The translations under genes and the position numbers were made by a program. Below are positions 1 to 64,000 of a DNA stretch of 64,000 bases, piece after piece; within the stretch, counting starts at the first letter, position 1; every line of letters starts with the position of its first letter. The notes under the pieces were generated by a model. The model did not search any database. It was not told where the DNA came from and saw only the letters and a program-made list of their open reading frames with translations. The stretch lies in the NCBI GenBank assembly GCA_039028615.1, contig JBCCHT010000019.1, positions 128,001 to 192,000 of the forward strand. The letters are read 5' to 3'. This DNA is from Myxococcota bacterium. GTDB lineage: Bacteria > Myxococcota_A > Polyangia > Nannocystales > Nannocystaceae.

Positions 1-1746
1 CACTACACGTGGCGCACGATCGACGGTCGCTGGCTGCTGACCGGCGAGGCGACCCAGGGCCCAGTCGCGATGACCTGGACCGAGGAGCCCTACGAGTGGA
101 TCGAAGGCCGCATGCTGAAGTCCCGGCGGTTGTTCTTGTCGGGGCCGGCCAAGGACGGAGGCGTTCGCGTCGAGGTCGAAGACGAAGGCGACGGCTGCCG
201 GGCGCGGGTCACCGCGTACGGTGAGGCCAAGTCGCTCGTCCTCCGCCTGCTGGACCCTCTGGTCCGGGCGCACCTGCGACGCCAGATGGAGCGCTACCTC
301 GACGCGATCGCGGAGATCCTCGAGACCGGAGCGAAATCTTTGGCCGCAGGCGACACGGAGCAGCCGGTCGCGCGCCGAGCCCAGGCGTTGTTGGGCGTCG
401 CCGACAACGAGCTGGCGATGGGAGGCACGACCGCCCCCGACGCGGGTGAGCTTCGCCGCCGGGCGGAGCGCCTCGAGTCGACCCCCGCCGATCCCAAAGT
501 GATCGAGGCGCTGGTGAACATGCTCTCCGACCGCCCCGATGAAGAGGTCTCGCAGATGCGCCCCTTCGAGCTCGCGCGCCAGTGGGGCTACGACCGGCGA
601 CGCGTGCTGCAGGCGTTCTTGCACGGGACCCAAGCCGGGCTGGTCGACCTCAACTGGCAGATCAACTGCCCCGTCTGCCGGGTCTCGGCCCAGGTCGTGG
701 ACTCACTGGGCGAGGTGGGGCGCGACGTGCACTGCGACGCGTGCAACATCAGCTACGGCGTGGACTTCGGGGCGAACGTGGAGGCGGTGTTCCGCTGCAA
801 CCACGCCATTCGGGACGTGCAGCCGGCGGTGTTCTGTGCAGCGAGCCCGGTGTTTCGGCCCCACGTCATCACCCAGCTGCGCGTCGAGGCGGGTCAGACC
901 CGCGAGCACGAGGTCGAGCTCGACGACGGCCGCTTGCTGCTGCGAACTCTCGGTCGCCACCAACGAGCCGAGCTCCAAGACCCGCAGGCCCCCGCCCGGC
1001 TCGACGTGCGCATCACCGACGACGCCGTGCGGATCACCGCCGAGGGCCGCTCGACCGATGGCACCACGCAGCTACGCGTGCACAATGAGCAATCCGAGAG
1101 CGCCTATCTGTCGCTCGAGCGCTCGGGCTGGGCGAGCGAGGCGGTGCTCGGCTCGGTGGTCGCGTCACAGCCCGACTTCGTGGACCTGTTCGCCACCGAG
1201 GCCCCCGCCGCGGGACTCGACCTGTCGATCGGCACCATCACCCTGCTGTTCAGCGACCTGACCGGTTCCACTGCGCTGTACGAAGAGCTCGGGGACGCGC
1301 GGGCCTTCGCCGTGGTCCAGGAGCACTTCCGCCTCATGACCACCATCGTCGCCCGCCACGAAGGCGCGGTGATCAAGACGATGGGCGACGCGGTCATGGC
1401 CAGCTTCTCCACGCCACAAAAGGCCGTGGCCGCGGCCATCGAAGCGATCCACGAGACGGAGGCCAGCCGCGGCGACCTCGACATCGGGGTCAAGCTCGGC
1501 ATCCACGAAGGGCCCTGCCTCGCGGTCCGAGCCAACGACCGCCTCGACTTCTTCGGCACCACCGTGAACCTGGCCGCGCGACTGCAGGGCCAAGCGGGGG
1601 GTGGCGAGCTGGTGCTGATGCGCGATCTCGCGGAGCAAAAAGAGGTGGCCGCGCTGCTGGGCGACGCGCCTCGCCGCGCGGCCGTCGCTCACCTCAAGGG
1701 AATCGCCGAGGACCGGGAGCTGGTCGCCATCGACCTGCACCCGTGA
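1..1746 (+). CDS. Class III adenylate/guanylate cyclase with DUF5939-like Zn-ribbon domain (5'-truncated by the window edge)
   Basis: Frame is open from base 1. CPVC...CDAC motif, then cyclase motifs LFSDLTGST, KTMGDAVMA, DFFGTTVNLAARLQ. Confidence 0.85.
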   Translation, partial: HYTWRTIDGRWLLTGEATQGPVAMTWTEEPYEWIEGRMLKSRRLFLSGPAKDGGVRVEVEDEGDGCRARVTAYGEAKSLVLRLLDPLVRAHLRRQMERYLDAIAEILETGAKSLAAGDTEQPVARRAQALLGVADNELAMGGTTAPDAGELRRRAERLESTPADPKVIEALVNMLSDRPDEEVSQMRPFELARQWGYDRRRVLQAFLHGTQAGLVDLNWQINCPVCRVSAQVVDSLGEVGRDVHCDACNISYGVDFGANVEAVFRCNHAIRDVQPAVFCAASPVFRPHVITQLRVEAGQTREHEVELDDGRLLLRTLGRHQRAELQDPQAPARLDVRITDDAVRITAEGRSTDGTTQLRVHNEQSESAYLSLERSGWASEAVLGSVVASQPDFVDLFATEAPAAGLDLSIGTITLLFSDLTGSTALYEELGDARAFAVVQEHFRLMTTIVARHEGAVIKTMGDAVMASFSTPQKAVAAAIEAIHETEASRGDLDIGVKLGIHEGPCLAVRANDRLDFFGTTVNLAARLQGQAGGGELVLMRDLAEQKEVAALLGDAPRRAAVAHLKGIAEDRELVAIDLHP

Positions 1747-1922
1747 TTGACCGGGGTTCAGGCCGACGGTCCGCCTCCCCGTCGCGAGCGCGAGTACGAT
1801 TTCGAGGGGCTGGCGCGGGGATCGAACGCACGCCAGCGGCCCGTCTGCGCCATTCCCACAGGTTCGTGAGGCGGGGCCCTTGCGCGCCCTGGCCCCGCAG
1901 GTAGGATTCGTCGGCCCATCGC

Positions 1923-2372
1923 ATGGCTAAGGTCACCGACTACAAGCTCCACCGCGTGCTCGCCCGCTTTCCGTGGCGACGTCGTAAGCCGCGGGCGAGC
2001 AACAAGAGCCATCCGCCCATCGGCCTGACCTTCCGCGAGGGCCAGAAGCTGTGGGCCGATCCGACCGACCTCGCCAGCTTCGAGGATCCGGGGCCCGCCC
2101 TCGTCTGCGTGGCGATGCACTCGGACACCACGGGGCACTCGCTGCTGCGCTCGCTCGTCGAGCACCACGCGGAGCGGGTCGGCACCGACCTGCCCGGCGA
2201 GGTCCCCGACATCACGACCGCGGGCCTCAGCCTCATCGAAGGGCTCATCGAAGACGCGGGACTCGACCCCGAGCACGCGGTGGGGGCCCACTCGATCAGC
2301 GACCTGCTGATTGCGACATGGGCGATTGCAGCTGCTGCACCCGGCGGCGTGGCTGCGCCCGAAAGTCTTTGA
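1923..2372 (+). CDS. Hypothetical protein
   Basis: 149-aa ORF with GC3-biased codons; no recognised motif. Confidence 0.6.
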   Translation: MAKVTDYKLHRVLARFPWRRRKPRASNKSHPPIGLTFREGQKLWADPTDLASFEDPGPALVCVAMHSDTTGHSLLRSLVEHHAERVGTDLPGEVPDITTAGLSLIEGLIEDAGLDPEHAVGAHSISDLLIATWAIAAAAPGGVAAPESL

Positions 2373-2511
2373 AATCAGCCAGCTGTGTGCGTTCACGCGG
2401 CCACTGCAGAATCCCGCCGGCTACGAAAGTAGCCTCGGAGAACCCCTTCTCTCGCGCGAAGTCGAACGGGCCCAGCGCCGGATATAGGCGAGCCCACGTG
2501 CGAGCGTGACC

Positions 2512-2527
2512 TGGCACGCAAGTTGTA
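2512..2527 (+). promoter_or_regulatory. Candidate sigma54 (-24/-12) promoter
   Basis: TGGCAC-GCAAG-TTGTA versus consensus TGGCAC-N5-TTGCW, ending 17 nt before the ATG at 2545. Confidence 0.45.
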
Positions 2528-2544
2528 GAGAAGGCGGCCCGTCC

Positions 2545-3948
2545 ATGACGCGGCACCAGGCAGTCTTCACTCGCAATCTATTGTTGGCCGGCGACGTCGG
2601 CCTGAGTGCACTCGCGTTCGTCATCGCGCTGGCGATTCGACAGTGGCTGGGAACGGCCGACCCGACCCTGGGCCCCTTGGATGGATCGTCGATCTACGGC
2701 CCGCTCCTGCTCGGCATGGTGCCGGCGTGGGGCATCGCCCTTCACGTCACCCGTAGCGCCTACTTCCGCGACGGGCTCAAGGTCGCCACCCTCCGCTACG
2801 CCAAGGCAGTCGGCATCGGCCTGGTGATGCTGATGGGCGTCAGCTTCCTGCTCTCCCTGCACTCGCTGTCGCGCGGCTTCGTGGCCATCATGGCGGTAAC
2901 CCAGCTGGCGCTGCTGGTCGGGGGCCGGGCGCTGGCCGTGGCCGCGCTCAGCCGCCGCCCCGTCGACCACCGCGTGTTGATCGTCGGCTGCAGCGAGCAA
3001 GCGCTGCGCTACTCCGAGTCGCTGCGTCGCGATGCCTGGAAGCAGGAGCTGGTGGGCTTCGTCGGCGTGCCCGACGAGGCCCGGCTCGCCGCCGCCTCGC
3101 CCGTGGTCGCCGAGGTCGAAGGCCTCGCCCAGCTGCTCGACAGCCAGCCCGTGGACGAGGTCATCTTCACCGTGTCCGACCGCCGCGGCGCCGGGGTCCT
3201 GGCCGCCATCGATGCCTGCCAGATCCGCGGCGTGGACGTGCTGATGGGCATGCCCGCCGCCATGCAGACCCACGGCCAGGTACAGATGGCTCAGCTCAGC
3301 GGGGTCGGCATGCCCATGCTCAGCGTCTCCAACTCGCCTTCGGCCACGGGCTCGCTGATGGCCAAGCGGATCTTCGACTTCATGGGCGCGCTGCTGCTCG
3401 TGGTGCTCACCGCTCCCATCATGGCCATGGCCGCCATCGCCATCGCCATCGAGTCGCGGGGCCCCGTGCTCTTCCGTCAGGAGCGCTCCGGTCGCAACGG
3501 CCGACGCTTCACGATGCTCAAGTTCCGCTCGATGGTGGTCGACGCCGAGGCCCGACGCGCCGAGCTGGCCCACCTCAACGAGATGGACGGCCCGGTCTTC
3601 AAGATCCGTCAGGACCCCCGCATCACCCGGGTCGGCGCCTTCATTCGCGCCACCAGCATCGACGAGCTCCCCCAGCTGTTCAACGTGATGTTCGGCCACA
3701 TGAGCCTGGTGGGCCCGCGCCCGCCGCTGCCCCGCGAGGTCGAGCAGTACGAACCCTGGCAGCGCCGCCGCCTCTCCGTTCGCCCTGGCATCACCGGCCT
3801 GTGGCAGGTCAGCGGCCGCAACGACGTCGACTTCCAGCAGTGGATGAAGCTCGATCTTCGCTACATCGACAACTGGTCGCTCCGACTCGACCTCGAGATC
3901 CTCGCACGTACCCTCCCCGCCGTAGTGTCGCGCACAGGCGCCAGCTGA
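2545..3948 (+). CDS. Polyprenyl-phosphate sugar phosphotransferase (WcaJ/WbaP-like priming glycosyltransferase)
   Basis: N-terminal TM helices; [66 protein letters not shown]. Confidence 0.93.
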
Positions 3949-3972
3949 GCGCCGCGGCTCCCCGGCGGGAGC

Positions 3973-4008
3973 AGGGCGGGTCCCGGGCGGGGCCCGCCCT
4001 TTTTATTT
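3973..4008 (+). terminator. Rho-independent terminator
   Basis: AGGGCGGGTCCC-GGGC-GGGGCCCGCCCT stem followed by TTTTATTT, between convergent genes. Confidence 0.75.
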
Positions 4009-4022
4009 GGTTTCGGGCCCGC

Positions 4023-4811
4023 TCAGCCGGGGTTGTTGAGCTGGATGGCCGTGAACACGCCGCCCTGGGCGTCGCGCAGCACGGCGAAGCGCCCGGCCGG
4101 GATGTCGGTGCCCGGCACCATGATGGCGCCCCCGCTCGCCTCCGCCAGCTTGGCCGTGGCGTCGCAATCCTCGACCGCGAAGTAGGCCATCCAGTGCGGG
4201 GGCACCCCCTCCCACTTGGGACCCTGCATCGGCATGATGCCGCCGTTGTCCCGATCGCCGTTCTTGATGACGGTGTAGTCGAACTCGCCCATGGGGATCG
4301 AGCTGAAGCTCCACCCGAAGAGCTTGCCGTAGAACTCCTGGGCCTTGGCCACGTCGCGCACCGCCAGCTCGTTCCAGCTCAGCGACACCGCCTCGTTGAC
4401 GATCTGCGAGCCGTGGTGGTTGCCGGGCTGCCACACCGCGAACGCGGCCCCGGCCGGATCCATGAAAAACGCGAGCGAGCCCGCATCCATCACCTTCATC
4501 GCGGGCACGGTCACGGTGGCGCCCAGGGCCTTGGCCTGCTCGGCCACCGCGGCGGCATCGTCGACGGAGACGTAGTTGTTCCACATCGGTGGAACTCCGG
4601 CCTTCTTCATCTCGTCGCTCATCTGGCCGATGCCGGCGACGACCTTGCCCCCGTTGGTGAACATCGCGTAGGGCGGGCCGCCTTGGGTTTCTTGGGTCTG
4701 CGCCTCCCAGCCGAACAGCTCAGCGTACCAGCGCTGCGCCGCCTCCATGTCGTGGGCCACGTAGTCCACCCAGCAGAACGTGCCAGGCGCATACTTCGTC
4801 ATCTCGGTCAC
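4023..4811 (-). CDS. VOC/glyoxalase family protein with two VOC domains
   Basis: PGTFCWVD...WYAELFGW, WNNYVSVDD, DPAGAAFAVWQ; second repeat WNEL...FYGKLFGW...DAQGGVF. Confidence 0.9.
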   Translation of the reverse strand: MTEMTKYAPGTFCWVDYVAHDMEAAQRWYAELFGWEAQTQETQGGPPYAMFTNGGKVVAGIGQMSDEMKKAGVPPMWNNYVSVDDAAAVAEQAKALGATVTVPAMKVMDAGSLAFFMDPAGAAFAVWQPGNHHGSQIVNEAVSLSWNELAVRDVAKAQEFYGKLFGWSFSSIPMGEFDYTVIKNGDRDNGGIMPMQGPKWEGVPPHWMAYFAVEDCDATAKLAEASGGAIMVPGTDIPAGRFAVLRDAQGGVFTAIQLNNPG

Positions 4812-5155
4812 GGGGAACCTCCAGGTCGAAGGTCGTCACCGTCATCCTGGCGGTGCGACGTCTGTCGTGAGGAGTGGCTCCTCAAAGACCGCGGCGCCAC
4901 GGTCCATCGTCACGCTCGAGTCGGCGAACGGTCGCCGCAACGCCCAGGCCCATGAGTCCGAGAAGGAGCCACAAAAAGAGGAAAGACAGGGCGGACCAGA
5001 GCGCGACCATGGGCGGGAGCATGATTTACCACGCACTCCGCCCGTCTCGCACCCAGCGCCAACGGCACGACCGGTACACCGCGGCCCGCCGCCACCCGCC
5101 GACGATCTGAGGGCCCTGGCGCGGGCCGCCGCAGAGGCTGCTACGCTCGCGCGCC

Positions 5156-6967
5156 ATGGAGACCTCGCCCCTCGCCCTCGCGGTCGCCCAAGCCATCGTG
5201 ACGGCCCTGCCCAAGGACGTCGAGCTCGGCGTCGATGAAGTGGCCGGCCTGCTGGGCCCGACGCCGAAGCCCGAGCTCGGCGATCTGGCGTTCCCCTGCT
5301 TCCGCCTGGCCAAGGCGCTGCGCAAGGCCCCCCCGAAGATCGCGGCCGAGCTCGCCGAAGGCATCCAGTCCGACTTCATCACCGAGATCCGCCCGACCGG
5401 GCCCTATTTGAACCTGCGCGTCGATCTCGGTGCAGCGTCGGCCCTGGTGCTCCGCGACCTGGCCGAGGGCAAGGCTCCCGCCGCGCCCGACCGCTCGCAG
5501 CGAGCGATGGTCGAGTACTCCCAGCCCAACACGCACAAGGCCTTCCACGTCGGCCACATGCGCAACGTGTGCCTGGGTGACGCCATCGTCCGGCTGCTCC
5601 GTGCCGACGGCTATGACGTGGTCGCGGCCAACTACCTCGGCGACGTGGGAGCCCACATCGCCAAGTGCCTGTGGTGGTTCCTCGACGTACTCACCGAGGA
5701 GCAGCGGCAGCCCCCGACCGTGGCCCGCGGCGAGTGGCTGGGCGAGTTCTACTCCGCCGCCAACAACCAGCTCGAGAGCTGGGCGGAGCAGGCCAAGGCC
5801 GGGGACGCCGACGCGGAAGCCAAGCTCACCGCCGCCCGAGCCCGCACCACCGAAATCCTGCAGCGACTCGAGGCCCGCGACCCCGAGCTCATCGCCATCT
5901 GGGAGCGCACCCGCCAGTGGTCGCTCGACGACTTCGACGAGATCTACGCGTGGACCGGGGTGAAGTTCGACCGGATCTTCTTCGAGAGCGAGGTCGACGA
6001 GCCCGGCCTCGCGCTGGTGGAGGAGTTCTTCCAAAAGGGCGTGTTCGTGGAGAGCGAGGGCGCAGTCGGCATCTTCAATGAAGAGGTCAAGCACATGCCC
6101 TTCTTCATGCTGCGCAAGCGCGACGGCACCAGCCTCTACTCCACCAAAGACCTGGCCCTCGCCCGCCTCAAGTTCGACGAGCACCGCATCGACCGTTCGA
6201 TCTACGTGGTCGACGTGCGGCAGAGCGACCACTTCCGCCACGTCTTCCTCACCCTGAAGAAGATGGGCTTCGCTCAGGCCGAGCTGTGCGAGCACGTGCC
6301 CTACGAGATGGTCGAGCTGCCCTCCGGCCCCATGTCGGGGCGCAAGGGCACCATCATCTTGTTCCGCATGCTCCGCGAGCGGATGACCGCTCACATCACG
6401 CAGACCTACCTCGAGGACTTCCGCGGCGACTGGTCCGACGAAGAGATCGCCGAGACCGCCCGTCAGCTGGCGCTGGGAGCGATCAAGTTCGGCATGCTCA
6501 CGCGCGACGTGAACCAGAAGATCGTCTTCGACATGGAGGCGTGGATGAGCGTCGAGGGAGACACCGGGCCGTACCTCCAGTACAGCGCCGCGCGCTTGGG
6601 CTCGATCATCCGCAAGGCGGCCGCGACGGGTCAGACCTTCGATGCCGCCATGCTGGGCGACGCCGCCCGGATGCAGGCGGCCGGCGCCGCCCTGGTGCAG
6701 CCCCAAGAGCGCCAGCTGCTGCTCGAGCTGGCCGAACTCGGGCCCCAAGTCCATCGCGCCGCCGCAGGCCTACGCCCCTCGGTGCTCTGCACCTATCTGC
6801 TGAGCCTGGCCAAGGCGATCAACCGCTTCGCCACCTCGAAGAACTGTCGTGTGCTCGGTAGCGAAGGCGCGCTGCTCGATGGCCGACTGTTGTTGGTCAC
6901 CGCCGCCCACGAAGGCCTCCGCTGGGGCCTGTCGGTGCTCGGCATCGAGGCCCCGACTCGGATGTAA
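5156..6967 (+). CDS. argS: Arginine--tRNA ligase
   Basis: GDLAFPCF, GPYLN, VEYSQPNTHKAFHVGHMRN (HIGH-like), MSGRKG, GDTGPYLQY, C-terminal LGIEAPTRM. Confidence 0.96.
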   Translation: METSPLALAVAQAIVTALPKDVELGVDEVAGLLGPTPKPELGDLAFPCFRLAKALRKAPPKIAAELAEGIQSDFITEIRPTGPYLNLRVDLGAASALVLRDLAEGKAPAAPDRSQRAMVEYSQPNTHKAFHVGHMRNVCLGDAIVRLLRADGYDVVAANYLGDVGAHIAKCLWWFLDVLTEEQRQPPTVARGEWLGEFYSAANNQLESWAEQAKAGDADAEAKLTAARARTTEILQRLEARDPELIAIWERTRQWSLDDFDEIYAWTGVKFDRIFFESEVDEPGLALVEEFFQKGVFVESEGAVGIFNEEVKHMPFFMLRKRDGTSLYSTKDLALARLKFDEHRIDRSIYVVDVRQSDHFRHVFLTLKKMGFAQAELCEHVPYEMVELPSGPMSGRKGTIILFRMLRERMTAHITQTYLEDFRGDWSDEEIAETARQLALGAIKFGMLTRDVNQKIVFDMEAWMSVEGDTGPYLQYSAARLGSIIRKAAATGQTFDAAMLGDAARMQAAGAALVQPQERQLLLELAELGPQVHRAAAGLRPSVLCTYLLSLAKAINRFATSKNCRVLGSEGALLDGRLLLVTAAHEGLRWGLSVLGIEAPTRM

Positions 6968-7095
6968 CGCTCGCGAGCGTTCTCACCGAAGTCGACGAAA
7001 CTCCGGTCGTCGATCGCTGGGGCGTGAGCGGCCCCCGTGAGATTCCTGTGTTCGCGTCGTCGGAGACGCTCCCTCGGTCGTGATACCGAGGAAGT

Positions 7096-8307
7096 ATGAC
7101 CGACGACGCGCGTACGCCAGTCATCATCGACGCTCTGCGAACGCCCATCGGCCGCCTCCGCGGTTCGCTGGCCCCAGTGCGCCCCGACGATCTCGCGGCT
7201 CACGTCGTGCGGCACCTGGTCGAGCGCTACCCCGCCGCCATGGAGCAGCTCGAGGACGTGGTCTTCGGCGCGGCCAACCAGTCCGGCGAGGACAACCGCA
7301 ACGTCGCTCGCATGGCGTCGCTGCTGGCCGGCCTGCCCGTCGAGATCCCCGGCGTGACCGTCAACCGCCTCTGCGGCTCGGGCATGGAGGCGATCATCCA
7401 GGCCTCCAAGTCGATCATGGCCGGCGAGGGCGAGGTCTACATCGCGGGCGGCGTGGAGAGCATGACGCGGGCGCCCTTCGTCATGCCCAAGTCCGGCGAG
7501 GCCTTCCCGCGCGCGGCCGAGATCTACGACACCTCGCTCGGCTGGCGGATGAACAACCCCCGCATGAACGAGCTGTATCCCATCGAGGGTCTCGGCTCGA
7601 CGGCGGAGAACGTGGCCGAGCGCTACGGGGTGAGCCGCGAGGACCAGGACCGCTGGGCCCTGGCCTCGCACGACAAGGCGGCCAAGGCTCAGGACGAGGG
7701 CTGGCTCGACGGCGAGATCGTGCCCATCACCGTGCCCCAGGGTCGCAAGAAGGACCCCATTCGGGTGACGGCCGACGAGGGCGTCCGCCGCGACAGCTCG
7801 ATGGACAAGCTCGCCCGGCTGCGCCCCGTGTTCCGCGAGGGCGGCACGGTCACCGCGGGCAACAGCTCCTCGATCAACGACGGTGCCTGTGCGGTGCTGG
7901 TGACCAGCCTCGCCCGCGCCAACAAGCTCGGGCTCAAGCCCATGGCTCGCCTGGTGAGCTGGGGTCACGCTGGCGTGCACCCGGGCGTGATGGGCATCGG
8001 GCCCATCCCCGCCACGGGCAAGGCGCTGGAGCGCGCGGGACTGAAGGCCAGCGACATCGACGTCGCCGAGCTCAACGAGGCCTTCGCCTCGCAGGTGCTC
8101 GCCTCCATGCGCGCTCTCGAGCTCGACCCGGAGAAGGTCAACCCGGTCGGTGGCGCCATCGCCCTCGGCCACCCGCTGGGCTGCTCGGGCGCCCGCATCG
8201 TGACCACGCTGACCCACGCGCTGGCCCGCACCCGCGGCCGCTACGGTCTGGCCACGATGTGCATCGGCGTCGGCCAGGGCATCGCGTCGATCTACGAGCG
8301 CCTCTAG
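7096..8307 (+). CDS. Acetyl-CoA C-acyltransferase (thiolase, PcaF/PaaJ-like)
   Basis: RTPIG, NRLCGSG (catalytic Cys), NEAFA, GGAIALGHPLG, MCIGVGQG. Confidence 0.95.
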   Translation: MTDDARTPVIIDALRTPIGRLRGSLAPVRPDDLAAHVVRHLVERYPAAMEQLEDVVFGAANQSGEDNRNVARMASLLAGLPVEIPGVTVNRLCGSGMEAIIQASKSIMAGEGEVYIAGGVESMTRAPFVMPKSGEAFPRAAEIYDTSLGWRMNNPRMNELYPIEGLGSTAENVAERYGVSREDQDRWALASHDKAAKAQDEGWLDGEIVPITVPQGRKKDPIRVTADEGVRRDSSMDKLARLRPVFREGGTVTAGNSSSINDGACAVLVTSLARANKLGLKPMARLVSWGHAGVHPGVMGIGPIPATGKALERAGLKASDIDVAELNEAFASQVLASMRALELDPEKVNPVGGAIALGHPLGCSGARIVTTLTHALARTRGRYGLATMCIGVGQGIASIYERL

Positions 8308-8335
8308 AGCGTCCCTCGCTTCGACGAAGCATGCA

Positions 8336-8362
8336 TCGGGCGAGCCCTCGTGGCTCGCCCGA
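8336..8362. terminator. Hairpin between convergent genes (probable bidirectional terminator)
   Basis: TCGGGCGAGCC-CTCGT-GGCTCGCCCGA, perfect 11-bp stem. Confidence 0.55.
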
Positions 8363-8381
8363 CCTGCTCTCGGGCGCGGAC

Positions 8382-9011
8382 TCAGTCGATCCAGCGGTCC
8401 CAGCGAGGCTCGCGAGTCACCAGCTGGCCGTCTTCGCGGCGGTAGACCTTCCAGTTGCCGTCGCCCTGCTCGATGAGGAACGCCTCGACCGGTCCGAACA
8501 CGTCGTCGAGCTCCTTCGAGGTGCAGGTCGGCAAGAACGCCCGGAGCACGCGCGGGTCGTAGAAACGAAACAGCACCTCGCGCCCTTCGGGCAGGCGCAC
8601 GCGGATCATCCCGGCGAAATGCTCGGAGATGTCGTCCATGGAGGCGCTGCTCCGCAACATGACGCCCCAATTGTGCCCGCGTCCGTAGCGCGCGAAGTAC
8701 CCGGCAAACGGGTAGTGCGAGGCCAGAGCCACCAGGTACGGGGCCACGGCCGCCAGGTCGCGCGGCAAGTCCGTCCCGTACAGACAACGCCAGTCATTCC
8801 CTGACGCGGTGAGCATGGGGAAGACGCGTTCGTCTTGCGCGCCGTCCACCAAACCGAACACCGTGCTGGGCTTGGCCGAGACCTTGATGTTGGACAGAGC
8901 CCGCTTGATGATGCCGTTGATCGTCCGTTTGGTCGTTCTCGACACGTCTCGCCCACTATACGACGTGAGCGACCACCCCCCCAGGCGCGTATGATTATTG
9001 GGCCACGACAC
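8382..9011 (-). CDS. DUF4123 family protein (T6SS effector adaptor/chaperone-like); true start may be downstream
   Basis: GLVDGA...CLY...APYLVAL, WGVMLRS and the family hallmark LFRFYDPRVL. Confidence 0.85.
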   Translation of the reverse strand: MSWPNNHTRLGGWSLTSYSGRDVSRTTKRTINGIIKRALSNIKVSAKPSTVFGLVDGAQDERVFPMLTASGNDWRCLYGTDLPRDLAAVAPYLVALASHYPFAGYFARYGRGHNWGVMLRSSASMDDISEHFAGMIRVRLPEGREVLFRFYDPRVLRAFLPTCTSKELDDVFGPVEAFLIEQGDGNWKVYRREDGQLVTREPRWDRWID

Positions 9012-9060
9012 CTACATCGGGCTTGCCCGAGCCGAATAATCTGAAACAGTAAGGAGTGCC

Positions 9061-9525
9061 ATGCAGTGGCTCTTGCGCGGTTCCCAGCAACTCATGCTCA
9101 GCACCACCCGGGCGGCCCCGTTTGCGGGCGCCGTGATGGTCAACGACCCGCACTCCGCCGCGGCCATGCTCAGGACCGTCTCGTTCGATCCCGAGCAAAT
9201 GAAGACGCTGCGCCAGATCCACACCGATCTGACCGAGAGCCACAACTCCCGCACTCGCTCCGACACGCTCGTCGTGGCCGAGATCATGAGCTTGCTGGCC
9301 ACCTCGCGCCTGTACCTGTTCGAGCAAACGCGGGACTTCGGCCTCACCTTCGATGTCCCCGAGAACGAGGACCAAGATCTCGCCGAAGACGCGGTGGTGC
9401 TCGAAGCCGAGCCCGAGCCGCCTCCCCCCGAGCCCAAGCCCAGCCCGGTGGTGCTGGCCCAGGCCGACGCTCTGAAGAAGGCCGCCGAATCGGGCTCACC
9501 GTTCTGCGAGGAATGAGTGGACTGA
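9061..9525 (+). CDS. T6SS-associated-type protein with C-terminal QAxxLxxAAxxGxPFCEE(C/U) motif; candidate selenoprotein (TGA 9514-9516 read as Sec, otherwise the ORF ends at 9516)
   Basis: AAGGAG RBS; ends QADALKKAAESGSPFCEE-TGA-GTG-GAC-TGA; hairpin starts 11 nt after the first TGA. Confidence 0.7.
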
Positions 9526-9527
9526 CT

Positions 9528-9546
9528 GCTCCCGCGTGACGGGAGC
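9528..9546 (+). promoter_or_regulatory. Candidate bacterial SECIS hairpin
   Basis: GCTCCCG-CGTGA-CGGGAGC; 11-nt spacer from the TGA; G in second loop position. Confidence 0.5.
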
Positions 9547-9690
9547 CCGAACCCCTCGAAAGCCTGCTCGCGTGCTCGCCACGCCCACCAACCGACCCTC
9601 GCGACGACGTCCGTCTTCTGCGCACCACCGATTCTGGTCCCCTGCGGCCCATTTCGACTACCCTTGGACGAGCGCCATTTGCGGACCCCC

Positions 9691-9707
9691 TTGCAATTAG
9701 ATTGCGA
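9691..9707. promoter_or_regulatory. 7-3-7 inverted repeat, candidate Zur/Fur-family operator
   Basis: TTGCAAT-TAG-ATTGCGA (1 mismatch), AT-rich, about 37 nt upstream of the Cys-poor DksA paralog. Confidence 0.5.
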
Positions 9708-9744
9708 GTGATTAAACCGGGGACCCACCGAAGACGAGGGCACG

Positions 9745-10146
9745 ATGAGCAAGGACCACGACGACAGCGCAATCGACGAACTGGACGCGAAGACCCTCGA
9801 GTACTTCCGCGGCAAGCTGACCGCGGCGCGGGACGAGCTGCTCGAGCGCAACCGGTCCCGTCTCTCCGATGTGCTCGACCACGACGAGGTCCTCAACGAC
9901 GAGGCCGACCACGCCGAGGCCGATCGAGCCCAGCAGTTCGAGCTACGCCTGGCCGACAAGGATCGCAAGCTGCTGCGCCTCATCGAGCATGCGCTCGGCA
10001 AGATCGACATCGGCGAGTACGGCCTGTGCGAAGGCACGGGTGAGCTCATTCCCCGTGCACGGCTAGAGCTGCGCCCCTGGGCGCGCTACTCCGTCGAGCA
10101 CAAGATGACGCTCGAGCGCGACCGAGCCCTCCACGCCGGGGGCTGA
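9745..10146 (+). CDS. dksA: DksA/TraR family transcription factor, Zn-finger-less (DksA2-like)
   Basis: Coiled-coil tip DEADHA (DxxDxA); GEYGLCEGTGELIPRARLELRPWARYSVE keeps only 1 of 4 Cys. Confidence 0.85.
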   Translation: MSKDHDDSAIDELDAKTLEYFRGKLTAARDELLERNRSRLSDVLDHDEVLNDEADHAEADRAQQFELRLADKDRKLLRLIEHALGKIDIGEYGLCEGTGELIPRARLELRPWARYSVEHKMTLERDRALHAGG

Positions 10147-10152
10147 CGCCCG

Positions 10153-10662
10153 CTACAACAACCGAATCCGCTCTGCCCTGACGATGGCCTCGTAGGGCAG
10201 CTCGCGGTGCGGTGTGCCCGGGCCCGAGCGGCGGTACTCGACCTTGCCCGCGACCTGCAGCCGCTGCCCGACCTGCACGACCTCGGTCTCCGCCCGCAGC
10301 CCCACGCCGTAGCGCTGCAATAACCGCGCGTGCAGAGCGGCGAGGTCCTCACCCGCGTCGCTGCGCACGAGTACCTGGGTAGAGCCATCGCCCAGCACGA
10401 AGTCCACGGCCTGGCGCGCGTTGACCTGGTAGGCGCGCGAGTTGTGGGCGGTCGCTCCGTCGAGGCCGATCGTGGTCGAGGGCGGCCACGCCCGGTATTC
10501 GATCATCACGCAGGGCTGACCGTCGAGCGGATCGCGAATCTGGTCGATGCACTCCACGCTGCCGGAGATCTCCACCCGGGAGGCCGTCGTCTCGACCAGC
10601 CCACCGAGCTCGGACACCGATTGATAGGGCCGCCAGAGGCGACGGAGCCAGTGCCACGCCAC
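10153..10662 (-). CDS. Hypothetical protein, GIDE-domain-like
   Basis: VEISGSVECIDQIRDPLDGQPCVMIEY...DFVLGDGSTQVLV...VQVGQRLQVAG pattern. Confidence 0.55.
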   Translation of the reverse strand: MAWHWLRRLWRPYQSVSELGGLVETTASRVEISGSVECIDQIRDPLDGQPCVMIEYRAWPPSTTIGLDGATAHNSRAYQVNARQAVDFVLGDGSTQVLVRSDAGEDLAALHARLLQRYGVGLRAETEVVQVGQRLQVAGKVEYRRSGPGTPHRELPYEAIVRAERIRLL

Positions 10663-10742
10663 GAGTGTCGACCCCTTTCCAGAACGGAGAAAGCCACGCC
10701 GAGTCCGAGGCGGACCCTGGCGTGGCTCCCACCTGACCCCGA

Positions 10743-12272
10743 CTAGGGCTTGATGAAGACCTTACCCGAGCTGAGCGCGTAGTTGACTCGCCAGGTCCGC
10801 AGCATGTTCAGGTTGATGTGCCCACCCACCTCGAACGCGGTGTTGCGCAGGAACATGTCGAGCGTGCCATCGGGGGGCTCGTTGACGAGCACCAGGCCGC
10901 TGGTGCCGGGCAGGGTCTTGTCGCCGAGGGTGAAGTTGTCGACGTAGACCATCTTGAGCCCGGCCTGAGCGTCGTCGGGCGGGTCGACGTCGCGGGGCAG
11001 GTGCCCGCTCTTGAGGTAGTGCTTCTTGGTGACCGACAGGCCCGAGCCGTAAGTGTGGCCCAGGTAGGCGTAGAAGCGGTGCTCGGAGCCGTCGATGCCG
11101 ATCGGGATGACCGGGGCGTGGGCCACGTGCATGCTCAGCATGAGCATCGGCAGCTCGACCTCGCCGTCGGCCGGACCCTCGGGGGCGACCTTGGCGACCT
11201 CGAGCGAGCGACCCGGGAAGTCGAAGGTGATCGAGCCCACCGCCTGCATGGCCTGACGACCGAGGATGACCCCCGGGGTCTCGCCCCCGAGCGCATCGGA
11301 GTAGGCGTCGAGCGGCTGGATGGTGGCCGGGATGTTCTTGATGGCGAGGTCGCCGAACTTCACCTCGGGGATGAGGACGATGGACACGTCCTCCTGGGAG
11401 CCGGGCGGCTTGTACTTGGCCAGCTCCTTCAAGCCCAGGGTGGCGGCGAGGCCAGCATCGATGACCGCCTCTTCGCGGCTCTCGATGAACATGGCCGGGG
11501 CGAACTCGCCACCGATCACCGCACCGCTGTACTTGAGGCCGTAGCCGACGTTGAGCTCGAGGCTGGAGCTGCCCTTGTCACCCTCGACGGTACACAGCGG
11601 ACCCTTGCCCTCGAAGGGGCGCATGAACGCGGCGTAGGCCTGGATGAGCGGCAGCAGCCCCTCGTTCTTGCCCATGCGCGGGAAGATCTCGTCGGTGACC
11701 TTGACCGCGTTGTCGGCGTCGCAGATCGCGTAGTAGCTCCACAGCATGGCCAGCCGCGGGTCGAGCTGCTCCTTGTCGTCCTCGAGGAGGACCTTCTGGA
11801 GCTCGACCGCTTCGAGGTGCTTGCCGACCGTCTGCAGGTTGTTGGCCATGCCGACGACGGCACCGAAGTTCTTGTCGTCGATCTCGAGCGCGCGCTCGTA
11901 GGCCTCCGTGCTGCCGTCGAAGTCACCCGCGCGCCAGCGAGCGGCGCCCAAGATGGCGTAGGCGTCGGCGTTCTCGGGATTCTCTTCCAGCGCCTCGTCG
12001 GCCCGCTTGGCGGCGGAGACGTAGCGACCCTTGAAGAGGTCCTCGTTCGCCAAGCGAACGAGCTCGGAGATCTTGGCGTCTTGCTTGGCCTTGGCCACCG
12101 CGGCTTCGACCTCGGCGGTCGAAGCAGCACCGCCACCCTCTTCGGGGTTGTCGGTGCCTTTGCCTTTCTTGCCGCACGCCGTGGTGCCCATCATGACGAG
12201 GGCGAGACCGACGGTCGCGACGCGGGGGCTGATGAAGGAAGGGATACGGGACAGGACCGTGCTGCGTCGCAT
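10743..12272 (-). CDS. Lipoprotein with TPR repeats and two degenerate retropepsin-like (aspartyl protease) domains
   Basis: AGGAG RBS; lipobox TTAC; TPRs (ENPENADAYAILG...); GVILGRQAM...ITFDFP and GGHINLNML...VNYA. Confidence 0.7.
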   Translation of the reverse strand: MRRSTVLSRIPSFISPRVATVGLALVMMGTTACGKKGKGTDNPEEGGGAASTAEVEAAVAKAKQDAKISELVRLANEDLFKGRYVSAAKRADEALEENPENADAYAILGAARWRAGDFDGSTEAYERALEIDDKNFGAVVGMANNLQTVGKHLEAVELQKVLLEDDKEQLDPRLAMLWSYYAICDADNAVKVTDEIFPRMGKNEGLLPLIQAYAAFMRPFEGKGPLCTVEGDKGSSSLELNVGYGLKYSGAVIGGEFAPAMFIESREEAVIDAGLAATLGLKELAKYKPPGSQEDVSIVLIPEVKFGDLAIKNIPATIQPLDAYSDALGGETPGVILGRQAMQAVGSITFDFPGRSLEVAKVAPEGPADGEVELPMLMLSMHVAHAPVIPIGIDGSEHRFYAYLGHTYGSGLSVTKKHYLKSGHLPRDVDPPDDAQAGLKMVYVDNFTLGDKTLPGTSGLVLVNEPPDGTLDMFLRNTAFEVGGHINLNMLRTWRVNYALSSGKVFIKP

Positions 12273-12568
12273 GGAGCTCTCCTGGGCGACCCGGCTGGCG
12301 GGAACGCGCGGAGCAGCATAACCGCCGGGCCACGCGAGCGGCAAACGGCGACGGCCGAGCCGGCCACCGAGCGCCCAGCCCTCCCAACGGGCCGGCACCC
12401 GGGCCCTTACGCGGCCTCGCAGGCCCTCGCGAGCGACTGGGGTGAAAACGGGAGCAACGGGCCGGTCCGGCCCCGCACCACGCGATTGGCCCCTACCTCA
12501 CGGACTGGGGTCAAAAACCCGGGTTTCGGGCCCGCAGCCCCACGCGAGCACGGGAGATCGTGTCGAGA

Positions 12569-13603
12569 TCAAGCGCTGGGACGCCGCACGAGCCATAACC
12601 CGGGCAACGCCACCAGGGCCGCCCCCACGAAGGTGAGGATGTACATCACGGCCGAAAAGCTCGGTCCGGGCCCCAGCAACTGCTCCTCGGTGAGAAACAG
12701 ACTGAGGGCCAGGCCCGCGCCGATCTGAAAGGTGCCCGCCTGGGCGGGGCCGCCGGGTAGCTGGATGCTCAGGCCCACGATGGCCACCACCGCTGCGGCC
12801 GCCGCCGCCCCCAGGTGGATCCCACAGCCGCGCAGCACGAGCCACAGCTGGAACGTGGTCAGCGCCCAATAGAAGAACGACCACCCCACCAGCGGCACGG
12901 CGCGACGCAGGTCGAGCACGGGGCGCACGGGCTCGGCCACGCGCACGACCAAGCCGGCCGCGCGAGACCCCAGCGCGCCGGGGACGATGCGACTCACCAC
13001 CGCGGCCACGCGATCGGGCACCGCCGCCGCGAGCAGCAAGACGAACAGGCCGACCACGAACAGCACCAGCATGCCGCGACCGACCGCCTGCACCTGGCCG
13101 AGTTCCCCGGTCACGTTCGAACTCAGCTCGGGCGCGAGGGCGAGGCCGCCGAAGAGCATCGCGCAGATCACCAGGCCATCGAGGATGCGCTCGGTGGCGA
13201 CGGCCGAGAGCGCCTCGGCGAACCCGACCCCGGGCTCGCGTGACCGCGCCAAGAGGATCGGCCGCGAGAACTCGCCGAGCTTGAGCGGCAGCACGATGAG
13301 CACGAAGAACGACACGAGCCCGCTGCCGTAGATCGCCGCCCGACTCATCCGCGGGCGAGCCCCGTCGGTGGCTGCTTCGACGACGGGGTCGAGCAAGTAC
13401 GACAGGCGCATCGCTCGGACCAACGCGTAGGGCACGTGCACGGCGAGGGCCAGCCCCACCAGCTCGGGCGCGGGCAGGCTGAGCTCATCCGGCCACAGCG
13501 GCAGCTGCTTGGACGCCAACCACAGAAACACTCCGCCTCCGACCAGCGATGCCAGCCAAGTCAGGGCACGACGACGTGCCGAGGTGGGAGCGGGTTCCTG
13601 CAT
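12569..13603 (-). CDS. Lysylphosphatidylglycerol synthase TM-domain (UPF0104, flippase-like) membrane protein
   Basis: RAMRL, LPLKLGEFSRP, ERILDG, LPGGPAQAGTFQ; many TM helices. Confidence 0.85.
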   Translation of the reverse strand: MQEPAPTSARRRALTWLASLVGGGVFLWLASKQLPLWPDELSLPAPELVGLALAVHVPYALVRAMRLSYLLDPVVEAATDGARPRMSRAAIYGSGLVSFFVLIVLPLKLGEFSRPILLARSREPGVGFAEALSAVATERILDGLVICAMLFGGLALAPELSSNVTGELGQVQAVGRGMLVLFVVGLFVLLLAAAVPDRVAAVVSRIVPGALGSRAAGLVVRVAEPVRPVLDLRRAVPLVGWSFFYWALTTFQLWLVLRGCGIHLGAAAAAAVVAIVGLSIQLPGGPAQAGTFQIGAGLALSLFLTEEQLLGPGPSFSAVMYILTFVGAALVALPGLWLVRRPSA

Positions 13604-13690
13604 GCGAGGGGGCGCGTCGACGTTGTAGTCGGCGTCGGCGATTTGGCCAAGCGTAGGGGGGCACGACGAGCTGTTGTAGGCTGACCGGGA

Positions 13691-14749
13691 ATGGGGCTGG
13701 GAGCGGTACTGGGGTGGGCGTTGGCCTCACCCGTGGCATTCGTGACCCCGCCGGAGATCCCGCCCACCTCCGTCGAGCTGCGCTGGGAGACCGTCCCCTC
13801 GTGCCCGAGCCGCCAGCGCGTGCGCGAGGAGTTGGGCGCGCTGCTCGGCCCGGCTGCGCCCGCCGAGGCTCGAGCCCACGGGACCCTCCGCGGTCGGGAG
13901 GGGGCCTACGCACTCCAGCTGGAGATCGAGGTCGGCGAACGACGGGAGCAACGCCAGCTCGAGGCCGCCGACTGCACGCTGCTCACCCGGGCGGGCGTGC
14001 TGGTGATCGCGGTGACGGTCGACGCCCTGGCCGTCCGCGCGACGCTCGAGCCTCCGCCCGTGCAGGCGCCCAAGGGGCTGGTCCGCCCGACGCCAACCGA
14101 GCCGACGACAACCGACCAGGCCGAGGTGCCCGCGGCCTTCGCCGCACCACCCGCGGAAGACTCGGCCCCCGAGCCCCGATCCGCCGCCGCCGCGCCGCTG
14201 GGCCCCGCACCGACGAACGACGCGAAGCCGCCGACCCACGGCACGCTGGGCGCCAGCGCGGGTCTGGCCTGGGGTCTCAATCCCGCCCTCGCCGCGGGGG
14301 TGAGCGGAGAATTCGGCCTCGAGCGCGGGCCGCTGCAGCTGCTCGTGGCCGGCTACCACTGGTTTTCCCGCTCGACCCCGCAATCGGCACAGACCGGGGT
14401 CGAGGCGGCGCTGTCCGGGGGCCTTTTGCGAGGCTGCTTCGTCTGGTCCCGGGCGCGGTTTCGGTTTCCGTTGTGCGGCGGCATCGACCTGGCCGCCATG
14501 CACGGCGGTGGCGTGGGCACGGCCGTGCGGCGCCTCGATGTCGTGGACCTATGGGCGGCCGTGAGCGCAGGCGCGGGCCTGCGTGTCTCCGTCAGCCCGC
14601 GCTTTGCGCTGATGGCCCGGGTGGAGACCTCCTTTGCCCTGCGCCGCCCTGCGATGGCGCTTCTCGACGCGGAGACCTCCACCACCACCTTTCGCATGCC
14701 CGAAGTGGGGGTGCGCCTGACCACCGGGCCAATTTTTCGGCTGTGGTGA
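13691..14749 (+). CDS. Myxobacterial exported protein with C-terminal beta-barrel-like region, ECF-module associated
   Basis: N-terminal CPS...RQLEAADC...LVIAV domain, Pro-rich linker, amphipathic strands ending in W. Confidence 0.65.
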   Translation: MGLGAVLGWALASPVAFVTPPEIPPTSVELRWETVPSCPSRQRVREELGALLGPAAPAEARAHGTLRGREGAYALQLEIEVGERREQRQLEAADCTLLTRAGVLVIAVTVDALAVRATLEPPPVQAPKGLVRPTPTEPTTTDQAEVPAAFAAPPAEDSAPEPRSAAAAPLGPAPTNDAKPPTHGTLGASAGLAWGLNPALAAGVSGEFGLERGPLQLLVAGYHWFSRSTPQSAQTGVEAALSGGLLRGCFVWSRARFRFPLCGGIDLAAMHGGGVGTAVRRLDVVDLWAAVSAGAGLRVSVSPRFALMARVETSFALRRPAMALLDAETSTTTFRMPEVGVRLTTGPIFRLW

Positions 14750-14786
14750 AAGGGAAATCGCGTCCGGGCGGTGCAAGGTAGTCACG

Positions 14787-16016
14787 ATGGCCCCCGATCC
14801 ACCCGCTCGCCGCCCCGCCGAAGGGCTCGAAGCGATCTACCGCAAGCACCACGGCCTGGTCCGCTGGGTGCTGCGCGCCCGCGGGGTTCCCGAGGCGGCC
14901 CTCGACGACCAGGTCCACGAGGTGTTCGTCGCGATCTGCCGTCGCCTGCCCGAGCGCAACCCCGAGGTGCCCCTGCGGACCTGGGTCGCGGGCGTGGCCC
15001 GGAACGTGGGGTTCTCGCACCGACGCTCGGCCGCCCGGCGCAAGCGACAGACCGAGGGCCTGGCCCCCAACGACGACGCGCCGGTTCGGCCCGACGAGCT
15101 GTTCGAGCAGCGCGAAGCCTGGCGTGCCCTCGAGCAATTCCTCGAGGACCTCGGGCCTCGCCACCGTGAGGTCTTCGTGATGGTGGAGATGACCGGGATG
15201 CGGGTCAGCGAGGTCGCCGAGTCCATGGGGCTGCCTCCGAACACGCTGCACTCGCGGCTCAAGGTGGCGCGGACTCGGTTCTCGCAGCGCTTCGTGGAGC
15301 CCGACGAGACCCGGGCCGAGGTCGTTCGCCGAGCGAGACGCCGAGGGCATGCCTCGCCCGAGCAGCGTCGACGGACCTGGGGCCTCATCGTGGCGTCGAC
15401 GCGCGGCGGAGGCCTGCTGCCCGTCGCAAGTCCGCTCGCAGCCGCCCCCGCGAAGCTGGCCGCGCTGTTCGGCTCGCCCTGGCTCACCGGGTCGATGATC
15501 GCCACCGCGATCGTGATCGCGGGGGTGACCGTGTTTGCGAGCGAGGGACCCGAGCCGCCCCGTCACAAACACGAGACCGTCGCCTCGGCCGTCGAGTCGA
15601 AGGACGCTGCTGCACCGTCGGAAACTCCGGGCAACGAAGCCTTCGCGCCGCCCCCCATCGCCGCCCTCCCCTCTGAGCGCGTGGCCGATCCCTCTCGAAG
15701 CACGGTCGCCCAACCAGAGACCAAAGACCGCAAGCGCCCCGCTCAGAGCCCGAAACCAGCGACCGCCAACGACCCGCTCGCCACGACCGTCGCCGCCCTG
15801 AGCAAGGCTCGTAGCTTGCTCGCCGCCGGTCGTCCTCGCCCTGCGCTCGCGCGGCTCGACGCCCTGCCCTCCAACGTCGGGGCCCTCGAACGCGACCGTC
15901 GGCGGCTCGAGCTCGAGGCGCGATGTGCCCTCGGCGAGGACGCCAAAGCCCGCGGTGCCGCCCAGGCCCTCGCCCGCATGGGCGCCACCGTCGACACCGA
16001 ATCCCCCTGCGGCTGA
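14787..16016 (+). CDS. ECF sigma-70 factor fused to an anti-sigma-like TM and periplasmic extension
   Basis: Sigma2 (VRWVLR..GV..AALDDQVHEVF, LRTWVAGVARN); sigma4 (REVFVMVEMTGM..EVAE..GLPPNTLHSRL); TM at about aa 225-250; C-terminal helical domain. Confidence 0.85.
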   Translation: MAPDPPARRPAEGLEAIYRKHHGLVRWVLRARGVPEAALDDQVHEVFVAICRRLPERNPEVPLRTWVAGVARNVGFSHRRSAARRKRQTEGLAPNDDAPVRPDELFEQREAWRALEQFLEDLGPRHREVFVMVEMTGMRVSEVAESMGLPPNTLHSRLKVARTRFSQRFVEPDETRAEVVRRARRRGHASPEQRRRTWGLIVASTRGGGLLPVASPLAAAPAKLAALFGSPWLTGSMIATAIVIAGVTVFASEGPEPPRHKHETVASAVESKDAAAPSETPGNEAFAPPPIAALPSERVADPSRSTVAQPETKDRKRPAQSPKPATANDPLATTVAALSKARSLLAAGRPRPALARLDALPSNVGALERDRRRLELEARCALGEDAKARGAAQALARMGATVDTESPCG

Positions 16017-16075
16017 ATCATGCCCACCACGAAAATAGTCTCGGGGTTGTCGCCCGCCGCGGTGCAAGACACAGC

Positions 16076-17170
16076 ATGAACAGACTATCGATGGTGCTCA
16101 CCTGCCTGGCGCTGGCCGCATGCGATCCTCCGCCGCAGCCCGCGGGTGAAGTGGAAGACACGGGCGGCGCGGATACCAACGACCCCGCCGATCCCAGCGC
16201 GCAGTGGTCGGCCCCGTTGGATCCCGGCGGGCTCATCTTGCACATGGAGGCCTCGGCCGAGCGCGTCGTCGTGGTGAACACCGGGGTCTATCCCGACACA
16301 TACACCACCGTCTCCGCCTATACCCCGAGCATGGAGCTCGACTGGCAGCTCGAGTTCGACGAGTTCACGGCCGGCGACTTCGTGGCCCTCGACGATGGCA
16401 GTTACCTGCTCTCCGGTGCCGAGGGGCCGATCGACGCCCAAGACCCCAGCGTCTTGCACCTGTCCTGCTGCGGTGAGTTCGAGCCCGCGTTCCTCAACCC
16501 CCAACCGGGGGGCGAATCGGGCAGCGCCTTTCTGGTCTCGCCCTACGCCGACGGCTATATGCTGGCGACGACCGGTTTCGAAGGCGGCATTTCGTTGGTC
16601 CTCGTGGACGCCGAGTTCAACTTCATCTGGGAGAGTGCGTTCTACGGCTACCCCTACGCGCTGGTGGAGGGACCCACCGGGGACCTCGTGATGCTCGGTG
16701 ACGTTGGCCCCGGGAACCTGATCCTGTGGGACGTCACCGACGAAGGCGTGGGCGTCGGCATGAGCCTCTCCGAACCCACCGCATTGCTGGGTCGGGGCGC
16801 CGACCTCACGCTGCTGGCGTCGGGGCTCGATCAGGTCGTGCTGCGCCCCTGGGGCGAGGACGACGCGGTCGCGCTCGCGATCCCCCAGCTCGATTTCGTC
16901 ATGCCCGAGTACACGGCAACCCGCGGGAACCATGTGGTCGTCGCCAACGCGGTCACCACCGACGCCGGTCTGGTGCGGCTCCAGGTCACCGAGGGCAACG
17001 ATGCGGGTGACGTCCTCCGCCGCGTGTTCATCGACGGCACCCCGGGCCAGCAGTATTTGTATGCGACCGCGGCCGCGGTCAGCGACGACGACGCGATCTA
17101 TGTCGTCACGCAAGAGGGGGTGAACGCGGGACCGGAGGTCGCGCTGCTGCACCGTATTCCGGCCCTGTGA
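16076..17170 (+). CDS. Hypothetical lipoprotein (beta-propeller-like)
   Basis: Lipobox LAAC; acidic, beta-rich. Confidence 0.7.
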   Translation: MNRLSMVLTCLALAACDPPPQPAGEVEDTGGADTNDPADPSAQWSAPLDPGGLILHMEASAERVVVVNTGVYPDTYTTVSAYTPSMELDWQLEFDEFTAGDFVALDDGSYLLSGAEGPIDAQDPSVLHLSCCGEFEPAFLNPQPGGESGSAFLVSPYADGYMLATTGFEGGISLVLVDAEFNFIWESAFYGYPYALVEGPTGDLVMLGDVGPGNLILWDVTDEGVGVGMSLSEPTALLGRGADLTLLASGLDQVVLRPWGEDDAVALAIPQLDFVMPEYTATRGNHVVVANAVTTDAGLVRLQVTEGNDAGDVLRRVFIDGTPGQQYLYATAAAVSDDDAIYVVTQEGVNAGPEVALLHRIPAL

Positions 17171-17220
17171 GGGGGCGCGGGCGGCCTTCCCTTCGGTTTG
17201 CTGCTACAACCGCAGCCGCG

Positions 17221-17892
17221 ATGACCGAGATCCTTCCTTGCGTCGAGATCGAGCCGAAGGGCGGGGCCGCCCAGGGGGCCGTGGTGTGGCTGCACGGGCT
17301 GGGGGCCAACGGGCACGACTTCGAGCCCATCGTGCCGATGTTGCAGCGGCCGGAGCTGCGCTTCGTGTTCCCGCACGCGCCACCGATGCCGGTCACCATC
17401 AACCAGGGCTTCGTGATGCCGTCCTGGTACGACATCAAGACCCTCGAGCGCTCGCCCGACCGCGAGAGCGAGCCGGATATCCGCCGCTCCGCAAAGTATG
17501 TCGAGGCGCTGATCCAGCGCGAGCGGGAACGAGGTGTTCCGGCGGATCGCATCGTGCTGGCCGGGTTCTCGCAGGGCGCCGCCATGACCCTGCATGTGGG
17601 CCTCCGGCACCCCGAGACGCTGGCGGGGCTGCTGGTGCTCTCTGGCTACCACCTCGTCGCGAATACCTACGCGGCCGAGCGCAGCGAGGCGAACCTCGCC
17701 ACGCCCATGCTCATGTGCCACGGCACCCGCGACGACGTGCTCCCGATCGATCTGGGGCGCTCGGCTCGGGACTTCATGCAAGAGCAAATGCCGACCTCGG
17801 AGATCGAGTGGCACGAGTTTCCGATCGGGCACGAAGTCAGCGTGCCCGAGATCGAGATTGTGGCCGCCTGGTTCGCCAAGCGCTTCGGCTGA
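17221..17892 (+). CDS. Phospholipase/carboxylesterase (alpha/beta hydrolase)
   Basis: WLHGLGANGHDF, MPSWYDI, GFSQGA, HGTRDDV, GHEV. Confidence 0.93.
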   Translation: MTEILPCVEIEPKGGAAQGAVVWLHGLGANGHDFEPIVPMLQRPELRFVFPHAPPMPVTINQGFVMPSWYDIKTLERSPDRESEPDIRRSAKYVEALIQRERERGVPADRIVLAGFSQGAAMTLHVGLRHPETLAGLLVLSGYHLVANTYAAERSEANLATPMLMCHGTRDDVLPIDLGRSARDFMQEQMPTSEIEWHEFPIGHEVSVPEIEIVAAWFAKRFG

Positions 17893-17950
17893 GTTCCCCT
17901 CCCCCCGCGCCCACGACAACCGTCGCGGGGTCGTGAGAGACTGACCGTCG

Positions 17951-19204
17951 ATGGATCGAATGTCGACGATGAACGCGACCGCACCGAAGGTCGTCCGCCA
18001 TGGGCTCGTCGGCGTATGCGGCTCCCTGGTGCTGGCGATGGGCTGCGGCCCCACCATCACGCCCCAGACCTCGGGCGCAGGGTCGGGCTCGGGCTCGGGC
18101 GCCGACTCCAGCGGCGCGGGCGTAGAGGAGACCGGGGCGGACTCGACCTCCGGGGCCGACGACAGCTCGGGCGAGATGGGCCTGGTGCCCTGCTTTGCGC
18201 GGCTGTCGACCCTCTCCGCGACCACCATGATCGCGCTGAACGTCGATGACGACGGCTATGCCGATCTGCTGACCGGCAGCTTCGGGGTGGGGTTCGGCAA
18301 CGCCGTCGACATCCAGCTCAACAGGGGCGACTCGTGGACCATCCTCGGCAGCTTGGGCGGAGGAGAGTTTGCCCGCTTCGTCCCCTTCGACGAAGACCTC
18401 GATGGCTTCAGTGACATCGCGTTCTACGATCCGCCCGCCGAGCCGGCGCTGCTGCGCAACGTCGGGGCGAGCTTCGCCGATCCCGAGCCGCTGGCCGAGC
18501 CGTGGATCGACGCGCTGTGGGTCGACCTGAACGCCGACGGTACCAACGATGTCGTGCGGTTCGTCGATGAAGTGCAGATCAGCACCTACCAACGGGAGGC
18601 CGACGGCACACCCACCCCGTTGACCACCACCGAGTTCGAGCCCCCGGACGCGGGCATGGACCCCGTGTGCCCGCCGTGGAGCCTGATCGGCGGCACGGCC
18701 AGCTTCAACACACCGCATGCCGTGCGTCGCTACTCCCGCTGCTGTGAGCGCCGCTGCGAGTACGAGTCGCAGATCTTCGCGATCGAAGACGGCGTGCCCA
18801 GCCTCGTCGCGACCTACGACGGCCCCGCCGCGCGCTGGCTCGGCGATTTCGAGGGCGATGGACAGCTCGAGCTCATCACGCCCGAAGGCCTGGTCGACAA
18901 CGTGGTGGATGGCGGGCTCGTGCAGCGCATGAACCTCGAGACCTCCGACTGGGCGGTGGGCGACCTCGAGCCCGATGGGCTGCTCGATCTGGTGGTGAAT
19001 ACCCACCCAGGCTCCGGCACCGACGACCCGCCGATGAGCGCGGTGCGGTTCGGCGCCGACGAGTGGATGATCTCGTACGAGCTCGAGGGGCGCCGCCCCG
19101 GGCCCATCGCCGACTACGATGGCGACGGAGACCGCGACCTCATCCTCGAGGGGTGGGAGCCGGGCAACCCGGTCGTCATCGAGTTCGACCAGTGCCCGCC
19201 CTAG
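17951..19204 (+). CDS. FG-GAP/VCBS-repeat lipoprotein
   Basis: Lipobox AMGC; repeats NVDDDGYADL, DEDLDGFSDI, DLNADGTNDV, DFEGDGQLEL, DLEPDGLLDL, DYDGDGDRDL. Confidence 0.8.
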   Translation: MDRMSTMNATAPKVVRHGLVGVCGSLVLAMGCGPTITPQTSGAGSGSGSGADSSGAGVEETGADSTSGADDSSGEMGLVPCFARLSTLSATTMIALNVDDDGYADLLTGSFGVGFGNAVDIQLNRGDSWTILGSLGGGEFARFVPFDEDLDGFSDIAFYDPPAEPALLRNVGASFADPEPLAEPWIDALWVDLNADGTNDVVRFVDEVQISTYQREADGTPTPLTTTEFEPPDAGMDPVCPPWSLIGGTASFNTPHAVRRYSRCCERRCEYESQIFAIEDGVPSLVATYDGPAARWLGDFEGDGQLELITPEGLVDNVVDGGLVQRMNLETSDWAVGDLEPDGLLDLVVNTHPGSGTDDPPMSAVRFGADEWMISYELEGRRPGPIADYDGDGDRDLILEGWEPGNPVVIEFDQCPP

Positions 19205-19210
19205 GGCGCG

Positions 19211-19576
19211 TCAGCCGATGCCCCCCAGCGCGCCCGCGATCACCACGAGCAGCACCGCGATGAGCAGCGCGGCCAAGAAGAACTTGGCGATGATGGCGAT
19301 GACCGAGATCGTCAGGCCCAGCGCGGCAATGCGGACCGGCTCGCGGCGCGCCAGCGCGACGATGCCCGACAACGTCCCCAGGATGCCGAACACGAGCGAC
19401 GCGAGCAGGAAGGGGTCGTCCTTCGGCGTCTCGAAGAAACGCTCGACGACATCACCGCTGAGCAAGACCCACAGGGCCAGCCCCAGGGCGACGAGGCCGA
19501 AGCCGAGGCTGCTCCAGGCGGCATAGGGCTTGGCGTCGGGTTCGGGGCTGGGCTGGTTCATCGGCTCGTCTCTCAT
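19211..19576 (-). CDS. Small membrane protein, translationally coupled to the sheath gene
   Basis: 3-4 hydrophobic helices; ATGA overlap with the sheath stop. Confidence 0.7.
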   Translation of the reverse strand: MRDEPMNQPSPEPDAKPYAAWSSLGFGLVALGLALWVLLSGDVVERFFETPKDDPFLLASLVFGILGTLSGIVALARREPVRIAALGLTISVIAIIAKFFLAALLIAVLLVVIAGALGGIG

Positions 19577-21120
19577 GATATCTGGGTCTGCTGGGAAAAC
19601 CGAAGGACCACGAACTCGGCCGGCCTGACGGGGGCGATGCCGACGTCGAGGATCAGCACGCCCTGCGCGCGGGTCTGTGGCGGGTTGTTGTTCTCGTCGA
19701 CCGTGACGAAGAAGGCATCGCTCGCCTTTGTCCCCCACAGCGCCCCCTCCTGCCACAGGCCGGTCAGGAAGGAGGACACATCCGCGTGCAGCCGGGCCCG
19801 GGTTCGCTCGTCGTTGGACTCGAAGGCCACCCACTGCATGCTCTGCCGAATGCTCTGCTCGACATACAGCACCAACCGGCGAACGTTGACGTACACCCAG
19901 TCCAGCTCCCGAGACAGCGTCCGAGCGCCCCAGATCACTTCACCGTAGCCCGGCATAGTGCGCAGAGCATTGACGCCCTCGGGATTGAGCCGCTGCCCCT
20001 GCTCGTCGGTCACGTCGGTTTCGAATCCGCTCGCCAGCTGCAGCTGGCCATCGGTGACACCCGCGGGGGCCTTGTAGACCCCGACGTTGGTGTCGGTCGC
20101 CGCATAGCGTCCCAGCACCATGCCATCGGCCGGCACCAGGAGTGCCCGAGACGTCGTCGGGTGCAGCTGCCAAACCCAGGGGTAGTAGAGCGCCCCGAAG
20201 CCGGAGTCGAGCGGCTTCGCCCCGGGGCCGTAGCGCCCTTGCCGAAAATGCAGCACCTCGTCGACATCGAGGCCCGAGGGCGACGCGACCACCAGGAACA
20301 AACGCTGCGACTCCTGGCAATAATCCAGGGCGTCTCGGATGAGCGCCCCGTGAGCGGCCGAGTCGGCCTTGCCGTCCCCATCGACCGTGAGCGGAGCGTC
20401 GGGCAGGGCCAGCAGGCTGATGTCGTGGAACTCGTCGAGCGTTCGCACGGATTTCGACACGTCGCCGTCGGGCTCGGTGCCCCCGCTCAGCGTGGCCTCG
20501 CGCGAGTCCTCGGCAAGGGCCGCTTCCAAGCTCTCGACGCGAACGAACATCGACGTGTCGGTGACCTTCGCGGCCGCCAGGGCACCAGAACCACCGTCGA
20601 GCGCGTGTGATTCCAGCACGGTGTAGTCCTTGCCATCGTGAGCAACGGTCGGGCACCCGTTGCGTCGAGCGAACTGCGCCATGCGCCGCGCCGACAGCCC
20701 GGCGTCGTCCGCCTGGAGCAATGATGTCTCGACCAGGACGTCCAGCGAGGTCGTCGGTCCCTCGCCACTGAGCGAGACGCTCAGTGCATTGCCCCAGACT
20801 CCGGGCCCAGACGCGGTGACCTCGAACGCTCCCACCGTCGCCCGGGCCGCGGCCCCGTTCCCGTCGCTCGAGCGGACCACGTAGCAAATCGCTCCTCCGC
20901 TCGCGAAGAAGCCGTAGACCGCCCACGCGGTGAAGCTCGACCACCCAAGACCGCCGAAGGTCCGCGTGAACTCGTTCCAGCTCGTGACCAGGGTCGGCGT
21001 GTCCACGGGGCCGCTGTGTGTCGCGCCCACGAAGGCGGCCACGCTGGTGCTCGCGCCTTGGATCATGGTCTGCGATGGCACTTCGCTGATGTAGACGCCG
21101 GGGTACGAGGGACTCACCAT
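19573..21120 (-). CDS. Phage tail sheath family protein (eCIS/Afp-type)
   Basis: YPGVYISEV, AAFVG...GP...PTLVTSW.EF...FGG, LYYPW, GVYKAPAG, LNPEGVNALR, IWGARTL, YVNVRR, WVAFESND, APVRPAEFVV. Confidence 0.93.
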   Translation of the reverse strand: MVSPSYPGVYISEVPSQTMIQGASTSVAAFVGATHSGPVDTPTLVTSWNEFTRTFGGLGWSSFTAWAVYGFFASGGAICYVVRSSDGNGAAARATVGAFEVTASGPGVWGNALSVSLSGEGPTTSLDVLVETSLLQADDAGLSARRMAQFARRNGCPTVAHDGKDYTVLESHALDGGSGALAAAKVTDTSMFVRVESLEAALAEDSREATLSGGTEPDGDVSKSVRTLDEFHDISLLALPDAPLTVDGDGKADSAAHGALIRDALDYCQESQRLFLVVASPSGLDVDEVLHFRQGRYGPGAKPLDSGFGALYYPWVWQLHPTTSRALLVPADGMVLGRYAATDTNVGVYKAPAGVTDGQLQLASGFETDVTDEQGQRLNPEGVNALRTMPGYGEVIWGARTLSRELDWVYVNVRRLVLYVEQSIRQSMQWVAFESNDERTRARLHADVSSFLTGLWQEGALWGTKASDAFFVTVDENNNPPQTRAQGVLILDVGIAPVRPAEFVVLRFSQQTQIS

Positions 21121-21159
21121 CGTCCCCGATCGTACGCACCGCGGTGCGGCGGAACCACG

Positions 21160-21193
21160 AAAAAGCCGGCCGCGGTCGCCCGGGCCGGCTTTC
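21160..21193 (-). terminator. Rho-independent terminator of metK
   Basis: Minus strand AAAGCCGGCC-N11-GGCCGGCTTTTT. Confidence 0.75.
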
Positions 21194-21247
21194 ATTCGGC
21201 GCTGCACGGCCCGTGAAGGGCCGCAAACGCGATTGAGGACGTGCTCC

Positions 21248-22411
21248 CTAGAGCTCGGCCTTGAGGGCGTCGACGCGATCGCGGCGCTCCCAGTTGAAGC
21301 CGGCCTCGTCCTCGCGACCGAAGTGGCCGTAGGCCGCGGTGTTGCAGAAGATCGGCTTGAGCAGGTCGAGCTCGGCGATGAGGCGACCGGGGCGGGCGTC
21401 GAAGTGCTTGTCGACGATCTCGCTGAGGCGCGCGTCGGGGACCTTGCCGGTACCGAAGCTCTCGACGCGGATCGACACGGGCTTGGCCACGCCGATGGCG
21501 TAGGCGAGCTGGACCTCGCAGCGGGTGCAGAGCCCGGCGGCGACGAGGTTCTTGGCGATGTAGCGCGAGTAGTACGCGGCGGAGCGGTCGACCTTGGAGG
21601 GGTCCTTGCCCGAGAAGGCACCGCCGCCGTGACGACCCATGCCGCCGTAGGTGTCGACGATGATCTTGCGACCGGTGAGGCCGGAGTCACCCATGGGGCC
21701 GCCGATGACGAAGCGACCGGTCGGGTTCACGAAGTAGTTGGTGTTCGCGTCGAGGAGGTTCGTGGGGATGGTCGGCTTGATGACCTCCTCCATGATGAAC
21801 TCCTTGAGCGTGTCGTAGCTGACGTCCTCGCTGTGCTGCGTGGACACGACGACCGCGTCGACGCGCTGCGGCATGCCGTCGTCGCCGTACTCGACGGTGA
21901 CCTGGCTCTTGCCGTCCGGGCGAAGGAAGCTCTCTTTTTCCCGCTTGCGCACGTAGGTGAGCCGCCGGGTGAGCTTGTGCGCCAGGCTGATGGGCATCGG
22001 CATCAGCTCGTCGGTCTCGGTGCAGGCATAGCCGAACATCATGCCCTGGTCGCCCGCGCCCTGCTCGTCGGTGTAGACGCCCTTGCCGTCGACGCCGAGG
22101 GCGATGTCGGGGCTCTGGGCCTCGAGGGCCACGAGCACGCCGCAGCTGTCGGCGTCGAAGCCCATCTCCGAGCTCGTGTAGCCGATCTCGCGGATGGTCT
22201 TGCGCACGATCTCGGGCAGGTTGACGTAAGTGCTGGTCGTGACCTCGCCCGCCAGGTTGACGTAGCCGGTCTTCACCAGGGTCTCGCAGGCGACGCGACA
22301 AGTGGGGTCTTCGGCGATGATCGCATCGAGGACCGCATCGCTGATCTTGTCGCAGATCTTGTCGGGATGGCCTTCGGTTACGGACTCGCTGGTGAACAGG
22401 CTGCGCGACAT
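21248..22411 (-). CDS. metK: S-adenosylmethionine synthetase
   Basis: [66 protein letters not shown]. Confidence 0.98.
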
Positions 22412-22555
22412 GACGACGAATCTCCTCAGCTCGAAAACATGCGGTGGGAAGGCGGCGCGTGAGTGTGAAAGACGCGCTCCGGCTCCACCGGAAGCGGGAC
22501 AATAGGCCGCGGTCCGGCGCAGGGGCAAGACGCGAAACCGACCCCGCGCCGTGCG

Positions 22556-23743
22556 TCAGCGAGGCGCCGGCTTGGGCTCGAAAACCCGGACCTCAACCAA
22601 GATTGGAGCTTCCTCACCATCGTCGCCGGTCGTGCCCGAGCCGGTGTCGGTGCCGGTCGAGCCGCCCTCGGTCTCGCCGTAGGTCTCCTCGTCGTCGTCC
22701 GGCAGCTCCACGAAGAGCATCGCCGTACTCTCGGCAATCTCCGTGGTAATCGCGGTCGGCACCGACGGATCGGCTTTTACGCAGGCGCGCTCTTCGGCCG
22801 GGCCACAGCCGGGGCTGCGAATCGCGAAGCCGAGCTCGGGCCGGTCACCGCGCACTTCGAGGCCGTAAGGCCCCGAGCCGGGCATGACCAGACGCAGGAC
22901 CCGCTCGCGCTGGCGGGCTCCCCCACACGAGTGGGCGTGAGCATCGGTGTGGAGGGTGACCGGATCGATCTCGACCCAGTTGGAGCCCTCGGCCAGCTCG
23001 AGCGAGACGGCCGAGTCGCAGGTGTCGGCCTCGATCGCCGTGCACACGGCGGGCCCCGGCTGCCCCTGGGGATCGTCTTCCGGCGGCGGCGTGGGCAGAC
23101 ACGCCGCGCCCGAGGTGCAGCGGCCTCGACCCTCGGGCTCGCAGGCGTCGCCGATCTCCAGCACGTTCCGCAGCTTCACCTCGAGCGAGAAGCTCAAGGG
23201 ATCGGGCCCGGCGGTGGGCGGCGGCAGACCGAGGATGGGGTGATCCCCATCGATGCCCACCGCGACCACCAAGCTCGACCCCGCCGCGACATCGAGCAAC
23301 CACGTGCCCGCGCCATGGTCGCAGTGCAGCTGCCGGGTATCCCATTCGTCGACGCAGGCGTGGGGCAGCACGCCGACGCGCGGGGAAAAGCCCGAGCCGA
23401 GCCCACGCAATTGTACGTCGCTTCGCCGCGGAACCTCGAGGCGGAAGAACGCATCGGGACCGCCTTCGCCACACGCTCCGCCCAAGCTCACCGCATGCGC
23501 CCGCAACGAGCCGTAGTGCGTGCCTGCCCCCACGATGGGAGCGAGCGCGCACAGGTCCGAGCCCTCTTGCGTCGGCGGCTCGACCTCTCCCGTGCTCGTG
23601 CCGTCGGCGGGACCGGTCGTGCCCAGGTTCATCACCGTGGTCACCTCGCCGGCTTCATCGTCTCCACCGCAGCCGAGCGACGGCAGGGCTCCCGCCGCCA
23701 CCGCGAGCGCCAGCCCGAGCCGGGGAGAGACTCGTCGTCGCAT
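22556..23743 (-). CDS. Hypothetical Cys-containing lipoprotein
   Basis: Lipobox SLGC; paired Cys domains; acidic S/T/G linker. Confidence 0.65.
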   Translation of the reverse strand: MRRRVSPRLGLALAVAAGALPSLGCGGDDEAGEVTTVMNLGTTGPADGTSTGEVEPPTQEGSDLCALAPIVGAGTHYGSLRAHAVSLGGACGEGGPDAFFRLEVPRRSDVQLRGLGSGFSPRVGVLPHACVDEWDTRQLHCDHGAGTWLLDVAAGSSLVVAVGIDGDHPILGLPPPTAGPDPLSFSLEVKLRNVLEIGDACEPEGRGRCTSGAACLPTPPPEDDPQGQPGPAVCTAIEADTCDSAVSLELAEGSNWVEIDPVTLHTDAHAHSCGGARQRERVLRLVMPGSGPYGLEVRGDRPELGFAIRSPGCGPAEERACVKADPSVPTAITTEIAESTAMLFVELPDDDEETYGETEGGSTGTDTGSGTTGDDGEEAPILVEVRVFEPKPAPR

Positions 23744-23816
23744 GCGGGTGGACCGCGCATCAGCAGGCGCCATCGAGGTCAGCGTAGCAGGGCCAGCCCC
23801 GTGTTAGCGTCCGCGC

Positions 23817-25118
23817 ATGACCGGACCCTTTGGGGGACTGCCACGCATCGACCTGCGCCCCGGAAACGACGGCGCAGCCGCCTGGCGCAATCGCTGTGCC
23901 CGCGCCGCGGGCCTGGCGGGGGAGGCGGATGCCGCCGCTCGCCAGATCATCGCCCAGATCCGTGACCGCGGGGACGCAGCGCTGATCGAGCTGACCGAGC
24001 GATTCGAGCATCGGACCCTGACCCCGGCCGACATCGAGGTCAGCGCCGAGCGGCGCGCCACGGCGAGCGAGTCCGTGAGCCCGGACGTCCGCGCCGCGCT
24101 CGAGCTGGCCGCCCGCCGGGTCCGCGAGTTCCATCAGACCCAGGTCCACGCCACCACCGGGCTCGAGCACGGCGGGTCGCGCCTGCACAGCCGGGTCGCC
24201 CCGCTGCGCACGGTCGCCGTCTATGCCCCCGGGGGCACCGCCGCCTACCCGTCGTCGGTGCTGATGGCGGGCATCCCCGCGAAGGTGGCCGGCGTGGACG
24301 AGGTCCTGCTGCTCACCCCGCGAGCCACCGACGTCGTCCTCTTGGCGGCCGAGATGGCCGGGATCGATCGCATCTTCGAGGTCGGTGGGGCCCAAGCCAT
24401 CGCCGCGGCTGCGCTCGGCACCGACACCATCCCGCGCGTCGACAAGATCGTGGGACCGGGCAACGCCTACGTCACCGCCGCCAAGCGCCAGGTCTTCGGC
24501 CTCTGCGACATCGATGGCATCGCCGGGCCCAGCGAGATCCTGGTGGTCGCGGACGACAGCGCCGACCCGGCCCTGGTCGCAGCCGACCTCATCAGCCAGG
24601 CGGAGCACGATCGGCTCGCGTGTGCGGTGCTCGTGACCGACCACCCGCCGCTGGTCGACGCCACCGATCGGGCCCTGACCGAGCAGCTCGCCGACCTGCC
24701 GCGCACCGACATCGCCACCGAAGCGCTCACCGAGCACGGCGCGGCGGTGATCGTGGCCGACCGCGAGGCCATGGCCCGCGCCGCCGACGAGTATGCGCCC
24801 GAGCACCTCGAGCTGTTGGTGCGCGAGCCCGATGCGATGGCCGAAGGCCTGCGGGGCGCGGGGGCGATCTTCGTCGGTCCGTGGACGCCCGAGGCCGCGG
24901 GGGACTACACCGCGGGACCCAGCCACGTTTTGCCCACCGCGGGCGCGGCCCGCTTCGGCTCTCCGCTGGGCGTGTGGGACTTCGTCAAGCACACCAGCGT
25001 GCTGGCCCTCGACGAGGCCGCGCTGCGGGCCCAAGCCGAGGCCATCGTCACCCTGGCCCGCGCCGAAGGCCTCGAAGGCCACGCCCGCGCCGTCGAGCGC
25101 CGACTCGACCGCAAGTGA
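23817..25118 (+). CDS. hisD: Histidinol dehydrogenase
   Basis: YAPGGTAAYPSSVLM, GGAQAIAA, KIVGPGNAYV, AGPSE, QAEHD, APEHL, GDYTAGPSHVLPT, EGLEGH. Confidence 0.97.
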   Translation: MTGPFGGLPRIDLRPGNDGAAAWRNRCARAAGLAGEADAAARQIIAQIRDRGDAALIELTERFEHRTLTPADIEVSAERRATASESVSPDVRAALELAARRVREFHQTQVHATTGLEHGGSRLHSRVAPLRTVAVYAPGGTAAYPSSVLMAGIPAKVAGVDEVLLLTPRATDVVLLAAEMAGIDRIFEVGGAQAIAAAALGTDTIPRVDKIVGPGNAYVTAAKRQVFGLCDIDGIAGPSEILVVADDSADPALVAADLISQAEHDRLACAVLVTDHPPLVDATDRALTEQLADLPRTDIATEALTEHGAAVIVADREAMARAADEYAPEHLELLVREPDAMAEGLRGAGAIFVGPWTPEAAGDYTAGPSHVLPTAGAARFGSPLGVWDFVKHTSVLALDEAALRAQAEAIVTLARAEGLEGHARAVERRLDRK

Positions 25119-25125
25119 GGGGATC

Positions 25126-26238
25126 ATGAGCGATACCAACGATCTTCCCTGGGCCTCGCACTTGCGCTCCACGCTGGGTGCGCTGTCGATCTACGACGTC
25201 GCGCCCGCCGACGCCTCCAAGGCGCGGTTGCACGCCAACGAGTGCCCAGAGCCCTGGCCGGCCGAGGTCATGGAGGCCGCAGGCCAGCGCCTCGCCGAGC
25301 TCGAGCTCGGCCGCTATCCCGACACGTCGGGCCGACGACTGCGGGCCCTGCTCGGCCGGCGCCACGGCTGCGACCCCGAGCGCGTGGTGCTGGGCAACGG
25401 CAGCGACGAGATCATCTTCTTGCTGCTGATGGCCTTGTCCTCGCCCGAGCGCCCAGGGGTCATCGTGACGCCGGCCCCGACCTTCGTGATGTACGGCCAC
25501 ACCGCGAAGGTCCTCGGCATGGAGCTGCGCGAGGTCCTGCTCACCGAAGACCTCGAGCTGCCCGGAGCCGAGCTCGACGAGGCCCTCCGCGGCGCGACCA
25601 TCTGCTTCTTCGCCCGGCCCAACAACCCCACGGGCAACCTGTGGGACGAGGCTCGCATCCGTCGGCTCATCGCCGATCACCCCGACGTCATCTTCGTGAT
25701 CGACGAGGCTTACACCGCCTATGCCCCCGAGGGCAGCTCGATGTGGTCGCCGGACGGGCCGAGCAACCAAGTCCACATGGGCACCTTGTCCAAGGTGGGC
25801 CTGGCCGCGCTACGCCTGGGCTACTGCATCGCCCATCCCGCCCTGGCCCACGCCATGAATACGGTGCGGCACCCCTACAACGTGTCGCAGACCAGCCTGA
25901 GCCTGGCCGAGCTGGTGCTCGATCGCTTCGACGACGCGCAGAAGGCCATGGTGGCTCGAGCGCGCGACAATCGGGCCCGGCTCGCCGAGATTCTCGGTCG
26001 GATCCCCGGCGCCGAGGTGCTGCCCTCGGCCGCCAACCTCGTGCTCGTGCGCCTGGCCGAAGACGGCCACGCCCCTGCCCTGCGCGCCTACCTGGCCGAG
26101 CACGGCGTGCTGGTCAAAGACGTCAGCGGTCAGCCGCGTCTACAACGATGTCTGCGCGTGAGCGTCGGGACCGAGCCCGAGCTGCAGCGACTCGCCCGGG
26201 CCCTCGACGGTTGGAAGGGCCCCGCGGCGGCGGAGTGA
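25126..26238 (+). CDS. hisC: Histidinol-phosphate aminotransferase
   Basis: LHANE, RYPD, GNGSDE, PNNPTG, DEAY, TLSK...LRLGY, LRVSVG; adjacent to hisD. Confidence 0.93.
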   Translation: MSDTNDLPWASHLRSTLGALSIYDVAPADASKARLHANECPEPWPAEVMEAAGQRLAELELGRYPDTSGRRLRALLGRRHGCDPERVVLGNGSDEIIFLLLMALSSPERPGVIVTPAPTFVMYGHTAKVLGMELREVLLTEDLELPGAELDEALRGATICFFARPNNPTGNLWDEARIRRLIADHPDVIFVIDEAYTAYAPEGSSMWSPDGPSNQVHMGTLSKVGLAALRLGYCIAHPALAHAMNTVRHPYNVSQTSLSLAELVLDRFDDAQKAMVARARDNRARLAEILGRIPGAEVLPSAANLVLVRLAEDGHAPALRAYLAEHGVLVKDVSGQPRLQRCLRVSVGTEPELQRLARALDGWKGPAAAE

Positions 26239-26260
26239 TCCGCCGCCCCGCCGTGGGCGC

Positions 26261-26521
26261 TCAGGCGTCGGTGTCGAGCGAGTCGACCAGCGCGATGTAG
26301 GCCTGCTTGGCGTCGTCCTGAGAGGTGCCTTTGCGCTTCTCCCAGGCGTCCCACTTGGCCCGGCCGCGAATGTTGGTCATGCCGGGGCGCTTGCCCTGCA
26401 CGTCACCCTCGGAGCCTTGCTTGTACAGGGCGTACAGGTCCAACAGGGTGCCGTTGGGTGGCCGTTGGTCCAGAAGCTGCACCCGCTCGGCTGCGTACTT
26501 GAAGTCGTCGTCGAGGCTCAT
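26261..26521 (-). CDS. Acyl-CoA-binding protein (ACBP)
   Basis: LLDLYALYKQGSEGD...PG...RAKWDAW...G.S...AKQAYI. Confidence 0.92.
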   Translation of the reverse strand: MSLDDDFKYAAERVQLLDQRPPNGTLLDLYALYKQGSEGDVQGKRPGMTNIRGRAKWDAWEKRKGTSQDDAKQAYIALVDSLDTDA

Positions 26522-26607
26522 ATCCGAAGGTCCCTTCCCTTGGAGGCAGGTGTACACCGCGGGGCCGCTCGATTGGAAGAACGATCTCGGTGCGATAAAC
26601 CTCTCGG

Positions 26608-27675
26608 GTGGACCACAAGAAGGGCTTGCCCCAAGAGCGGGCGGACCAGCTGCTGGTCAACGCGGCGCAGGGTCCCGGGTGGGCGCTGTGCATCGGCGCG
26701 GGGACCTCGCTGCCGATCTTCCCCGACTGGAACCGACTCGTACGCAACCTCATCGCACGCATCCACCCCGATCGAGCCGACGAACTCGCCAAGACCCTGA
26801 GTGCGGGCTTCGCCCCCGACTCGCTGATCCAGGCGGCGTCGATCTTGAACGAGGGGGGCCCCGAGCGCTTCGCCGCGCTCCTCACCGACGAGCTGTATCG
26901 AGACTTTCTCGATCACTTCGGGGAGGCCGAGCGCCAGCTGGTGGTCACCGCGCTGGCGGCCACGCGCCCCGGCGATCTCAGCTCCAAGAAGTGGACGCAG
27001 TTCTCGGACTTGCTGACCAAGCACTGGGGCGACGCCATGTCGTGCCTGGCCATCGCGCCCGTGATCAGCCGAGTGCTGGGTACGTCGCTGTCGCCATCGA
27101 GCATCCTGTCGTTCAACGCCGAGCCGCTGCTCTTCGCCGCCATCAATGCCCATCAGGCGAGCGCCGATCCGGCCGCTCCCCAGCGCATCGACCGGGTGGT
27201 CCGCGGCATCTCCAATCGCAACGTGGGGCGCGTCCCCTACGTGTTCTGTCACGGCTTGCTGCCCGTGCCCGACACCCACGCGTCACCGCTGAGCAGCTCG
27301 CCGGACACGCTCGTGTTCTCGGAGTCGGCCTATCTGCAGCTGGCCGCCAACCTTTACTCGTGGCAGGCCCACGCGTTCCTCGAGACCTGCGCCTCGCGGC
27401 GGGTCGTGTTCGTGGGGCTATCGCTCACCGACGCCAACATGCGCCGATGGCTGTCGTGGGTGCACGACAGCCGACTCGATGAACTTCGCCGCATCGACAG
27501 CCCCGCGAAGAGCTCGACCCAACACTTGTGGTTGAACTGTGCCCCGAACGACCCCGAGCTTCGCAAGTGGATCGAAGCGAGCGTCGCTCACCTCGGGGTG
27601 AGACTGGTGTGGCTGAACGGGTGGGACCAAGTGGGGCTCGTGCTAGCGCGGATGCTCAACCTCCCGTCGAGCTGA
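26608..27675 (+). CDS. SIR2-like (SIR2_2) NAD-binding domain protein
   Basis: CIGAGTS...PDW, ILSFNAEPLL, FCHGLL, LVFSESAY, VFVGLSLTDANMRRWL. Confidence 0.82.
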   Translation: MDHKKGLPQERADQLLVNAAQGPGWALCIGAGTSLPIFPDWNRLVRNLIARIHPDRADELAKTLSAGFAPDSLIQAASILNEGGPERFAALLTDELYRDFLDHFGEAERQLVVTALAATRPGDLSSKKWTQFSDLLTKHWGDAMSCLAIAPVISRVLGTSLSPSSILSFNAEPLLFAAINAHQASADPAAPQRIDRVVRGISNRNVGRVPYVFCHGLLPVPDTHASPLSSSPDTLVFSESAYLQLAANLYSWQAHAFLETCASRRVVFVGLSLTDANMRRWLSWVHDSRLDELRRIDSPAKSSTQHLWLNCAPNDPELRKWIEASVAHLGVRLVWLNGWDQVGLVLARMLNLPSS

Positions 27676-27697
27676 CCGCAGCACCCTCCACAAACGA

Positions 27698-28343
27698 CGA
27701 TGCGTTCCGGCCATGGACGCAGCTCGCTGACCGTCGATGGACATCGACGAGCACTGAGCCGAGTGCATGACCGGAACGCATCGCGCGGTGAGTCGTGCTC
27801 GGGTCGCGGAGTTGAACCGCTGAGCTTTAGCCCACAGGCCGAAGGCCTGCTGCCCTACCCAGGCTGCCCTAGCCACGACTCACCGCCGTGCCGTCGCAAA
27901 CCGATTCCACCGACCATGCCGGGGGTGTTGCGTATCGAAGGTCGTGATGAATCGGTTCGTTGTTGGTCTTCACGTTTCCCATGAGGGGATCACTGTGCTT
28001 TCTGGTCCAAATGGACCGCTGAGTTCGCAGGTTCCGGGCGTCGCCCGGAGGTCTGTGCAAGTCCAGTAGATTCATGGTTGGGTTCTTCTAACGGGTTAAG
28101 ACGTCGGAAATCGTTAATCGGTTCCCTCACATCCGTTTTTTAACCATTGGAAGATCTTCAACAATTTGCTTGGTCCCCCTGATGCATAGGCAATGGTAAC
28201 CCCGACATCCGGCCAACCGGATGCATTGAAAGTTCACCCTACAGGGGGCCCAGGGCCCACACAGGTCAGTTTACGCCCGACGAACTCCTCTTTGCCGTAC
28301 TCCTCCTCGTTGGCTGGTTGCACAGGATGCACGGCGACCGAGA
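27698..28343 (-). ncRNA. Candidate large structured non-coding RNA with a tRNA-like 3' domain (boundaries approximate)
   Basis: No credible ORF; lower GC; many nested helices whose G-U pairs favour the minus strand; long-range helix 28329-28337/27883-27891; T-loop GGTTCAACTCC. Confidence 0.5.
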
Positions 28344-28437
28344 AATTTTTACATAGCGGTCGCGCTCGACCTGTCGTTTCAGCCCAATCACCCAAAACGA
28401 TCGGCGAAGGGCCCATCGCCCCCGCGAGTTCGTTCGA

Positions 28438-29577
28438 TCAACCGGGGTGGAGCAGGCCTTCGCCCATGTGGACGAGGTCTTCGAGGGTCGACGGCGGAGG
28501 GTCACGGCGTTCGACGACGGCGACGGGAACCTGCGGGTAGCGCTGCCGCAGGTGCTCGAGGATCCGTTGGCCACGGTCGGCTTGTCGGCGGGCGCCGTCG
28601 TAGGCCGACCGCAGAGCACCCATGGCCGCGTCGGCTTCGGCCTCTCCCACGTGGGCGACCACCGTGGGTCGCACCTGCGCGTCGACGGGAGCCTCGGGCA
28701 AGGTGGGCAGCACGCGATTGAGCACGATGCCGTCGACGTTGAGCCCTCGCTCGGCGATGACATCGATGAAGCCCTCGGCCTCGCGCGCGGAGAAGTCGGT
28801 GGCCGCGGTCGCGAACACGGCCCCGGTCTCCTTGGAGCGCATCAGCGTGGCCACATCGCCCGCCCGACGACGGAACTCGCCGAGCACGGCGGAGAACTCC
28901 TTGAGGAAGGCCCCCAGCTCGCCGATGAAGGAGCCGCCGCCCATCGACTCGAGGGTCTTGAGCAGCACGCCGCCGCCCAGCCCCATGAGCTTGAGGCCGA
29001 GGCGTCCGGTCCCGGCGAGGAAGCGCCCGGCCGGGTTGTTGATGAGCTCCTCGATCCGGGAGGGCGCGTCGATGAAGTCGAGCGCGTTGGCGGTGGGCGG
29101 GGTATCGAGCACGATGAGGTCGTAGCGCCCCTCGGCGTGCAGCATGTGGACGCGGGCGGTGGCCGCAAACTCGAGCGCCCCACCCAGGTGCTGCACCGTC
29201 GCCTGGTAGATGGGGTTGGCGAGCATGCGCGCGGCGGCGGCGGTGTCCTTGGAGTAGGCCCGTACGATCTCGTCGAACACGCGCTGGGTGTCGAGCATCA
29301 GGCAATCGAGCGAGATGCCCCCGGGCGCCTGCACGGGCACGATGCTCCCCGCGGCGCTGCCTTGGGCCGGATCGAGCCCCAGCGCCTGCGCCAGGCGGCG
29401 GGACGGATCGATGGTCAACACGAGCACCCGTCGGCCCCCCGATGCAGCGGCCAGACCGAGCGCCGCCGCCACCGTGGTCTTCCCCACGCCGCCCGGTCCC
29501 ATGCACAGCAGGACCCTGCGCTGGGGGGAGATCTGGAGCCGATGCCCGGCGTTGCTCACAGCCGCGGCTTTTACCAC
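28438..29577 (-). CDS. ArsA/Get3-like anion-transporting-type ATPase (subunit B-like)
   Basis: CMGPGGVGKTT, LTIDPSRRLAQALG, DLIVLDTPPTANALDF, IVLNRV. Confidence 0.9.
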   Translation of the reverse strand: MVKAAAVSNAGHRLQISPQRRVLLCMGPGGVGKTTVAAALGLAAASGGRRVLVLTIDPSRRLAQALGLDPAQGSAAGSIVPVQAPGGISLDCLMLDTQRVFDEIVRAYSKDTAAAARMLANPIYQATVQHLGGALEFAATARVHMLHAEGRYDLIVLDTPPTANALDFIDAPSRIEELINNPAGRFLAGTGRLGLKLMGLGGGVLLKTLESMGGGSFIGELGAFLKEFSAVLGEFRRRAGDVATLMRSKETGAVFATAATDFSAREAEGFIDVIAERGLNVDGIVLNRVLPTLPEAPVDAQVRPTVVAHVGEAEADAAMGALRSAYDGARRQADRGQRILEHLRQRYPQVPVAVVERRDPPPSTLEDLVHMGEGLLHPG

Positions 29578-29617
29578 GAGTCCCGCCCCGGCGAGGGCTC
29601 TGGTACGCTCCGCCGCA

Positions 29618-30160
29618 GTGGGGCGCGCACAGCGTTACGAAGTCGTCGTCGAGGGTCATCCCCATGCGGTCAGCGTGGAGCTGGACAGTGCGGGTCAGCC
29701 CGTGCGGGTGCAGGTCGGTGACACGAGCTGCGCAGTCGCGCTCGGAGCCGACGACGCGATCGTGGTCCGCCCCGACACGGGCGACAGCGCACAGCACGTG
29801 GTGCACTTGAGCCCCGGGGGCCGACCGACGCAAGCGATCGTCTCGGGCGACCTGCTCGGGCTCGAGGTCCGCAGCGCCCAAGAAGCCGCCCTCGAGGCTG
29901 CGCTCGCGGCCGCGGGCGGAGGCGCGGGCGGAGGCTCCATCGAGGCGCCCATGCCCGGACGCGTGGTCCGAATCCTGGTCACCGAAGGTCAGGAGATCGA
30001 CGCCAACGCGCCGCTGCTGATCGTCGAGGCCATGAAGATGGAAAACGAGGTCCGCAGTCCCATCGCGGGCATCGTTCGCACCATCGCCGTCGAAGAAGGC
30101 CAGGCCGTGGACGCCGGCCAGCTGCTGTGCGAGCTGAGTCAGCCCGAGGCTTCGAGCTGA
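29618..30160 (+). CDS. Biotin carboxyl carrier protein (biotin-attachment domain)
   Basis: APMPGRVV...LLIVEAMKMENEVRSP; start (GTG) approximate. Confidence 0.88.
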   Translation: MGRAQRYEVVVEGHPHAVSVELDSAGQPVRVQVGDTSCAVALGADDAIVVRPDTGDSAQHVVHLSPGGRPTQAIVSGDLLGLEVRSAQEAALEAALAAAGGGAGGGSIEAPMPGRVVRILVTEGQEIDANAPLLIVEAMKMENEVRSPIAGIVRTIAVEEGQAVDAGQLLCELSQPEASS

Positions 30161-31107
30161 GCCAGTAGCTGCTCCAGCGCGGGACGGTCGCACACGCCGT
30201 CCCAGCACCAGGGCATGGTCAGCAACGATCCCGCCGCGCCTTGGCGCGCCGCGTCTTCGTCGACCCACTGCTGCACCACCTCGCGATGACGACGGCTGGT
30301 GCGTGCGATGGAAGAGGTCGTGGAGAGCATGCCGGCTACCGCTGCACCGCCCGCGGAGTCGGCCGCGGGTGCGGACAGCTCGGGTACATCGGGCGGCCAC
30401 ATGCCGTTGACCACGATGGTCTCGATCGCGATGTTCCGGTCGCGGCGCAGCGCCGCCCCCAGCTCGCCCAGCTCGGTCAGCGGCCAGCGCTCGGGCAAGC
30501 CGACCAGCACCGCTTCGGTGGCCTGCGGATCGGTGAGCGTCTCGATCATCAGCCGCGCCTCGCTGGGCAGGGGCCCGGCCGGGATGGCATCGATGATCGC
30601 CTGCGGCACGCCGACGGTGTAGAGCAGGTGCCCGGTCGCGGGCCCGTCGAAGATCACGGTGTCGAAGGCATCGCCGCGGGCGGCCTCGTGCCACGCCTTG
30701 CCGAACACGGCGAAGTCGTCGAGCCCGGGGATCGCCTGAAGCAGACGACGCACGATGCGATTGTCGAAGACGGCGGCCGACACGCGCTCACTGCGCACGA
30801 TCATCGCCCCGTACTCGCGTAAACACACACGAGGCACGAGCCGCTGGATGTGCAGCCCGCCGCCGACGGCGTGGACCGTGTCGGGCAACGACGGTGCACC
30901 GAGCATCCAGCCCAAGCGGTCGTCGTGCCCGGTGGTCGCGACCAACACTCGACGCCCGCGAGCGGCGAGGGCCAACCCCAGCAAAGCGGCCACCGTGGTC
31001 CGACCCACGCCCCCCTTGCCGCTGACCACGATCAGGCGACGCGTCGCGAGACGGTCGAAGGTCGCGGCGGGTGAGGCCGCCCCGACGGCCCGGCCAGGCG
31101 TGGACAT
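30139..31107 (-). CDS. ArsA/Get3-like ATPase (subunit A-like)
   Basis: VSGKGGVGRTT, IPGLDD, IFDGPATGH, LPERWPLTE, IVVN. Confidence 0.88.
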   Translation of the reverse strand: MSTPGRAVGAASPAATFDRLATRRLIVVSGKGGVGRTTVAALLGLALAARGRRVLVATTGHDDRLGWMLGAPSLPDTVHAVGGGLHIQRLVPRVCLREYGAMIVRSERVSAAVFDNRIVRRLLQAIPGLDDFAVFGKAWHEAARGDAFDTVIFDGPATGHLLYTVGVPQAIIDAIPAGPLPSEARLMIETLTDPQATEAVLVGLPERWPLTELGELGAALRRDRNIAIETIVVNGMWPPDVPELSAPAADSAGGAAVAGMLSTTSSIARTSRRHREVVQQWVDEDAARQGAAGSLLTMPWCWDGVCDRPALEQLLAQLEASG

Positions 31108-31242
31108 GGGCGGGAGCCTGGCATAGGCGCGCGTTCACGCCAACCGCCGAGACGACGGACCGCGCACAAAGCGCGGCACGCGAAGGCTCGGGGCCCCTTG
31201 CGGCAGGAGCCCGGGCGATACACAAATCACTCCGGCGACGTC

Positions 31243-32013
31243 GTGGCGATCCATATCCATAGCAAGAGCGAGCTCGAGAAGATGCGTGCATCCGGGCGTC
31301 TGGCGGCCCGGGTCCTCGACTTCATCGAGCCCTATGTCAAACCGGGGGTCACCACCGACGAGCTCGATCGCCGCTGCGCCGACTTCACGCGCGAGCACGA
31401 TGCGATCTCCGCCCCGCTGAACTACAAGGGCTTCCCCAAGTCGATCTGCACCTCGATCAACGAGGTCGTGTGTCACGGGATCCCCAGCTCGCGGACCCTC
31501 CAAGAGGGCGACATCATCAACATCGACATCACCACCATCCTCGATGGCTTCCACGGGGATACGTCGGAGATGTTCGAGGTCGGTGAGGTGAGCGACAAGG
31601 CCAAGAAGCTCATCGACACCGCGCGCCGCTCGATGTGGCTGGGCATCAAAGAGGTCGCGGCCGGCAAGCGCGTCGGCGACATCGGGGCCGCCATCCAGGC
31701 CTTCGCCCGCGACGAGCGAGGCTACGGCGTGGTCGAGGCGTTTTGTGGGCACGGCATCGGCCGGGTCTTCCACACCGCCCCGCAGATCGCCCACACCGGT
31801 CGCCGGGGCACGGGCAAGCGCATGAAGGCCGGCATGACCTTCACCATCGAGCCCATGATCAACGAAGGCACGCACGAGTGCCGCGTCCTCGAAGACGGCT
31901 GGACCGCCGTCACCCGCGACGGGGGCCTGTCCGCGCAGACCGAGCACACCATCGCCGTCACCGACAACGGCTACGAAGTGCTCACCATGCGTGACAACGC
32001 CTTCTCCCTGTAG
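31243..32013 (+). CDS. map: Type I methionine aminopeptidase
   Basis: FPKSICTSINEVVCHGIP, DIT...GFHGDTS, CGHGIG..FH, FTIEPMIN, SAQTEHT. Confidence 0.97.
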   Translation: MAIHIHSKSELEKMRASGRLAARVLDFIEPYVKPGVTTDELDRRCADFTREHDAISAPLNYKGFPKSICTSINEVVCHGIPSSRTLQEGDIINIDITTILDGFHGDTSEMFEVGEVSDKAKKLIDTARRSMWLGIKEVAAGKRVGDIGAAIQAFARDERGYGVVEAFCGHGIGRVFHTAPQIAHTGRRGTGKRMKAGMTFTIEPMINEGTHECRVLEDGWTAVTRDGGLSAQTEHTIAVTDNGYEVLTMRDNAFSL

Positions 32014-32073
32014 CCCCTGCGGCGGGTGCCGCGACCCGTGGTGCGCCCCACCCCGACTGGGTAGGATTTGCGC

Positions 32074-34071
32074 ATGGTCACCCTGCGCAGCTCCTGCCCG
32101 CTCGACTGCCCGGATGCATGCAGCCTGAAGGTCACCGTCGACGGGGGCCGCGTGCTCCGTCTCGATGGCGACGAGCGCAACCCGCTGACCCAGGGCTTCA
32201 TCTGCGCCAAGGTGCGCAACTACGCCGCCCACGTCTCGTGCCCGGAGCGCTTGCACTCCCCGCTGGTCCGCACCGGGGCCAAGGGCGCGGGTGAGTTTCG
32301 CGAGGCGAGCTGGGACGAAGCCCTCGACCGCATCGCAGACGCGATGCGGCAGGCCCGAGACACGCACGGCGGCGAGTCGATCCTCCCGGTCTGCTACGGC
32401 GGCAGCAACGGCCTGCTCACCCAAGACGCGACCGATGCCCGGCTCTTCCATCGCCTGGGCGCGAGCAACCTGGCCAAGACCGTCTGCGCGGCGCCCTCGA
32501 GCGCGGCCTATGCCGGCCTGTACTCGCGCATGCCGGGCGTGGCCCTGACCGCCTATCGACACGCGAAGCTGATCGTCCTGTGGGGGGTCAACCCGTCGGC
32601 CACGGGCATTCACCTCGTGCCCATCGTGCGCAAGGCCCAAGCGGCGGGGGCCAAGCTGGTGGTCGTCGACCCGCGCCAGACTCCGCTGGCCAAGCAGGCG
32701 GACCTGCACCTCGCCGTCCGTCCCGGCACCGATCTCGTGGTCGCGCTGGGCGTCATCGACTGGCTGTTCACCCACGGCCACGCCGACGAACAGGGGCTGG
32801 CCATGCACGCGCGCGGGGTGGAGACGCTGCGCAAGCGAGCGGCGGCGTGGCCCCTGGCCAAAGCCGCGGTAGAGGCCGGCGTCGAGCTCCCGCGGCTCGA
32901 GCGCTTCGCGAAGATGTACGCCGAGACTCGCCCGGCCGTCATTCGCTGCGGCTGGGGACCCGAGCGTAATCGCAACGGCGGCTCGGCGACGGCGGCCATC
33001 ATCGCGTTGCCCGCGGTGGCCGGTCACTTCGGCGTGCTGGGCGGAGGCTTCACCACGAGCAACTCGTCGACGATCCAACTCGACGGAGACCTGGCCGCAG
33101 CCGCGCCCGCGCCCAAGACCCGCACCATCAACCTCAACCAGGTGGGCCGGGCCTTGCTCGAGGCCCAGCCTCCGATCAAGGTCGCGTTCTCGTACAACTG
33201 CAACCCGCTGGCCACGCTGCCCGACCAAGAGCGCATGCGTCGGGGCCTGCTCCGCGACGACCTGTTCACCGTCGTGTTCGATCAGGTCATGACCGACACC
33301 GCCCTGTATGCCGACGTGGTGTTGCCCGCGACCACCTTCCTCGAGCACCACGAGCTCGCGCGCTCCTACGGGGCGATGGTCGTGCACCGCAGCGCGCCCG
33401 TGCTGGAACCGCAGGGTCAGGCGCGGCCGAACTGGCAGGTGTTCGAGGCGCTGTGCGACCGGCTCGATCTCAGCCGCCCCGACGATCCCCGCGGACCCGA
33501 GGCGATGGCCGCTGCGATCATGAACGGCAGCCCCGATGGCCCCGCGGTGGCGGGTGCCCTCGACCGCGACGGTGTGGTCACCCCGCCGGTCGGACCCGAG
33601 CCGATTCAGCTCGGTAATGTGTGGCCCCGAACCCCCGATCGCAAGATCGACCTGTGCCCGGCCGCGCTCGATGCCGAAGCCCCCGCCGGTCTGTATGCCT
33701 ACCAAGGCGATCCCGCGACCTCGCAGTACCCCCTGGCCCTCATCTCCCCCGCCGTGCGCCAGACGGTGAGCTCGACCTTCGCTCAGCTCCTGCGCGACCC
33801 GGCAACCTTGTTGCTGCACCCGCAAGACGCGTCCGCTCGCGGAATCGCGGACGGGGACGATGTTCGGGTGTTCAACCCGCTGGGCGAGGTCCACTGCCGT
33901 GCCCGCTCCAGCACCGATCTGCGACCCGGCGTGGCGATGCTGCCCAAGGGGCTGTGGGCTCGCCACACGCATAACGGCGCGACCGCCAACGCGCTCGCCC
34001 CCGACACCCTGGCCGACCTCGGCGGAGGCGCCACGTTCAACGACGCCCGGGTGCAAGTCGCCCGAGCCTGA
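32074..34071 (+). CDS. Molybdopterin-dependent oxidoreductase
   Basis: CPLDCPDAC...C Fe-S motif, SWDEALD, LWGVNP, DPRQT, RPGTD, ADVVLPATT, C-terminal LHPQDA..RGI..GD. Confidence 0.92.
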   Translation: MVTLRSSCPLDCPDACSLKVTVDGGRVLRLDGDERNPLTQGFICAKVRNYAAHVSCPERLHSPLVRTGAKGAGEFREASWDEALDRIADAMRQARDTHGGESILPVCYGGSNGLLTQDATDARLFHRLGASNLAKTVCAAPSSAAYAGLYSRMPGVALTAYRHAKLIVLWGVNPSATGIHLVPIVRKAQAAGAKLVVVDPRQTPLAKQADLHLAVRPGTDLVVALGVIDWLFTHGHADEQGLAMHARGVETLRKRAAAWPLAKAAVEAGVELPRLERFAKMYAETRPAVIRCGWGPERNRNGGSATAAIIALPAVAGHFGVLGGGFTTSNSSTIQLDGDLAAAAPAPKTRTINLNQVGRALLEAQPPIKVAFSYNCNPLATLPDQERMRRGLLRDDLFTVVFDQVMTDTALYADVVLPATTFLEHHELARSYGAMVVHRSAPVLEPQGQARPNWQVFEALCDRLDLSRPDDPRGPEAMAAAIMNGSPDGPAVAGALDRDGVVTPPVGPEPIQLGNVWPRTPDRKIDLCPAALDAEAPAGLYAYQGDPATSQYPLALISPAVRQTVSSTFAQLLRDPATLLLHPQDASARGIADGDDVRVFNPLGEVHCRARSSTDLRPGVAMLPKGLWARHTHNGATANALAPDTLADLGGGATFNDARVQVARA

Positions 34072-34181
34072 CGCCGCATGGTCGGTTTCGGACATCGCGC
34101 AGCCGCGGCGCCCCATTGTGGTCGGCGCCCGCAGACCGACGAGCCATTCGCGAGCGTTGTCGCTATCATGGTGCGTCTCGC

Positions 34182-36923
34182 ATGAGCACCGATCCCCCCA
34201 ACGACTCCGAGCCCGAGTCCGAGTCCTCGGGCGCCGACCAACCCGCCGATCTGCTGCGGGTCGAAGGGTTGGTGCCGCTCCCGGTCGCGGCCGCCGTGGA
34301 CGGGGGCTCCGAGGACGAAGACGAGGACGAGTACTCGGGCGGCTACGGGGTCGAGGCGCTGCCGCGAGGCACTCAGCTCGGCCGCTACGTGCTGCTGGGT
34401 CGCGTTGCCGGGCGCGAAGGCGCGGTGGTCTACGGGGCCTACGATCCCGAAGAAGACCGCAAGGTCCTGCTCAAGCTCTTCGACCCGGGGGGTGACGACG
34501 ACGACGAGGACGCGGCCCAGGCGGTGCGGCTCGAGCTCGCCCGCCAAGCGCAAGGCGTCGCCAAGGTCTCGCACCCCTGCGTCGAGCAGATCCACGAGGT
34601 CGGCGTCTACGACCACTGGGTCTTCCTCGCCACCGAGTTCGTCGACGGCCTCAACGTACGCCAATGGATGGAGGTCCGCGACGACCCCTTCCCCTGGCCC
34701 GAGGTGCTGCGAGTGTTCCGCGAGGCGGGCCGAGGCCTCGCCGCGGCACACAAGCAACGCATCGTGCACCGCGACTTCCGTCCCTCCAACGTCCTCATGG
34801 GCAAGGAGGGCCGCCTCGTCGTCATCGACTTCGGTCTCGCGCCCGAGGTCGAAGAAGAAGACGACGACATCGAGGTCTCCGCGCTGCGCGAGTCGCTGTC
34901 CGGGGCCGCGCTCGAGGACACCCAGCCCGGCCCGGCCGGCATGGCGGGCACCCCCGCCTATATGGCGCCCGAGCAGCACCTCACCGGGCAGGCCGACGCT
35001 CGCTCCGACCAGTTCAGCTTCTGCGTCGCGATGTACGAAGCGCTCTACGGCGAGCGTCCGTTCTCCGGCAACCGCCCTCGCGCCATCGCGCTCGAGGCGG
35101 CCAAGCACAAGGTGCGGCCCGCTCCGCCCGACTCCAACGTCCCCGCCTGGCTGCGCGCCATCGTGATTCGCGGCCTGAGCCCGCGCCCCAAAGATCGATT
35201 CCCCACCATGGAGGCGCTGCTGCGCGAGCTGGCGCGAGACCCCTCGGCCCGGCGTCGCCGCTGGCTGTGGGGCGCCGCGGGAGCGGCCGGCATGATGGGC
35301 GTCATCGGCCTCACCGCGTGGGCCTTCGAGGCCGACCAAAACGCCTGCGACGACACCAGCAGCGCCCTGGCCGAGGTGTGGACCATCGAGCGACGCGAGG
35401 CGCTGGGCGAGGTGTTCACCGCCACCGAGCGGCAGTGGGCCGAGCCGACCTGGCGCTACACCGAGTCCAAGCTCGACGCGTGGTCGAGCGTATGGGCCGA
35501 CTATAGCCGCTTGGCCTGCCAGGCCACCCGGGTGTGGGGCGACGCGGCCGAGAAGACCTACGAGCTGCGGGTCGCCTGCCTCGACCGTCACCTCACCGAG
35601 TTCGATGCCACCCTCGAGGCACTCGCCGAGGTCGACGGACCCATGCTCGACCGCGCCCATGCGCTGGCCCAGCGCCTGCCCGATCCGCGGCGATGTACCG
35701 ACACCAGCGCGCTGTTCGTGCTCGGTCAGCCCCCCGAGGACAGCCGCGAGCAGATCGACGGCCTGCATCGCCAGATGGCCGGGCTCGAGGCGCGCTTGGT
35801 CCTCGGCCAGGCCGGCGCGGTGTCGCACGAGATCGGCGGCCTTCTACCCGAGGCCGACGCCACCGAAAACGACGCCCTCATCGCACGCGGACACTTGCTG
35901 CGGGGGCGAGCCGAGCTGGCCAAGGGCAACCCCGAAGCCGAGGCCCTGCTGCACGGCGCGGCCCAAGAGGCCCTGCGTGCGGGCGACACCAGCCTCGCCG
36001 CCATCGCGTGGCGCGGTCGCGTGGATGCCTTGTTGCAGCGAGACCGGGCGGCCGAAGCAGGCGCGCTGGTCGACTACATCGACGCAGTGATGGCCAACAA
36101 GCGCTTCGAGTGGCTGCGCCCCGATCTCGCCATCGCGCGTGGTCGCGCCGAACTGGCCCAGGGCCGCTCCGCGGAGGCGCTCGGTCACTTCTACGCCGCC
36201 ATCGAACTCGAAGAGGGCCGCAACGACGCCGATCCCTTGCGGCTATTGCCGGCGTGGCTCGGCCAGGCCGAGGTGCTCGACGCCCACGAGGACACCCAAG
36301 AGGCCATCGCGCCCATCAAGACCGCGCTCGACGTCACCCGCAACACGCTCGGGCCCCAGCACCCCGCCGCGGTCGAGCTCCTGCAGCGCCTCGGGCAGCT
36401 CCAGCAACGCGAGGGGCTGCTCACCGACGCCCGGCCGAACCTCGAGCAAGCGCTCGAGATCACCCGCATGGCCGGCAACGGCGATCCGGGGCGCATCGCC
36501 GAGCTCGAGACCTCGCTCGGCCGAATCCTGCAGACCGAAGGCGACGTCGCTTCGGCTGCGATCCACTTCGAGCGCGCCTACGAGCTGGTGCAGGGCAAGA
36601 CCCCGACCGGGGCCTCGTTCCGTGCCGGGCTCCGCGTCGCCCGGGCTCGCCTCGAGCTGCGACGCAAAGCCGAGGCCCGCACCCTGCTCGCGCAACTGCT
36701 CACGACCTACCCGCCCGGTGCTCCCATCGGACGCGACGGCCCCACCTCCTTCGAGCTCGCCCAGGCCGAGCTGCTGCTGGCCACCCTGGTGTGGGACGAC
36801 GGCGAAGCCGAGCGCGCCCGCGAGCTGGCCACCCGCAGCATCGCGCGCCCCGGTGAGAGCCTCGAGCAGGGGATCCATCGCGACGAAGCGCAGCGCTGGC
36901 TCGAAGAACACCCTGCCCCATGA
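34182..36923 (+). CDS. Ser/Thr protein kinase with TM segment and C-terminal TPR region
   Basis: LGRY, VLLK, HRDFRPSN, DFGLA, GTPAYMAPE, DQFSFC; TM; TPR helices (LGPQHP). Confidence 0.9.
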   Translation: MSTDPPNDSEPESESSGADQPADLLRVEGLVPLPVAAAVDGGSEDEDEDEYSGGYGVEALPRGTQLGRYVLLGRVAGREGAVVYGAYDPEEDRKVLLKLFDPGGDDDDEDAAQAVRLELARQAQGVAKVSHPCVEQIHEVGVYDHWVFLATEFVDGLNVRQWMEVRDDPFPWPEVLRVFREAGRGLAAAHKQRIVHRDFRPSNVLMGKEGRLVVIDFGLAPEVEEEDDDIEVSALRESLSGAALEDTQPGPAGMAGTPAYMAPEQHLTGQADARSDQFSFCVAMYEALYGERPFSGNRPRAIALEAAKHKVRPAPPDSNVPAWLRAIVIRGLSPRPKDRFPTMEALLRELARDPSARRRRWLWGAAGAAGMMGVIGLTAWAFEADQNACDDTSSALAEVWTIERREALGEVFTATERQWAEPTWRYTESKLDAWSSVWADYSRLACQATRVWGDAAEKTYELRVACLDRHLTEFDATLEALAEVDGPMLDRAHALAQRLPDPRRCTDTSALFVLGQPPEDSREQIDGLHRQMAGLEARLVLGQAGAVSHEIGGLLPEADATENDALIARGHLLRGRAELAKGNPEAEALLHGAAQEALRAGDTSLAAIAWRGRVDALLQRDRAAEAGALVDYIDAVMANKRFEWLRPDLAIARGRAELAQGRSAEALGHFYAAIELEEGRNDADPLRLLPAWLGQAEVLDAHEDTQEAIAPIKTALDVTRNTLGPQHPAAVELLQRLGQLQQREGLLTDARPNLEQALEITRMAGNGDPGRIAELETSLGRILQTEGDVASAAIHFERAYELVQGKTPTGASFRAGLRVARARLELRRKAEARTLLAQLLTTYPPGAPIGRDGPTSFELAQAELLLATLVWDDGEAERARELATRSIARPGESLEQGIHRDEAQRWLEEHPAP

Positions 36924-38089
36924 CCTCGTCTCGTCGCTGCCTCGCCACGCCCGGCTTGCTCGTCGCGCTCGGCCTGAGCCTCGCATGTGAACCTCCCGGC
37001 GCCACCGCGCCCAGTCGCGTGCCCGTGCGGCCCGACGCGGTGCTCAACGTGCCCTATCCCGTCAGCGAGCCCGAGCGCATCGAAGGGGCCGGACGCAAGA
37101 CCCTCTCCGAGGCGCAGTTCGTGTTCATCAGCCTGGGCGCGCCGCCCGACGAGCGCGACCACGCCCTGCCCGAGCGCGTGGCCTCCGAGGGGCCCATGCT
37201 GCTCGCCCATCACTTCGGCCCCGTGGGCACGCACGCCACGGCCTGGCAGGAGCTTCGCCGGCTGGCCTTCGGTCGCGGCATCCCGCCGCGCGGCCAGGCG
37301 CAGCCCGTTCCCGCCGAAGAGGTCGAAGCACTCGGGTTGCAGGCGCCCGCGTCGAGCGTGTGGCTCGTCGGTCCCGACGGCAGCTGCCGCGCCGAAGTCG
37401 GGGAGCCGCTGGTCGGCGTCTACGACGGCCCCGAGGACACCGTCGCCGTGGGCTACCGCCTCGAGGGATGCTCCGGCCGACGGTGGGCCCAGGTCGGCAT
37501 CATCTCCGATGGCATCCCCGTCGACTTTCGCTGGGTCCCCGCCGAGCTGTCCTCCGAGCAGATCCTCGCCTACGGCAGCGAGTGGGACGACCCGCTCCCT
37601 ACCCTCGTCGACCCGCCCGCGTGGTCGCACGCGATGACGCCGGGCTTCGACCAAGTCCGCGTGCACGAGATCCCCGACGTCTCGCCGCGCGTGCTGCAGC
37701 TGCACCGCGCCTGGACCTCCGAGCATCCCGATCGCACGGAGCGAGCATGGTGCGAGATCGAGGCCGCGTGGAGCCACACCGAAGGCTGGTACAACGGCCG
37801 ATGGATCGATCCCGTGCCCTGGGTCCCCGACGCCACCGACCCCTTCCTGCTCGGCGCGTTCGTCAACGGCGAGCAAGTCGACGCCGTGCTCTATGACGAT
37901 CGCTTCGACGGCCTGGTCGTCGTGCCGCCGGGGCCGCTCGACGACATGAACGACGCGAGCGCATGGACCCAAGTGTTCGTGCCCACCGGGCACTATCACG
38001 ACGACGAGCTCACCCGTTGGGGCGTGGAGCCGGCTCGCGGGGCTCTGCCGCTGGGTCCGCGATGCGAAACCGACGGCGACTCGCCATGA
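36920..38089 (+). CDS. Hypothetical lipoprotein
   Basis: Lipobox SLAC; ATGA overlaps at both ends. Confidence 0.75.
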   Translation: MTSSRRCLATPGLLVALGLSLACEPPGATAPSRVPVRPDAVLNVPYPVSEPERIEGAGRKTLSEAQFVFISLGAPPDERDHALPERVASEGPMLLAHHFGPVGTHATAWQELRRLAFGRGIPPRGQAQPVPAEEVEALGLQAPASSVWLVGPDGSCRAEVGEPLVGVYDGPEDTVAVGYRLEGCSGRRWAQVGIISDGIPVDFRWVPAELSSEQILAYGSEWDDPLPTLVDPPAWSHAMTPGFDQVRVHEIPDVSPRVLQLHRAWTSEHPDRTERAWCEIEAAWSHTEGWYNGRWIDPVPWVPDATDPFLLGAFVNGEQVDAVLYDDRFDGLVVVPPGPLDDMNDASAWTQVFVPTGHYHDDELTRWGVEPARGALPLGPRCETDGDSP

Positions 38090-38805
38090 GTTCGGTCGTG
38101 GTGAGGCCAGCCGCTGCGCCCCGCTGGGGCCGTCGACGGCTGCTGTGGTCGCTCGTCGCGATGGCCGGCTGCGCGAGCGCCAAGGGCCCGCCGAAGGCCC
38201 CCGACGGCGCGGCCGAGGTCGTGCTCTCGATGCAGGGCATCGACTGCCAGAGCTGCGGACAGACGGCGGTCGAGGCCCTCACCGCCACCCCCGGGGTCTA
38301 TGTCGCCTCGTTCGAGCGCGACGCGGTCGAGCTTCACGTCGCCTACGATGCCGCCCAGGTCGACCCGCCGCAGCTGCTGGCGGTCGTGCACGGGCTCGGC
38401 TACCGGGCAATACGAGGGCCGGGCCAGGGCGCCTACACCTCGGAGGTCGTCTTCGCCCCCGGGCTCGACGTCCAGCAGATTTCCACCGACGGCGAGCTGG
38501 TCGACCTCGAGGCCTTCCTCGTCCCCGGCAAGGTCACCGTCTTCGACTATCACGCCGTGTGGTGCGGGCCCTGCAAAGAGGTCGACCGCCACATGCTGGC
38601 CCTGCTCGAGCGCAACGACGACATCGCCCTGCGCAAGCTCGACGTCGTCGACTGGAGCAGCGCGCTCGCGACCAAGCACCTCGGGAAGGTGGCCACCCTG
38701 CCCTACCTCATCGTGCACGGCCGCAGCGGCAAGCCCATCGCCCAGATCGCCGGCCTCGACCTGGTCGCCCTCGACCGCGCCATCGAGCGAGGCCGTCGTC
38801 GATGA
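38086..38805 (+). CDS. Lipoprotein with heavy-metal-associated (HMA) domain fused to a thioredoxin domain
   Basis: Lipobox MAGC; GIDCQSC (HMA); DYHAVWCGPCK (Trx); LPY cis-Pro motif. Confidence 0.85.
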   Translation: MSSVVVRPAAAPRWGRRRLLWSLVAMAGCASAKGPPKAPDGAAEVVLSMQGIDCQSCGQTAVEALTATPGVYVASFERDAVELHVAYDAAQVDPPQLLAVVHGLGYRAIRGPGQGAYTSEVVFAPGLDVQQISTDGELVDLEAFLVPGKVTVFDYHAVWCGPCKEVDRHMLALLERNDDIALRKLDVVDWSSALATKHLGKVATLPYLIVHGRSGKPIAQIAGLDLVALDRAIERGRRR

Positions 38806-39869
38806 GGTTCCGGCGGCTCACCTTGTCGCTCGGCTTGGCGATGGGCCTGACGGCGGCGGGCTCTCCCGACATCGCCCTGGCCGGCCCCTGAGCGGGTTGA
38901 AGCAACCCCAACCTCCCGGGTGGAGGTACGACCGCATATCAGACTCCGATGGATCGGGGCCGCCTTCGCTTCGGCGCCTCGATGCTCTACTCGTATATCA
39001 ACGCCGCCCACGACGTGGACCCGGAGCAGTTCGAGCCCGGCATTCCCTTCGAGGACCAGGCGGCCGAGCATCAGCTCGGCATCAACATGCTCGAGTGGGA
39101 CGTGGACGCGCAGTTCGGCGTGCACCGTCGCTTCGCCTTCGAGCTGATGCTGCCCATCCGCACCACGATCATCGATGCGTCCTTCGCCGACGCCCAGGGT
39201 CGGCCGCTGCCAAACTTCCAGAGCATTCACCACCGCGACGAAGTCATCGCGGGCGTGGGTGACCTGACCTTCGGCGGCCGCATCGGCCTGGTGCTCCCGG
39301 AGAACGTACCCCGCTGGACCCTGGCCCTGCGCACGGGCGTTTCGCTGCCCACGGGCAACACCGAGCCGGACCCCTTTGCCCTCGGGGCGGCCGGCCAAGA
39401 GCACCAGCACATGTTCTTCGGCTCCGGGACCGTCGATCCGCGGATCGGCTTCGACACCAACGTGGCCTTCGATCGCTGGGGCCTGGTGGGGTGGTCCCTG
39501 CTCGAGGCGCCGCTGTACTCGAACAAGCACGGCTACCGCGGCAGTACCGTCGTCGTCGGCGGCATGGGAGCGCAGTCGGGCTTCGGCCTGCAGCGCTGGT
39601 CGTTTCTCGTGCAGCCCGAGGTCTACTTCGAGACGCCCGCGCGCTGGAACGACACCCTCGCTCGCAACAGCGGCCGTACCAGCCTCATCGCGACCGCGGG
39701 AGCCTTCTTCTTGCCGACTCCGCAGTGGCGCCTGCATGCGCTGGTCAAGGTGCCCTACGCCACCTTCGCTCGCGGCGGGCAGCTGCGCTGGCCCATCGTC
39801 GCGCTCCTGGGCTTCAGCTACACCGTCCAGGTCGGCAAGCCCGAGCGCGACGGCCATCACCACGGCTGA
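38802..39869 (+). CDS. Exported outer-membrane beta-barrel-like protein with N-terminal U-A-G-U; candidate di-selenocysteine selenoprotein (355 aa)
   Basis: ATG overlaps the upstream stop (ATGA); signal peptide ending ALA; in-frame TGAs at 38889 and 38898; frame continues into ORF 38949-39869 (GVGD, GVSLPTG, GSGTVDP); C-terminal HHH. Confidence 0.75.
38911..38927 (+). promoter_or_regulatory. Candidate bacterial SECIS hairpin
   Basis: ACCTCC-CGGGT-GGAGGT; loop starts 16 nt after the second TGA and 25 nt after the first; G in second loop position. Confidence 0.6.
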
Positions 39870-39880
39870 CGCCGGATCGC

Positions 39881-40729
39881 TCAGGTCCCCGACACCAGGC
39901 GCTGCAGAGCGAGGGTGGCCCCGAAGGCCAGCACGGCGAAGGGGATGAGGTCGGGCCGCCCCGCGTGCGCGACGAGCAGCGCGTCGACCAGCGCGATGCC
40001 GGCAATGAGCGAGATGATGCCCGTGCGGATCGAGCCCGAAGCCCGTCCTCGCACGAGGCGAAGGCAACGAAGCACCCACAGGCAGAAGCCTGCGAACAGG
40101 CCTTTGACCAGCATGGGCCCGAGCACCAGGCTCCAGGTCACCACCGCGGGGCTCCACAAGCCCGCCAGCGGGCCGTAGCGCACCAGGGCGTTCGTGTTCT
40201 CGTGCGCCGCGGCAAAGGTCAGCCCGAGTACGTACAGCAGCAGCACCGCCGCGCCGAGCCACACGGCGACGGGCAGCGTCCAGGTCACGGACAAGGCCGC
40301 GGTCAGGTACAGACCCACCCGGCACGCCCCCATGATCACGGGCCCGAAGGGGTTGCCCTTGTGGTTGACGTTGTAGGCGACGATGAGACCGATGGTGCCC
40401 GCAGCACCCAGCAGCGGTCCCAGGCCGAGGCTTCCCGCCACGACCAGGGCGAGCACGAAGAGCAGGCCGACCGCACGCAGGACCTCGCCGGCTCGGACCT
40501 CGCCCGAGGGGATCGGCCGCTCCGCTCGTTCCTTGGCGTCGATCTCGGCGTCGCAGTAGTCGTTGAGGAACATGCCGCCGACGTACAGCAGCGAGGCCAT
40601 GAGCCCCAGCCGACCGTACACGCTGGGCGTGAGGGCTCCGCCCGCCAGCACCAGGCCCGCCAACACGTTGCTCCACACGGTGGGGAGGTTGGACACGCGA
40701 CCGAGTTTGAGCGCCGTCGAGAGTTTCAT
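39881..40729 (-). CDS. eboC: UbiA-family prenyltransferase, EboC
   Basis: LGRVSNLPT, GMFLNDYCDAEIDAKERAERPIPSG, AYNVNHK, MGACR; ebo context. Confidence 0.88.
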   Translation of the reverse strand: MKLSTALKLGRVSNLPTVWSNVLAGLVLAGGALTPSVYGRLGLMASLLYVGGMFLNDYCDAEIDAKERAERPIPSGEVRAGEVLRAVGLLFVLALVVAGSLGLGPLLGAAGTIGLIVAYNVNHKGNPFGPVIMGACRVGLYLTAALSVTWTLPVAVWLGAAVLLLYVLGLTFAAAHENTNALVRYGPLAGLWSPAVVTWSLVLGPMLVKGLFAGFCLWVLRCLRLVRGRASGSIRTGIISLIAGIALVDALLVAHAGRPDLIPFAVLAFGATLALQRLVSGT

Positions 40730-41994
40730 GGGGTGCGGTCTTTCGAGGTCAGAGGAACGCGGCAGTGATCGAGGACCCAGCGTAGCTCCCGAGTGATGGC
40801 ATCGGTCAGCGGCACGTCGCGCAGCGTGGGCGGAAGCACGCTCCACGTATAGGTCTCGACCTCCACGTGATCGCATAGCCCCGCGCCGAGGACCTCGTGC
40901 AGCAGCGCCTCGAGCACGCCGTCGGTATTGCGAAAGGGCGGGATCTCGGACTGGAAGACGGGCACGTGGTAGTGCACGCGCCAGCTTTGCGCGGGGCACT
41001 CGCCCGCCGCGTGAGCGGCCATGGCCTGCGGTAGGTCGAGGAAGCGGCGGAGCGAAGCTCCCTGCTCCGAAGTCTCGTCGAGTCGGGCGACGACCTGATG
41101 GAGGTAGACGTCCTCCGCGAACGCCTTCAGGTGCTCGAGCGCCGACGCGTCGACCGGCTCGATGTGGAGCCCGGTCGTGGCCTGGAGCTTCGCCACCCGC
41201 ACGCCCGCCGCACGCAGGGCCGCGACGCTCCGCGCAGGGTCTTCGTACTCGACCGCGGCATGGCAGGTATCGAGGCACAGGCCCAGGTGGTAGCGCAGCG
41301 CCTCCTCGGCTTTCGACGGGCTCAGCCCGGTGAGCGCCACCATGCGCCGCGTGGCCTCGGCCGACCACAGGCGTGCCTCGAAGAACGCAATGGCCTCGGC
41401 GGTGGTCTCGAGCATGCACTCGGGCTCGGGCTCGAGGGCCAACGCGATGTCGACCCCGCGCTCTTCGGCGTGGCGCCACAGCATCGCCGCGGTCCGCAGC
41501 AGGTGCTCGACGAGTGCATCCGGGGGCGCCGACGGGTCGTAGCCCTCACTCCGCGGACCGACGAGCGGCCGAAAGCCTCCTGGGACCGTGCTGATCGAGC
41601 CTCGGACCCCCGCGGGCAACAGCCGGGCGAGGATCGTGGCGAGCACCTCGGTATAGCGAAGCCGCTCGGCCGTGCTCCAGTCGGGCTGGTAGACCGACTC
41701 TTTGACCGGCTGCGCGTGGAAATCCCCGTGCGGGAACCCGTTGAGCGTGAACACGTAGAGCCCGCGCTCGTCGAGAGCATCGGCGAACGCATCGAGTCCC
41801 CCGGGTGCGGCCATGAGTTCATCCGCCGCGCGGGCGGACAACCGCAGGCCGATGCCGAAGGGGGCATCGGGACTGAGCGCCGCCTTCACGGTGGGCGCAT
41901 GCGTCAGCACGTTATCGCGGGTCTCCGCCCAGCTCTCCCCCGGGTGGATGTTGCTGCAGTACGTCAGGTGTACTGCGCCATCGAGAATGCGCAT
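40726..41994 (-). CDS. eboE: Metabolite traffic protein EboE (TIM barrel)
   Basis: LTYCSNIHPGESW, GIGLRLS, TLNGFPHGDFH, VKESVYQPDW, LEPEP, WRVHYHVP, EVETYTW. Confidence 0.92.
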   Translation of the reverse strand: MRILDGAVHLTYCSNIHPGESWAETRDNVLTHAPTVKAALSPDAPFGIGLRLSARAADELMAAPGGLDAFADALDERGLYVFTLNGFPHGDFHAQPVKESVYQPDWSTAERLRYTEVLATILARLLPAGVRGSISTVPGGFRPLVGPRSEGYDPSAPPDALVEHLLRTAAMLWRHAEERGVDIALALEPEPECMLETTAEAIAFFEARLWSAEATRRMVALTGLSPSKAEEALRYHLGLCLDTCHAAVEYEDPARSVAALRAAGVRVAKLQATTGLHIEPVDASALEHLKAFAEDVYLHQVVARLDETSEQGASLRRFLDLPQAMAAHAAGECPAQSWRVHYHVPVFQSEIPPFRNTDGVLEALLHEVLGAGLCDHVEVETYTWSVLPPTLRDVPLTDAITRELRWVLDHCRVPLTSKDRTP

Positions 41995-41996
41995 GG

Positions 41997-43199
41997 TCAG
42001 CCCGCGCGCGCGTGGGTCGGAATGGACTCGACGACCGAGGTCATGAGCGCATGGTCGATCTCGTGGATCTCGAAGCCCTGGCCGAGCCCCTCGAGCAAGG
42101 TCAGGGTCAGCTCGCCCCCCAGGTGCTCGCGAAACTCCTCGAGACCCACGAGCAGCTCGAGCTCCCCCTTGGGCGCGCGCCTCAGCTGCGCTTCGTGCCA
42201 CGTGGGCAGGCCCAGCGCGACCAGCAGGCTCTCGATGCGCTGCGCGGCCTCGGCGTCGAGCCGACCGATCTCGACCGAGTAACGGCTGTCGATGGTGATG
42301 CCGATGGACACCGCCTCGCCGTGACGCAAGCCGTGCCCGCTGAGCACCTCGAGCTTGTGCGCCGACCAGTGGCCAAAATCCAGGGGCCGCGCGCTGCCGT
42401 TTTCGAATGGGTCCCCACCGTCGCGAATGTGCTCGAGGTGGAGCTCGGCACAGCGGCGGATCATGTAGGCGGTGGCATCGGGCTCACCCACGCGCAGGTC
42501 GTGAGCGTGGGCCTCCATCCACTCGAAGAACGCGACGTCCTTGATCAGCGCGACTTTCACCGCCTCGGCCATTCCCGCCAAGCGGTCGCGCTCGCTGAGG
42601 CTGAACACGAAGTCGAGATCGTTGATGACCGCCGACGGCGGCGCAAAGGTCCCCAACGCGTTCTTGTGACCGAACGCATTGATGCCGTTCTTCACGCCGA
42701 CCCCGGCATCGTTTTGCGCGAGCACCGTAGTCGGCAATCGCACGACTCGAATGCCGCGGTGCGCCAGTGCTGCCGCATAGCCCGCCGCGTCGAGCACCGC
42801 GCCTCCACCGATGATCATCACCGTGCAGTGGCGATCGAGATGGGCGGCAAAAAACGCCGCCTGCAGCTCGTGGATCAACGCGGGATCGTTCTTCGCCGCC
42901 TCGCCTCCGACCAAGGATCGCGGGGGCGCGGCGAGCTCGAGCACATCGGCGTGATGGTCGAAATACGCCTGGATTCGGGCATTCAGCTCGGGCCAGGCCT
43001 CGAGCACCCCGCTGTCGACGACCACGAAGACCCGACACTTGCGGCCCTCGGACGACCCCGCTTGCTCGACCAGGGTCGTGCGCAGCACGAGGTCGTGGGG
43101 GGCCAACACGCCGCGGGTGAACACCACCGGGTAGTCGAACACCACCCCTACGCGTTGCGCCCAACGGTGGGTCACGGCCCCGCCCATGTGCCCGTCCAT
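41997..43199 (-). CDS. eboD: 3-dehydroquinate synthase-like sugar-phosphate cyclase, EboD
   Basis: GGEAAKN, IGGGAVLD, HRGI...PTTVLAQNDAGVGVKN, AEAVKVALI, RPLDFGHWSAHKLE, HGEAV. Confidence 0.88.
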   Translation of the reverse strand: MDGHMGGAVTHRWAQRVGVVFDYPVVFTRGVLAPHDLVLRTTLVEQAGSSEGRKCRVFVVVDSGVLEAWPELNARIQAYFDHHADVLELAAPPRSLVGGEAAKNDPALIHELQAAFFAAHLDRHCTVMIIGGGAVLDAAGYAAALAHRGIRVVRLPTTVLAQNDAGVGVKNGINAFGHKNALGTFAPPSAVINDLDFVFSLSERDRLAGMAEAVKVALIKDVAFFEWMEAHAHDLRVGEPDATAYMIRRCAELHLEHIRDGGDPFENGSARPLDFGHWSAHKLEVLSGHGLRHGEAVSIGITIDSRYSVEIGRLDAEAAQRIESLLVALGLPTWHEAQLRRAPKGELELLVGLEEFREHLGGELTLTLLEGLGQGFEIHEIDHALMTSVVESIPTHARAG

Positions 43200-43238
43200 C
43201 GCGGCGGATGGTAGCTCAGGCCCAAGCAGTGGTCCACA

Positions 43239-43673
43239 ATGCCCGCCATGGACCCGAGCGAGCAGAACCAATCGCAACGATGGCTACAGCGCTTCCTCGA
43301 AGAACACCAAGCGGTGGCGGGCACGGTCCATCGACTCGACCGACAAACCCAGGATTTGCACCTCGAAGCCGCGGTCAACATCCCCCCCAAGGTGCAGGAC
43401 GCGACCCGGGTGATTCCCCGAGGCAAAGGCATGGCGGGTCTCGCACTCGAGCGCCATCGCCCCGTGTCCACCTGCAACCTCGCGACCGACGAAGGCAACC
43501 CCGACGTGCGCCCCGGGGCACGCGCGGTGGAAGCCGCGGCCGCAATCGCGCTGCCCGTCGATGACGACGCGGGTCAGGTGCGGGCCGTGGTGGGCATCGC
43601 CTACGCGAGCGAGCGGCCGATCGACGACGCTCTGCTCGCTCCGCTGCAGGCCGCGGTCACCACCCTGCCCTAG
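43239..43673 (+). CDS. Stand-alone GAF domain protein
   Basis: IPRGKGMAGLA...PV..CNL; IALPV...VVGIA. Confidence 0.8.
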   Translation: MPAMDPSEQNQSQRWLQRFLEEHQAVAGTVHRLDRQTQDLHLEAAVNIPPKVQDATRVIPRGKGMAGLALERHRPVSTCNLATDEGNPDVRPGARAVEAAAAIALPVDDDAGQVRAVVGIAYASERPIDDALLAPLQAAVTTLP

Positions 43674-44380
43674 GACTTCGACAGACCGAGCACGTACTGC
43701 AGGTCGTCGGAGAGCGCCCGACCGGCCGCGGTGCGCTCGCTGGCGTAGCCCCGAGCCATCCGTTCGAGCTCGGCGCCATGACGCTGCTCGATGCCCACGA
43801 TCTCGCGCGCGGGCGCCCCGATGAACAACGCCTTGAGCACCATCTGGTTGAAGCTCGCCTCGGAGAAGTGCTCGGCCGGATACGGGTTTTTTGTGGCCAA
43901 GGCCGAGAACACCGACACCGCGTTGGTGCGACAGGCATCGACCGCGAGGTCGACGAAGCGTTCGGGTCCCGGCAAGTAGCTCAGGCTGCGCAGGAGGCTC
44001 TCCTGCTCGCTCAGCTCGCCGCTGCGGAACAGACGCGTGACCAGCCCCACGTGCTCGTCACTCGAGAGCGTATCGAGCTGCGCGTGGAGCAAGGCCAGTC
44101 GCGCGAGGTCGAACGCGCGCCAGCTCGGCACGGCCATGGCGTCCGGCAACCCATGCGCCGCGGCAGCCTCGGCATCGATCTCGATCGACGTCGCGCCCGT
44201 CTTGCGGCGCGCCCGGGCAAAGACGATCCGCAGCGTACGCTCCTGGGGGCTGCCCTCGGTGGGCCCGTCGTCGCCGAAGCTCGGGAGGGTCTCGTCGAGC
44301 CAGGTCTTGGCCGGCTGTAGGCCCTGCCCTTCCAGCAATGCGAGCACACCGACGACCAGCGGGGTCCGAGGGGAGACCAT
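43670..44380 (-). CDS. eboA: EboA domain protein
   Basis: ARLALL, GELSEQESLLRSL, DACRTN, NPYPA, FNQMVLKALF, YASERTAAGR. Confidence 0.9.
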   Translation of the reverse strand: MVSPRTPLVVGVLALLEGQGLQPAKTWLDETLPSFGDDGPTEGSPQERTLRIVFARARRKTGATSIEIDAEAAAAHGLPDAMAVPSWRAFDLARLALLHAQLDTLSSDEHVGLVTRLFRSGELSEQESLLRSLSYLPGPERFVDLAVDACRTNAVSVFSALATKNPYPAEHFSEASFNQMVLKALFIGAPAREIVGIEQRHGAELERMARGYASERTAAGRALSDDLQYVLGLSKS

Positions 44381-44406
44381 CGCGGCGACGCTATCACAGC
44401 CCCGCG

Positions 44407-45042
44407 TCAGGCCTCGTCAGCGCCGGACTCGAACCGACGGCCCCACACCCACGCCAAACCGGCGAGCCCGAGCACCGCGCCGAAGATCAACAACGAGTCG
44501 TCGAACGACACGCCCCAGGCTCCGACCAACGCGAACGCCACCGCCGCCGGGATCGACCCCACTGCGCTCGCGACGAGCATCTTGGTCCACCCGAACGATG
44601 AAGTCCCGGCGAGAATGGCTACGCTTTCGGCGACGATGGGCACGGGTCGCGTCGCGATGATGGCGACCATGCCCCAGCGCTGCAACAACGCGTCGGCGCG
44701 GGCGCGCTGCTGCTCGGTCACCAGACGATCCAGCCACCGTCCCCCGCGGCGACCGATGCCGAAGCCGACGGCCGCCGCCGCCACGCTCCCCACCAGCGAC
44801 AACGCAGCGCCGAGCACCGCACCGAAGAGCACCCCGTGGGCGATCATGATCACGGAGGCGGGCACGGGGATCAGCACGTCGGCGACGAGCAAGCCGACGC
44901 CCACCAACGCCGCGAGTACGCCTCCCCCCGACATCGCCTGGTTGGGGTCTCGCAATACCGAAATGTCGAAGGCTTCGACCGCACCGAAGAGGGCCAAGAA
45001 GAACATCGCCATCCCGGCGAAGATCCCGACGTAGCGCCCCAT
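44407..45042 (-). CDS. DedA/VTT (TVP38/TMEM64) family membrane protein
   Basis: LLVADVLIPVPAS, G.LFG..LG, RWG..AII.TRPVPIVAE. Confidence 0.87.
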   Translation of the reverse strand: MGRYVGIFAGMAMFFLALFGAVEAFDISVLRDPNQAMSGGGVLAALVGVGLLVADVLIPVPASVIMIAHGVLFGAVLGAALSLVGSVAAAAVGFGIGRRGGRWLDRLVTEQQRARADALLQRWGMVAIIATRPVPIVAESVAILAGTSSFGWTKMLVASAVGSIPAAVAFALVGAWGVSFDDSLLIFGAVLGLAGLAWVWGRRFESGADEA

Positions 45043-45120
45043 GCGGGCGGACCATAGCACCTCCCCTGCTTCGACCTGCGTGCTACGGTGCCGCCCGAAC
45101 TTCGCGCCCGAGACGCTCCG

Positions 45121-46032
45121 ATGCCGCTTTTCGATCCTCATATCCACATGACCTCCCGGACCACCGACGACTACGAGGCCATGGCGGCGGCCGGGATCGC
45201 GGCCATCGTCGAGCCGGCGTTCTGGCTCGGTCAGCCGCGGACCCACGTCGGCTCCTTCGAGGACTACTTCCTGTCCCTGCTCGGCTGGGAACGCTTCCGC
45301 GCCAGCCAGTTCGGCATTCGCCACTTCTGCACGATGGGGCTCAACCCCAAAGAGGCCAACAACGAGGCCTTGGCCAAGGGGGTCATGGATCTCCTGCCTC
45401 TGTACCTCGAAAAGGAAGGCGTGGTCGCGGTCGGAGAGATTGGCTACGACGACATGAGCGACGCGGAGCACGAGCTGTTCGCGGCGCAGGTTCGGCTGGC
45501 GGTGGAGTTCGAGCTCCCGGTCCTCATCCACACCCCGCACCGAGACAAGCACGCGGGCACGCTTCGCACCCTCGAGCTCATGCGCGAGCTGGGCTTTCCC
45601 CCTGAACTCACCCTCGTCGATCACAACACCGAAGAGACCCTCGGCGCCGTGCTCGAGTCGGGGTGCTGGGCGGGGCACTCCATCTATCCCGAGACCAAGA
45701 TGGACGAGCACCGCATGGTCGCGCTGGTCCAGAAGTACGGACCCGAGCGCATCCTGGTCAACAGCGCGGCCGACTGGGGCGTCAGCGATCCACTCAAGGT
45801 GCCCAAGACCGCCGCCGCCATGCGCGAGGCGGGCATCTCCGAGGCCGCCATCGAGCAGATCTGCTGGAACAACCCAGTGCGGTTCTTCGCCCAGAGCGGC
45901 CGGCTCGATCTCGAAGAGGTCGACACCGCGCTGAGCGTCGATCAGCGCGAGCTGTGGCAGGGCAACTCCGTGCTCCGCGGGCAGTCGCCGCGCATCGACG
46001 AAGGGGACTCGGGCGCAGGAAACCCGGCATGA
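45121..46032 (+). CDS. eboB: TatD-family hydrolase, EboB
   Basis: FDPHIHMTSRTTDDY, EPAFWLGQPR, GLNPKEAN, VGEIG, IHTPHRDK, DHN, NSAADWG.SDPL. Confidence 0.92.
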   Translation: MPLFDPHIHMTSRTTDDYEAMAAAGIAAIVEPAFWLGQPRTHVGSFEDYFLSLLGWERFRASQFGIRHFCTMGLNPKEANNEALAKGVMDLLPLYLEKEGVVAVGEIGYDDMSDAEHELFAAQVRLAVEFELPVLIHTPHRDKHAGTLRTLELMRELGFPPELTLVDHNTEETLGAVLESGCWAGHSIYPETKMDEHRMVALVQKYGPERILVNSAADWGVSDPLKVPKTAAAMREAGISEAAIEQICWNNPVRFFAQSGRLDLEEVDTALSVDQRELWQGNSVLRGQSPRIDEGDSGAGNPA

Positions 46033-47432
46033 ACCGAACGGTCGTCCTCGACGTCGTCGGCCTCACCCCCAGCCTGCTCGGCCCCGACACGCCCCGCCTG
46101 CAGCAGTTTGCCGAGCGGGGCACCCTGCGACCGATCCAGACGATCACCCCGGCCGTCACCTGCTCGGTGCAGTCGACCTTCGTGACCGGGGCGCTGCCGC
46201 GCGAGCACGGCTGCGTCGCCAACGGCTGGTACTTCCGCGATCTGGCCCAGGTGTGGCTGTGGCGTCAGGCCAACGCGCTGGTCGGCGGCAACAAGCTGTG
46301 GGATCTGGCCCGCGCTCGCGACGATCGCTTCCGCTGCGCCAAGTTGTTCTGGTGGTACAACATGTACGCGGACGTGGACTGGGCCGTGACCCCACGTCCG
46401 ATCTACCGGGCCAACGGGCGCAAGCACCCCGACGTGCACACCAGCCCGGTCGGGCTGCGTGAGCGGCTCGATGGCGAGCTGGGCACCTTCCCCCTGTTCA
46501 ACTTCTGGGGACCGAACGCCAACATCACCTCCTCGCAGTGGATCGCCGACTGTGCCTCGCTCATGGAGCGCTGGCACGAGCCCACGCTGAGCTTGGTCTA
46601 CCTGCCGCACCTGGACTACGCCCTGCAGAAGTACGGGCCGGGTGCCCCCGAGAGCCGAGCCGCCCTGCGCGAGATCGATACGCTCTGCGGAGAGCTCATC
46701 GAGCGCTTCGAGGCGGCCGGGCTTCGCATCGTCGTGCTGTCCGAGTACGGCATCACCCCCGTCACCGGGCCCGTCCACATCAATCGAGCCCTGCGCGAGG
46801 CCGGCCTGCTCGGCTGGCGCGAAGAGATGGGCGAGGAGCACTTCGACGCGGGCGCGTCACAGGCCTTCGCGGTGGCGGACCATCAGATCGCCCACGTCTA
46901 CGTGCGAGACCCGGGTCAGATCGCCGAGGTCAAAGCGCTGCTCGAGAAGCTCGATGGCGTGGACGAAGTCCTCGATCGGGAGTCCATGGCGGCCTACGGC
47001 CTCGACCATCCACGCTCGGGCGAGCTGGTGGCCTTGAGCAAGCCCGAGCGCTGGTTCTCCTACTACTACTGGCTCGACGACGCGCGCGCCCCCGACTACG
47101 CCCGCACCGTCGACATCCATCGCAAGCCGGGCTACGACCCCGCCGAGCTGTTCCTCGACCCGCAGTTGCGCGCCCCCATGCTGCGCATCGGGTCGTATCT
47201 GCTGCGCACCAAGGTCCTGGGCCAGCGCGCCCTGCTCGACGTCATTCCGCTCGACGGCAGCCTCGTCCGCGGCTCCCATGGCCGGGTCACCGCGAGCGCC
47301 GAAGACGGGCCGCTGTTCATCACCAACGCCCCGGAACAGCTCCGCGACGCCAATGGTGCCCTGCTCGGCGACAGCCAGAGCCTCGAGGCCACGGCCGTAC
47401 AGGGGGTGCTCCTGCGTCACCTCTTCGACTGA
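46029..47432 (+). CDS. eboF: Alkaline phosphatase / nucleotide pyrophosphatase family protein, EboF
   Basis: VLDVVGLT, PAVTCSVQ, NGWYFRD, YLPHLDY, SEYGI, DHQIAH, DIHRKPGYDP, GSHG. Confidence 0.92.
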   Translation: MNRTVVLDVVGLTPSLLGPDTPRLQQFAERGTLRPIQTITPAVTCSVQSTFVTGALPREHGCVANGWYFRDLAQVWLWRQANALVGGNKLWDLARARDDRFRCAKLFWWYNMYADVDWAVTPRPIYRANGRKHPDVHTSPVGLRERLDGELGTFPLFNFWGPNANITSSQWIADCASLMERWHEPTLSLVYLPHLDYALQKYGPGAPESRAALREIDTLCGELIERFEAAGLRIVVLSEYGITPVTGPVHINRALREAGLLGWREEMGEEHFDAGASQAFAVADHQIAHVYVRDPGQIAEVKALLEKLDGVDEVLDRESMAAYGLDHPRSGELVALSKPERWFSYYYWLDDARAPDYARTVDIHRKPGYDPAELFLDPQLRAPMLRIGSYLLRTKVLGQRALLDVIPLDGSLVRGSHGRVTASAEDGPLFITNAPEQLRDANGALLGDSQSLEATAVQGVLLRHLFD

Positions 47433-47440
47433 CGCCGCCC

Positions 47441-47968
47441 TCAGTTCTCGGGCAGGCCGGCGTCGATCCAGTCGACCAGCATCTGGCGCTCTTCGTCCGT
47501 CGGCAAGGTCGCGCCAACGGGGAACTGGCCGGCCGGGGGCTCGCCCGCGCAGTTGTCGAGCATCGAGCCCACGGGGGCCGTGCCGCAGCGAATGCTCGCG
47601 GCCTCGGACTCGACGACCGACAGCATCGTGTAGTCGCGCAGAGCGTCACCTGCCCCGTGGCACTCCCAGCAGTAGCTCTCGAAGAAGCTCTCCGCGAAGT
47701 TGTCCCAGGTCGGCGCGGCCGCTCCGGTCTCGCCGCTCGAGTCGGCCGCGGTGGAGCTGCCGTCGAGCGTGTCGGAGCTGGAGCCAGTGGCCGACGTGGT
47801 GCTCGTGGCCGCGCCGGAAGACTCCTCCCCCGCGCCCCCGGAGCTGGAGGTCGCGCCCGTGTCCGCCGCCGTCGTCGAGCCGCCCGCGGTCGTCGTGGTG
47901 TCTCCGCTGCCATCATCACCACAGGCGACGGCGAGGACCAGGACACAGCTCAACGTTAGTCTCTGCAT
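47441..47968 (-). CDS. Small lipoprotein with a CxxCH heme-binding motif
   Basis: Lipobox AVAC; S/T linker; FFESYCWECHG...WIDAG. Confidence 0.75.
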   Translation of the reverse strand: MQRLTLSCVLVLAVACGDDGSGDTTTTAGGSTTAADTGATSSSGGAGEESSGAATSTTSATGSSSDTLDGSSTAADSSGETGAAAPTWDNFAESFFESYCWECHGAGDALRDYTMLSVVESEAASIRCGTAPVGSMLDNCAGEPPAGQFPVGATLPTDEERQMLVDWIDAGLPEN

Positions 47969-48082
47969 GACGGGCACCCTACGTGCTGGCGTCGGGGGCT
48001 GTCACCTCTCGCGACGAAACGAGGGGCGCCCGCGGGCCCAGGCCGAAGCCCGAGCCCGCGGGAGGTTGGGGATGGGGGTGCG

Positions 48083-48445
48083 TTATTCGGCTGCCTTGGC
48101 GTCGCCGCCCTCGGGAGCCTTCGCTTCGGCTGCCTTGGCGTCGCCGGCCTCGGGAGCCTTCGCTTCGGCTGCCTTGGCGTCGCCGCCCTCGGGAGCCTTT
48201 GCCTCGCTCGGTTTGGCATCGCCCGGCTTGGCTTCGCCCTCGGGAGCCTTGGCGTCACCGCCATCGGCTTTCGCTTCGCCGCCGGCCGCCTTGGCGTCAC
48301 CCGGTTTGGCCGCGGCCTTCTTGCCGTCGTCCGTCTTGGCCTTCGCGCCCTTGGTCGCCTTGTCGGGAGCATCCGCGCACCCGGTCATGGACGCGGTGGT
48401 GGCGAGACAGAGGGTCATGAGGATGGTGGGGATTCGGTGCTTCAT
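48083..48445 (-). CDS. Low-complexity Ala/Lys/Glu repeat lipoprotein
   Basis: GAGG RBS; lipobox MTGC; repeats AKAPEGGDAKAAE. Confidence 0.7.
   Translation of the reverse strand: MKHRIPTILMTLCLATTASMTGCADAPDKATKGAKAKTDDGKKAAAKPGDAKAAGGEAKADGGDAKAPEGEAKPGDAKPSEAKAPEGGDAKAAEAKAPEAGDAKAAEAKAPEGGDAKAAE
48086..48202. repeat. Coding tandem repeat, about 3 x 39 bp
   Basis: Unit TTCGGCTGCCTTGGCGTCGCCG(C/G)CCTCGGGAGCCTT(C/T)GC. Confidence 0.85.
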
Positions 48446-48693
48446 GGTGGACCTCAGTGGGTGTGTCTTCACCATGAGCCGCCCGTGCCCGCGCTGCCGT
48501 CATGAGCCCTCCACCGTTTCGTCATGAAAGCATCACGGCCCGATCGTCGATTCGAGGCCGTCTGCAGGCTCTGTGGAGAAACAAGAGAGACATCTCACCC
48601 ATTCAGTGAGACAATTCCGCACAACCGCGATGCCCAGTGGCCAAGCCATGGATGCGGAACTACGGCCACTGCGTGGTCGGGGGTGGAGTGAAG

Positions 48694-49620
48694 ATGAGCG
48701 CGTACTCGTTGTTTGGCCTGGTCGCACTGACGATGAGCGTGGCCGCGTGCGCGGTCGGACCCAACGATCCGATCCCAGACTTCGGCCAAGACGGCGAGTC
48801 CCAGGGCGTGGGCACGGGCAGCGCGAGTGAGCCGAGCGACGACACCGCGGGCACGGCCGACGACGGAAGCGGGAGCGATGAGACCGGGGGTGACGAGACC
48901 GGCGACGGCACGAGCGACGGCGAGTCGGACGGAGCCTGCGGCGACGGGGTCATCGAAGCCGACGAGCAATGCGACGGCACCGAGCTCGGCACCATGACCT
49001 GCGACAGCCTCGGCTTCGACGGCGGCTCGCTGTCGTGTACGGACACCTGCGAGTACGACACCAGCGCCTGTGGGGGCGACGGACCCGTGTGCGGGGACGG
49101 CAGCACCAACGGCACCGAGGACTGCGACGGCACCGACCTGGGCAGCAACACGTGCACCGCCATGGGCTTCGAAGGCGGCACGCTGGGCTGCAACGGCGAC
49201 TGCACCTTCGACACCTCCGGCTGCACCAACGATGGGCCGGGCTGCGGCAACGGGAGCGTCGACGTCGGGGAACAATGCGATGGCCTCGACCTGGCGGGGC
49301 AGACCTGCATCAGCCAGGGCTTTGCCGGCGGTGGCATCCTGCTGTGCGACGCCAGCTGCAGCTTCGACACCTCGAACTGCATGGGCGGCGGCGGAGGGGC
49401 CTGCACCTTCGATGCGGACTGTGGCGGCGCGCAGTACTGCGAGGACGGCACCTGCTACGACGGAGTCGTGGGCGACCCCTGCACCTTCGACTCGGACTGC
49501 ATGTCGGACATCTGCCTGACCTTCGATGACGTGTGCAGCGACGGCAACGCGGGCGATCCATGCACCTTCAACAGCGAGTGCATGAGCGGCTCCTGTGGCG
49601 TCGCCGACGTGTGTGACTGA
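48694..49620 (+). CDS. Myxobacterial Cys-rich repeat lipoprotein
   Basis: Lipobox VAAC; 3 x CGxG...ExCDG..L...TC...GF.GG.L.C...C.(F/Y)DTS.C; 3 x (D/G)xCTFxxxC. Confidence 0.85.
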   Translation: MSAYSLFGLVALTMSVAACAVGPNDPIPDFGQDGESQGVGTGSASEPSDDTAGTADDGSGSDETGGDETGDGTSDGESDGACGDGVIEADEQCDGTELGTMTCDSLGFDGGSLSCTDTCEYDTSACGGDGPVCGDGSTNGTEDCDGTDLGSNTCTAMGFEGGTLGCNGDCTFDTSGCTNDGPGCGNGSVDVGEQCDGLDLAGQTCISQGFAGGGILLCDASCSFDTSNCMGGGGGACTFDADCGGAQYCEDGTCYDGVVGDPCTFDSDCMSDICLTFDDVCSDGNAGDPCTFNSECMSGSCGVADVCD

Positions 49621-49719
49621 CCCCCTCCGACGATTTTCTCCACGAGGGGCGTAATCTCGTCACATCTGGATCATTATCCAGGCAGAAGCTCGGCTTCGCC
49701 TGACTACTTAGATTTCGAG

Positions 49720-51183
49720 ATGATTGGATTCGACCGAATACTCGTGTGGGCAATCGTGGGATGGGTCTCGGCGACCGGGTGCGGGCCGTCCACGGGCGCT
49801 CCCCCACCGCAGACCTGTGGCGGCGACGATCCGGTCAAACTCGTCGATCTTCCCCCCGACACCGGGTGGCGAACCCTGGCTGCCTCCACCGAACAATTCG
49901 TCATGGAACGATGGGTCCTCGAGCAAGAGGACCAGACCGCCACGCAGCAGGCGTTCGTACTCGAGGCATGCGGCGAGTCGGTGGTCGAGCTGTCCGCAGC
50001 CACCACGGCTCCCACGGAGCACTTCGGGGTCGCTGGACCGTGGCCTCTCGCGGTGGACATCGAGGATGGCAGCGCACGTTGGCTCGACCCCACGGGCACT
50101 GCGCCCAGCCATCCCGTCTTCCCCTCCACCATCAGCTGCGTTCAGGAGGTCGCGGGGGGCTTGGCGGCCTTGGGCTCGGACGGCACGGTGTGGTTCCACC
50201 CCGACCCAGCCGAGCCTTCGCTTGATGCGGTACCCGTCATCACTGGCGTTCGGCGGCCCGACTGGCCCCGGATCCCGCTCGGCGACTTCACCCGCTGCGA
50301 ACTCCTCGATGCCGACATCCCTGTCGCCGATGCCGATGGCGATGCCCTCCTCGTCATGCTCGACGAGGGCCCGCTCGTGCGGGTCACCGTGCCCACCGGA
50401 GAGCAAGAGACCATCATCGATGGACCCGTCAGCCAGTTCATGAGCATGGACGACCCGCGCTACATCCTGTGGCGCGGAGGCTCCGAGCTCGATCCGGACT
50501 CCGACTGCTGCACCGTGCGCGCGCGCGACCGCGAGACGGGCGAGGACATCTCCGTCGGTGGTGACCTTTTCCCCGTCAACTCGGGGGCGTACTGGGTGAG
50601 TTCATTGCAGTGGGGCCCCACCTTCGAAAACCAAGGCACCGTGTTCACCCACGCCGCGACCGGTGCGACCGTCCGTGTGGATGGGTGGTGGACGCCCGAG
50701 GCCGTGCTGTCCGACACTCAGTTGTTGGTCGCACCCGTCGACGAACTCGGCACCGCCATCGTCGACCTGACCACGGGCGTCGTCGGGCCCTCGCCTCTGC
50801 CCGCTCCCCCCCTTTACCTCGAGCCCACCTACCCTGACGGTGTCACCGGGCTCGAGCTCGTCGGCGATGCCGAGAGCGGCCGACTCCACTTCCTGCCCTT
50901 CGACGGCAGCCCCGCTCGAGTCCTGGCCGAAAACGTCGGCGACGACTTCGTCCGTACTCAGACCGGCACGCTCGTCTACGTGGACCGCGTTTCACCCGCC
51001 GACACCTACGGACCCCTGGTGATGGTCACGCGCGCCGGAGAGCGCACCGTCATCCACGACCACGCCAGCTCGCCCTGGGTGCCGTTCCACGGCGAAGCGC
51101 GCGAGCGCAACGAGGTCCTGTTCGTCCGGCAGGATCCACAGACTGGCGACCGCTCGTTGTGGCGCTACGTCTTGCCCGAGTAG
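49720..51183 (+). CDS. Hypothetical lipoprotein (beta-propeller-like)
   Basis: Lipobox ATGC; long GC3-biased ORF. Confidence 0.7.
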   Translation: MIGFDRILVWAIVGWVSATGCGPSTGAPPPQTCGGDDPVKLVDLPPDTGWRTLAASTEQFVMERWVLEQEDQTATQQAFVLEACGESVVELSAATTAPTEHFGVAGPWPLAVDIEDGSARWLDPTGTAPSHPVFPSTISCVQEVAGGLAALGSDGTVWFHPDPAEPSLDAVPVITGVRRPDWPRIPLGDFTRCELLDADIPVADADGDALLVMLDEGPLVRVTVPTGEQETIIDGPVSQFMSMDDPRYILWRGGSELDPDSDCCTVRARDRETGEDISVGGDLFPVNSGAYWVSSLQWGPTFENQGTVFTHAATGATVRVDGWWTPEAVLSDTQLLVAPVDELGTAIVDLTTGVVGPSPLPAPPLYLEPTYPDGVTGLELVGDAESGRLHFLPFDGSPARVLAENVGDDFVRTQTGTLVYVDRVSPADTYGPLVMVTRAGERTVIHDHASSPWVPFHGEARERNEVLFVRQDPQTGDRSLWRYVLPE

Positions 51184-51187
51184 CTCG

Positions 51188-51646
51188 CTAGCGGGCGAGT
51201 TGCTGCACCACCGCCAGCGCCTCGGGGATGTGCTTCTTCGCACGCAGCTGCGAGGAGAACACGTGGCGCACCACGCCGCTGCGGTCGATCACGAACGTCA
51301 CGCGCCCGGGCAACAGCCCCAGCGTTCGCTTCACGCCGAAGATCTTGGTCAGCTTGCCGTCACGGTCGCTCAACAGCGGAAAGGGCAGGCGATGGTGCTT
51401 GGCGAAGCTGCGGTGGCTGTCGTCGGAATCCGGGCTCACGCCCACCACTCGCGCTCCCGCGTCGCTGAAGCTGGAGAACTCGTCGCGAAACAGACACGCC
51501 TCGGCGGTGCATCCCGGGGTCTCGTCGGCGGGATAGAAGTACAGCACCAGGACCTGCTCGAGTTCACACGCACCCAACTCGACGATCTCGCCGTCGTGGG
51601 CCGTGGCTTTGAAAGCAGGAACTCGATCTCCAACGCGCAGAGGCAC
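51188..51646 (-). CDS. bcp: Peroxiredoxin BCP/PrxQ
   Basis: YFYPADETPGCTAEAC.FRD, GVSPD, LLSD, RVTFVID. Confidence 0.93.
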   Translation of the reverse strand: MPLRVGDRVPAFKATAHDGEIVELGACELEQVLVLYFYPADETPGCTAEACLFRDEFSSFSDAGARVVGVSPDSDDSHRSFAKHHRLPFPLLSDRDGKLTKIFGVKRTLGLLPGRVTFVIDRSGVVRHVFSSQLRAKKHIPEALAVVQQLAR

Positions 51647-51889
51647 GCCCCGGAGGTAGCAAATCCAGCGCCTGCGACAAACGATCGCAGCGAAAAAACG
51701 GCGTCCGCGGCATTCCCGGGCGAATTGCAGCGCCGTTTGAGAATCATCCGCTCAACAAACGTGGGCGGGCGTAACGGTTTTGCCTGCCGTGGATATGCCC
51801 TGGTGCCGGACGGTCCGCCTCGCCGCTCCTCTGACACACCTGCCTACATCTCCCGACGTAGGCCTCACTCCCAGCCCCGCGTGGTCCCC

Positions 51890-53239
<1,350 letters not shown>

Positions 53240-53241
53240 GC

Positions 53242-54021
53242 TCAGCCGCGCCCGTACAGCTCCGCGATCGCGGTCCGGTCATCCTCGGTCCAGTGCGAGG
53301 TCGGGTGGGTCTCCGAGATCTGCGAGTTCATCACCGAGGGCGCCGTGCCTTCGGTCGGGGTGCCCGGGATGTGATGGGCTCCGATCGGGCAGCGGGCCTC
53401 GCTTCGCTCCTTCCAGTCGGTGTGGCGCAGCCCCATCGCGTGGCCGATCTCGTGCATGTACGTCGCCACCGTGAACTCGCGAAGCGCTTCATTGTCGGCA
53501 TCGAAATCCTCGTTGCGCGTGCCGATGACGATGACCGGCCCGGGTAGCCCGTTGGCATCGGGCCAGGTCGCATACGCCTCGTCGGTGAACTCCTCGAGCT
53601 CCACCAAAATTTCCGCGTCGCACCGCTGCGGCGTGGGCGTATCCGTGGCGACGAATCGGTAGCGAAGCGAAAGCGCGTTCCATCGCAGCAGCGCCGTATC
53701 GAGCGTCGCCCGCAGCTTCGGAAAACCCGTCGCGATCTGCCACGTCACGATGCAGATGGTCGCGTCATCGCTCAGTCGAACCAGGTTCTCCGCCCGATAG
53801 TGGCGAAAGCGGGGGCCGTCCAACGCCCGGGACGCCTCTAGCCCCATGACGATATCCCCTTGGACGACCACCCGCTCTCCCACTACTGCCATGTCGTGCA
53901 TCGAGTACCCCGCCCCTAGCAGGTTCTCGACGATCTCCTCGAGTTCCGCCTCGCTGGCTGGTGCCCCCACGCACCCGGCCATCGCCGTTGCGACGACGAG
54001 ACAGTGAACTCGAGCAGGCAC
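53242..54021 (-). CDS. M57-family (HEIGH) zinc metalloprotease lipoprotein; start uncertain
   Basis: MAGC lipobox; VQGDI; HEIGHAMGLRHTD; HIPGTP; SVM Met-turn. Confidence 0.88.
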   Translation of the reverse strand: MPARVHCLVVATAMAGCVGAPASEAELEEIVENLLGAGYSMHDMAVVGERVVVQGDIVMGLEASRALDGPRFRHYRAENLVRLSDDATICIVTWQIATGFPKLRATLDTALLRWNALSLRYRFVATDTPTPQRCDAEILVELEEFTDEAYATWPDANGLPGPVIVIGTRNEDFDADNEALREFTVATYMHEIGHAMGLRHTDWKERSEARCPIGAHHIPGTPTEGTAPSVMNSQISETHPTSHWTEDDRTAIAELYGRG

Positions 54022-54026
54022 GAACC

Positions 54027-55346
54027 ATGAGTGCCACAACGGAAACGGATCTATTCACCCTCAGGCGCGTCATCGACACCTTCGACCCTTGGCCGCGGGA
54101 CGAACATCGGTGGATACCCCCTGTCGTGGTCCCCACTGACGACGCCGTAACGAGCCCTCTGCGCCGACGCAGATCGAGCCTCGCCGCCTGGGCCTTGGCC
54201 CTCTCGGCGTTCGCCGTGCTGGGGATTCGAGAGTTCACCGGTCACTCGGGCTCGCTCGCGGGGCACCCGTTCGCCGCGCAGGGCGAGGCCTGTCGCGGCC
54301 TCGCCCGCACGGCCGTCATCCCCGCTCCGCCCGCCGCACCACCGTCCATGCCTCCCGTGGCCGCCGCCCCCGAGCGTGAAGACGACGGCCCCGCGTTCAC
54401 CCGCTACGGCAACTTCGCCATCACCCACGAGCGCTTTCGTTCGCGTGGCAATCGCAACGAGATCATCGAGCGCATCGTGGGGCCCGGCTACCGACACGCC
54501 GACTGGCGCGACGTCCTCACCGTGCCGGGTGACGGTGGAGGGCTGCTGGACGTCGTCGAGTTCATGGAGCGGCTACACATCGGCCCCGGAAAGCAGACAC
54601 CCCTGGTGACGCTGCGCGGCAAAGAGACCCGCTGGGATCGCAAGCGCAAGACGACGCGAGATTTCTTCGTCATGGGGCTGAGCGGAAAGAAGACCCGGCA
54701 CGGAGACGTCGAGGCCGACTACCGCAAGCTGATCGCGGTGGGGTCATGGCAAGGGCGACGCCCCCTGCTGGCCGTCCGCAAGACCCCGCCGCTCGACTAC
54801 TTCGAGGGTTTTCGCCGCCGTCGGCTCCCCCGCGGCTGGGAGGCGGACAACGGCAGCCAACACCCCTGCAAGATCTTCGTCGAGTCGAGGCACCTCACCC
54901 TCGATCTCCACCCCAACGCCGGAGGTTATGTCAGCGGCGGCGTGTTCACCGACGTCGATCTGCCCGTCTCCAACGACACGGTGATCGGCTTCGACATGTT
55001 CACGCTGACCTCGTCGATCGATCCCACGCAGCGTACGAGCGACGAGCAGCGCGTAGGCTCGACCATCACCCTCGACCTCGTGCTCCAAGACGGCCGCACG
55101 GTGCAGACCAGCTATGCCTACGGCTTCTACCTGGAGCGCGGCTTCACCGAGCGCCCCGGCTGGAAGCAGGTCCAGCGTCACCAACCCCGCATGGTGTGGC
55201 AGCGCGGGCTCCGTCACCGCATCCGCGACACGTGGCCCGATGCCGTCGCGCTGCGCCGCATCGCCTTCCATGGCTACGGCAAGCGCTACGAGGTGAGCCT
55301 CGACAACCTCATGGTGTTCGAGCTCCCCGCCGGCTGGGCGCTATGA
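54027..55346 (+). CDS. Hypothetical membrane-anchored protein; start uncertain
   Basis: One TM helix, Pro-rich linker, beta-rich C-terminal domain. Confidence 0.6.
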   Translation: MSATTETDLFTLRRVIDTFDPWPRDEHRWIPPVVVPTDDAVTSPLRRRRSSLAAWALALSAFAVLGIREFTGHSGSLAGHPFAAQGEACRGLARTAVIPAPPAAPPSMPPVAAAPEREDDGPAFTRYGNFAITHERFRSRGNRNEIIERIVGPGYRHADWRDVLTVPGDGGGLLDVVEFMERLHIGPGKQTPLVTLRGKETRWDRKRKTTRDFFVMGLSGKKTRHGDVEADYRKLIAVGSWQGRRPLLAVRKTPPLDYFEGFRRRRLPRGWEADNGSQHPCKIFVESRHLTLDLHPNAGGYVSGGVFTDVDLPVSNDTVIGFDMFTLTSSIDPTQRTSDEQRVGSTITLDLVLQDGRTVQTSYAYGFYLERGFTERPGWKQVQRHQPRMVWQRGLRHRIRDTWPDAVALRRIAFHGYGKRYEVSLDNLMVFELPAGWAL

Positions 55347-55348
55347 GC

Positions 55349-58123
55349 CTACTTGCGCCACGTGACCTGCACGGTGGCCTTCGCCCCCTCGGGCGCGCCT
55401 TCGCCGGGCGCCTGCACCTCGAACGAAAAACCCAGGTCGGGCACGGCCGCGCTGGTGAAGGGTAGGTGCTCGTTCATGGTGGGCTGACCGTCGTCGAAGC
55501 GGGTCTTGGCCGCAGACTCGACCTCGCCCTTCTTCACGAGCGCACCATCGACGACCTCGAACCACTCCATCGCGGCCGGGAACGGCTCATGTGAAAATGG
55601 AGCGTCCTGGGTCTGCATGTAGCGAAAGGTCGAGGGGCGGAGGCGGAACTTGCCCGCACGCTGGTCGAACATCTCGCCCGCCCGCGCCCAGCGGGCGCGC
55701 TCGGGACCCGGCAGGAAGTCGTCGATCTCGTAGCCGTAGCGCAGGGGCTTGCCGTCCACGAGCAAGGCACGGGCCGGCGGCGTCTCGCCGGAACAGCCCG
55801 GCTCCCCCTTGGGCGGGAAGTCGGCCGGGTAGTACTCGGGGCTGCGCACGAAGCAGACGGTCTTGGCAAAGGCCGCCCGGAGCTTGGCCTGGTCCTCGTC
55901 GGCGACCGCGTAGCGGGTGTCGTTGGCGGCCGCGCTCCCCTGGAACCAGGCGGAGAACTCGGGCACCTCGATCTCGTTGGGGTTGGCGTCGACGACCAGC
56001 AGCGAGCCCTTCCCCGGGCCGTTGTCTGCCGGGTCGTTTTGGCTCCACGCGTACTCGCCGTCGAAGTACCACAGCACGACTCCCGGTCGGGGTCGGCGCA
56101 CCATCGCTCGCATCGTGCCGTCGGTGGGCGAGGCAAAGAAGCGATGACTGGTGCGCGCCAGGGTTCGATCGTAGCGGTCTTCGCCCGAGGCCGCGGTCGG
56201 GTCGCGATACTCGAGCACGTAGTAATGCGGCACCAGTAGCTCCTGCTTGGCCGGGCTCCGCGAGAAGCCATCGAGCACCCACGACTCGGCGTCCGACTCG
56301 AAGTCGAAGGCCCCCTCACGCCCGGTGACGGTCACGTTGTCGACCACCAGCCCGCGCATGACCGCCGCCATGTCGGTGAAGTAGCGCAGCCGGATCTTGG
56401 CCTGCGTGCCCCGCAGCGAGGACAGATCGAACTTCACCTTCACCCAGCTCGGCTGGAGGCAGGGCAGCGTCTTGCCCACCCGCTCGTCGGCGGGAGGCAA
56501 GGCCTGGCTGGGATCGCAAGAGGAACGGCTCTCGTTCTTGCCATCACCGTCGAGGTCACCCGACAGCCCGGTGAACCCGGGGAGCGTGGTCTTGCCGTCG
56601 TGCCCGTGCTTGGCGGGCATGTGCGCCCGGTCGGTGGGCAACAAGCGGGTCCAGGTGACGCCATCGTCGGTGGTGGCCTCGACGTAGGCGAAGTCCCAGC
56701 CCGCTTCGATCTCCCACCACGCATCGAATTCGAGGGTCAGCGGCCCCTCGGGGGCCTCGGTGAAATCCACGGGCAGCGTGGCGGTGCGCCGCATCTCGTT
56801 GCCCTGCCCGCTGTACAGCGCCAGCGTCCCCGACGGATAGGGCTCGAGCGCGATCGTGCGGCGCTTGGGTGGCAGCACCACCATCGCGGCCCGATTGGCG
56901 TCCGCGCCCGTCACCCCATCGAGCGCGACCAAGTCCACCGCCGCCTCGCGTTCGCCTCCGGCCGACGGGTGCCGCAGCACGGTGGGCTCGAGCCACCCCA
57001 GCTGCATCCGCGACCAGGCCGACAGGCTCTGCGGGGAAGTCGACGCCGTGCTCGACATCAGCTCCCACGCCCCGGTGGAGTTGGTGGTCTTCTTGGCGTA
57101 GACGTCGGGCAGGCCGATGGAGTGGCCGAACTCGTGCACGAAGGTATCGATGCTCGTGTACTCCGACTGCATGTTGTAGTCGCGAGCCCACAGCGTCTCG
57201 GTAATGGGCGCCCCGCCGCGGCGGTTGTCGCCCTTGGGCAGGTCTGGGCCCAGCCCCTCGCGCCGCTGGATCATGAAGCGATGCGGCCATAGTCGCTCGG
57301 CGCACTCTCGCTGCCGCGGCGTGAGCGTGGCGAGCACCTTCGGCGTCGCGTCTTGCACGAGCACCTTGTCCAGCTCGTTGAGCCGCTGGCAGCTCGATTG
57401 CCCGGCCCCGGCGTAGATCAGCACGAAGTGGTCGATGTAGCCGTCCGCTTCGTCGAGTTCACCGTCCCCGTCGTGATCGTTGGGATCCCAGCGATCGTAG
57501 TCGCCCCACGAAAGATCGGGATGCGCTGCGCCGAGCTGGCCGAGCGCCTCCTCGACCATGCCCTCGGTGTCGTGGTCGCTCCGCCACTCGCCGCCCTCGG
57601 GCTTGTGCGGCGCGCCGTAGGCCGCACGCGGCTTGGACAGGGTCACGGGCGGGAGCACCTTACCCAGCACGTGGTACTTCCCGCCGCTCTGATCCGCGTA
57701 GTAGTGGGACAGCGTATCGCGACGCTCGAAGGTCGGGTCGAAGAGCATCTGCTGGTAGAAGTCGGCCAGCTGCTCGCCTTGCTCGGGCGTGTCCGCGAAG
57801 CGGTCGAAGTGCTTGTCGGGGAAGTCGACCAACACCACCAACAGCTGGTGAGGGCGCTCCTTCGTCGCACGCGGCGAAGGGGCGGAGTCCCAGTTGGTGA
57901 CCGGGTTCCCCAGCTCGGAGAAGCGCAGATCGGCGAGCGCCTCGACCAGCGTCCCCTCGGGGGTCGTCGGCTTCGCCTTGGGCTCGACTCCCGGTTTCGC
58001 CGCCGCGGCCGGCTTGGCCGGCCCTTGCTTCTTCGCGTTGGCGTCCGAAGTTCCCTTGGACCCCGAGCAGCCGGCCAGACCGACGAGCAACAGGGGGAGC
58101 AACAGCCGGCTCGAGTTCGACAT
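55349..58123 (-). CDS. M6 family (immune inhibitor A-like) metalloprotease lipoprotein
   Basis: Lipobox LAGC; VVLVDFPD; DGYIDH; HEFGHSIGLPD; WELMS; WEIEAGWDF; FTD...RG..VD. Confidence 0.92.
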   Translation of the reverse strand: MSNSSRLLLPLLLVGLAGCSGSKGTSDANAKKQGPAKPAAAAKPGVEPKAKPTTPEGTLVEALADLRFSELGNPVTNWDSAPSPRATKERPHQLLVVLVDFPDKHFDRFADTPEQGEQLADFYQQMLFDPTFERRDTLSHYYADQSGGKYHVLGKVLPPVTLSKPRAAYGAPHKPEGGEWRSDHDTEGMVEEALGQLGAAHPDLSWGDYDRWDPNDHDGDGELDEADGYIDHFVLIYAGAGQSSCQRLNELDKVLVQDATPKVLATLTPRQRECAERLWPHRFMIQRREGLGPDLPKGDNRRGGAPITETLWARDYNMQSEYTSIDTFVHEFGHSIGLPDVYAKKTTNSTGAWELMSSTASTSPQSLSAWSRMQLGWLEPTVLRHPSAGGEREAAVDLVALDGVTGADANRAAMVVLPPKRRTIALEPYPSGTLALYSGQGNEMRRTATLPVDFTEAPEGPLTLEFDAWWEIEAGWDFAYVEATTDDGVTWTRLLPTDRAHMPAKHGHDGKTTLPGFTGLSGDLDGDGKNESRSSCDPSQALPPADERVGKTLPCLQPSWVKVKFDLSSLRGTQAKIRLRYFTDMAAVMRGLVVDNVTVTGREGAFDFESDAESWVLDGFSRSPAKQELLVPHYYVLEYRDPTAASGEDRYDRTLARTSHRFFASPTDGTMRAMVRRPRPGVVLWYFDGEYAWSQNDPADNGPGKGSLLVVDANPNEIEVPEFSAWFQGSAAANDTRYAVADEDQAKLRAAFAKTVCFVRSPEYYPADFPPKGEPGCSGETPPARALLVDGKPLRYGYEIDDFLPGPERARWARAGEMFDQRAGKFRLRPSTFRYMQTQDAPFSHEPFPAAMEWFEVVDGALVKKGEVESAAKTRFDDGQPTMNEHLPFTSAAVPDLGFSFEVQAPGEGAPEGAKATVQVTWRK

Positions 58124-58173
58124 GGCGTCGATCTATCACAAGATCGACGCCCGGCGTCGGCCCGGGCCGGGGC

Positions 58174-59280
58174 TCACTTGCCGCCGACGTGGTCCATGCT
58201 CGCGGCGACGAGCTTCTCGAGCTTGTCCTCGTTGGTGCGGAAGCGGGTGGCCTTCATCTTGGTCATGAAGTGCCTCACCGCGGGCGCGTAACGGCTGCTG
58301 GCGTGGTCCTTCAGGAAGCGCTCGTAGGACGCTCGGTACTCCGGCGTGACCAGGCAGGGGGGTCGCTCGAAGTCACGCAGGCAGATCTCGAGATAGGTCC
58401 GCGCCATCACGTCGGCGCTGGACTTGGCGTCGCTGGACCACACCGGATCGGACTTGCTGCTTACCGCCTCCCACTTGATCACCGCCTCGGCGACCTCGTC
58501 GGCGTTGCCCACGAACCCCGGCTCGTCCCAGGCGTCGTCGACCTTGTCCGCCTCCCAGGCCTTCGCGGTGTAGAAGGCCTTGGCCTGCGGCGACAGCCCC
58601 GGGGCCATCGCGGTCACGAACCAGGCGTGGTCGAGCTCGAGGTCGTACTCGCCCTCGCCCAGGTAGGCCACCCGCAGCCCCAGCGACTCGAAGAGCTTCA
58701 CCTTGTCGCGAGCGCCATCGGTCATCTCGTCGTCGAGGCAGTTCTTGCTCATGAAGCAGATGGCGGGCTGGATGTCCGGCGAGTCGTACTCCCCGTGGGT
58801 CAGCTGCGGGAGGTTGCCTTTCCAGAACTCGAGCAGCGCCTCGATGGCCTTGCGACGGGTGGCCTCGTCGATCTTCGCCCCCGGCTTGCCGAAGGTGGCG
58901 TTGAACATCGCCATCGCCTTGGCCGATTTGTCCGGATTGGCGAAGTCGAGCTTGCGGATCTCCTCCACGAAGGACTCGGGAGGCACGCCGGGCCCAGCAT
59001 CGGCGCTCGGACTCGCGTCGGCGTCCGCCTTGGCATCCGCGTCCGCCTTGCCCTTGGCGTCATCGGCTTTGCCCTTGGCATCCGCGTCCGCCTTGTTCTT
59101 CGCATCCGTCGCCTTGGCGGCGTCGCCTTCCTTCTTCGCATCGGCGTCGGCCTTGCCCTTCGTCTGCGCCTTCGCTTCCGCCGTAGCGTCCGCTTTGGCC
59201 TTCGTTTCCTTCTTGGGATCGCTCGAAGCCGAATCGCAGGCCACGAGAAGAGCGATGGGGACGAGATACTTCTTGAGCAT
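58174..59280 (-). CDS. Hypothetical lipoprotein with Ala/Asp/Lys-rich linker
   Basis: Lipobox LVAC; KADADAK repeats; helical C-terminal domain. Confidence 0.75.
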   Translation of the reverse strand: MLKKYLVPIALLVACDSASSDPKKETKAKADATAEAKAQTKGKADADAKKEGDAAKATDAKNKADADAKGKADDAKGKADADAKADADASPSADAGPGVPPESFVEEIRKLDFANPDKSAKAMAMFNATFGKPGAKIDEATRRKAIEALLEFWKGNLPQLTHGEYDSPDIQPAICFMSKNCLDDEMTDGARDKVKLFESLGLRVAYLGEGEYDLELDHAWFVTAMAPGLSPQAKAFYTAKAWEADKVDDAWDEPGFVGNADEVAEAVIKWEAVSSKSDPVWSSDAKSSADVMARTYLEICLRDFERPPCLVTPEYRASYERFLKDHASSRYAPAVRHFMTKMKATRFRTNEDKLEKLVAASMDHVGGK

Positions 59281-59734
59281 GGCGAAACTCGGGTCTGGGA
59301 AGAGGGTATGTCGTAGCGCCCGCCCTTCATTCACTCGCCGGCCCCGAAAATCGTGAGCATACTCCGTCGGGCTCGCAGGGGCGGCTCCCTCGTCGCGACG
59401 GCGCCCGCTCGCCTTAATCTTCACCTGTTTTTTCGCGAGACAGACGAGAGCGTCACCGTCGCGCTCGGCCGGAGCCATACGTCGGCATCGCGCCGTCACA
59501 GGCTGTCGACAGCCTTCACCCGGCTTTGATGCGCTAGGTGGCCGTCTTGACGGGGTGACGGCCGCTGATAGTTTGGCGTTCGTCGTGAAAACTCGATCGC
59601 CCGCATGCCGCGGGTGAAGGCAATGTGCCAGTCCGTCGCACGTAGAGGCATGACCACCACCGTGGTTCATGCGCTGCGTGTTTGCGGGGGTACGAGCCAG
59701 TCACGGCACTTCGCACGAACGAGGAAGCATCAGG

Positions 59735-60493
59735 ATGAAGCACTACCACGCTCTTTTCATTGCACTTGCCGTGAGCGGCGGATGTACGGCCGAACCGGCG
59801 GGTCCCGAGGACCTGCGGGATCTCGAAGTCGACGCCACGGGCACGGTCGACCTCATCGACGACCTCGACGAGCTCGATGAAGACACGCCCGAAGCCCCGA
59901 TGGAGGCGGCGGACGAGCTCTCCGACGAAACACGAGCCGTCGCGGGCGACTTCAACCTCCAGGCGCACCTGCAGGGCGGCGGAGACTGGGCCCTCATCTC
60001 GTGGGAGACGCCCCAGCACTACAACCACACCATTTGCTGGAAAGAAGCCGACGAGCCCGGCCGGCCCTGTACCCACAACCAGGTGCCGATCCACTCGAGT
60101 GACCCGAACTACCTTCCCGATACCGAAACGCGGCTGTGGGGGTTTTACGATCTCGAATGCGACACCGAGTACATGCTCCGGGTCAAGCGCAGCTTGCTGA
60201 ACTACGACACGATCACGTTCAGCACGCCGGAGTGCACCTGCGAGCCCGAGGAGCACTGCCCCTATGGCGGTTGGTTCGACGGCGCGAACTGTAGCTTCGG
60301 TGAGGCCCCCGCGGGCACCACCGCCTTCGTCTACGCGGGCAGCTACTACCATACGCCACGCCCGTCGTGGCCCTTCTGCCCGATCTCCGGCTCGACCTTC
60401 GACACCGTCAACTGCCGAGTGCGACCGGTGCCCGCCGGAGCCAACCCGTTCATCAATGCCAACCATTGGTACTACTCGTCGGAGTGCGAGTAG
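59735..60493 (+). CDS. Lipoprotein with FN3-like domain and duplicated Cys motif
   Basis: GAGG RBS; SGGC lipobox; LECDTEY.LRV; two CP..G..FD..NC.....PAG...F.....YY repeats. Confidence 0.72.
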   Translation: MKHYHALFIALAVSGGCTAEPAGPEDLRDLEVDATGTVDLIDDLDELDEDTPEAPMEAADELSDETRAVAGDFNLQAHLQGGGDWALISWETPQHYNHTICWKEADEPGRPCTHNQVPIHSSDPNYLPDTETRLWGFYDLECDTEYMLRVKRSLLNYDTITFSTPECTCEPEEHCPYGGWFDGANCSFGEAPAGTTAFVYAGSYYHTPRPSWPFCPISGSTFDTVNCRVRPVPAGANPFINANHWYYSSECE

Positions 60494-60888
60494 GCCCGCG
60501 CTGACGCGCACGTGAGCGCGGCGTCATGATGAACGCCGACGCGACGGGGACCGCCGGAGCCAACACGAGCGACGGTGGTCCCCGTGATCGCGCGCGCACA
60601 CGTCTACCGTGCAGTAATTGCTGCGCATCATTGTCGGCGTCTTTGCGCGTGGTCCCGACGGCCAGCGTCGACATGGGTAGAGCCCATCCTCGGACCGCAT
60701 GGTTGTCGATCCGGTGAACTGCGTCATTGCCCCGAGAAAACGCGTATCCATGACGCAATGGCCCATCGAGGACCTGCCCGACATCAAGCGTGGAGCAACG
60801 GATCGTTCGACTCGATCCGTGACTTTTCCATCGATGTGGAGATTTTTCCGAACTGTAAGGACTGTTCGATCCGCGGAAAGACCCGACC

Positions 60889-62106
60889 GTGGATGCACGG
60901 ACGATCGTCACTGCGGGCCTGCTTTGCCTCACCGGGGCTTGCCAGTATCAGCTCGCCGACAATGGACCCGGCTGGGGCACGGATGCCGTCGACGACGGCA
61001 CCGAGCCCACGTCCGCGGGCGAGACCGACGATGCGCTCGACTCCAGTGACGACGACGGCGACGACGGGCTGAAGCTCGACGTCGGAGACGGCCAAGGAGG
61101 TGGCGCCGACGATGGAGGCGGCAACCACTATTGCGACGACGTCATCCCCACGCCGGTCTCCTGCGACTCGCAGGACGACGACCCGCTGCACGCCATTGGA
61201 GTCAATTGCGACGAAGACGACGGAGTGCTCGCCGACGGCGGATTCACGGGCAACGACCAGGCCCTGATGGTGCTGGCGGGCACGCTGGGCAACGACACGT
61301 ACCCGCCCCAAGAGGGCAACAAGGTCATCGTGTTGTCGACCGGTGTCGCCAGTCAGATCACCGCGACCCCGGCCGAGCTGGCCGCGCTGGCTCCCGAGTG
61401 CGAGGCCTTCGATGGCGTGGCAGCCGACTGCCCGTCGACCGAGCTTCCCGGCTTCGACTACCAGGACTTGCCCGCGCCGCTGGACGTGAACCCGGTCGAC
61501 CCGACCATGGCCAGCGACTGCAACGACGACCCCGGTCTCATCGCCAGCGGAGACTGCTCCAACACCCTGTGGGACCAGTGGCAGGCAGCCGGAGGCGGCA
61601 TGCCCGGGATCCCCGGCGAACCCGGCCTGGGAGTGTCCACCGCCAACGACTACGCCGAGGTTCGCCTGGACATCAGCGTCCCCGCCGACAAGCACGGGCT
61701 CGGCTTCGACTTCGCGTTCATGTCGGTCGAATACCCCAACTACTACCAGTCATCGTTCAACGACATGTTCGTGGCCTGGGCCGAGTCGGAGCACTGGACG
61801 GGCAACATCTCGTTCGATGAAGAGGGCAGCCCGATCACCGTCAATGCCGGGTTCCTCGACTACAAAGACGCGCCCAACACCTACGACTGTGCCGATTGCA
61901 CTGCGCCCGAGCTGCACGACTTTGCGATGCAGGGCCATGGCGGCACGAAGTGGCTCACCAGCAGCACCGAGGTCGAGCCGGGCGAAGACATGACCCTGAT
62001 CTTCGCCGTCTTCGACCTCAGCGACGGGATCTTGGACTCGCTGGTCCTGCTCGACAACGTGCGGTGGACCTGCGGCGGTCCTCCCTCGACCACACCGGTC
62101 GGTTGA
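60889..62106 (+). CDS. Choice-of-anchor L domain lipoprotein
   Basis: TGAC lipobox; VLSTG; FDFAFMSVEYP..Y.SSFND.F; FAVFDLSDGILDS.VLLD. Confidence 0.8.
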   Translation: MDARTIVTAGLLCLTGACQYQLADNGPGWGTDAVDDGTEPTSAGETDDALDSSDDDGDDGLKLDVGDGQGGGADDGGGNHYCDDVIPTPVSCDSQDDDPLHAIGVNCDEDDGVLADGGFTGNDQALMVLAGTLGNDTYPPQEGNKVIVLSTGVASQITATPAELAALAPECEAFDGVAADCPSTELPGFDYQDLPAPLDVNPVDPTMASDCNDDPGLIASGDCSNTLWDQWQAAGGGMPGIPGEPGLGVSTANDYAEVRLDISVPADKHGLGFDFAFMSVEYPNYYQSSFNDMFVAWAESEHWTGNISFDEEGSPITVNAGFLDYKDAPNTYDCADCTAPELHDFAMQGHGGTKWLTSSTEVEPGEDMTLIFAVFDLSDGILDSLVLLDNVRWTCGGPPSTTPVG

Positions 62107-62300
62107 TTTTTCCACGGGGTGCCCTCTCATCCAACCAATCCGCATCCAACTCCCCCCGAGGGGGCACCCCGCGGATCTCTTTTCCTTCACCAAGTGCATT
62201 GGGGGCAATGCGCTGGTCCAGTCACCGTCGGGCTCGATGCGCCCGACGGTGGCCGGACACTCTTTCCTTCCTCGAAAACCAGTAGCTCCAAAGGACCGTC

Positions 62301-63734
62301 ATGGATCGTACTCGCCTTCGAATCTTCACCACCCTCGCCGCGGCCGGCTTCGCTCTCGTACCCCTGGTCTCGCAGGCAGCCGTGCCCGAGGCCGTGCCGG
62401 ATACCGACGATCCGACGCCCATCTTCGGTGGCGACGACGTGCAGTCCTGCGGCTGGCCGACCACCGTGTCGATGCAGGGCGAGTGTACGGGCACCCTGGT
62501 GCACCCCCAGCTGGTCATCTACGCCGCGCACTGCGGCACCAACTACAGCAGCGTCGAGTTCGGCGAGCAGATTACCCCGGGCCACGCCCGCTCGGTGCCC
62601 ACCGAGCGCTGCGAGGCCTATCCCTCGTTCGAGCTGGGCGCAGGCACCGACTGGGCGTTCTGCGTCCTGCAAGAACCCCAAAACGACATCGCCATCACCC
62701 CGCCGCTGATGGGCTGCGAGGTCGACGTGCTCCAGCCCGGCACCGAGGTCACCATCGTGGGCTACGGCCAGTCCGAGAACGGGTACGGCGACAAGAAAGA
62801 GGTCACCACGCAGTTCAACCAGTTCGAGGGCAACGAGGCGTTCATCGGCGGCGGCGGCGAAGACTCCTGCGGCGGCGACTCGGGCGGTCCGGTCTACGTC
62901 CGCATGCCCGACGGCGGTAGCTGGCGCGCCTTCGGCATCACCTCCTACGGCTCCGAGTGTGGCTCGGGCGGCTACTACTCGCTGATGCACACGGGCATGG
63001 ATTGGTTCGAGACCCAGTCCGGCATCGACCTGACCCCGTGCCACGACGCCCAAGGCAATTGGGATCCAACGCCCGACTGCACCGGCTTTCCCATGGCCCC
63101 CGGCACCTCCGGCGGCAGCTGGAACGACGGCTGTGCCCCCGGCGACCTCAGCGGTCCCGAGAGCACCTGCGGCGCGCCCTTCGACACCTCGAGCGACATG
63201 GACCCGCCGATCGTCACGTTCGTCAGCCCCGCCGACGAGGCGCGCTTCGACAGCGATCCGGGCAGCGGCACCGCCTCCGTGATGGTGGAGATCAGCGCCG
63301 ACGACGGCGACGGCTTCGGCGTCGACACGGTGGAGCTGCTCGTGGACGGGATGAGCATCGACGGCGGCGTCTCCCAGTCCGCGCCGCATACCTACACCCT
63401 CAGCCTTCCCCCCGGAGCCTACGCTCTGGACGCGATCGCGGTGGATCAGGCGGGCAACGAAGGCGAGGCCGAGACCCTCTATATCGGGGTCGACATGGAC
63501 GCCGAGCCCTCCGGTGACGAAGGGTCTGGCGATGGCGTGGAGACGGCCGACGGCACCGCCGGCGACGATCTTCCCGGAGGGACCGCCGGCGACGACGGGG
63601 CGAGCTCGGGCGAGACCGCGGGTGGAGTCGATGGCGGCGATGATGGCTGTGGATGTCGTTCCGCCAGCCCCAGTCCGTGGTCGGCGATGTTCGGCCTCTT
63701 CGGTCTGATGGCGTTGCGTCGACGTCGTCGGTAG
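62301..63734 (+). CDS. Trypsin-like (S1) serine protease with Ig-like domain and MYXO-CTERM sorting signal
   Basis: IFGG; CTGTL...YAAHC; DWA; DSCGGDSGGP; C-terminal GCGC...hydrophobic...RRRRR. Confidence 0.93.
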   Translation: MDRTRLRIFTTLAAAGFALVPLVSQAAVPEAVPDTDDPTPIFGGDDVQSCGWPTTVSMQGECTGTLVHPQLVIYAAHCGTNYSSVEFGEQITPGHARSVPTERCEAYPSFELGAGTDWAFCVLQEPQNDIAITPPLMGCEVDVLQPGTEVTIVGYGQSENGYGDKKEVTTQFNQFEGNEAFIGGGGEDSCGGDSGGPVYVRMPDGGSWRAFGITSYGSECGSGGYYSLMHTGMDWFETQSGIDLTPCHDAQGNWDPTPDCTGFPMAPGTSGGSWNDGCAPGDLSGPESTCGAPFDTSSDMDPPIVTFVSPADEARFDSDPGSGTASVMVEISADDGDGFGVDTVELLVDGMSIDGGVSQSAPHTYTLSLPPGAYALDAIAVDQAGNEGEAETLYIGVDMDAEPSGDEGSGDGVETADGTAGDDLPGGTAGDDGASSGETAGGVDGGDDGCGCRSASPSPWSAMFGLFGLMALRRRRR

Positions 63735-64000
63735 ACGCTGACAACCAAAGTGCGAGCGCGTGTTCGCAGGTCACCACCTGCAGACACGCGCTCGTTTCGA
63801 TTCCGGCATCGTTCGATCCGCTCGATGCAACGAAGCGCAGGGGATACGCCCACCGGGCAATCCCGGACACGAGGAGAACGCGCAAATCGAATTGGAAGAC
63901 TTGGGGTTCGTGAGTTCAGTTACCTCCTCACAAACCGGATTTTGTTAGGGTCGGCAACGAACATGAGCAGCCTTGTAGGGAATGAAGGATTGGCAGTGTC

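Follow-up and report, generated by a model that had tools for sequence, protein, structure and literature searches.

We identify, in a 64,000-nucleotide stretch of Myxococcota DNA (the window), a gene whose apparent stop codon very probably encodes selenocysteine (Sec) near the end of a short tail that is predicted to dock onto a DUF4123 adaptor of type VI secretion systems (T6SS). UGA-containing tails of this kind, borne by VgrG, PAAR, and small proteins, likely constitute an undescribed selenoprotein family, because a conserved UGA, with a SECIS-type hairpin after it, replaces the tail's last Cys. The reading we prefer combines Sec insertion, docking to DUF4123, and redox control by a Cys-Sec pair, and we put its overall probability at about 0.72. 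Features of the window that bear on this reading are given in Table 1.

Table 1. Coordinates of the predicted selenoprotein gene, its parts, and its neighbors in the window
Feature	Position	Strand	Details
Divergent DUF4123 (Tap/TecT-type) adaptor gene	8382..9011	-	PF13503, E 6.5e-30; likely start ATG 8945; predicted tail partner
Predicted 154-aa selenoprotein gene	9061..9525	+	U152; end ...PFCEE-U-VD-stop
N-terminal beta/alpha domain, residues ~1-93	9061..9339	+	Common to many other small tail carriers
Docking tail QAxxLxxAAxxG-x-PF-CxxU (predicted)	9460..9522	+	Helix 129-144, then GxPF and Cys149/Sec152 pair
UGA, inferred selenocysteine codon	9514..9516	+	Aligns to second Cys of CxxC
Bacterial SECIS-type hairpin, just past true stop codon	9528..9546	+	7-bp stem, loop CGUGA, loop 18 nt after UGA
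dksA/traR zinc-finger gene	9745-10146	+	Downstream of the selenoprotein gene; CxxC-type site reads CEGT

A UGA codon in place of a conserved cysteine

The open reading frame at 9061 to 9516 (+) has the C terminus QADALKKAAESGSPFCEE, followed by TGA (9514 to 9516), GTG, GAC, and a second TGA (9523 to 9525), which is the arrangement that the original prediction had described. Database entries of this protein hold a 151-aa truncated form. The prediction had also placed the first TGA exactly on the last Cys of a tail motif, and comparison with homologs bears this out: orthologs from the sister genus read PFCEE-C-ECD/E, with a TGC codon at the aligned, conserved Cys, no hairpin, and the same divergent arrangement with a DUF4123 gene. 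All orthologous proteins recovered by the first search stop exactly at PFCEE (9/9), and the same-genus genomes uniformly carry TGA-GTG-GAY-stop (Val-Asp-stop) together with the hairpin (5/5). The UGA form is also present in a cultured strain of the genus, Paraliomyxa miuraensis SMH-27-4 (L027, identical to L018), where the stem differs in sequence, pairing is kept, and the loop is GGU. Sequencing error was rejected as the source of the TGA, which is common to 8 aligned orthologs; the single sequencing run found across the window stretch is perhaps the DNA's own source and hence not independent.

In the model of the window protein, the N-terminal domain is folded and is joined by a loose linker to a helix at residues 129 to 144 (mean pLDDT 89). 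The N-terminal domain matched no family in Pfam or NCBIfam and gave no clear match in a fold search (best Z 5.6; Foldseek E > 0.6), and the ESM Atlas gave three unnamed clusters, all without Pfam. A weak second copy of this domain (E 1.7e-4) was seen elsewhere in the window's genome, G000, at C17:13129 (+), where it opens a long ORF that lacks the tail.

Distribution of the UGA tail

Among 116 collected proteins, 80 carry only Cys after PFCEx, 25 end at that point, 6 are mixed, and 5 are without the pattern. Because just a few codons separate the UGA from the real stop, databases hold truncated forms (the 25/116 that end at PFCEx) and the family is easily missed; genes with several repeats of the tail are likewise cut at the first repeat. 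A scan of metagenomes for the pattern AAxxGxPFCEx plus TRR returned at least 122 matches at at least 120 loci. Among the matches listed (122), the codon was TGA in 108, TGG in 10, TAA in 2, and TAG in 2. The original prediction had been exposed to the possibility that PFCEE followed by TAA or TAG is common, which did not materialize: those codons account for 4/122 of the matches listed, and none of the four is followed by a hairpin (0/4). A scan of viral contigs returned one match, apparently a chance one, which the tail HMM did not score.

We then considered the 96 distinct TGA tails among the matches listed. Their next in-frame stop is TAA in 41, TGA in 33, and TAG in 21 (none in 1), and it lies no more than four codons away in 67/96. 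Among the matches listed, every one that reached 18 bits with the tail HMM was a TGA tail (91 distinct); at 15 bits, 10/11 of the non-TGA matches listed also passed, and so the division between TGA and non-TGA tails depends on the HMM cutoff.

A SECIS-type hairpin follows the UGA

As had been predicted, a 7-bp hairpin begins 11 nt after the first TGA. It consists of the stem GCTCCCG (9528 to 9534), the loop CGTGA (9535 to 9539), and the stem CGGGAGC (9540 to 9546), and its folding energy of −13.1 kcal/mol (z −2.7) was equaled in 6/200 shuffles. A published model of the bacterial SECIS specifies a loop of 3 to 9 nt with G within its first two positions, a stem of 4 to 16 bp, an MFE of −7.5 or lower, and a distance of 16 to 37 nt from the UGA (PMC13188914). 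The window hairpin fits this model in loop (5 nt, G second and then U), stem (7 bp), energy, and distance (18 nt). An Rfam search returned no match up to an E value of 10. In work on recombinant thioredoxin reductase, a SECIS past the stop codon can reportedly direct Sec insertion near the terminus.

To quantify such hairpins, a detector was used that accepts a stem of at least 6 bp, a loop at 16 to 24 nt, and a G as the first or second base of the loop. It passed 71/96 of the distinct metagenomic TGA tails among the matches listed, compared with a mean of 2.7 and a maximum of 7 in 30 rounds of shuffling; the 25/96 that it missed include some chance matches and some shorter stems. A near-identical detector passed 0/20 Cys tails, 0/11 distinct non-TGA matches among those listed, and 339/5098 (6.6%) of the other ORF-ending TGAs of G000. 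The hairpin after the TGA tail is not a chance occurrence, given 71/96 TGA tails against a 6.6% background and 0/20 Cys tails. Its stems comprise 27 distinct hexamers, and no T run was found behind the 71 detector-positive hairpins (both among the matches listed). An intrinsic terminator was ruled out by the missing T run and by the absence of any called on the + strand.

These data bear on one alternative, namely, that the UGA is an ordinary stop, that the second Cys has been lost, and that the hairpin acts as a terminator, a stabilizer, or a means of translational coupling to the DUF4123 gene. Read-through gains just 3 residues, the truncated protein retains all residues in confident contact in the docking model (tail residues 27 to 33, GTPFCEE), and GC-rich genomes commonly use UGA as a stop. 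However, some TGA-tail loci have only 44 to 50% GC (metagenome, among the matches listed), and the tail codon is nearly always TGA whereas the next stop draws on all three codons. The hairpins lack a T run; the window gene keeps its hairpin where the next gene is dksA, ~200 nt off; Cys tails upstream of DUF4123 have no hairpin; and each internal UGA of the four-repeat proteins described below has a coded hairpin. We consider an ordinary stop very improbable.

A second tail, PFCEE-TGA-GTG-TAG, was observed in G000 at C61:46341-46430 (−), which corresponds to L011:10342-10767. It ends a low-complexity Gly/Asp-rich ORF without the N-terminal domain and without DUF4123 nearby, and its hairpin, near-identical to that of the window, starts 9 nt after the UGA.

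Tandem UGA tails

Several genes encode the tail more than once in frame. Four PFCEx-TGA repeats are present in L109, L031 (uncultured Desulfobacteraceae), and L171, three in L131 and L158, and two in L057. Most UGAs of these repeat proteins have a hairpin after them that is itself part of the coding sequence (one hairpin of L171 is not the lowest-energy fold), and within repeats, UGA occurs solely at the Cys position. Cys-type proteins show the same layout, with 2 to 6 repeats. Tandem arrays are the strongest genetic evidence for the putative read-through.

In-frame UGAs of this kind would also be expected if UGA were reassigned genome-wide to Trp or Gly (tables 4/25). We regard this as scarcely credible, since thousands of G000 frames end in TGA, a tRNA-Sec is present, the UGA aligns to Cys rather than Trp, and the repeat proteins confine it to the Cys position within repeats. 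A further proposal, compatible with the reading that we prefer, is that read-through is conditional: the PFCEE and Sec forms would both be made, in a ratio set by selenium supply, and this ratio would tune cargo release. Sec is the third residue from the end, beyond the modeled contact surface, and in repeat proteins the number of tails would depend on termination. However, Sec decoding generally involves some termination, which does not have to serve regulation, and we consider such tuning rather unlikely.

Selenium machinery

The window genome (12.3 Mb, 68% GC) encodes selA, selB, and selD, each above the curated cutoff, and a tRNA-Sec, and so combines selA, selB, selC, and selD in one genome. 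The first elements of the preferred reading can be read from the DNA itself: a UGA for the second Cys of CxxC, a SECIS-type hairpin, and the full Sec machinery. SelB with tRNA-Sec would then very probably decode the UGA, with termination two codons later, and on these grounds we infer selenium incorporation at the UGA.

The original prediction had proposed testing whether the choice of TGA at this codon co-varies with the Sec machinery and with a conserved hairpin. The hairpin does track TGA; co-variation with the machinery is weaker. Genomes with TGA tails carry selA in 10/10 cases and selB in 9/10, these 10 representing only three groups of kin. TGA tails in genomes that lack Sec machinery, which would have spoken against the prediction, did not come to light in this set, though the search of G004 (88% complete) gave no selB match. 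tRNA-Sec was strong in G813, G855, and G005, marginal in G004, and not found over the cutoff in G001 (72% complete). On the Cys side, selA is present in 15/18 Cys-tail genomes from several phyla, with a phylum baseline of 42/80, and the three selA-negative genomes all have Cys tails. Co-variation is consistent with Sec decoding, not decisive, and amounts to weak evidence because 15/18 Cys genomes also carry selA. Random genome samples suit such a comparison poorly because the motif is rare (5/401, 3/401, and 3/151); no TAA was found in them by a pattern that could show TAA, not TAG. A family search around G813 returned nothing but G813 itself.

Carriers and T6SS context

The motif had been attributed to proteins of the VgrG/PAAR neighborhood, and its Cys form, QAxxLxxAAxxGxPFCExC, indeed ends PAAR proteins (L030, L035, and L037) and VgrG proteins (L032, L034, and L036, the last confirmed by Pfam). 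TGA tails end full VgrG proteins (5/5 tested above the TIGR03361 cutoff) and PAAR proteins (7/7 tested match PF05488), and they also occur on small proteins that share the N-terminal domain of the window protein. A crude regex split of 106 matches among those listed gave 25 VgrG, 33 PAAR, and 48 small proteins. A DUF4123 gene lies directly downstream in 53/65 of the TGA matches listed that have at least 500 nt of downstream sequence. At one locus (L159), the gene order is tssF-tssG-clpV-vgrG(UGA tail)-DUF4123-PAAR, and this clustering identifies the system as a T6SS.

In the window, the gene adjoins a divergent DUF4123 gene, as the prediction had it (PF13503 match in Table 1). This is the only DUF4123 gene found in G000, and it forms a stand-alone pair with the genome's only full tail carrier. 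G000 has tssF, tssG, and clpV on C34, and all four of its VgrG proteins are without the tail. Two PAAR queries found no PAAR in G000; ORFs beside its VgrG genes look PAAR-like by eye. The window protein stands alone and is neither a VgrG nor a PAAR protein, so we class it as working like a VgrG tail, not as being one; its N-terminal domain would join the tail to a spike or other cargo. The proposal of a CxxU motif in a secretion-spike or cargo-tag module is supported, and the tie to a contractile system is stronger than the window alone could reveal: UGA tails do end full VgrG and PAAR proteins, one of them within a tssF-tssG-clpV cluster. It is refined in two respects: the carrier here is stand-alone, and the likely job of the tail is docking of the DUF4123 adaptor rather than direct cargo tagging.

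A small protein starting MLTIRxEQ was often seen after DUF4123 and before variable genes (L046, L054, L062, L101, L159, and seven places in G000). It had no Pfam match and may be a split cargo-binding co-adaptor.

Docking model and proposed chemistry of the Cys-Sec pair

The predicted complex of a Cys-ortholog tail with its adaptor, both from G034 rather than from the window, scored 0.90, compared with 0.02 for the best control. The mark for this score was reached by 116/157 solved pairs and 2/215 mismatched pairs, counts that hold roughly; the runs used custom alignments, and a zinc carried along in them lies outside this calibration. The runs agreed in at least 98% of contacts, with a partner pLDDT of at least 84. 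In the model, the conserved Q, L, AA, G, P, and F of the tail contact invariant or near-invariant adaptor residues. Neither the second Cys, where Sec would sit, nor any Cys or His of the adaptor belongs to the confident contacts, a residue not named there being merely uncertain. The adaptor model matches Tap3 (9r8g; E 5e-6), a fold already solved, and this likeness may help the complex score; by sequence, neither tail nor adaptor had a significant solved relative. That the tail docks on the conserved DUF4123 lobe is supported, rather than shown, by the complex model. The tail helix and GxPF would probably bind a conserved DUF4123 groove, a mode of binding published for helix-turn-helix motifs at VgrG C termini.

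We give an even chance to the final step of the preferred reading, in which a reversible selenenyl-sulfide between Cys149 and Sec152 would, through its state, control the loading or release of adaptor and cargo. Exchange of Cys for Sec is typical of redox and metal sites, and the exchange seen here lends independent evolutionary support to a chemically active Cys pair. If this is true, a docked tail would give a toxin-loading adaptor a selenium-based redox switch. Extended to T6SSs of several phyla, with Sec in VgrG, PAAR, and stand-alone tails (up to 4 Sec per chain), such a switch might set toxin free after delivery through a redox trigger; these would be the first selenoproteins among weapon parts, and killing would be tied to selenium supply. 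We hold this broader proposal at somewhat short of even odds.

The main rival to a redox switch is metal binding, in which Sec is inserted and the tail docks onto DUF4123, yet CxxU holds Zn or Fe instead of cycling. Tails acting in twos, whether in a VgrG trimer or in tandem repeats, would provide four ligands and so bring several adaptor-cargo units together. Tandem arrays of 2 to 6 tails would give CxxC/U pairs, some catalogued families use Sec to bind a metal (PMC13188914), and the partner adaptors (alignment A2) keep Cys141 (60/60), His109 (59/60), and Cys54 (44/60). However, most carriers have a single tail, the adaptor Cys and His residues lie outside the model's confident interface (where, again, absence means only uncertainty), and an Azospirillum VgrG with a CxxC tail has an adaptor that lacks both Cys residues; Cys141 and Cys54 of this adaptor subfamily are absent from TecT as well. 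We consider metal binding possible, if doubtful. A zinc clasp between the tail and the adaptor Cys and His residues was separately considered and is not favored, given their position outside the confident interface and the Azospirillum adaptor without both Cys.

Comparison with known systems

DUF4123 (Tap) adaptors bind a helix-turn-helix at the VgrG C terminus (Colautti et al. 2024, PMC11582642). The motifs carry a conserved Cys pair, for which the authors speculated, with data not shown, that a periplasmic disulfide releases the complex; how cargo exits the VgrG-adaptor complex is stated there to be unknown (PMC11582642). The tail described here resembles this motif in being short, in lying at the C terminus after an NSGG linker on VgrG, in its gene being directly upstream of DUF4123, in its conserved Cys pair, and in its predicted binding to the conserved adaptor lobe. 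This likeness to the VgrG6/VgrG14 motif is one of layout and role, drawn by description rather than by sequence alignment. Unlike that motif, our tail has UGA with a SECIS-type hairpin at the second Cys, occurs also on PAAR and on a stand-alone family, and forms arrays of up to 4 Sec tails; the accessible text of PMC11582642 has 0 matches for "selen." An annotated Azospirillum VgrG upstream of DUF4123 carries the window-type tail in its Cys form. The PAAR-TecT-co-TecT-TseT system of P. aeruginosa (L164; PMC11582642) is similar in that a short DUF4123 without a cargo lobe is bound to a CxxC-bearing C-terminal extension. It differs in that the CxxC of its PAAR tail precedes the helix, the tail has no profile match to that of the window and no UGA, and TecT lacks the two Cys of window-type adaptors.

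As in other bacterial CxxU selenoproteins (GrdA, SelW-like, AhpD-like, and the TonB receptor FCYXU type; PMC13188914), CxxU aligns to CxxC, a bacterial SECIS-type element comes right after the UGA, and Cys homologs outnumber the others (80 Cys-only versus 25 truncated among the 116 proteins). Unlike in the catalogued CxxU families, as described in the available part of PMC13188914, the window-type SECIS usually lies past the stop codon. That 2026 catalogue lists 119 families in its Table 1, none of them a component of a secretion spike or a peptide for protein docking; the BSepDB main text, as available (PMC13326102), has 0 matches for PAAR or Vgr; NCBIfam 20.0 has no model for the window protein or 52 family members; and the literature searched contained no paper on Sec in VgrG or PAAR tails. 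The tail-bearing proteins are likely a real, undescribed selenoprotein family that unites two known kinds. This family is widespread and apparently uncatalogued, and it would represent a new functional class, a spike docking peptide rather than an enzyme, whose natural Cys and Sec tail pairs are available for testing the chemistry of the Cys pair.

Other UGA codons with hairpins in the genome

Near ORF ends elsewhere in G000, UGA codons with strong hairpins were observed in DDPCPDDM-U-DERD (C12), GVMCCAD-U-A (C20), FIPPAG-U-TPA (C22), EQCSCS-U (C23), and IPNCTYS-U (C52); these may be other near-terminal selenoproteins or chance occurrences, at a background of 6.6%. Three other ORFs combine UGA with a SECIS-like hairpin of the same geometry as that in the window, in the contexts LAYFATW-U-TSC (C14), LAYFATF-U-PVC (C50), and WSDFQ-U-PYC (C68), and presumably resemble thioredoxin-fold UxxC selenoproteins.

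What the first reader, a model, noticed from the sequence alone, without database searches (positions are those of the whole stretch)
38802..39869. Hidden di-selenocysteine (U-x-x-U) exported beta-barrel protein
Seen: the ORF track starts this gene at 38949. An ATG at 38802 overlaps the upstream stop (ATGA) and encodes a clean signal peptide, MRFRRLTLSLGLAMGLTAAGSPDIALA. It continues G-P-TGA-A-G-TGA-S-N-P-N-L-P-G in frame into the 38949 ORF. The two TGAs have CxxC spacing at the predicted mature N-terminus. A hairpin ACCTCC-CGGGT-GGAGGT has its loop 16 and 25 nt after them. Established: bacterial Sec insertion uses a hairpin just 3' of the UGA, and Sec usually replaces Cys in CxxC motifs. TGA is a normal stop elsewhere in this window, so this is not a global code change. 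Inference: a Sec-exported outer-membrane channel with a diselenide-capable UxxU and a C-terminal HHH tail, probably for metal or redox handling. Two Sec residues served by one SECIS in an envelope barrel would be unusual.
Basis: partly seen in the sequence, partly recalled or inferred. Interest (0 to 1): 0.92.

Follow-up and report, generated by a model that had tools for sequence, protein, structure and literature searches.

The report
Double-selenocysteine outer-membrane channel protein
Two apparent stop codons near the start of this gene almost certainly encode selenocysteine, which reveals an uncatalogued family of outer-membrane channel proteins that begin with a selenium pair, come with a thioredoxin partner, and probably capture copper- or mercury-like metals.

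Summary
Confirmed. Window 38802-39869 encodes a signal peptide, U30-A-G-U33 and a 12-stranded barrel of the COG4313/FapF fold (pLDDT 94; Z 24.5 to 4rl8). Of 55 related loci, 51 reach the motif: 47 TGA/TGA, 2 TGC/TGA, 2 Cys/Cys. The downstream hairpin fits the bacterial SECIS model for both UGAs (25 and 16 nt). Its codons are locked (Gly GGA 47/49, 7.3 expected), and it is lost in both Cys/Cys loci. The genome has selA, selB, selD and tRNA-Sec. A thioredoxin partner lies upstream or is fused in 39 of 52 sequences, with an HMA domain in 25. Six His are nearly invariant, some homologs carry a cupredoxin domain, and 8 of 26 scanned loci have mer/cus/CsoR-type neighbours. Best reading: a Sec-gated soft-metal (Cu/Hg-type) channel with a periplasmic chaperone-reductase. 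Sec identity is about 95%; the function is inferred, about 55%. The family has no NCBIfam r20 model and is not in a 119-family 2026 review table. UxxU motifs and Sec-bearing barrels are each known separately. This scan noted the same kind of protein before on other DNA (9 findings, at least 8 genomes).

The parts
38802..39869 (+). Full gene, 355 aa with U30 and U33: signal peptide, N-terminal plug with UxxU, 12-stranded outer-membrane beta-barrel of COG4313/PF13557/FapF fold
   Evidence: (PF13557 23.7 bits, cut-off 22)
38802..38882 (+). Export signal peptide (27 aa, ends A-L-A); predicted mature N-terminus G28-P29-U30
   Evidence: 52 of 52 sequences have a hydrophobic stretch before the motif, with A/G/S three residues before the first U/C in 52 of 52 (own heuristic, no SignalP)
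38889..38891 (+). First Sec codon (U30)
   Evidence: TGA in 47 of 51 loci, TGC/TGT in 4
38898..38900 (+). Second Sec codon (U33)
   Evidence: TGA in 49 of 51 loci, TGC/TGT in 2; no UxxC form seen
38911..38927 (+). Bacterial SECIS-like hairpin, 6-bp stem and 5-nt loop CGGGU with G at loop position 2, within codons N-L-P-G-G-G
   Evidence: model criteria from PMC13188914 section 5
38961..39830 (+). Barrel strands 1-12; conserved H70, H90, H143, H144, H201, H203, E147, D154, E277, the histidines at strand ends and in long odd-to-even (extracellular) loops
   Evidence: sidedness inferred from the PTG motif at the extracellular rim of FapF
39855..39863 (+). C-terminal HHH, variable among homologs; a His-rich linker occupies this place in thioredoxin-fused forms
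38086..38805 (+). Partner gene: probable lipoprotein (LVAMAG-C) with HMA domain (CQSC, about 38224-38403) and thioredoxin domain (WCGPC, about 38530-38748); its stop overlaps the barrel's ATG
   Evidence: the lipobox reading is by eye

Best explanation
SHOWN by comparative genomics: both UGAs are sense codons at Cys-equivalent positions, followed by one conserved SECIS-type hairpin, in genomes with the Sec pathway. The product is an exported 12-stranded COG4313/FapF-fold barrel with U-x-x-U at mature positions 3 and 6, linked by gene overlap or fusion to a thioredoxin, usually with an HMA domain. INFERRED: SelB bound to the one hairpin delivers Sec to both UGAs. The N-terminal segment enters the barrel as a plug, as in Pput2725 and FapF. 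Conserved extracellular histidines collect a metal ion, and the selenolate pair binds it in two-coordinate fashion (Cu(I) most likely, Hg(II) or similar possible) and gates its passage. The periplasmic HMA CxxC (or a fused cupredoxin domain) receives the ion, while the thioredoxin domain keeps the Se pair and the HMA thiols reduced.
For: 47 TGA/TGA, 2 TGC/TGA and 2 Cys/Cys among 51 loci from Myxococcota, Acidobacteriota and metagenomes. Nine database proteins have an N-terminal CxxC and three start at the Met right after the second UGA (266 proteins examined). Codon lock in the hairpin: Leu CTC 49/49 (18.2 expected), Pro CCG 48/48 (21.2), Gly GGA 47/49 (7.3). Five inner pairs are kept in 45-48 of 48 rows, with 6 compensatory cells, 0/500 shuffles. 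The hairpin is lost in both Cys/Cys loci. selA, selB, selD and tRNA-Sec are present, with other known-type UxxC/CxxU candidates in the genome. Fold: Z 24.5 to 4rl8 and 23.9 to FapF. Six His are kept in at least 96% of rows. Thioredoxin partner upstream in 35 and fused in 4 of 52, HMA in 25. Cupredoxin_1 on 7 of 7 hand-picked long homologs, 5 over cut-off. MerR, MerC, HMA, P-type ATPase, RND, multicopper oxidase or CsoR-type neighbours in 8 of 26 scanned loci, against 1.2% of random 12-kb windows of this genome.
Against: No experiment shows Sec incorporation, metal binding or transport. 18 of 26 scanned loci, and this window, have no metal gene beyond the partner; two of the eight (L009, L010) are from one genome, and the background comes from one genome in which the P-type ATPase query found nothing. 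Ten upstream partners gave no HMA hit (some are cut by contig ends) and five loci with at least 700 bases upstream have no partner hit. Characterised COG4313 channels are linked to hydrophobic organics and FapF secretes a peptide. Thioredoxin reduction of a diselenide is thermodynamically uphill (recalled). The neighbours point to several metals, not one.
Confidence: 0.55

Rival explanations
1. Real double selenoprotein, but the UxxU is a redox switch or relay (selenol/diselenide) driven by the thioredoxin partner. It gates the pore or passes reducing equivalents or a thiol/disulfide substrate across the outer membrane, and the His/HMA metals are accessory.
For: The thioredoxin is the most constant partner (39 of 52 against 25 with HMA; WCxxC in 33 of 36 homologs over 380 aa). 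Most known UxxC/CxxU selenoproteins are redox proteins.
Against: Six invariant His, HMA and cupredoxin fusions, and mer/cus/CsoR neighbours are not needed for this. No thiol-metabolism gene recurs among neighbours.
Confidence: 0.27
2. The barrel imports selenium or another chalcogen/metalloid species, or an organometal, with the Sec pair as a covalent capture site or a selenium-status sensor.
For: The review states that no high-affinity Se transporter is known in prokaryotes. A SelD-like (AIRS) gene lies 5.6 kb downstream in L019.
Against: An AIRS-family neighbour was seen in 1 of 26 scanned loci. The family is absent from most selA-bearing relatives searched (20 of 61 genomes have any match, 38 of 61 have selA). 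Requiring Se to import Se is circular.
Confidence: 0.08
3. One or both UGAs are read as cysteine by a SECIS-dependent tRNA-ReC (SelC*), giving CxxU or CxxC in the protein.
For: tRNA-ReC is enriched in genomes with UxxU hydrogenases (about 56% against 2.3%, PMC13582414). CxxU and CxxC homologs exist.
Against: This genome has one UCA tRNA, a canonical tRNA-Sec (68.6 bits). Three GCA tRNAs are ordinary and the fourth, long call lacks a T-loop and CCA and has no RF01852 match. Only 150 of 2303 candidates were scored, and the genome is 96.7% complete.
Confidence: 0.05
4. The UGAs are true stops: a pseudogene, a sequencing error, or a short leader plus a cytoplasmic 306-aa product starting at 38949.
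For: Databases call nearly all homologs at about 300 aa. TGA is the commonest terminal stop of these genes (27 of 52). The hairpin has no energy excess.
Against: The same two TGAs are kept down to about 32% protein identity across two phyla, alternate only with Cys, and are never TAA or TAG. A barrel without its signal peptide could not be exported (established knowledge). The codon lock is unexplained otherwise.
Confidence: 0.02

Closest known systems
COG4313 / Pfam PF13557 outer-membrane channels, Pput2725 (PDB 4rl8; PMC4493636)
   Same: 12-stranded barrel, Z 24.5, rmsd 2.7 over 249 residues; PF13557 just over cut-off; N-terminal segment before strand 1 aligns with the Pput2725 plug from model residue 14.
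   Different: 10% identity; longer N-terminal segment with UxxU; His-rich long loops; thioredoxin/HMA partner; Pput2725 is proposed to take up hydrophobic organics.
FapF amyloid secretion channel (PDB 5o65/5o67; PMC5557850)
   Same: Top Foldseek match (E 5e-12), Z 23.9; PTG motif at the base of loop beta5-beta6.
   Different: No coiled coil and no fap operon seen; FapF is not described as a selenoprotein in the passages read.
Catalogued Sec-bearing outer-membrane proteins: GSU2204 family (NF041027) and FCYXU TonB-dependent receptor (NF049945)
   Same: Outer-membrane barrels with Sec, listed in Table 1 of PMC13188914.
   Different: One Sec each and other barrel families; no NCBIfam model matches this protein at E 0.1.
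Bacterial UxxU selenoproteins: metal-binding NF041115, Prx-like, FmdB family, group 4 [NiFeSe] hydrogenases
   Same: Two Sec in CxxC spacing; one downstream SECIS proposed for the hydrogenases. The partner's HMA domain matches NF041115 weakly (31 bits, cut-off 95).
   Different: None is an outer-membrane barrel; here the pair is at the mature N-terminus of a channel.

Membership tests
Bacterial selenoprotein gene | In-frame UGA aligned with Cys in homologs | tested here: met
Bacterial selenoprotein gene | SECIS: 3-9 nt loop, 4-16 bp stem, G in first two loop positions, 16-37 nt from UGA, MFE at most -7.5 | tested here: met
   5-nt loop, 6 bp, G at position 2, 25 and 16 nt, -8.9 kcal/mol; criteria; bSECISearch itself not run
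Bacterial selenoprotein gene | selA, selB, selC, selD in the genome | tested here: met
Bacterial selenoprotein gene | Selenium found in the protein | not testable with these tools
   needs 75Se labelling or MS
COG4313 / PF13557 channel | PF13557 above gathering score | tested here: met
   23.7 against 22 bits, marginal; most homologs have no PF13557 listed
COG4313 / PF13557 channel | 12-stranded barrel | tested here: met
COG4313 / PF13557 channel | N-terminus folded into the lumen | tested here: inconclusive
   aligned ranges start at model residue 14 (4rl8) and 4-5 (autotransporters); coordinates not available
COG4313 / PF13557 channel | Uptake of hydrophobic organics | not testable with these tools
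   no recurring aromatic-degradation neighbours
Catalogued selenoprotein families with NCBIfam models (NF041027, NF049945, NF041115 and others) | Match to the family HMM above cut-off | tested here: not met
   0 families at E 0.1 for the window barrel and for L006 and L012
mer or cop/cus resistance operon component | Constant linkage to merA/merT/merP or copA/cusA | tested here: not met
   metal genes in 8 of 26 scanned loci, of mixed kinds, none beside this gene except the HMA partner

The most novel reading that the evidence does not exclude
A two-component envelope system not yet described: an outer-membrane channel whose plug is a genetically encoded selenolate pair that captures soft metal ions and opens or closes by diselenide/selenol switching under a dedicated periplasmic thioredoxin-HMA lipoprotein, with both Sec inserted from one SECIS, spread across marine Myxococcota and Acidobacteriota.
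Probability: 0.4. Interest if true: 0.88.

Novelty: new variant of a known kind. Interest (0 to 1): 0.72.

Why it matters
It adds a large hidden selenoprotein family: a profile of it finds 247 clusters at 50% identity with E up to 1e-30 (how many of these carry Sec was not determined), and gene callers cut off the signal peptide and both Sec in nearly all close members. Sec is described as extremely uncommon in transporters (bioRxiv 10.1101/2022.07.06.499078), and a Sec pair in a channel plug would be a new use of selenium. It extends the COG4313 fold from organics and amyloid secretion towards metals. A very short, nearly invariant SECIS with natural UxxU, CxxU and CxxC states makes the open question of whether one bacterial SECIS decodes two UGAs directly testable, and a cultured carrier exists (Paraliomyxa miuraensis SMH-27-4, locus L006).

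Tried and rejected
Folding energy of the hairpin alone: no excess over shuffles. A second local hairpin over U33 (GGGUUG/CAACCC) is not in the consensus structure; rejected. Global UGA reassignment: TGA ends 27 of 52 of these genes. tRNA-ReC: none found. A Sec-bearing HMA in the partner, suggested by earlier notes: not seen in the 35 upstream partners read through here. Three UGA-bearing genomes lacked a selA hit (G013, G038, G055); all three have a SelD match with an in-frame TGA, two have selB and one has tRNA-Sec, so incomplete assembly or a missed match is likely but not shown. Sequence search of solved structures: only FapF at E 0.26. No RNA holder listed. No paralog in the genome. The upstream gene was first read in the wrong frame (protein 2); redone. 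One search timed out and was rewritten; its composition filter drops the target gene itself from the candidate table. The tree is the quick version with 22 of 56 forks open: Cys/Sec states change at least 7 times, but it is unrooted and cannot give the direction. Whether barrel and partner bind physically stays open: no complex model was obtained. No language-model look-alike search was obtained. Haft and Tolstoy 2025 (mSystems) is not held; its families were seen only as rows of Table 1 of PMC13188914 and as NCBIfam models. Paper search returned only generic copper/mercury papers.

Full report
1. Observation. The sequence is as described. ATG 38802 overlaps the upstream stop and gives a 27-residue signal-like peptide, then G-P-TGA-A-G-TGA-S-N-P-N-L-P-G-G-G, in frame with the 306-aa ORF at 38949. 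The hairpin (38911-38927) has its loop 25 and 16 nt after the TGAs. Its folding energy is ordinary for this GC-rich DNA (z about 0), so the case rests on comparison.

2. Homologs. The protein search gave 213 hits; none of the 120 listed covers more than 87% of the query, and most are called at about 300 aa. I fetched 22 loci from genomes and 33 from metagenomes. Three are cut before the motif (L024, L049, L057) and one gave no usable hit (L059). Of the other 51, 47 read TGA-NNN-NNN-TGA, 2 read TGC..TGA (L053, L054) and 2 read Cys..Cys (L025, L055); none has TAA or TAG there. They span Myxococcota and Acidobacteriota (Thermoanaerobaculia), with one locus labelled proteobacterium, down to about 32% identity. 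Among 266 proteins held, nine have an N-terminal CxxC and three begin at a Met directly after the second UGA position. In 61 related genomes 20 had a match; of the 20 loci read, 11 were UxxU (the window and five repeats of earlier loci included), 3 CxxU, 1 frameshifted at a gap, 4 distant with Cys-rich N-termini and 1 spurious. A hydrophobic stretch precedes the motif in 52 of 52 sequences, with A, G or S three residues before the first U/C (own heuristic).

3. SECIS. In 49 distinct sequences whose second codon is TGA, the hairpin codons are locked against each gene's own usage: Leu CTC 49/49 (18.2 expected), Pro CCG 48/48 (21.2), Gly GGA 47/49 (7.3). On 48 distinct rows the five inner pairs are kept in 45-48, six cells show compensatory change (0 of 500 shuffles), and slid controls pair at 37-58% against 86%. 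Relatedness inflates the shuffle test and only two pairs covary, so this is supporting, not decisive. Both Cys/Cys loci have lost the stem and the NLPGGG peptide; two CxxC database proteins (P0146, P0241) keep NPNLP, so part of the peptide may matter in itself. The element meets the published bacterial model for both UGAs (PMC13188914 section 5, passages).

4. Machinery. The genome (96.7% complete) has selA, selB and selD above cut-off and one canonical tRNA-Sec. A rough scan shows several other UxxC/CxxU candidates resembling AhpD, TlpA, DsbA and Prx proteins (names by eye). Of 14 genomes with a UGA form, 11 have selA; the other three show Sec-type SelD, and two of them selB. No tRNA-ReC-like gene was found, which weakens the Cys-recoding rival raised by PMC13582414 (passages).

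5. Fold. PF13557 matches marginally. AlphaFold2 on 137 rows (U as C) gives pLDDT 94.2 and 12 long strands, with residues 1-20 at 72-78. Foldseek ranks FapF (5e-12) and Pput2725 (2e-9) first; VIA-align gives Z 24.5 and 23.9, above autotransporters at 18.5. In Pput2725 the N-terminal 14 residues occlude the lumen (PMC4493636, passages). H70, H90, H143, H144, H201 and H203 are kept in at least 96% of rows. They lie at the ends of strands 1-2 and in loops 3-4 and 5-6, which are extracellular by the FapF PTG landmark (PMC5557850, passages). Whether the Se pair lies near them or loops back to the periplasm could not be read from the output.

6. Partner and context. The gene upstream (38086-38805) encodes a probable lipoprotein with HMA (CQSC) and thioredoxin (WCGPC) domains. 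Among 52 sequences a homologous thioredoxin is directly upstream in 35 (25 with HMA) and fused to the barrel C-terminus in 4; of the 13 without, 8 have under 600 bases upstream. Of 36 homologous proteins over 380 aa, 33 carry WCxxC, and seven picked by eye carry a Cupredoxin_1 domain, five above cut-off. In 26 loci whose flanking ORFs I scanned (heuristic ORF choice, small genes may be missed), 8 have metal genes: MerR-MerC-HMA (L015), MerC (L021), MerR (L010, L020, L033), P-type ATPase and RND (L009, RND also L010), two multicopper oxidases with RND (L054) and a CsoR-type repressor (L055). The same queries hit 1.2% of random 12-kb windows of this genome, a rough single-genome control. The other 18 loci and the window show no such genes.

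7. Mechanism. Shown: Sec-type recoding signals, export signal, barrel fold, constant thioredoxin partner. Inferred: one SECIS serves both UGAs; the plug's selenolate pair binds a soft metal gathered by the extracellular histidines and hands it to the periplasmic HMA or cupredoxin domain, the thioredoxin keeping the site reduced (0.55). Rivals: redox gate or relay (0.27), chalcogen or organometal import (0.08), Cys recoding (0.05), true stops (0.02). That HMA CxxC and cupredoxin CupA-like domains bind Cu(I), and that selenolates favour soft metals, is recalled knowledge.

8. Prior knowledge. No NCBIfam release 20 model matches the barrel. Table 1 of PMC13188914 (119 families; read whole) has no PF13557/COG4313 family; it lists two single-Sec outer-membrane barrels and three UxxU families. 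BSepDB (PMC13326102; part 1 of 6, passages, and a term search of its one held supplement, which may be cut) has no hit for barrel, transporter, PF13557 or COG4313. A full-text search for selenocysteine with COG4313, PF13557, Phenol_MetA_deg or FapF listed six papers, none containing selenocysteine. Searches (listings) showed nothing on this family; PMC9312934, PMC2398784 and bioRxiv 10.1101/2022.07.06.499078 were seen as passages. Haft and Tolstoy 2025 and the groundwater deep-Sep candidates were not seen, and most subscription papers are outside the library, so a prior mention cannot be excluded. The scan's own notes hold nine findings of this kind in at least eight other genomes (eight shown); a search by sequence found none, so they may be distant members. 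My reading was stated before I saw them, and they are not counted as support.

9. Verdict. A real, conserved double-selenocysteine outer-membrane barrel with a thioredoxin(-HMA) partner: a new variant combining known kinds (selenoprotein, COG4313 fold), uncatalogued in the sources checked. Interest 0.72.

Noticed in passing
window 39881-47432: An ebo-type cluster lies just downstream, mostly on the minus strand: EboC-like prenyltransferase, EboE (over cut-off), 3-dehydroquinate synthase, EboA domain, plus a TatD-like and a phosphatase-like gene (by eye). It converges on the barrel gene and does not recur beside homologs.
   Followed up: partly
window 34116-39869: Four genes are chained by 4-nt overlaps: a Ser/Thr kinase-like protein (34116-36923, by eye), a lipoprotein-like ORF with no Pfam or NCBIfam match (36920-38089), the HMA-thioredoxin and the barrel. 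The first two do not recur beside homologs.
   Followed up: partly
G000 whole genome: The genome looks selenoprotein-rich: about a dozen plausible UxxC/CxxU genes with hairpins, e.g. C2 (CGYU), C21 (CSFU), C33 (CRYU), C5 (CEYU), C1/C14/C50/C18/C6 (UPIC, UTSC, UPVC, UPFC, UPAC), C68 (UPYC), C65 (UGTC), C60 (UILC), C16 (UTGC).
   Followed up: no
G000:C9:179700-181250: The only other HMA domain in the genome ends a membrane protein with two Cys-bearing motifs (SO_0444-like by recall), directly behind a CsoR-type repressor. A P-type ATPase query found no match in this 12-Mb genome.
   Followed up: partly
L009 and L010; G051: One Myxococcales genome carries two copies of the HMA-thioredoxin plus UxxU barrel pair, each followed by a P-type ATPase-like gene and an RND pump; L009 has a recombinase-like ORF upstream, which suggests a mobile metal island.
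   Followed up: partly
L074, L075, L077, L078: Distant barrels in related genomes start with Cys-rich mature N-termini (CSVCGC, CASC, CAVCEC, CC), hinting that the Sec family is one branch of a wider group of Cys-plugged barrels.
   Followed up: no
P0210, P0255: Two thioredoxin-fused homologs keep only the second Cys (QATC-SNPGLP); no UxxC form was seen anywhere, so the second position seems the more important.
   Followed up: no
window 28438-31107: Tandem pair of ArsA/GET3-like ATPases, best matching BagB and BagA below cut-off.
   Followed up: partly
G000:C58:11064-11158: A 95-nt ARAGORN tRNA-Cys call is probably spurious (no T-loop consensus, no CCA, no RF01852 match).
   Followed up: yes
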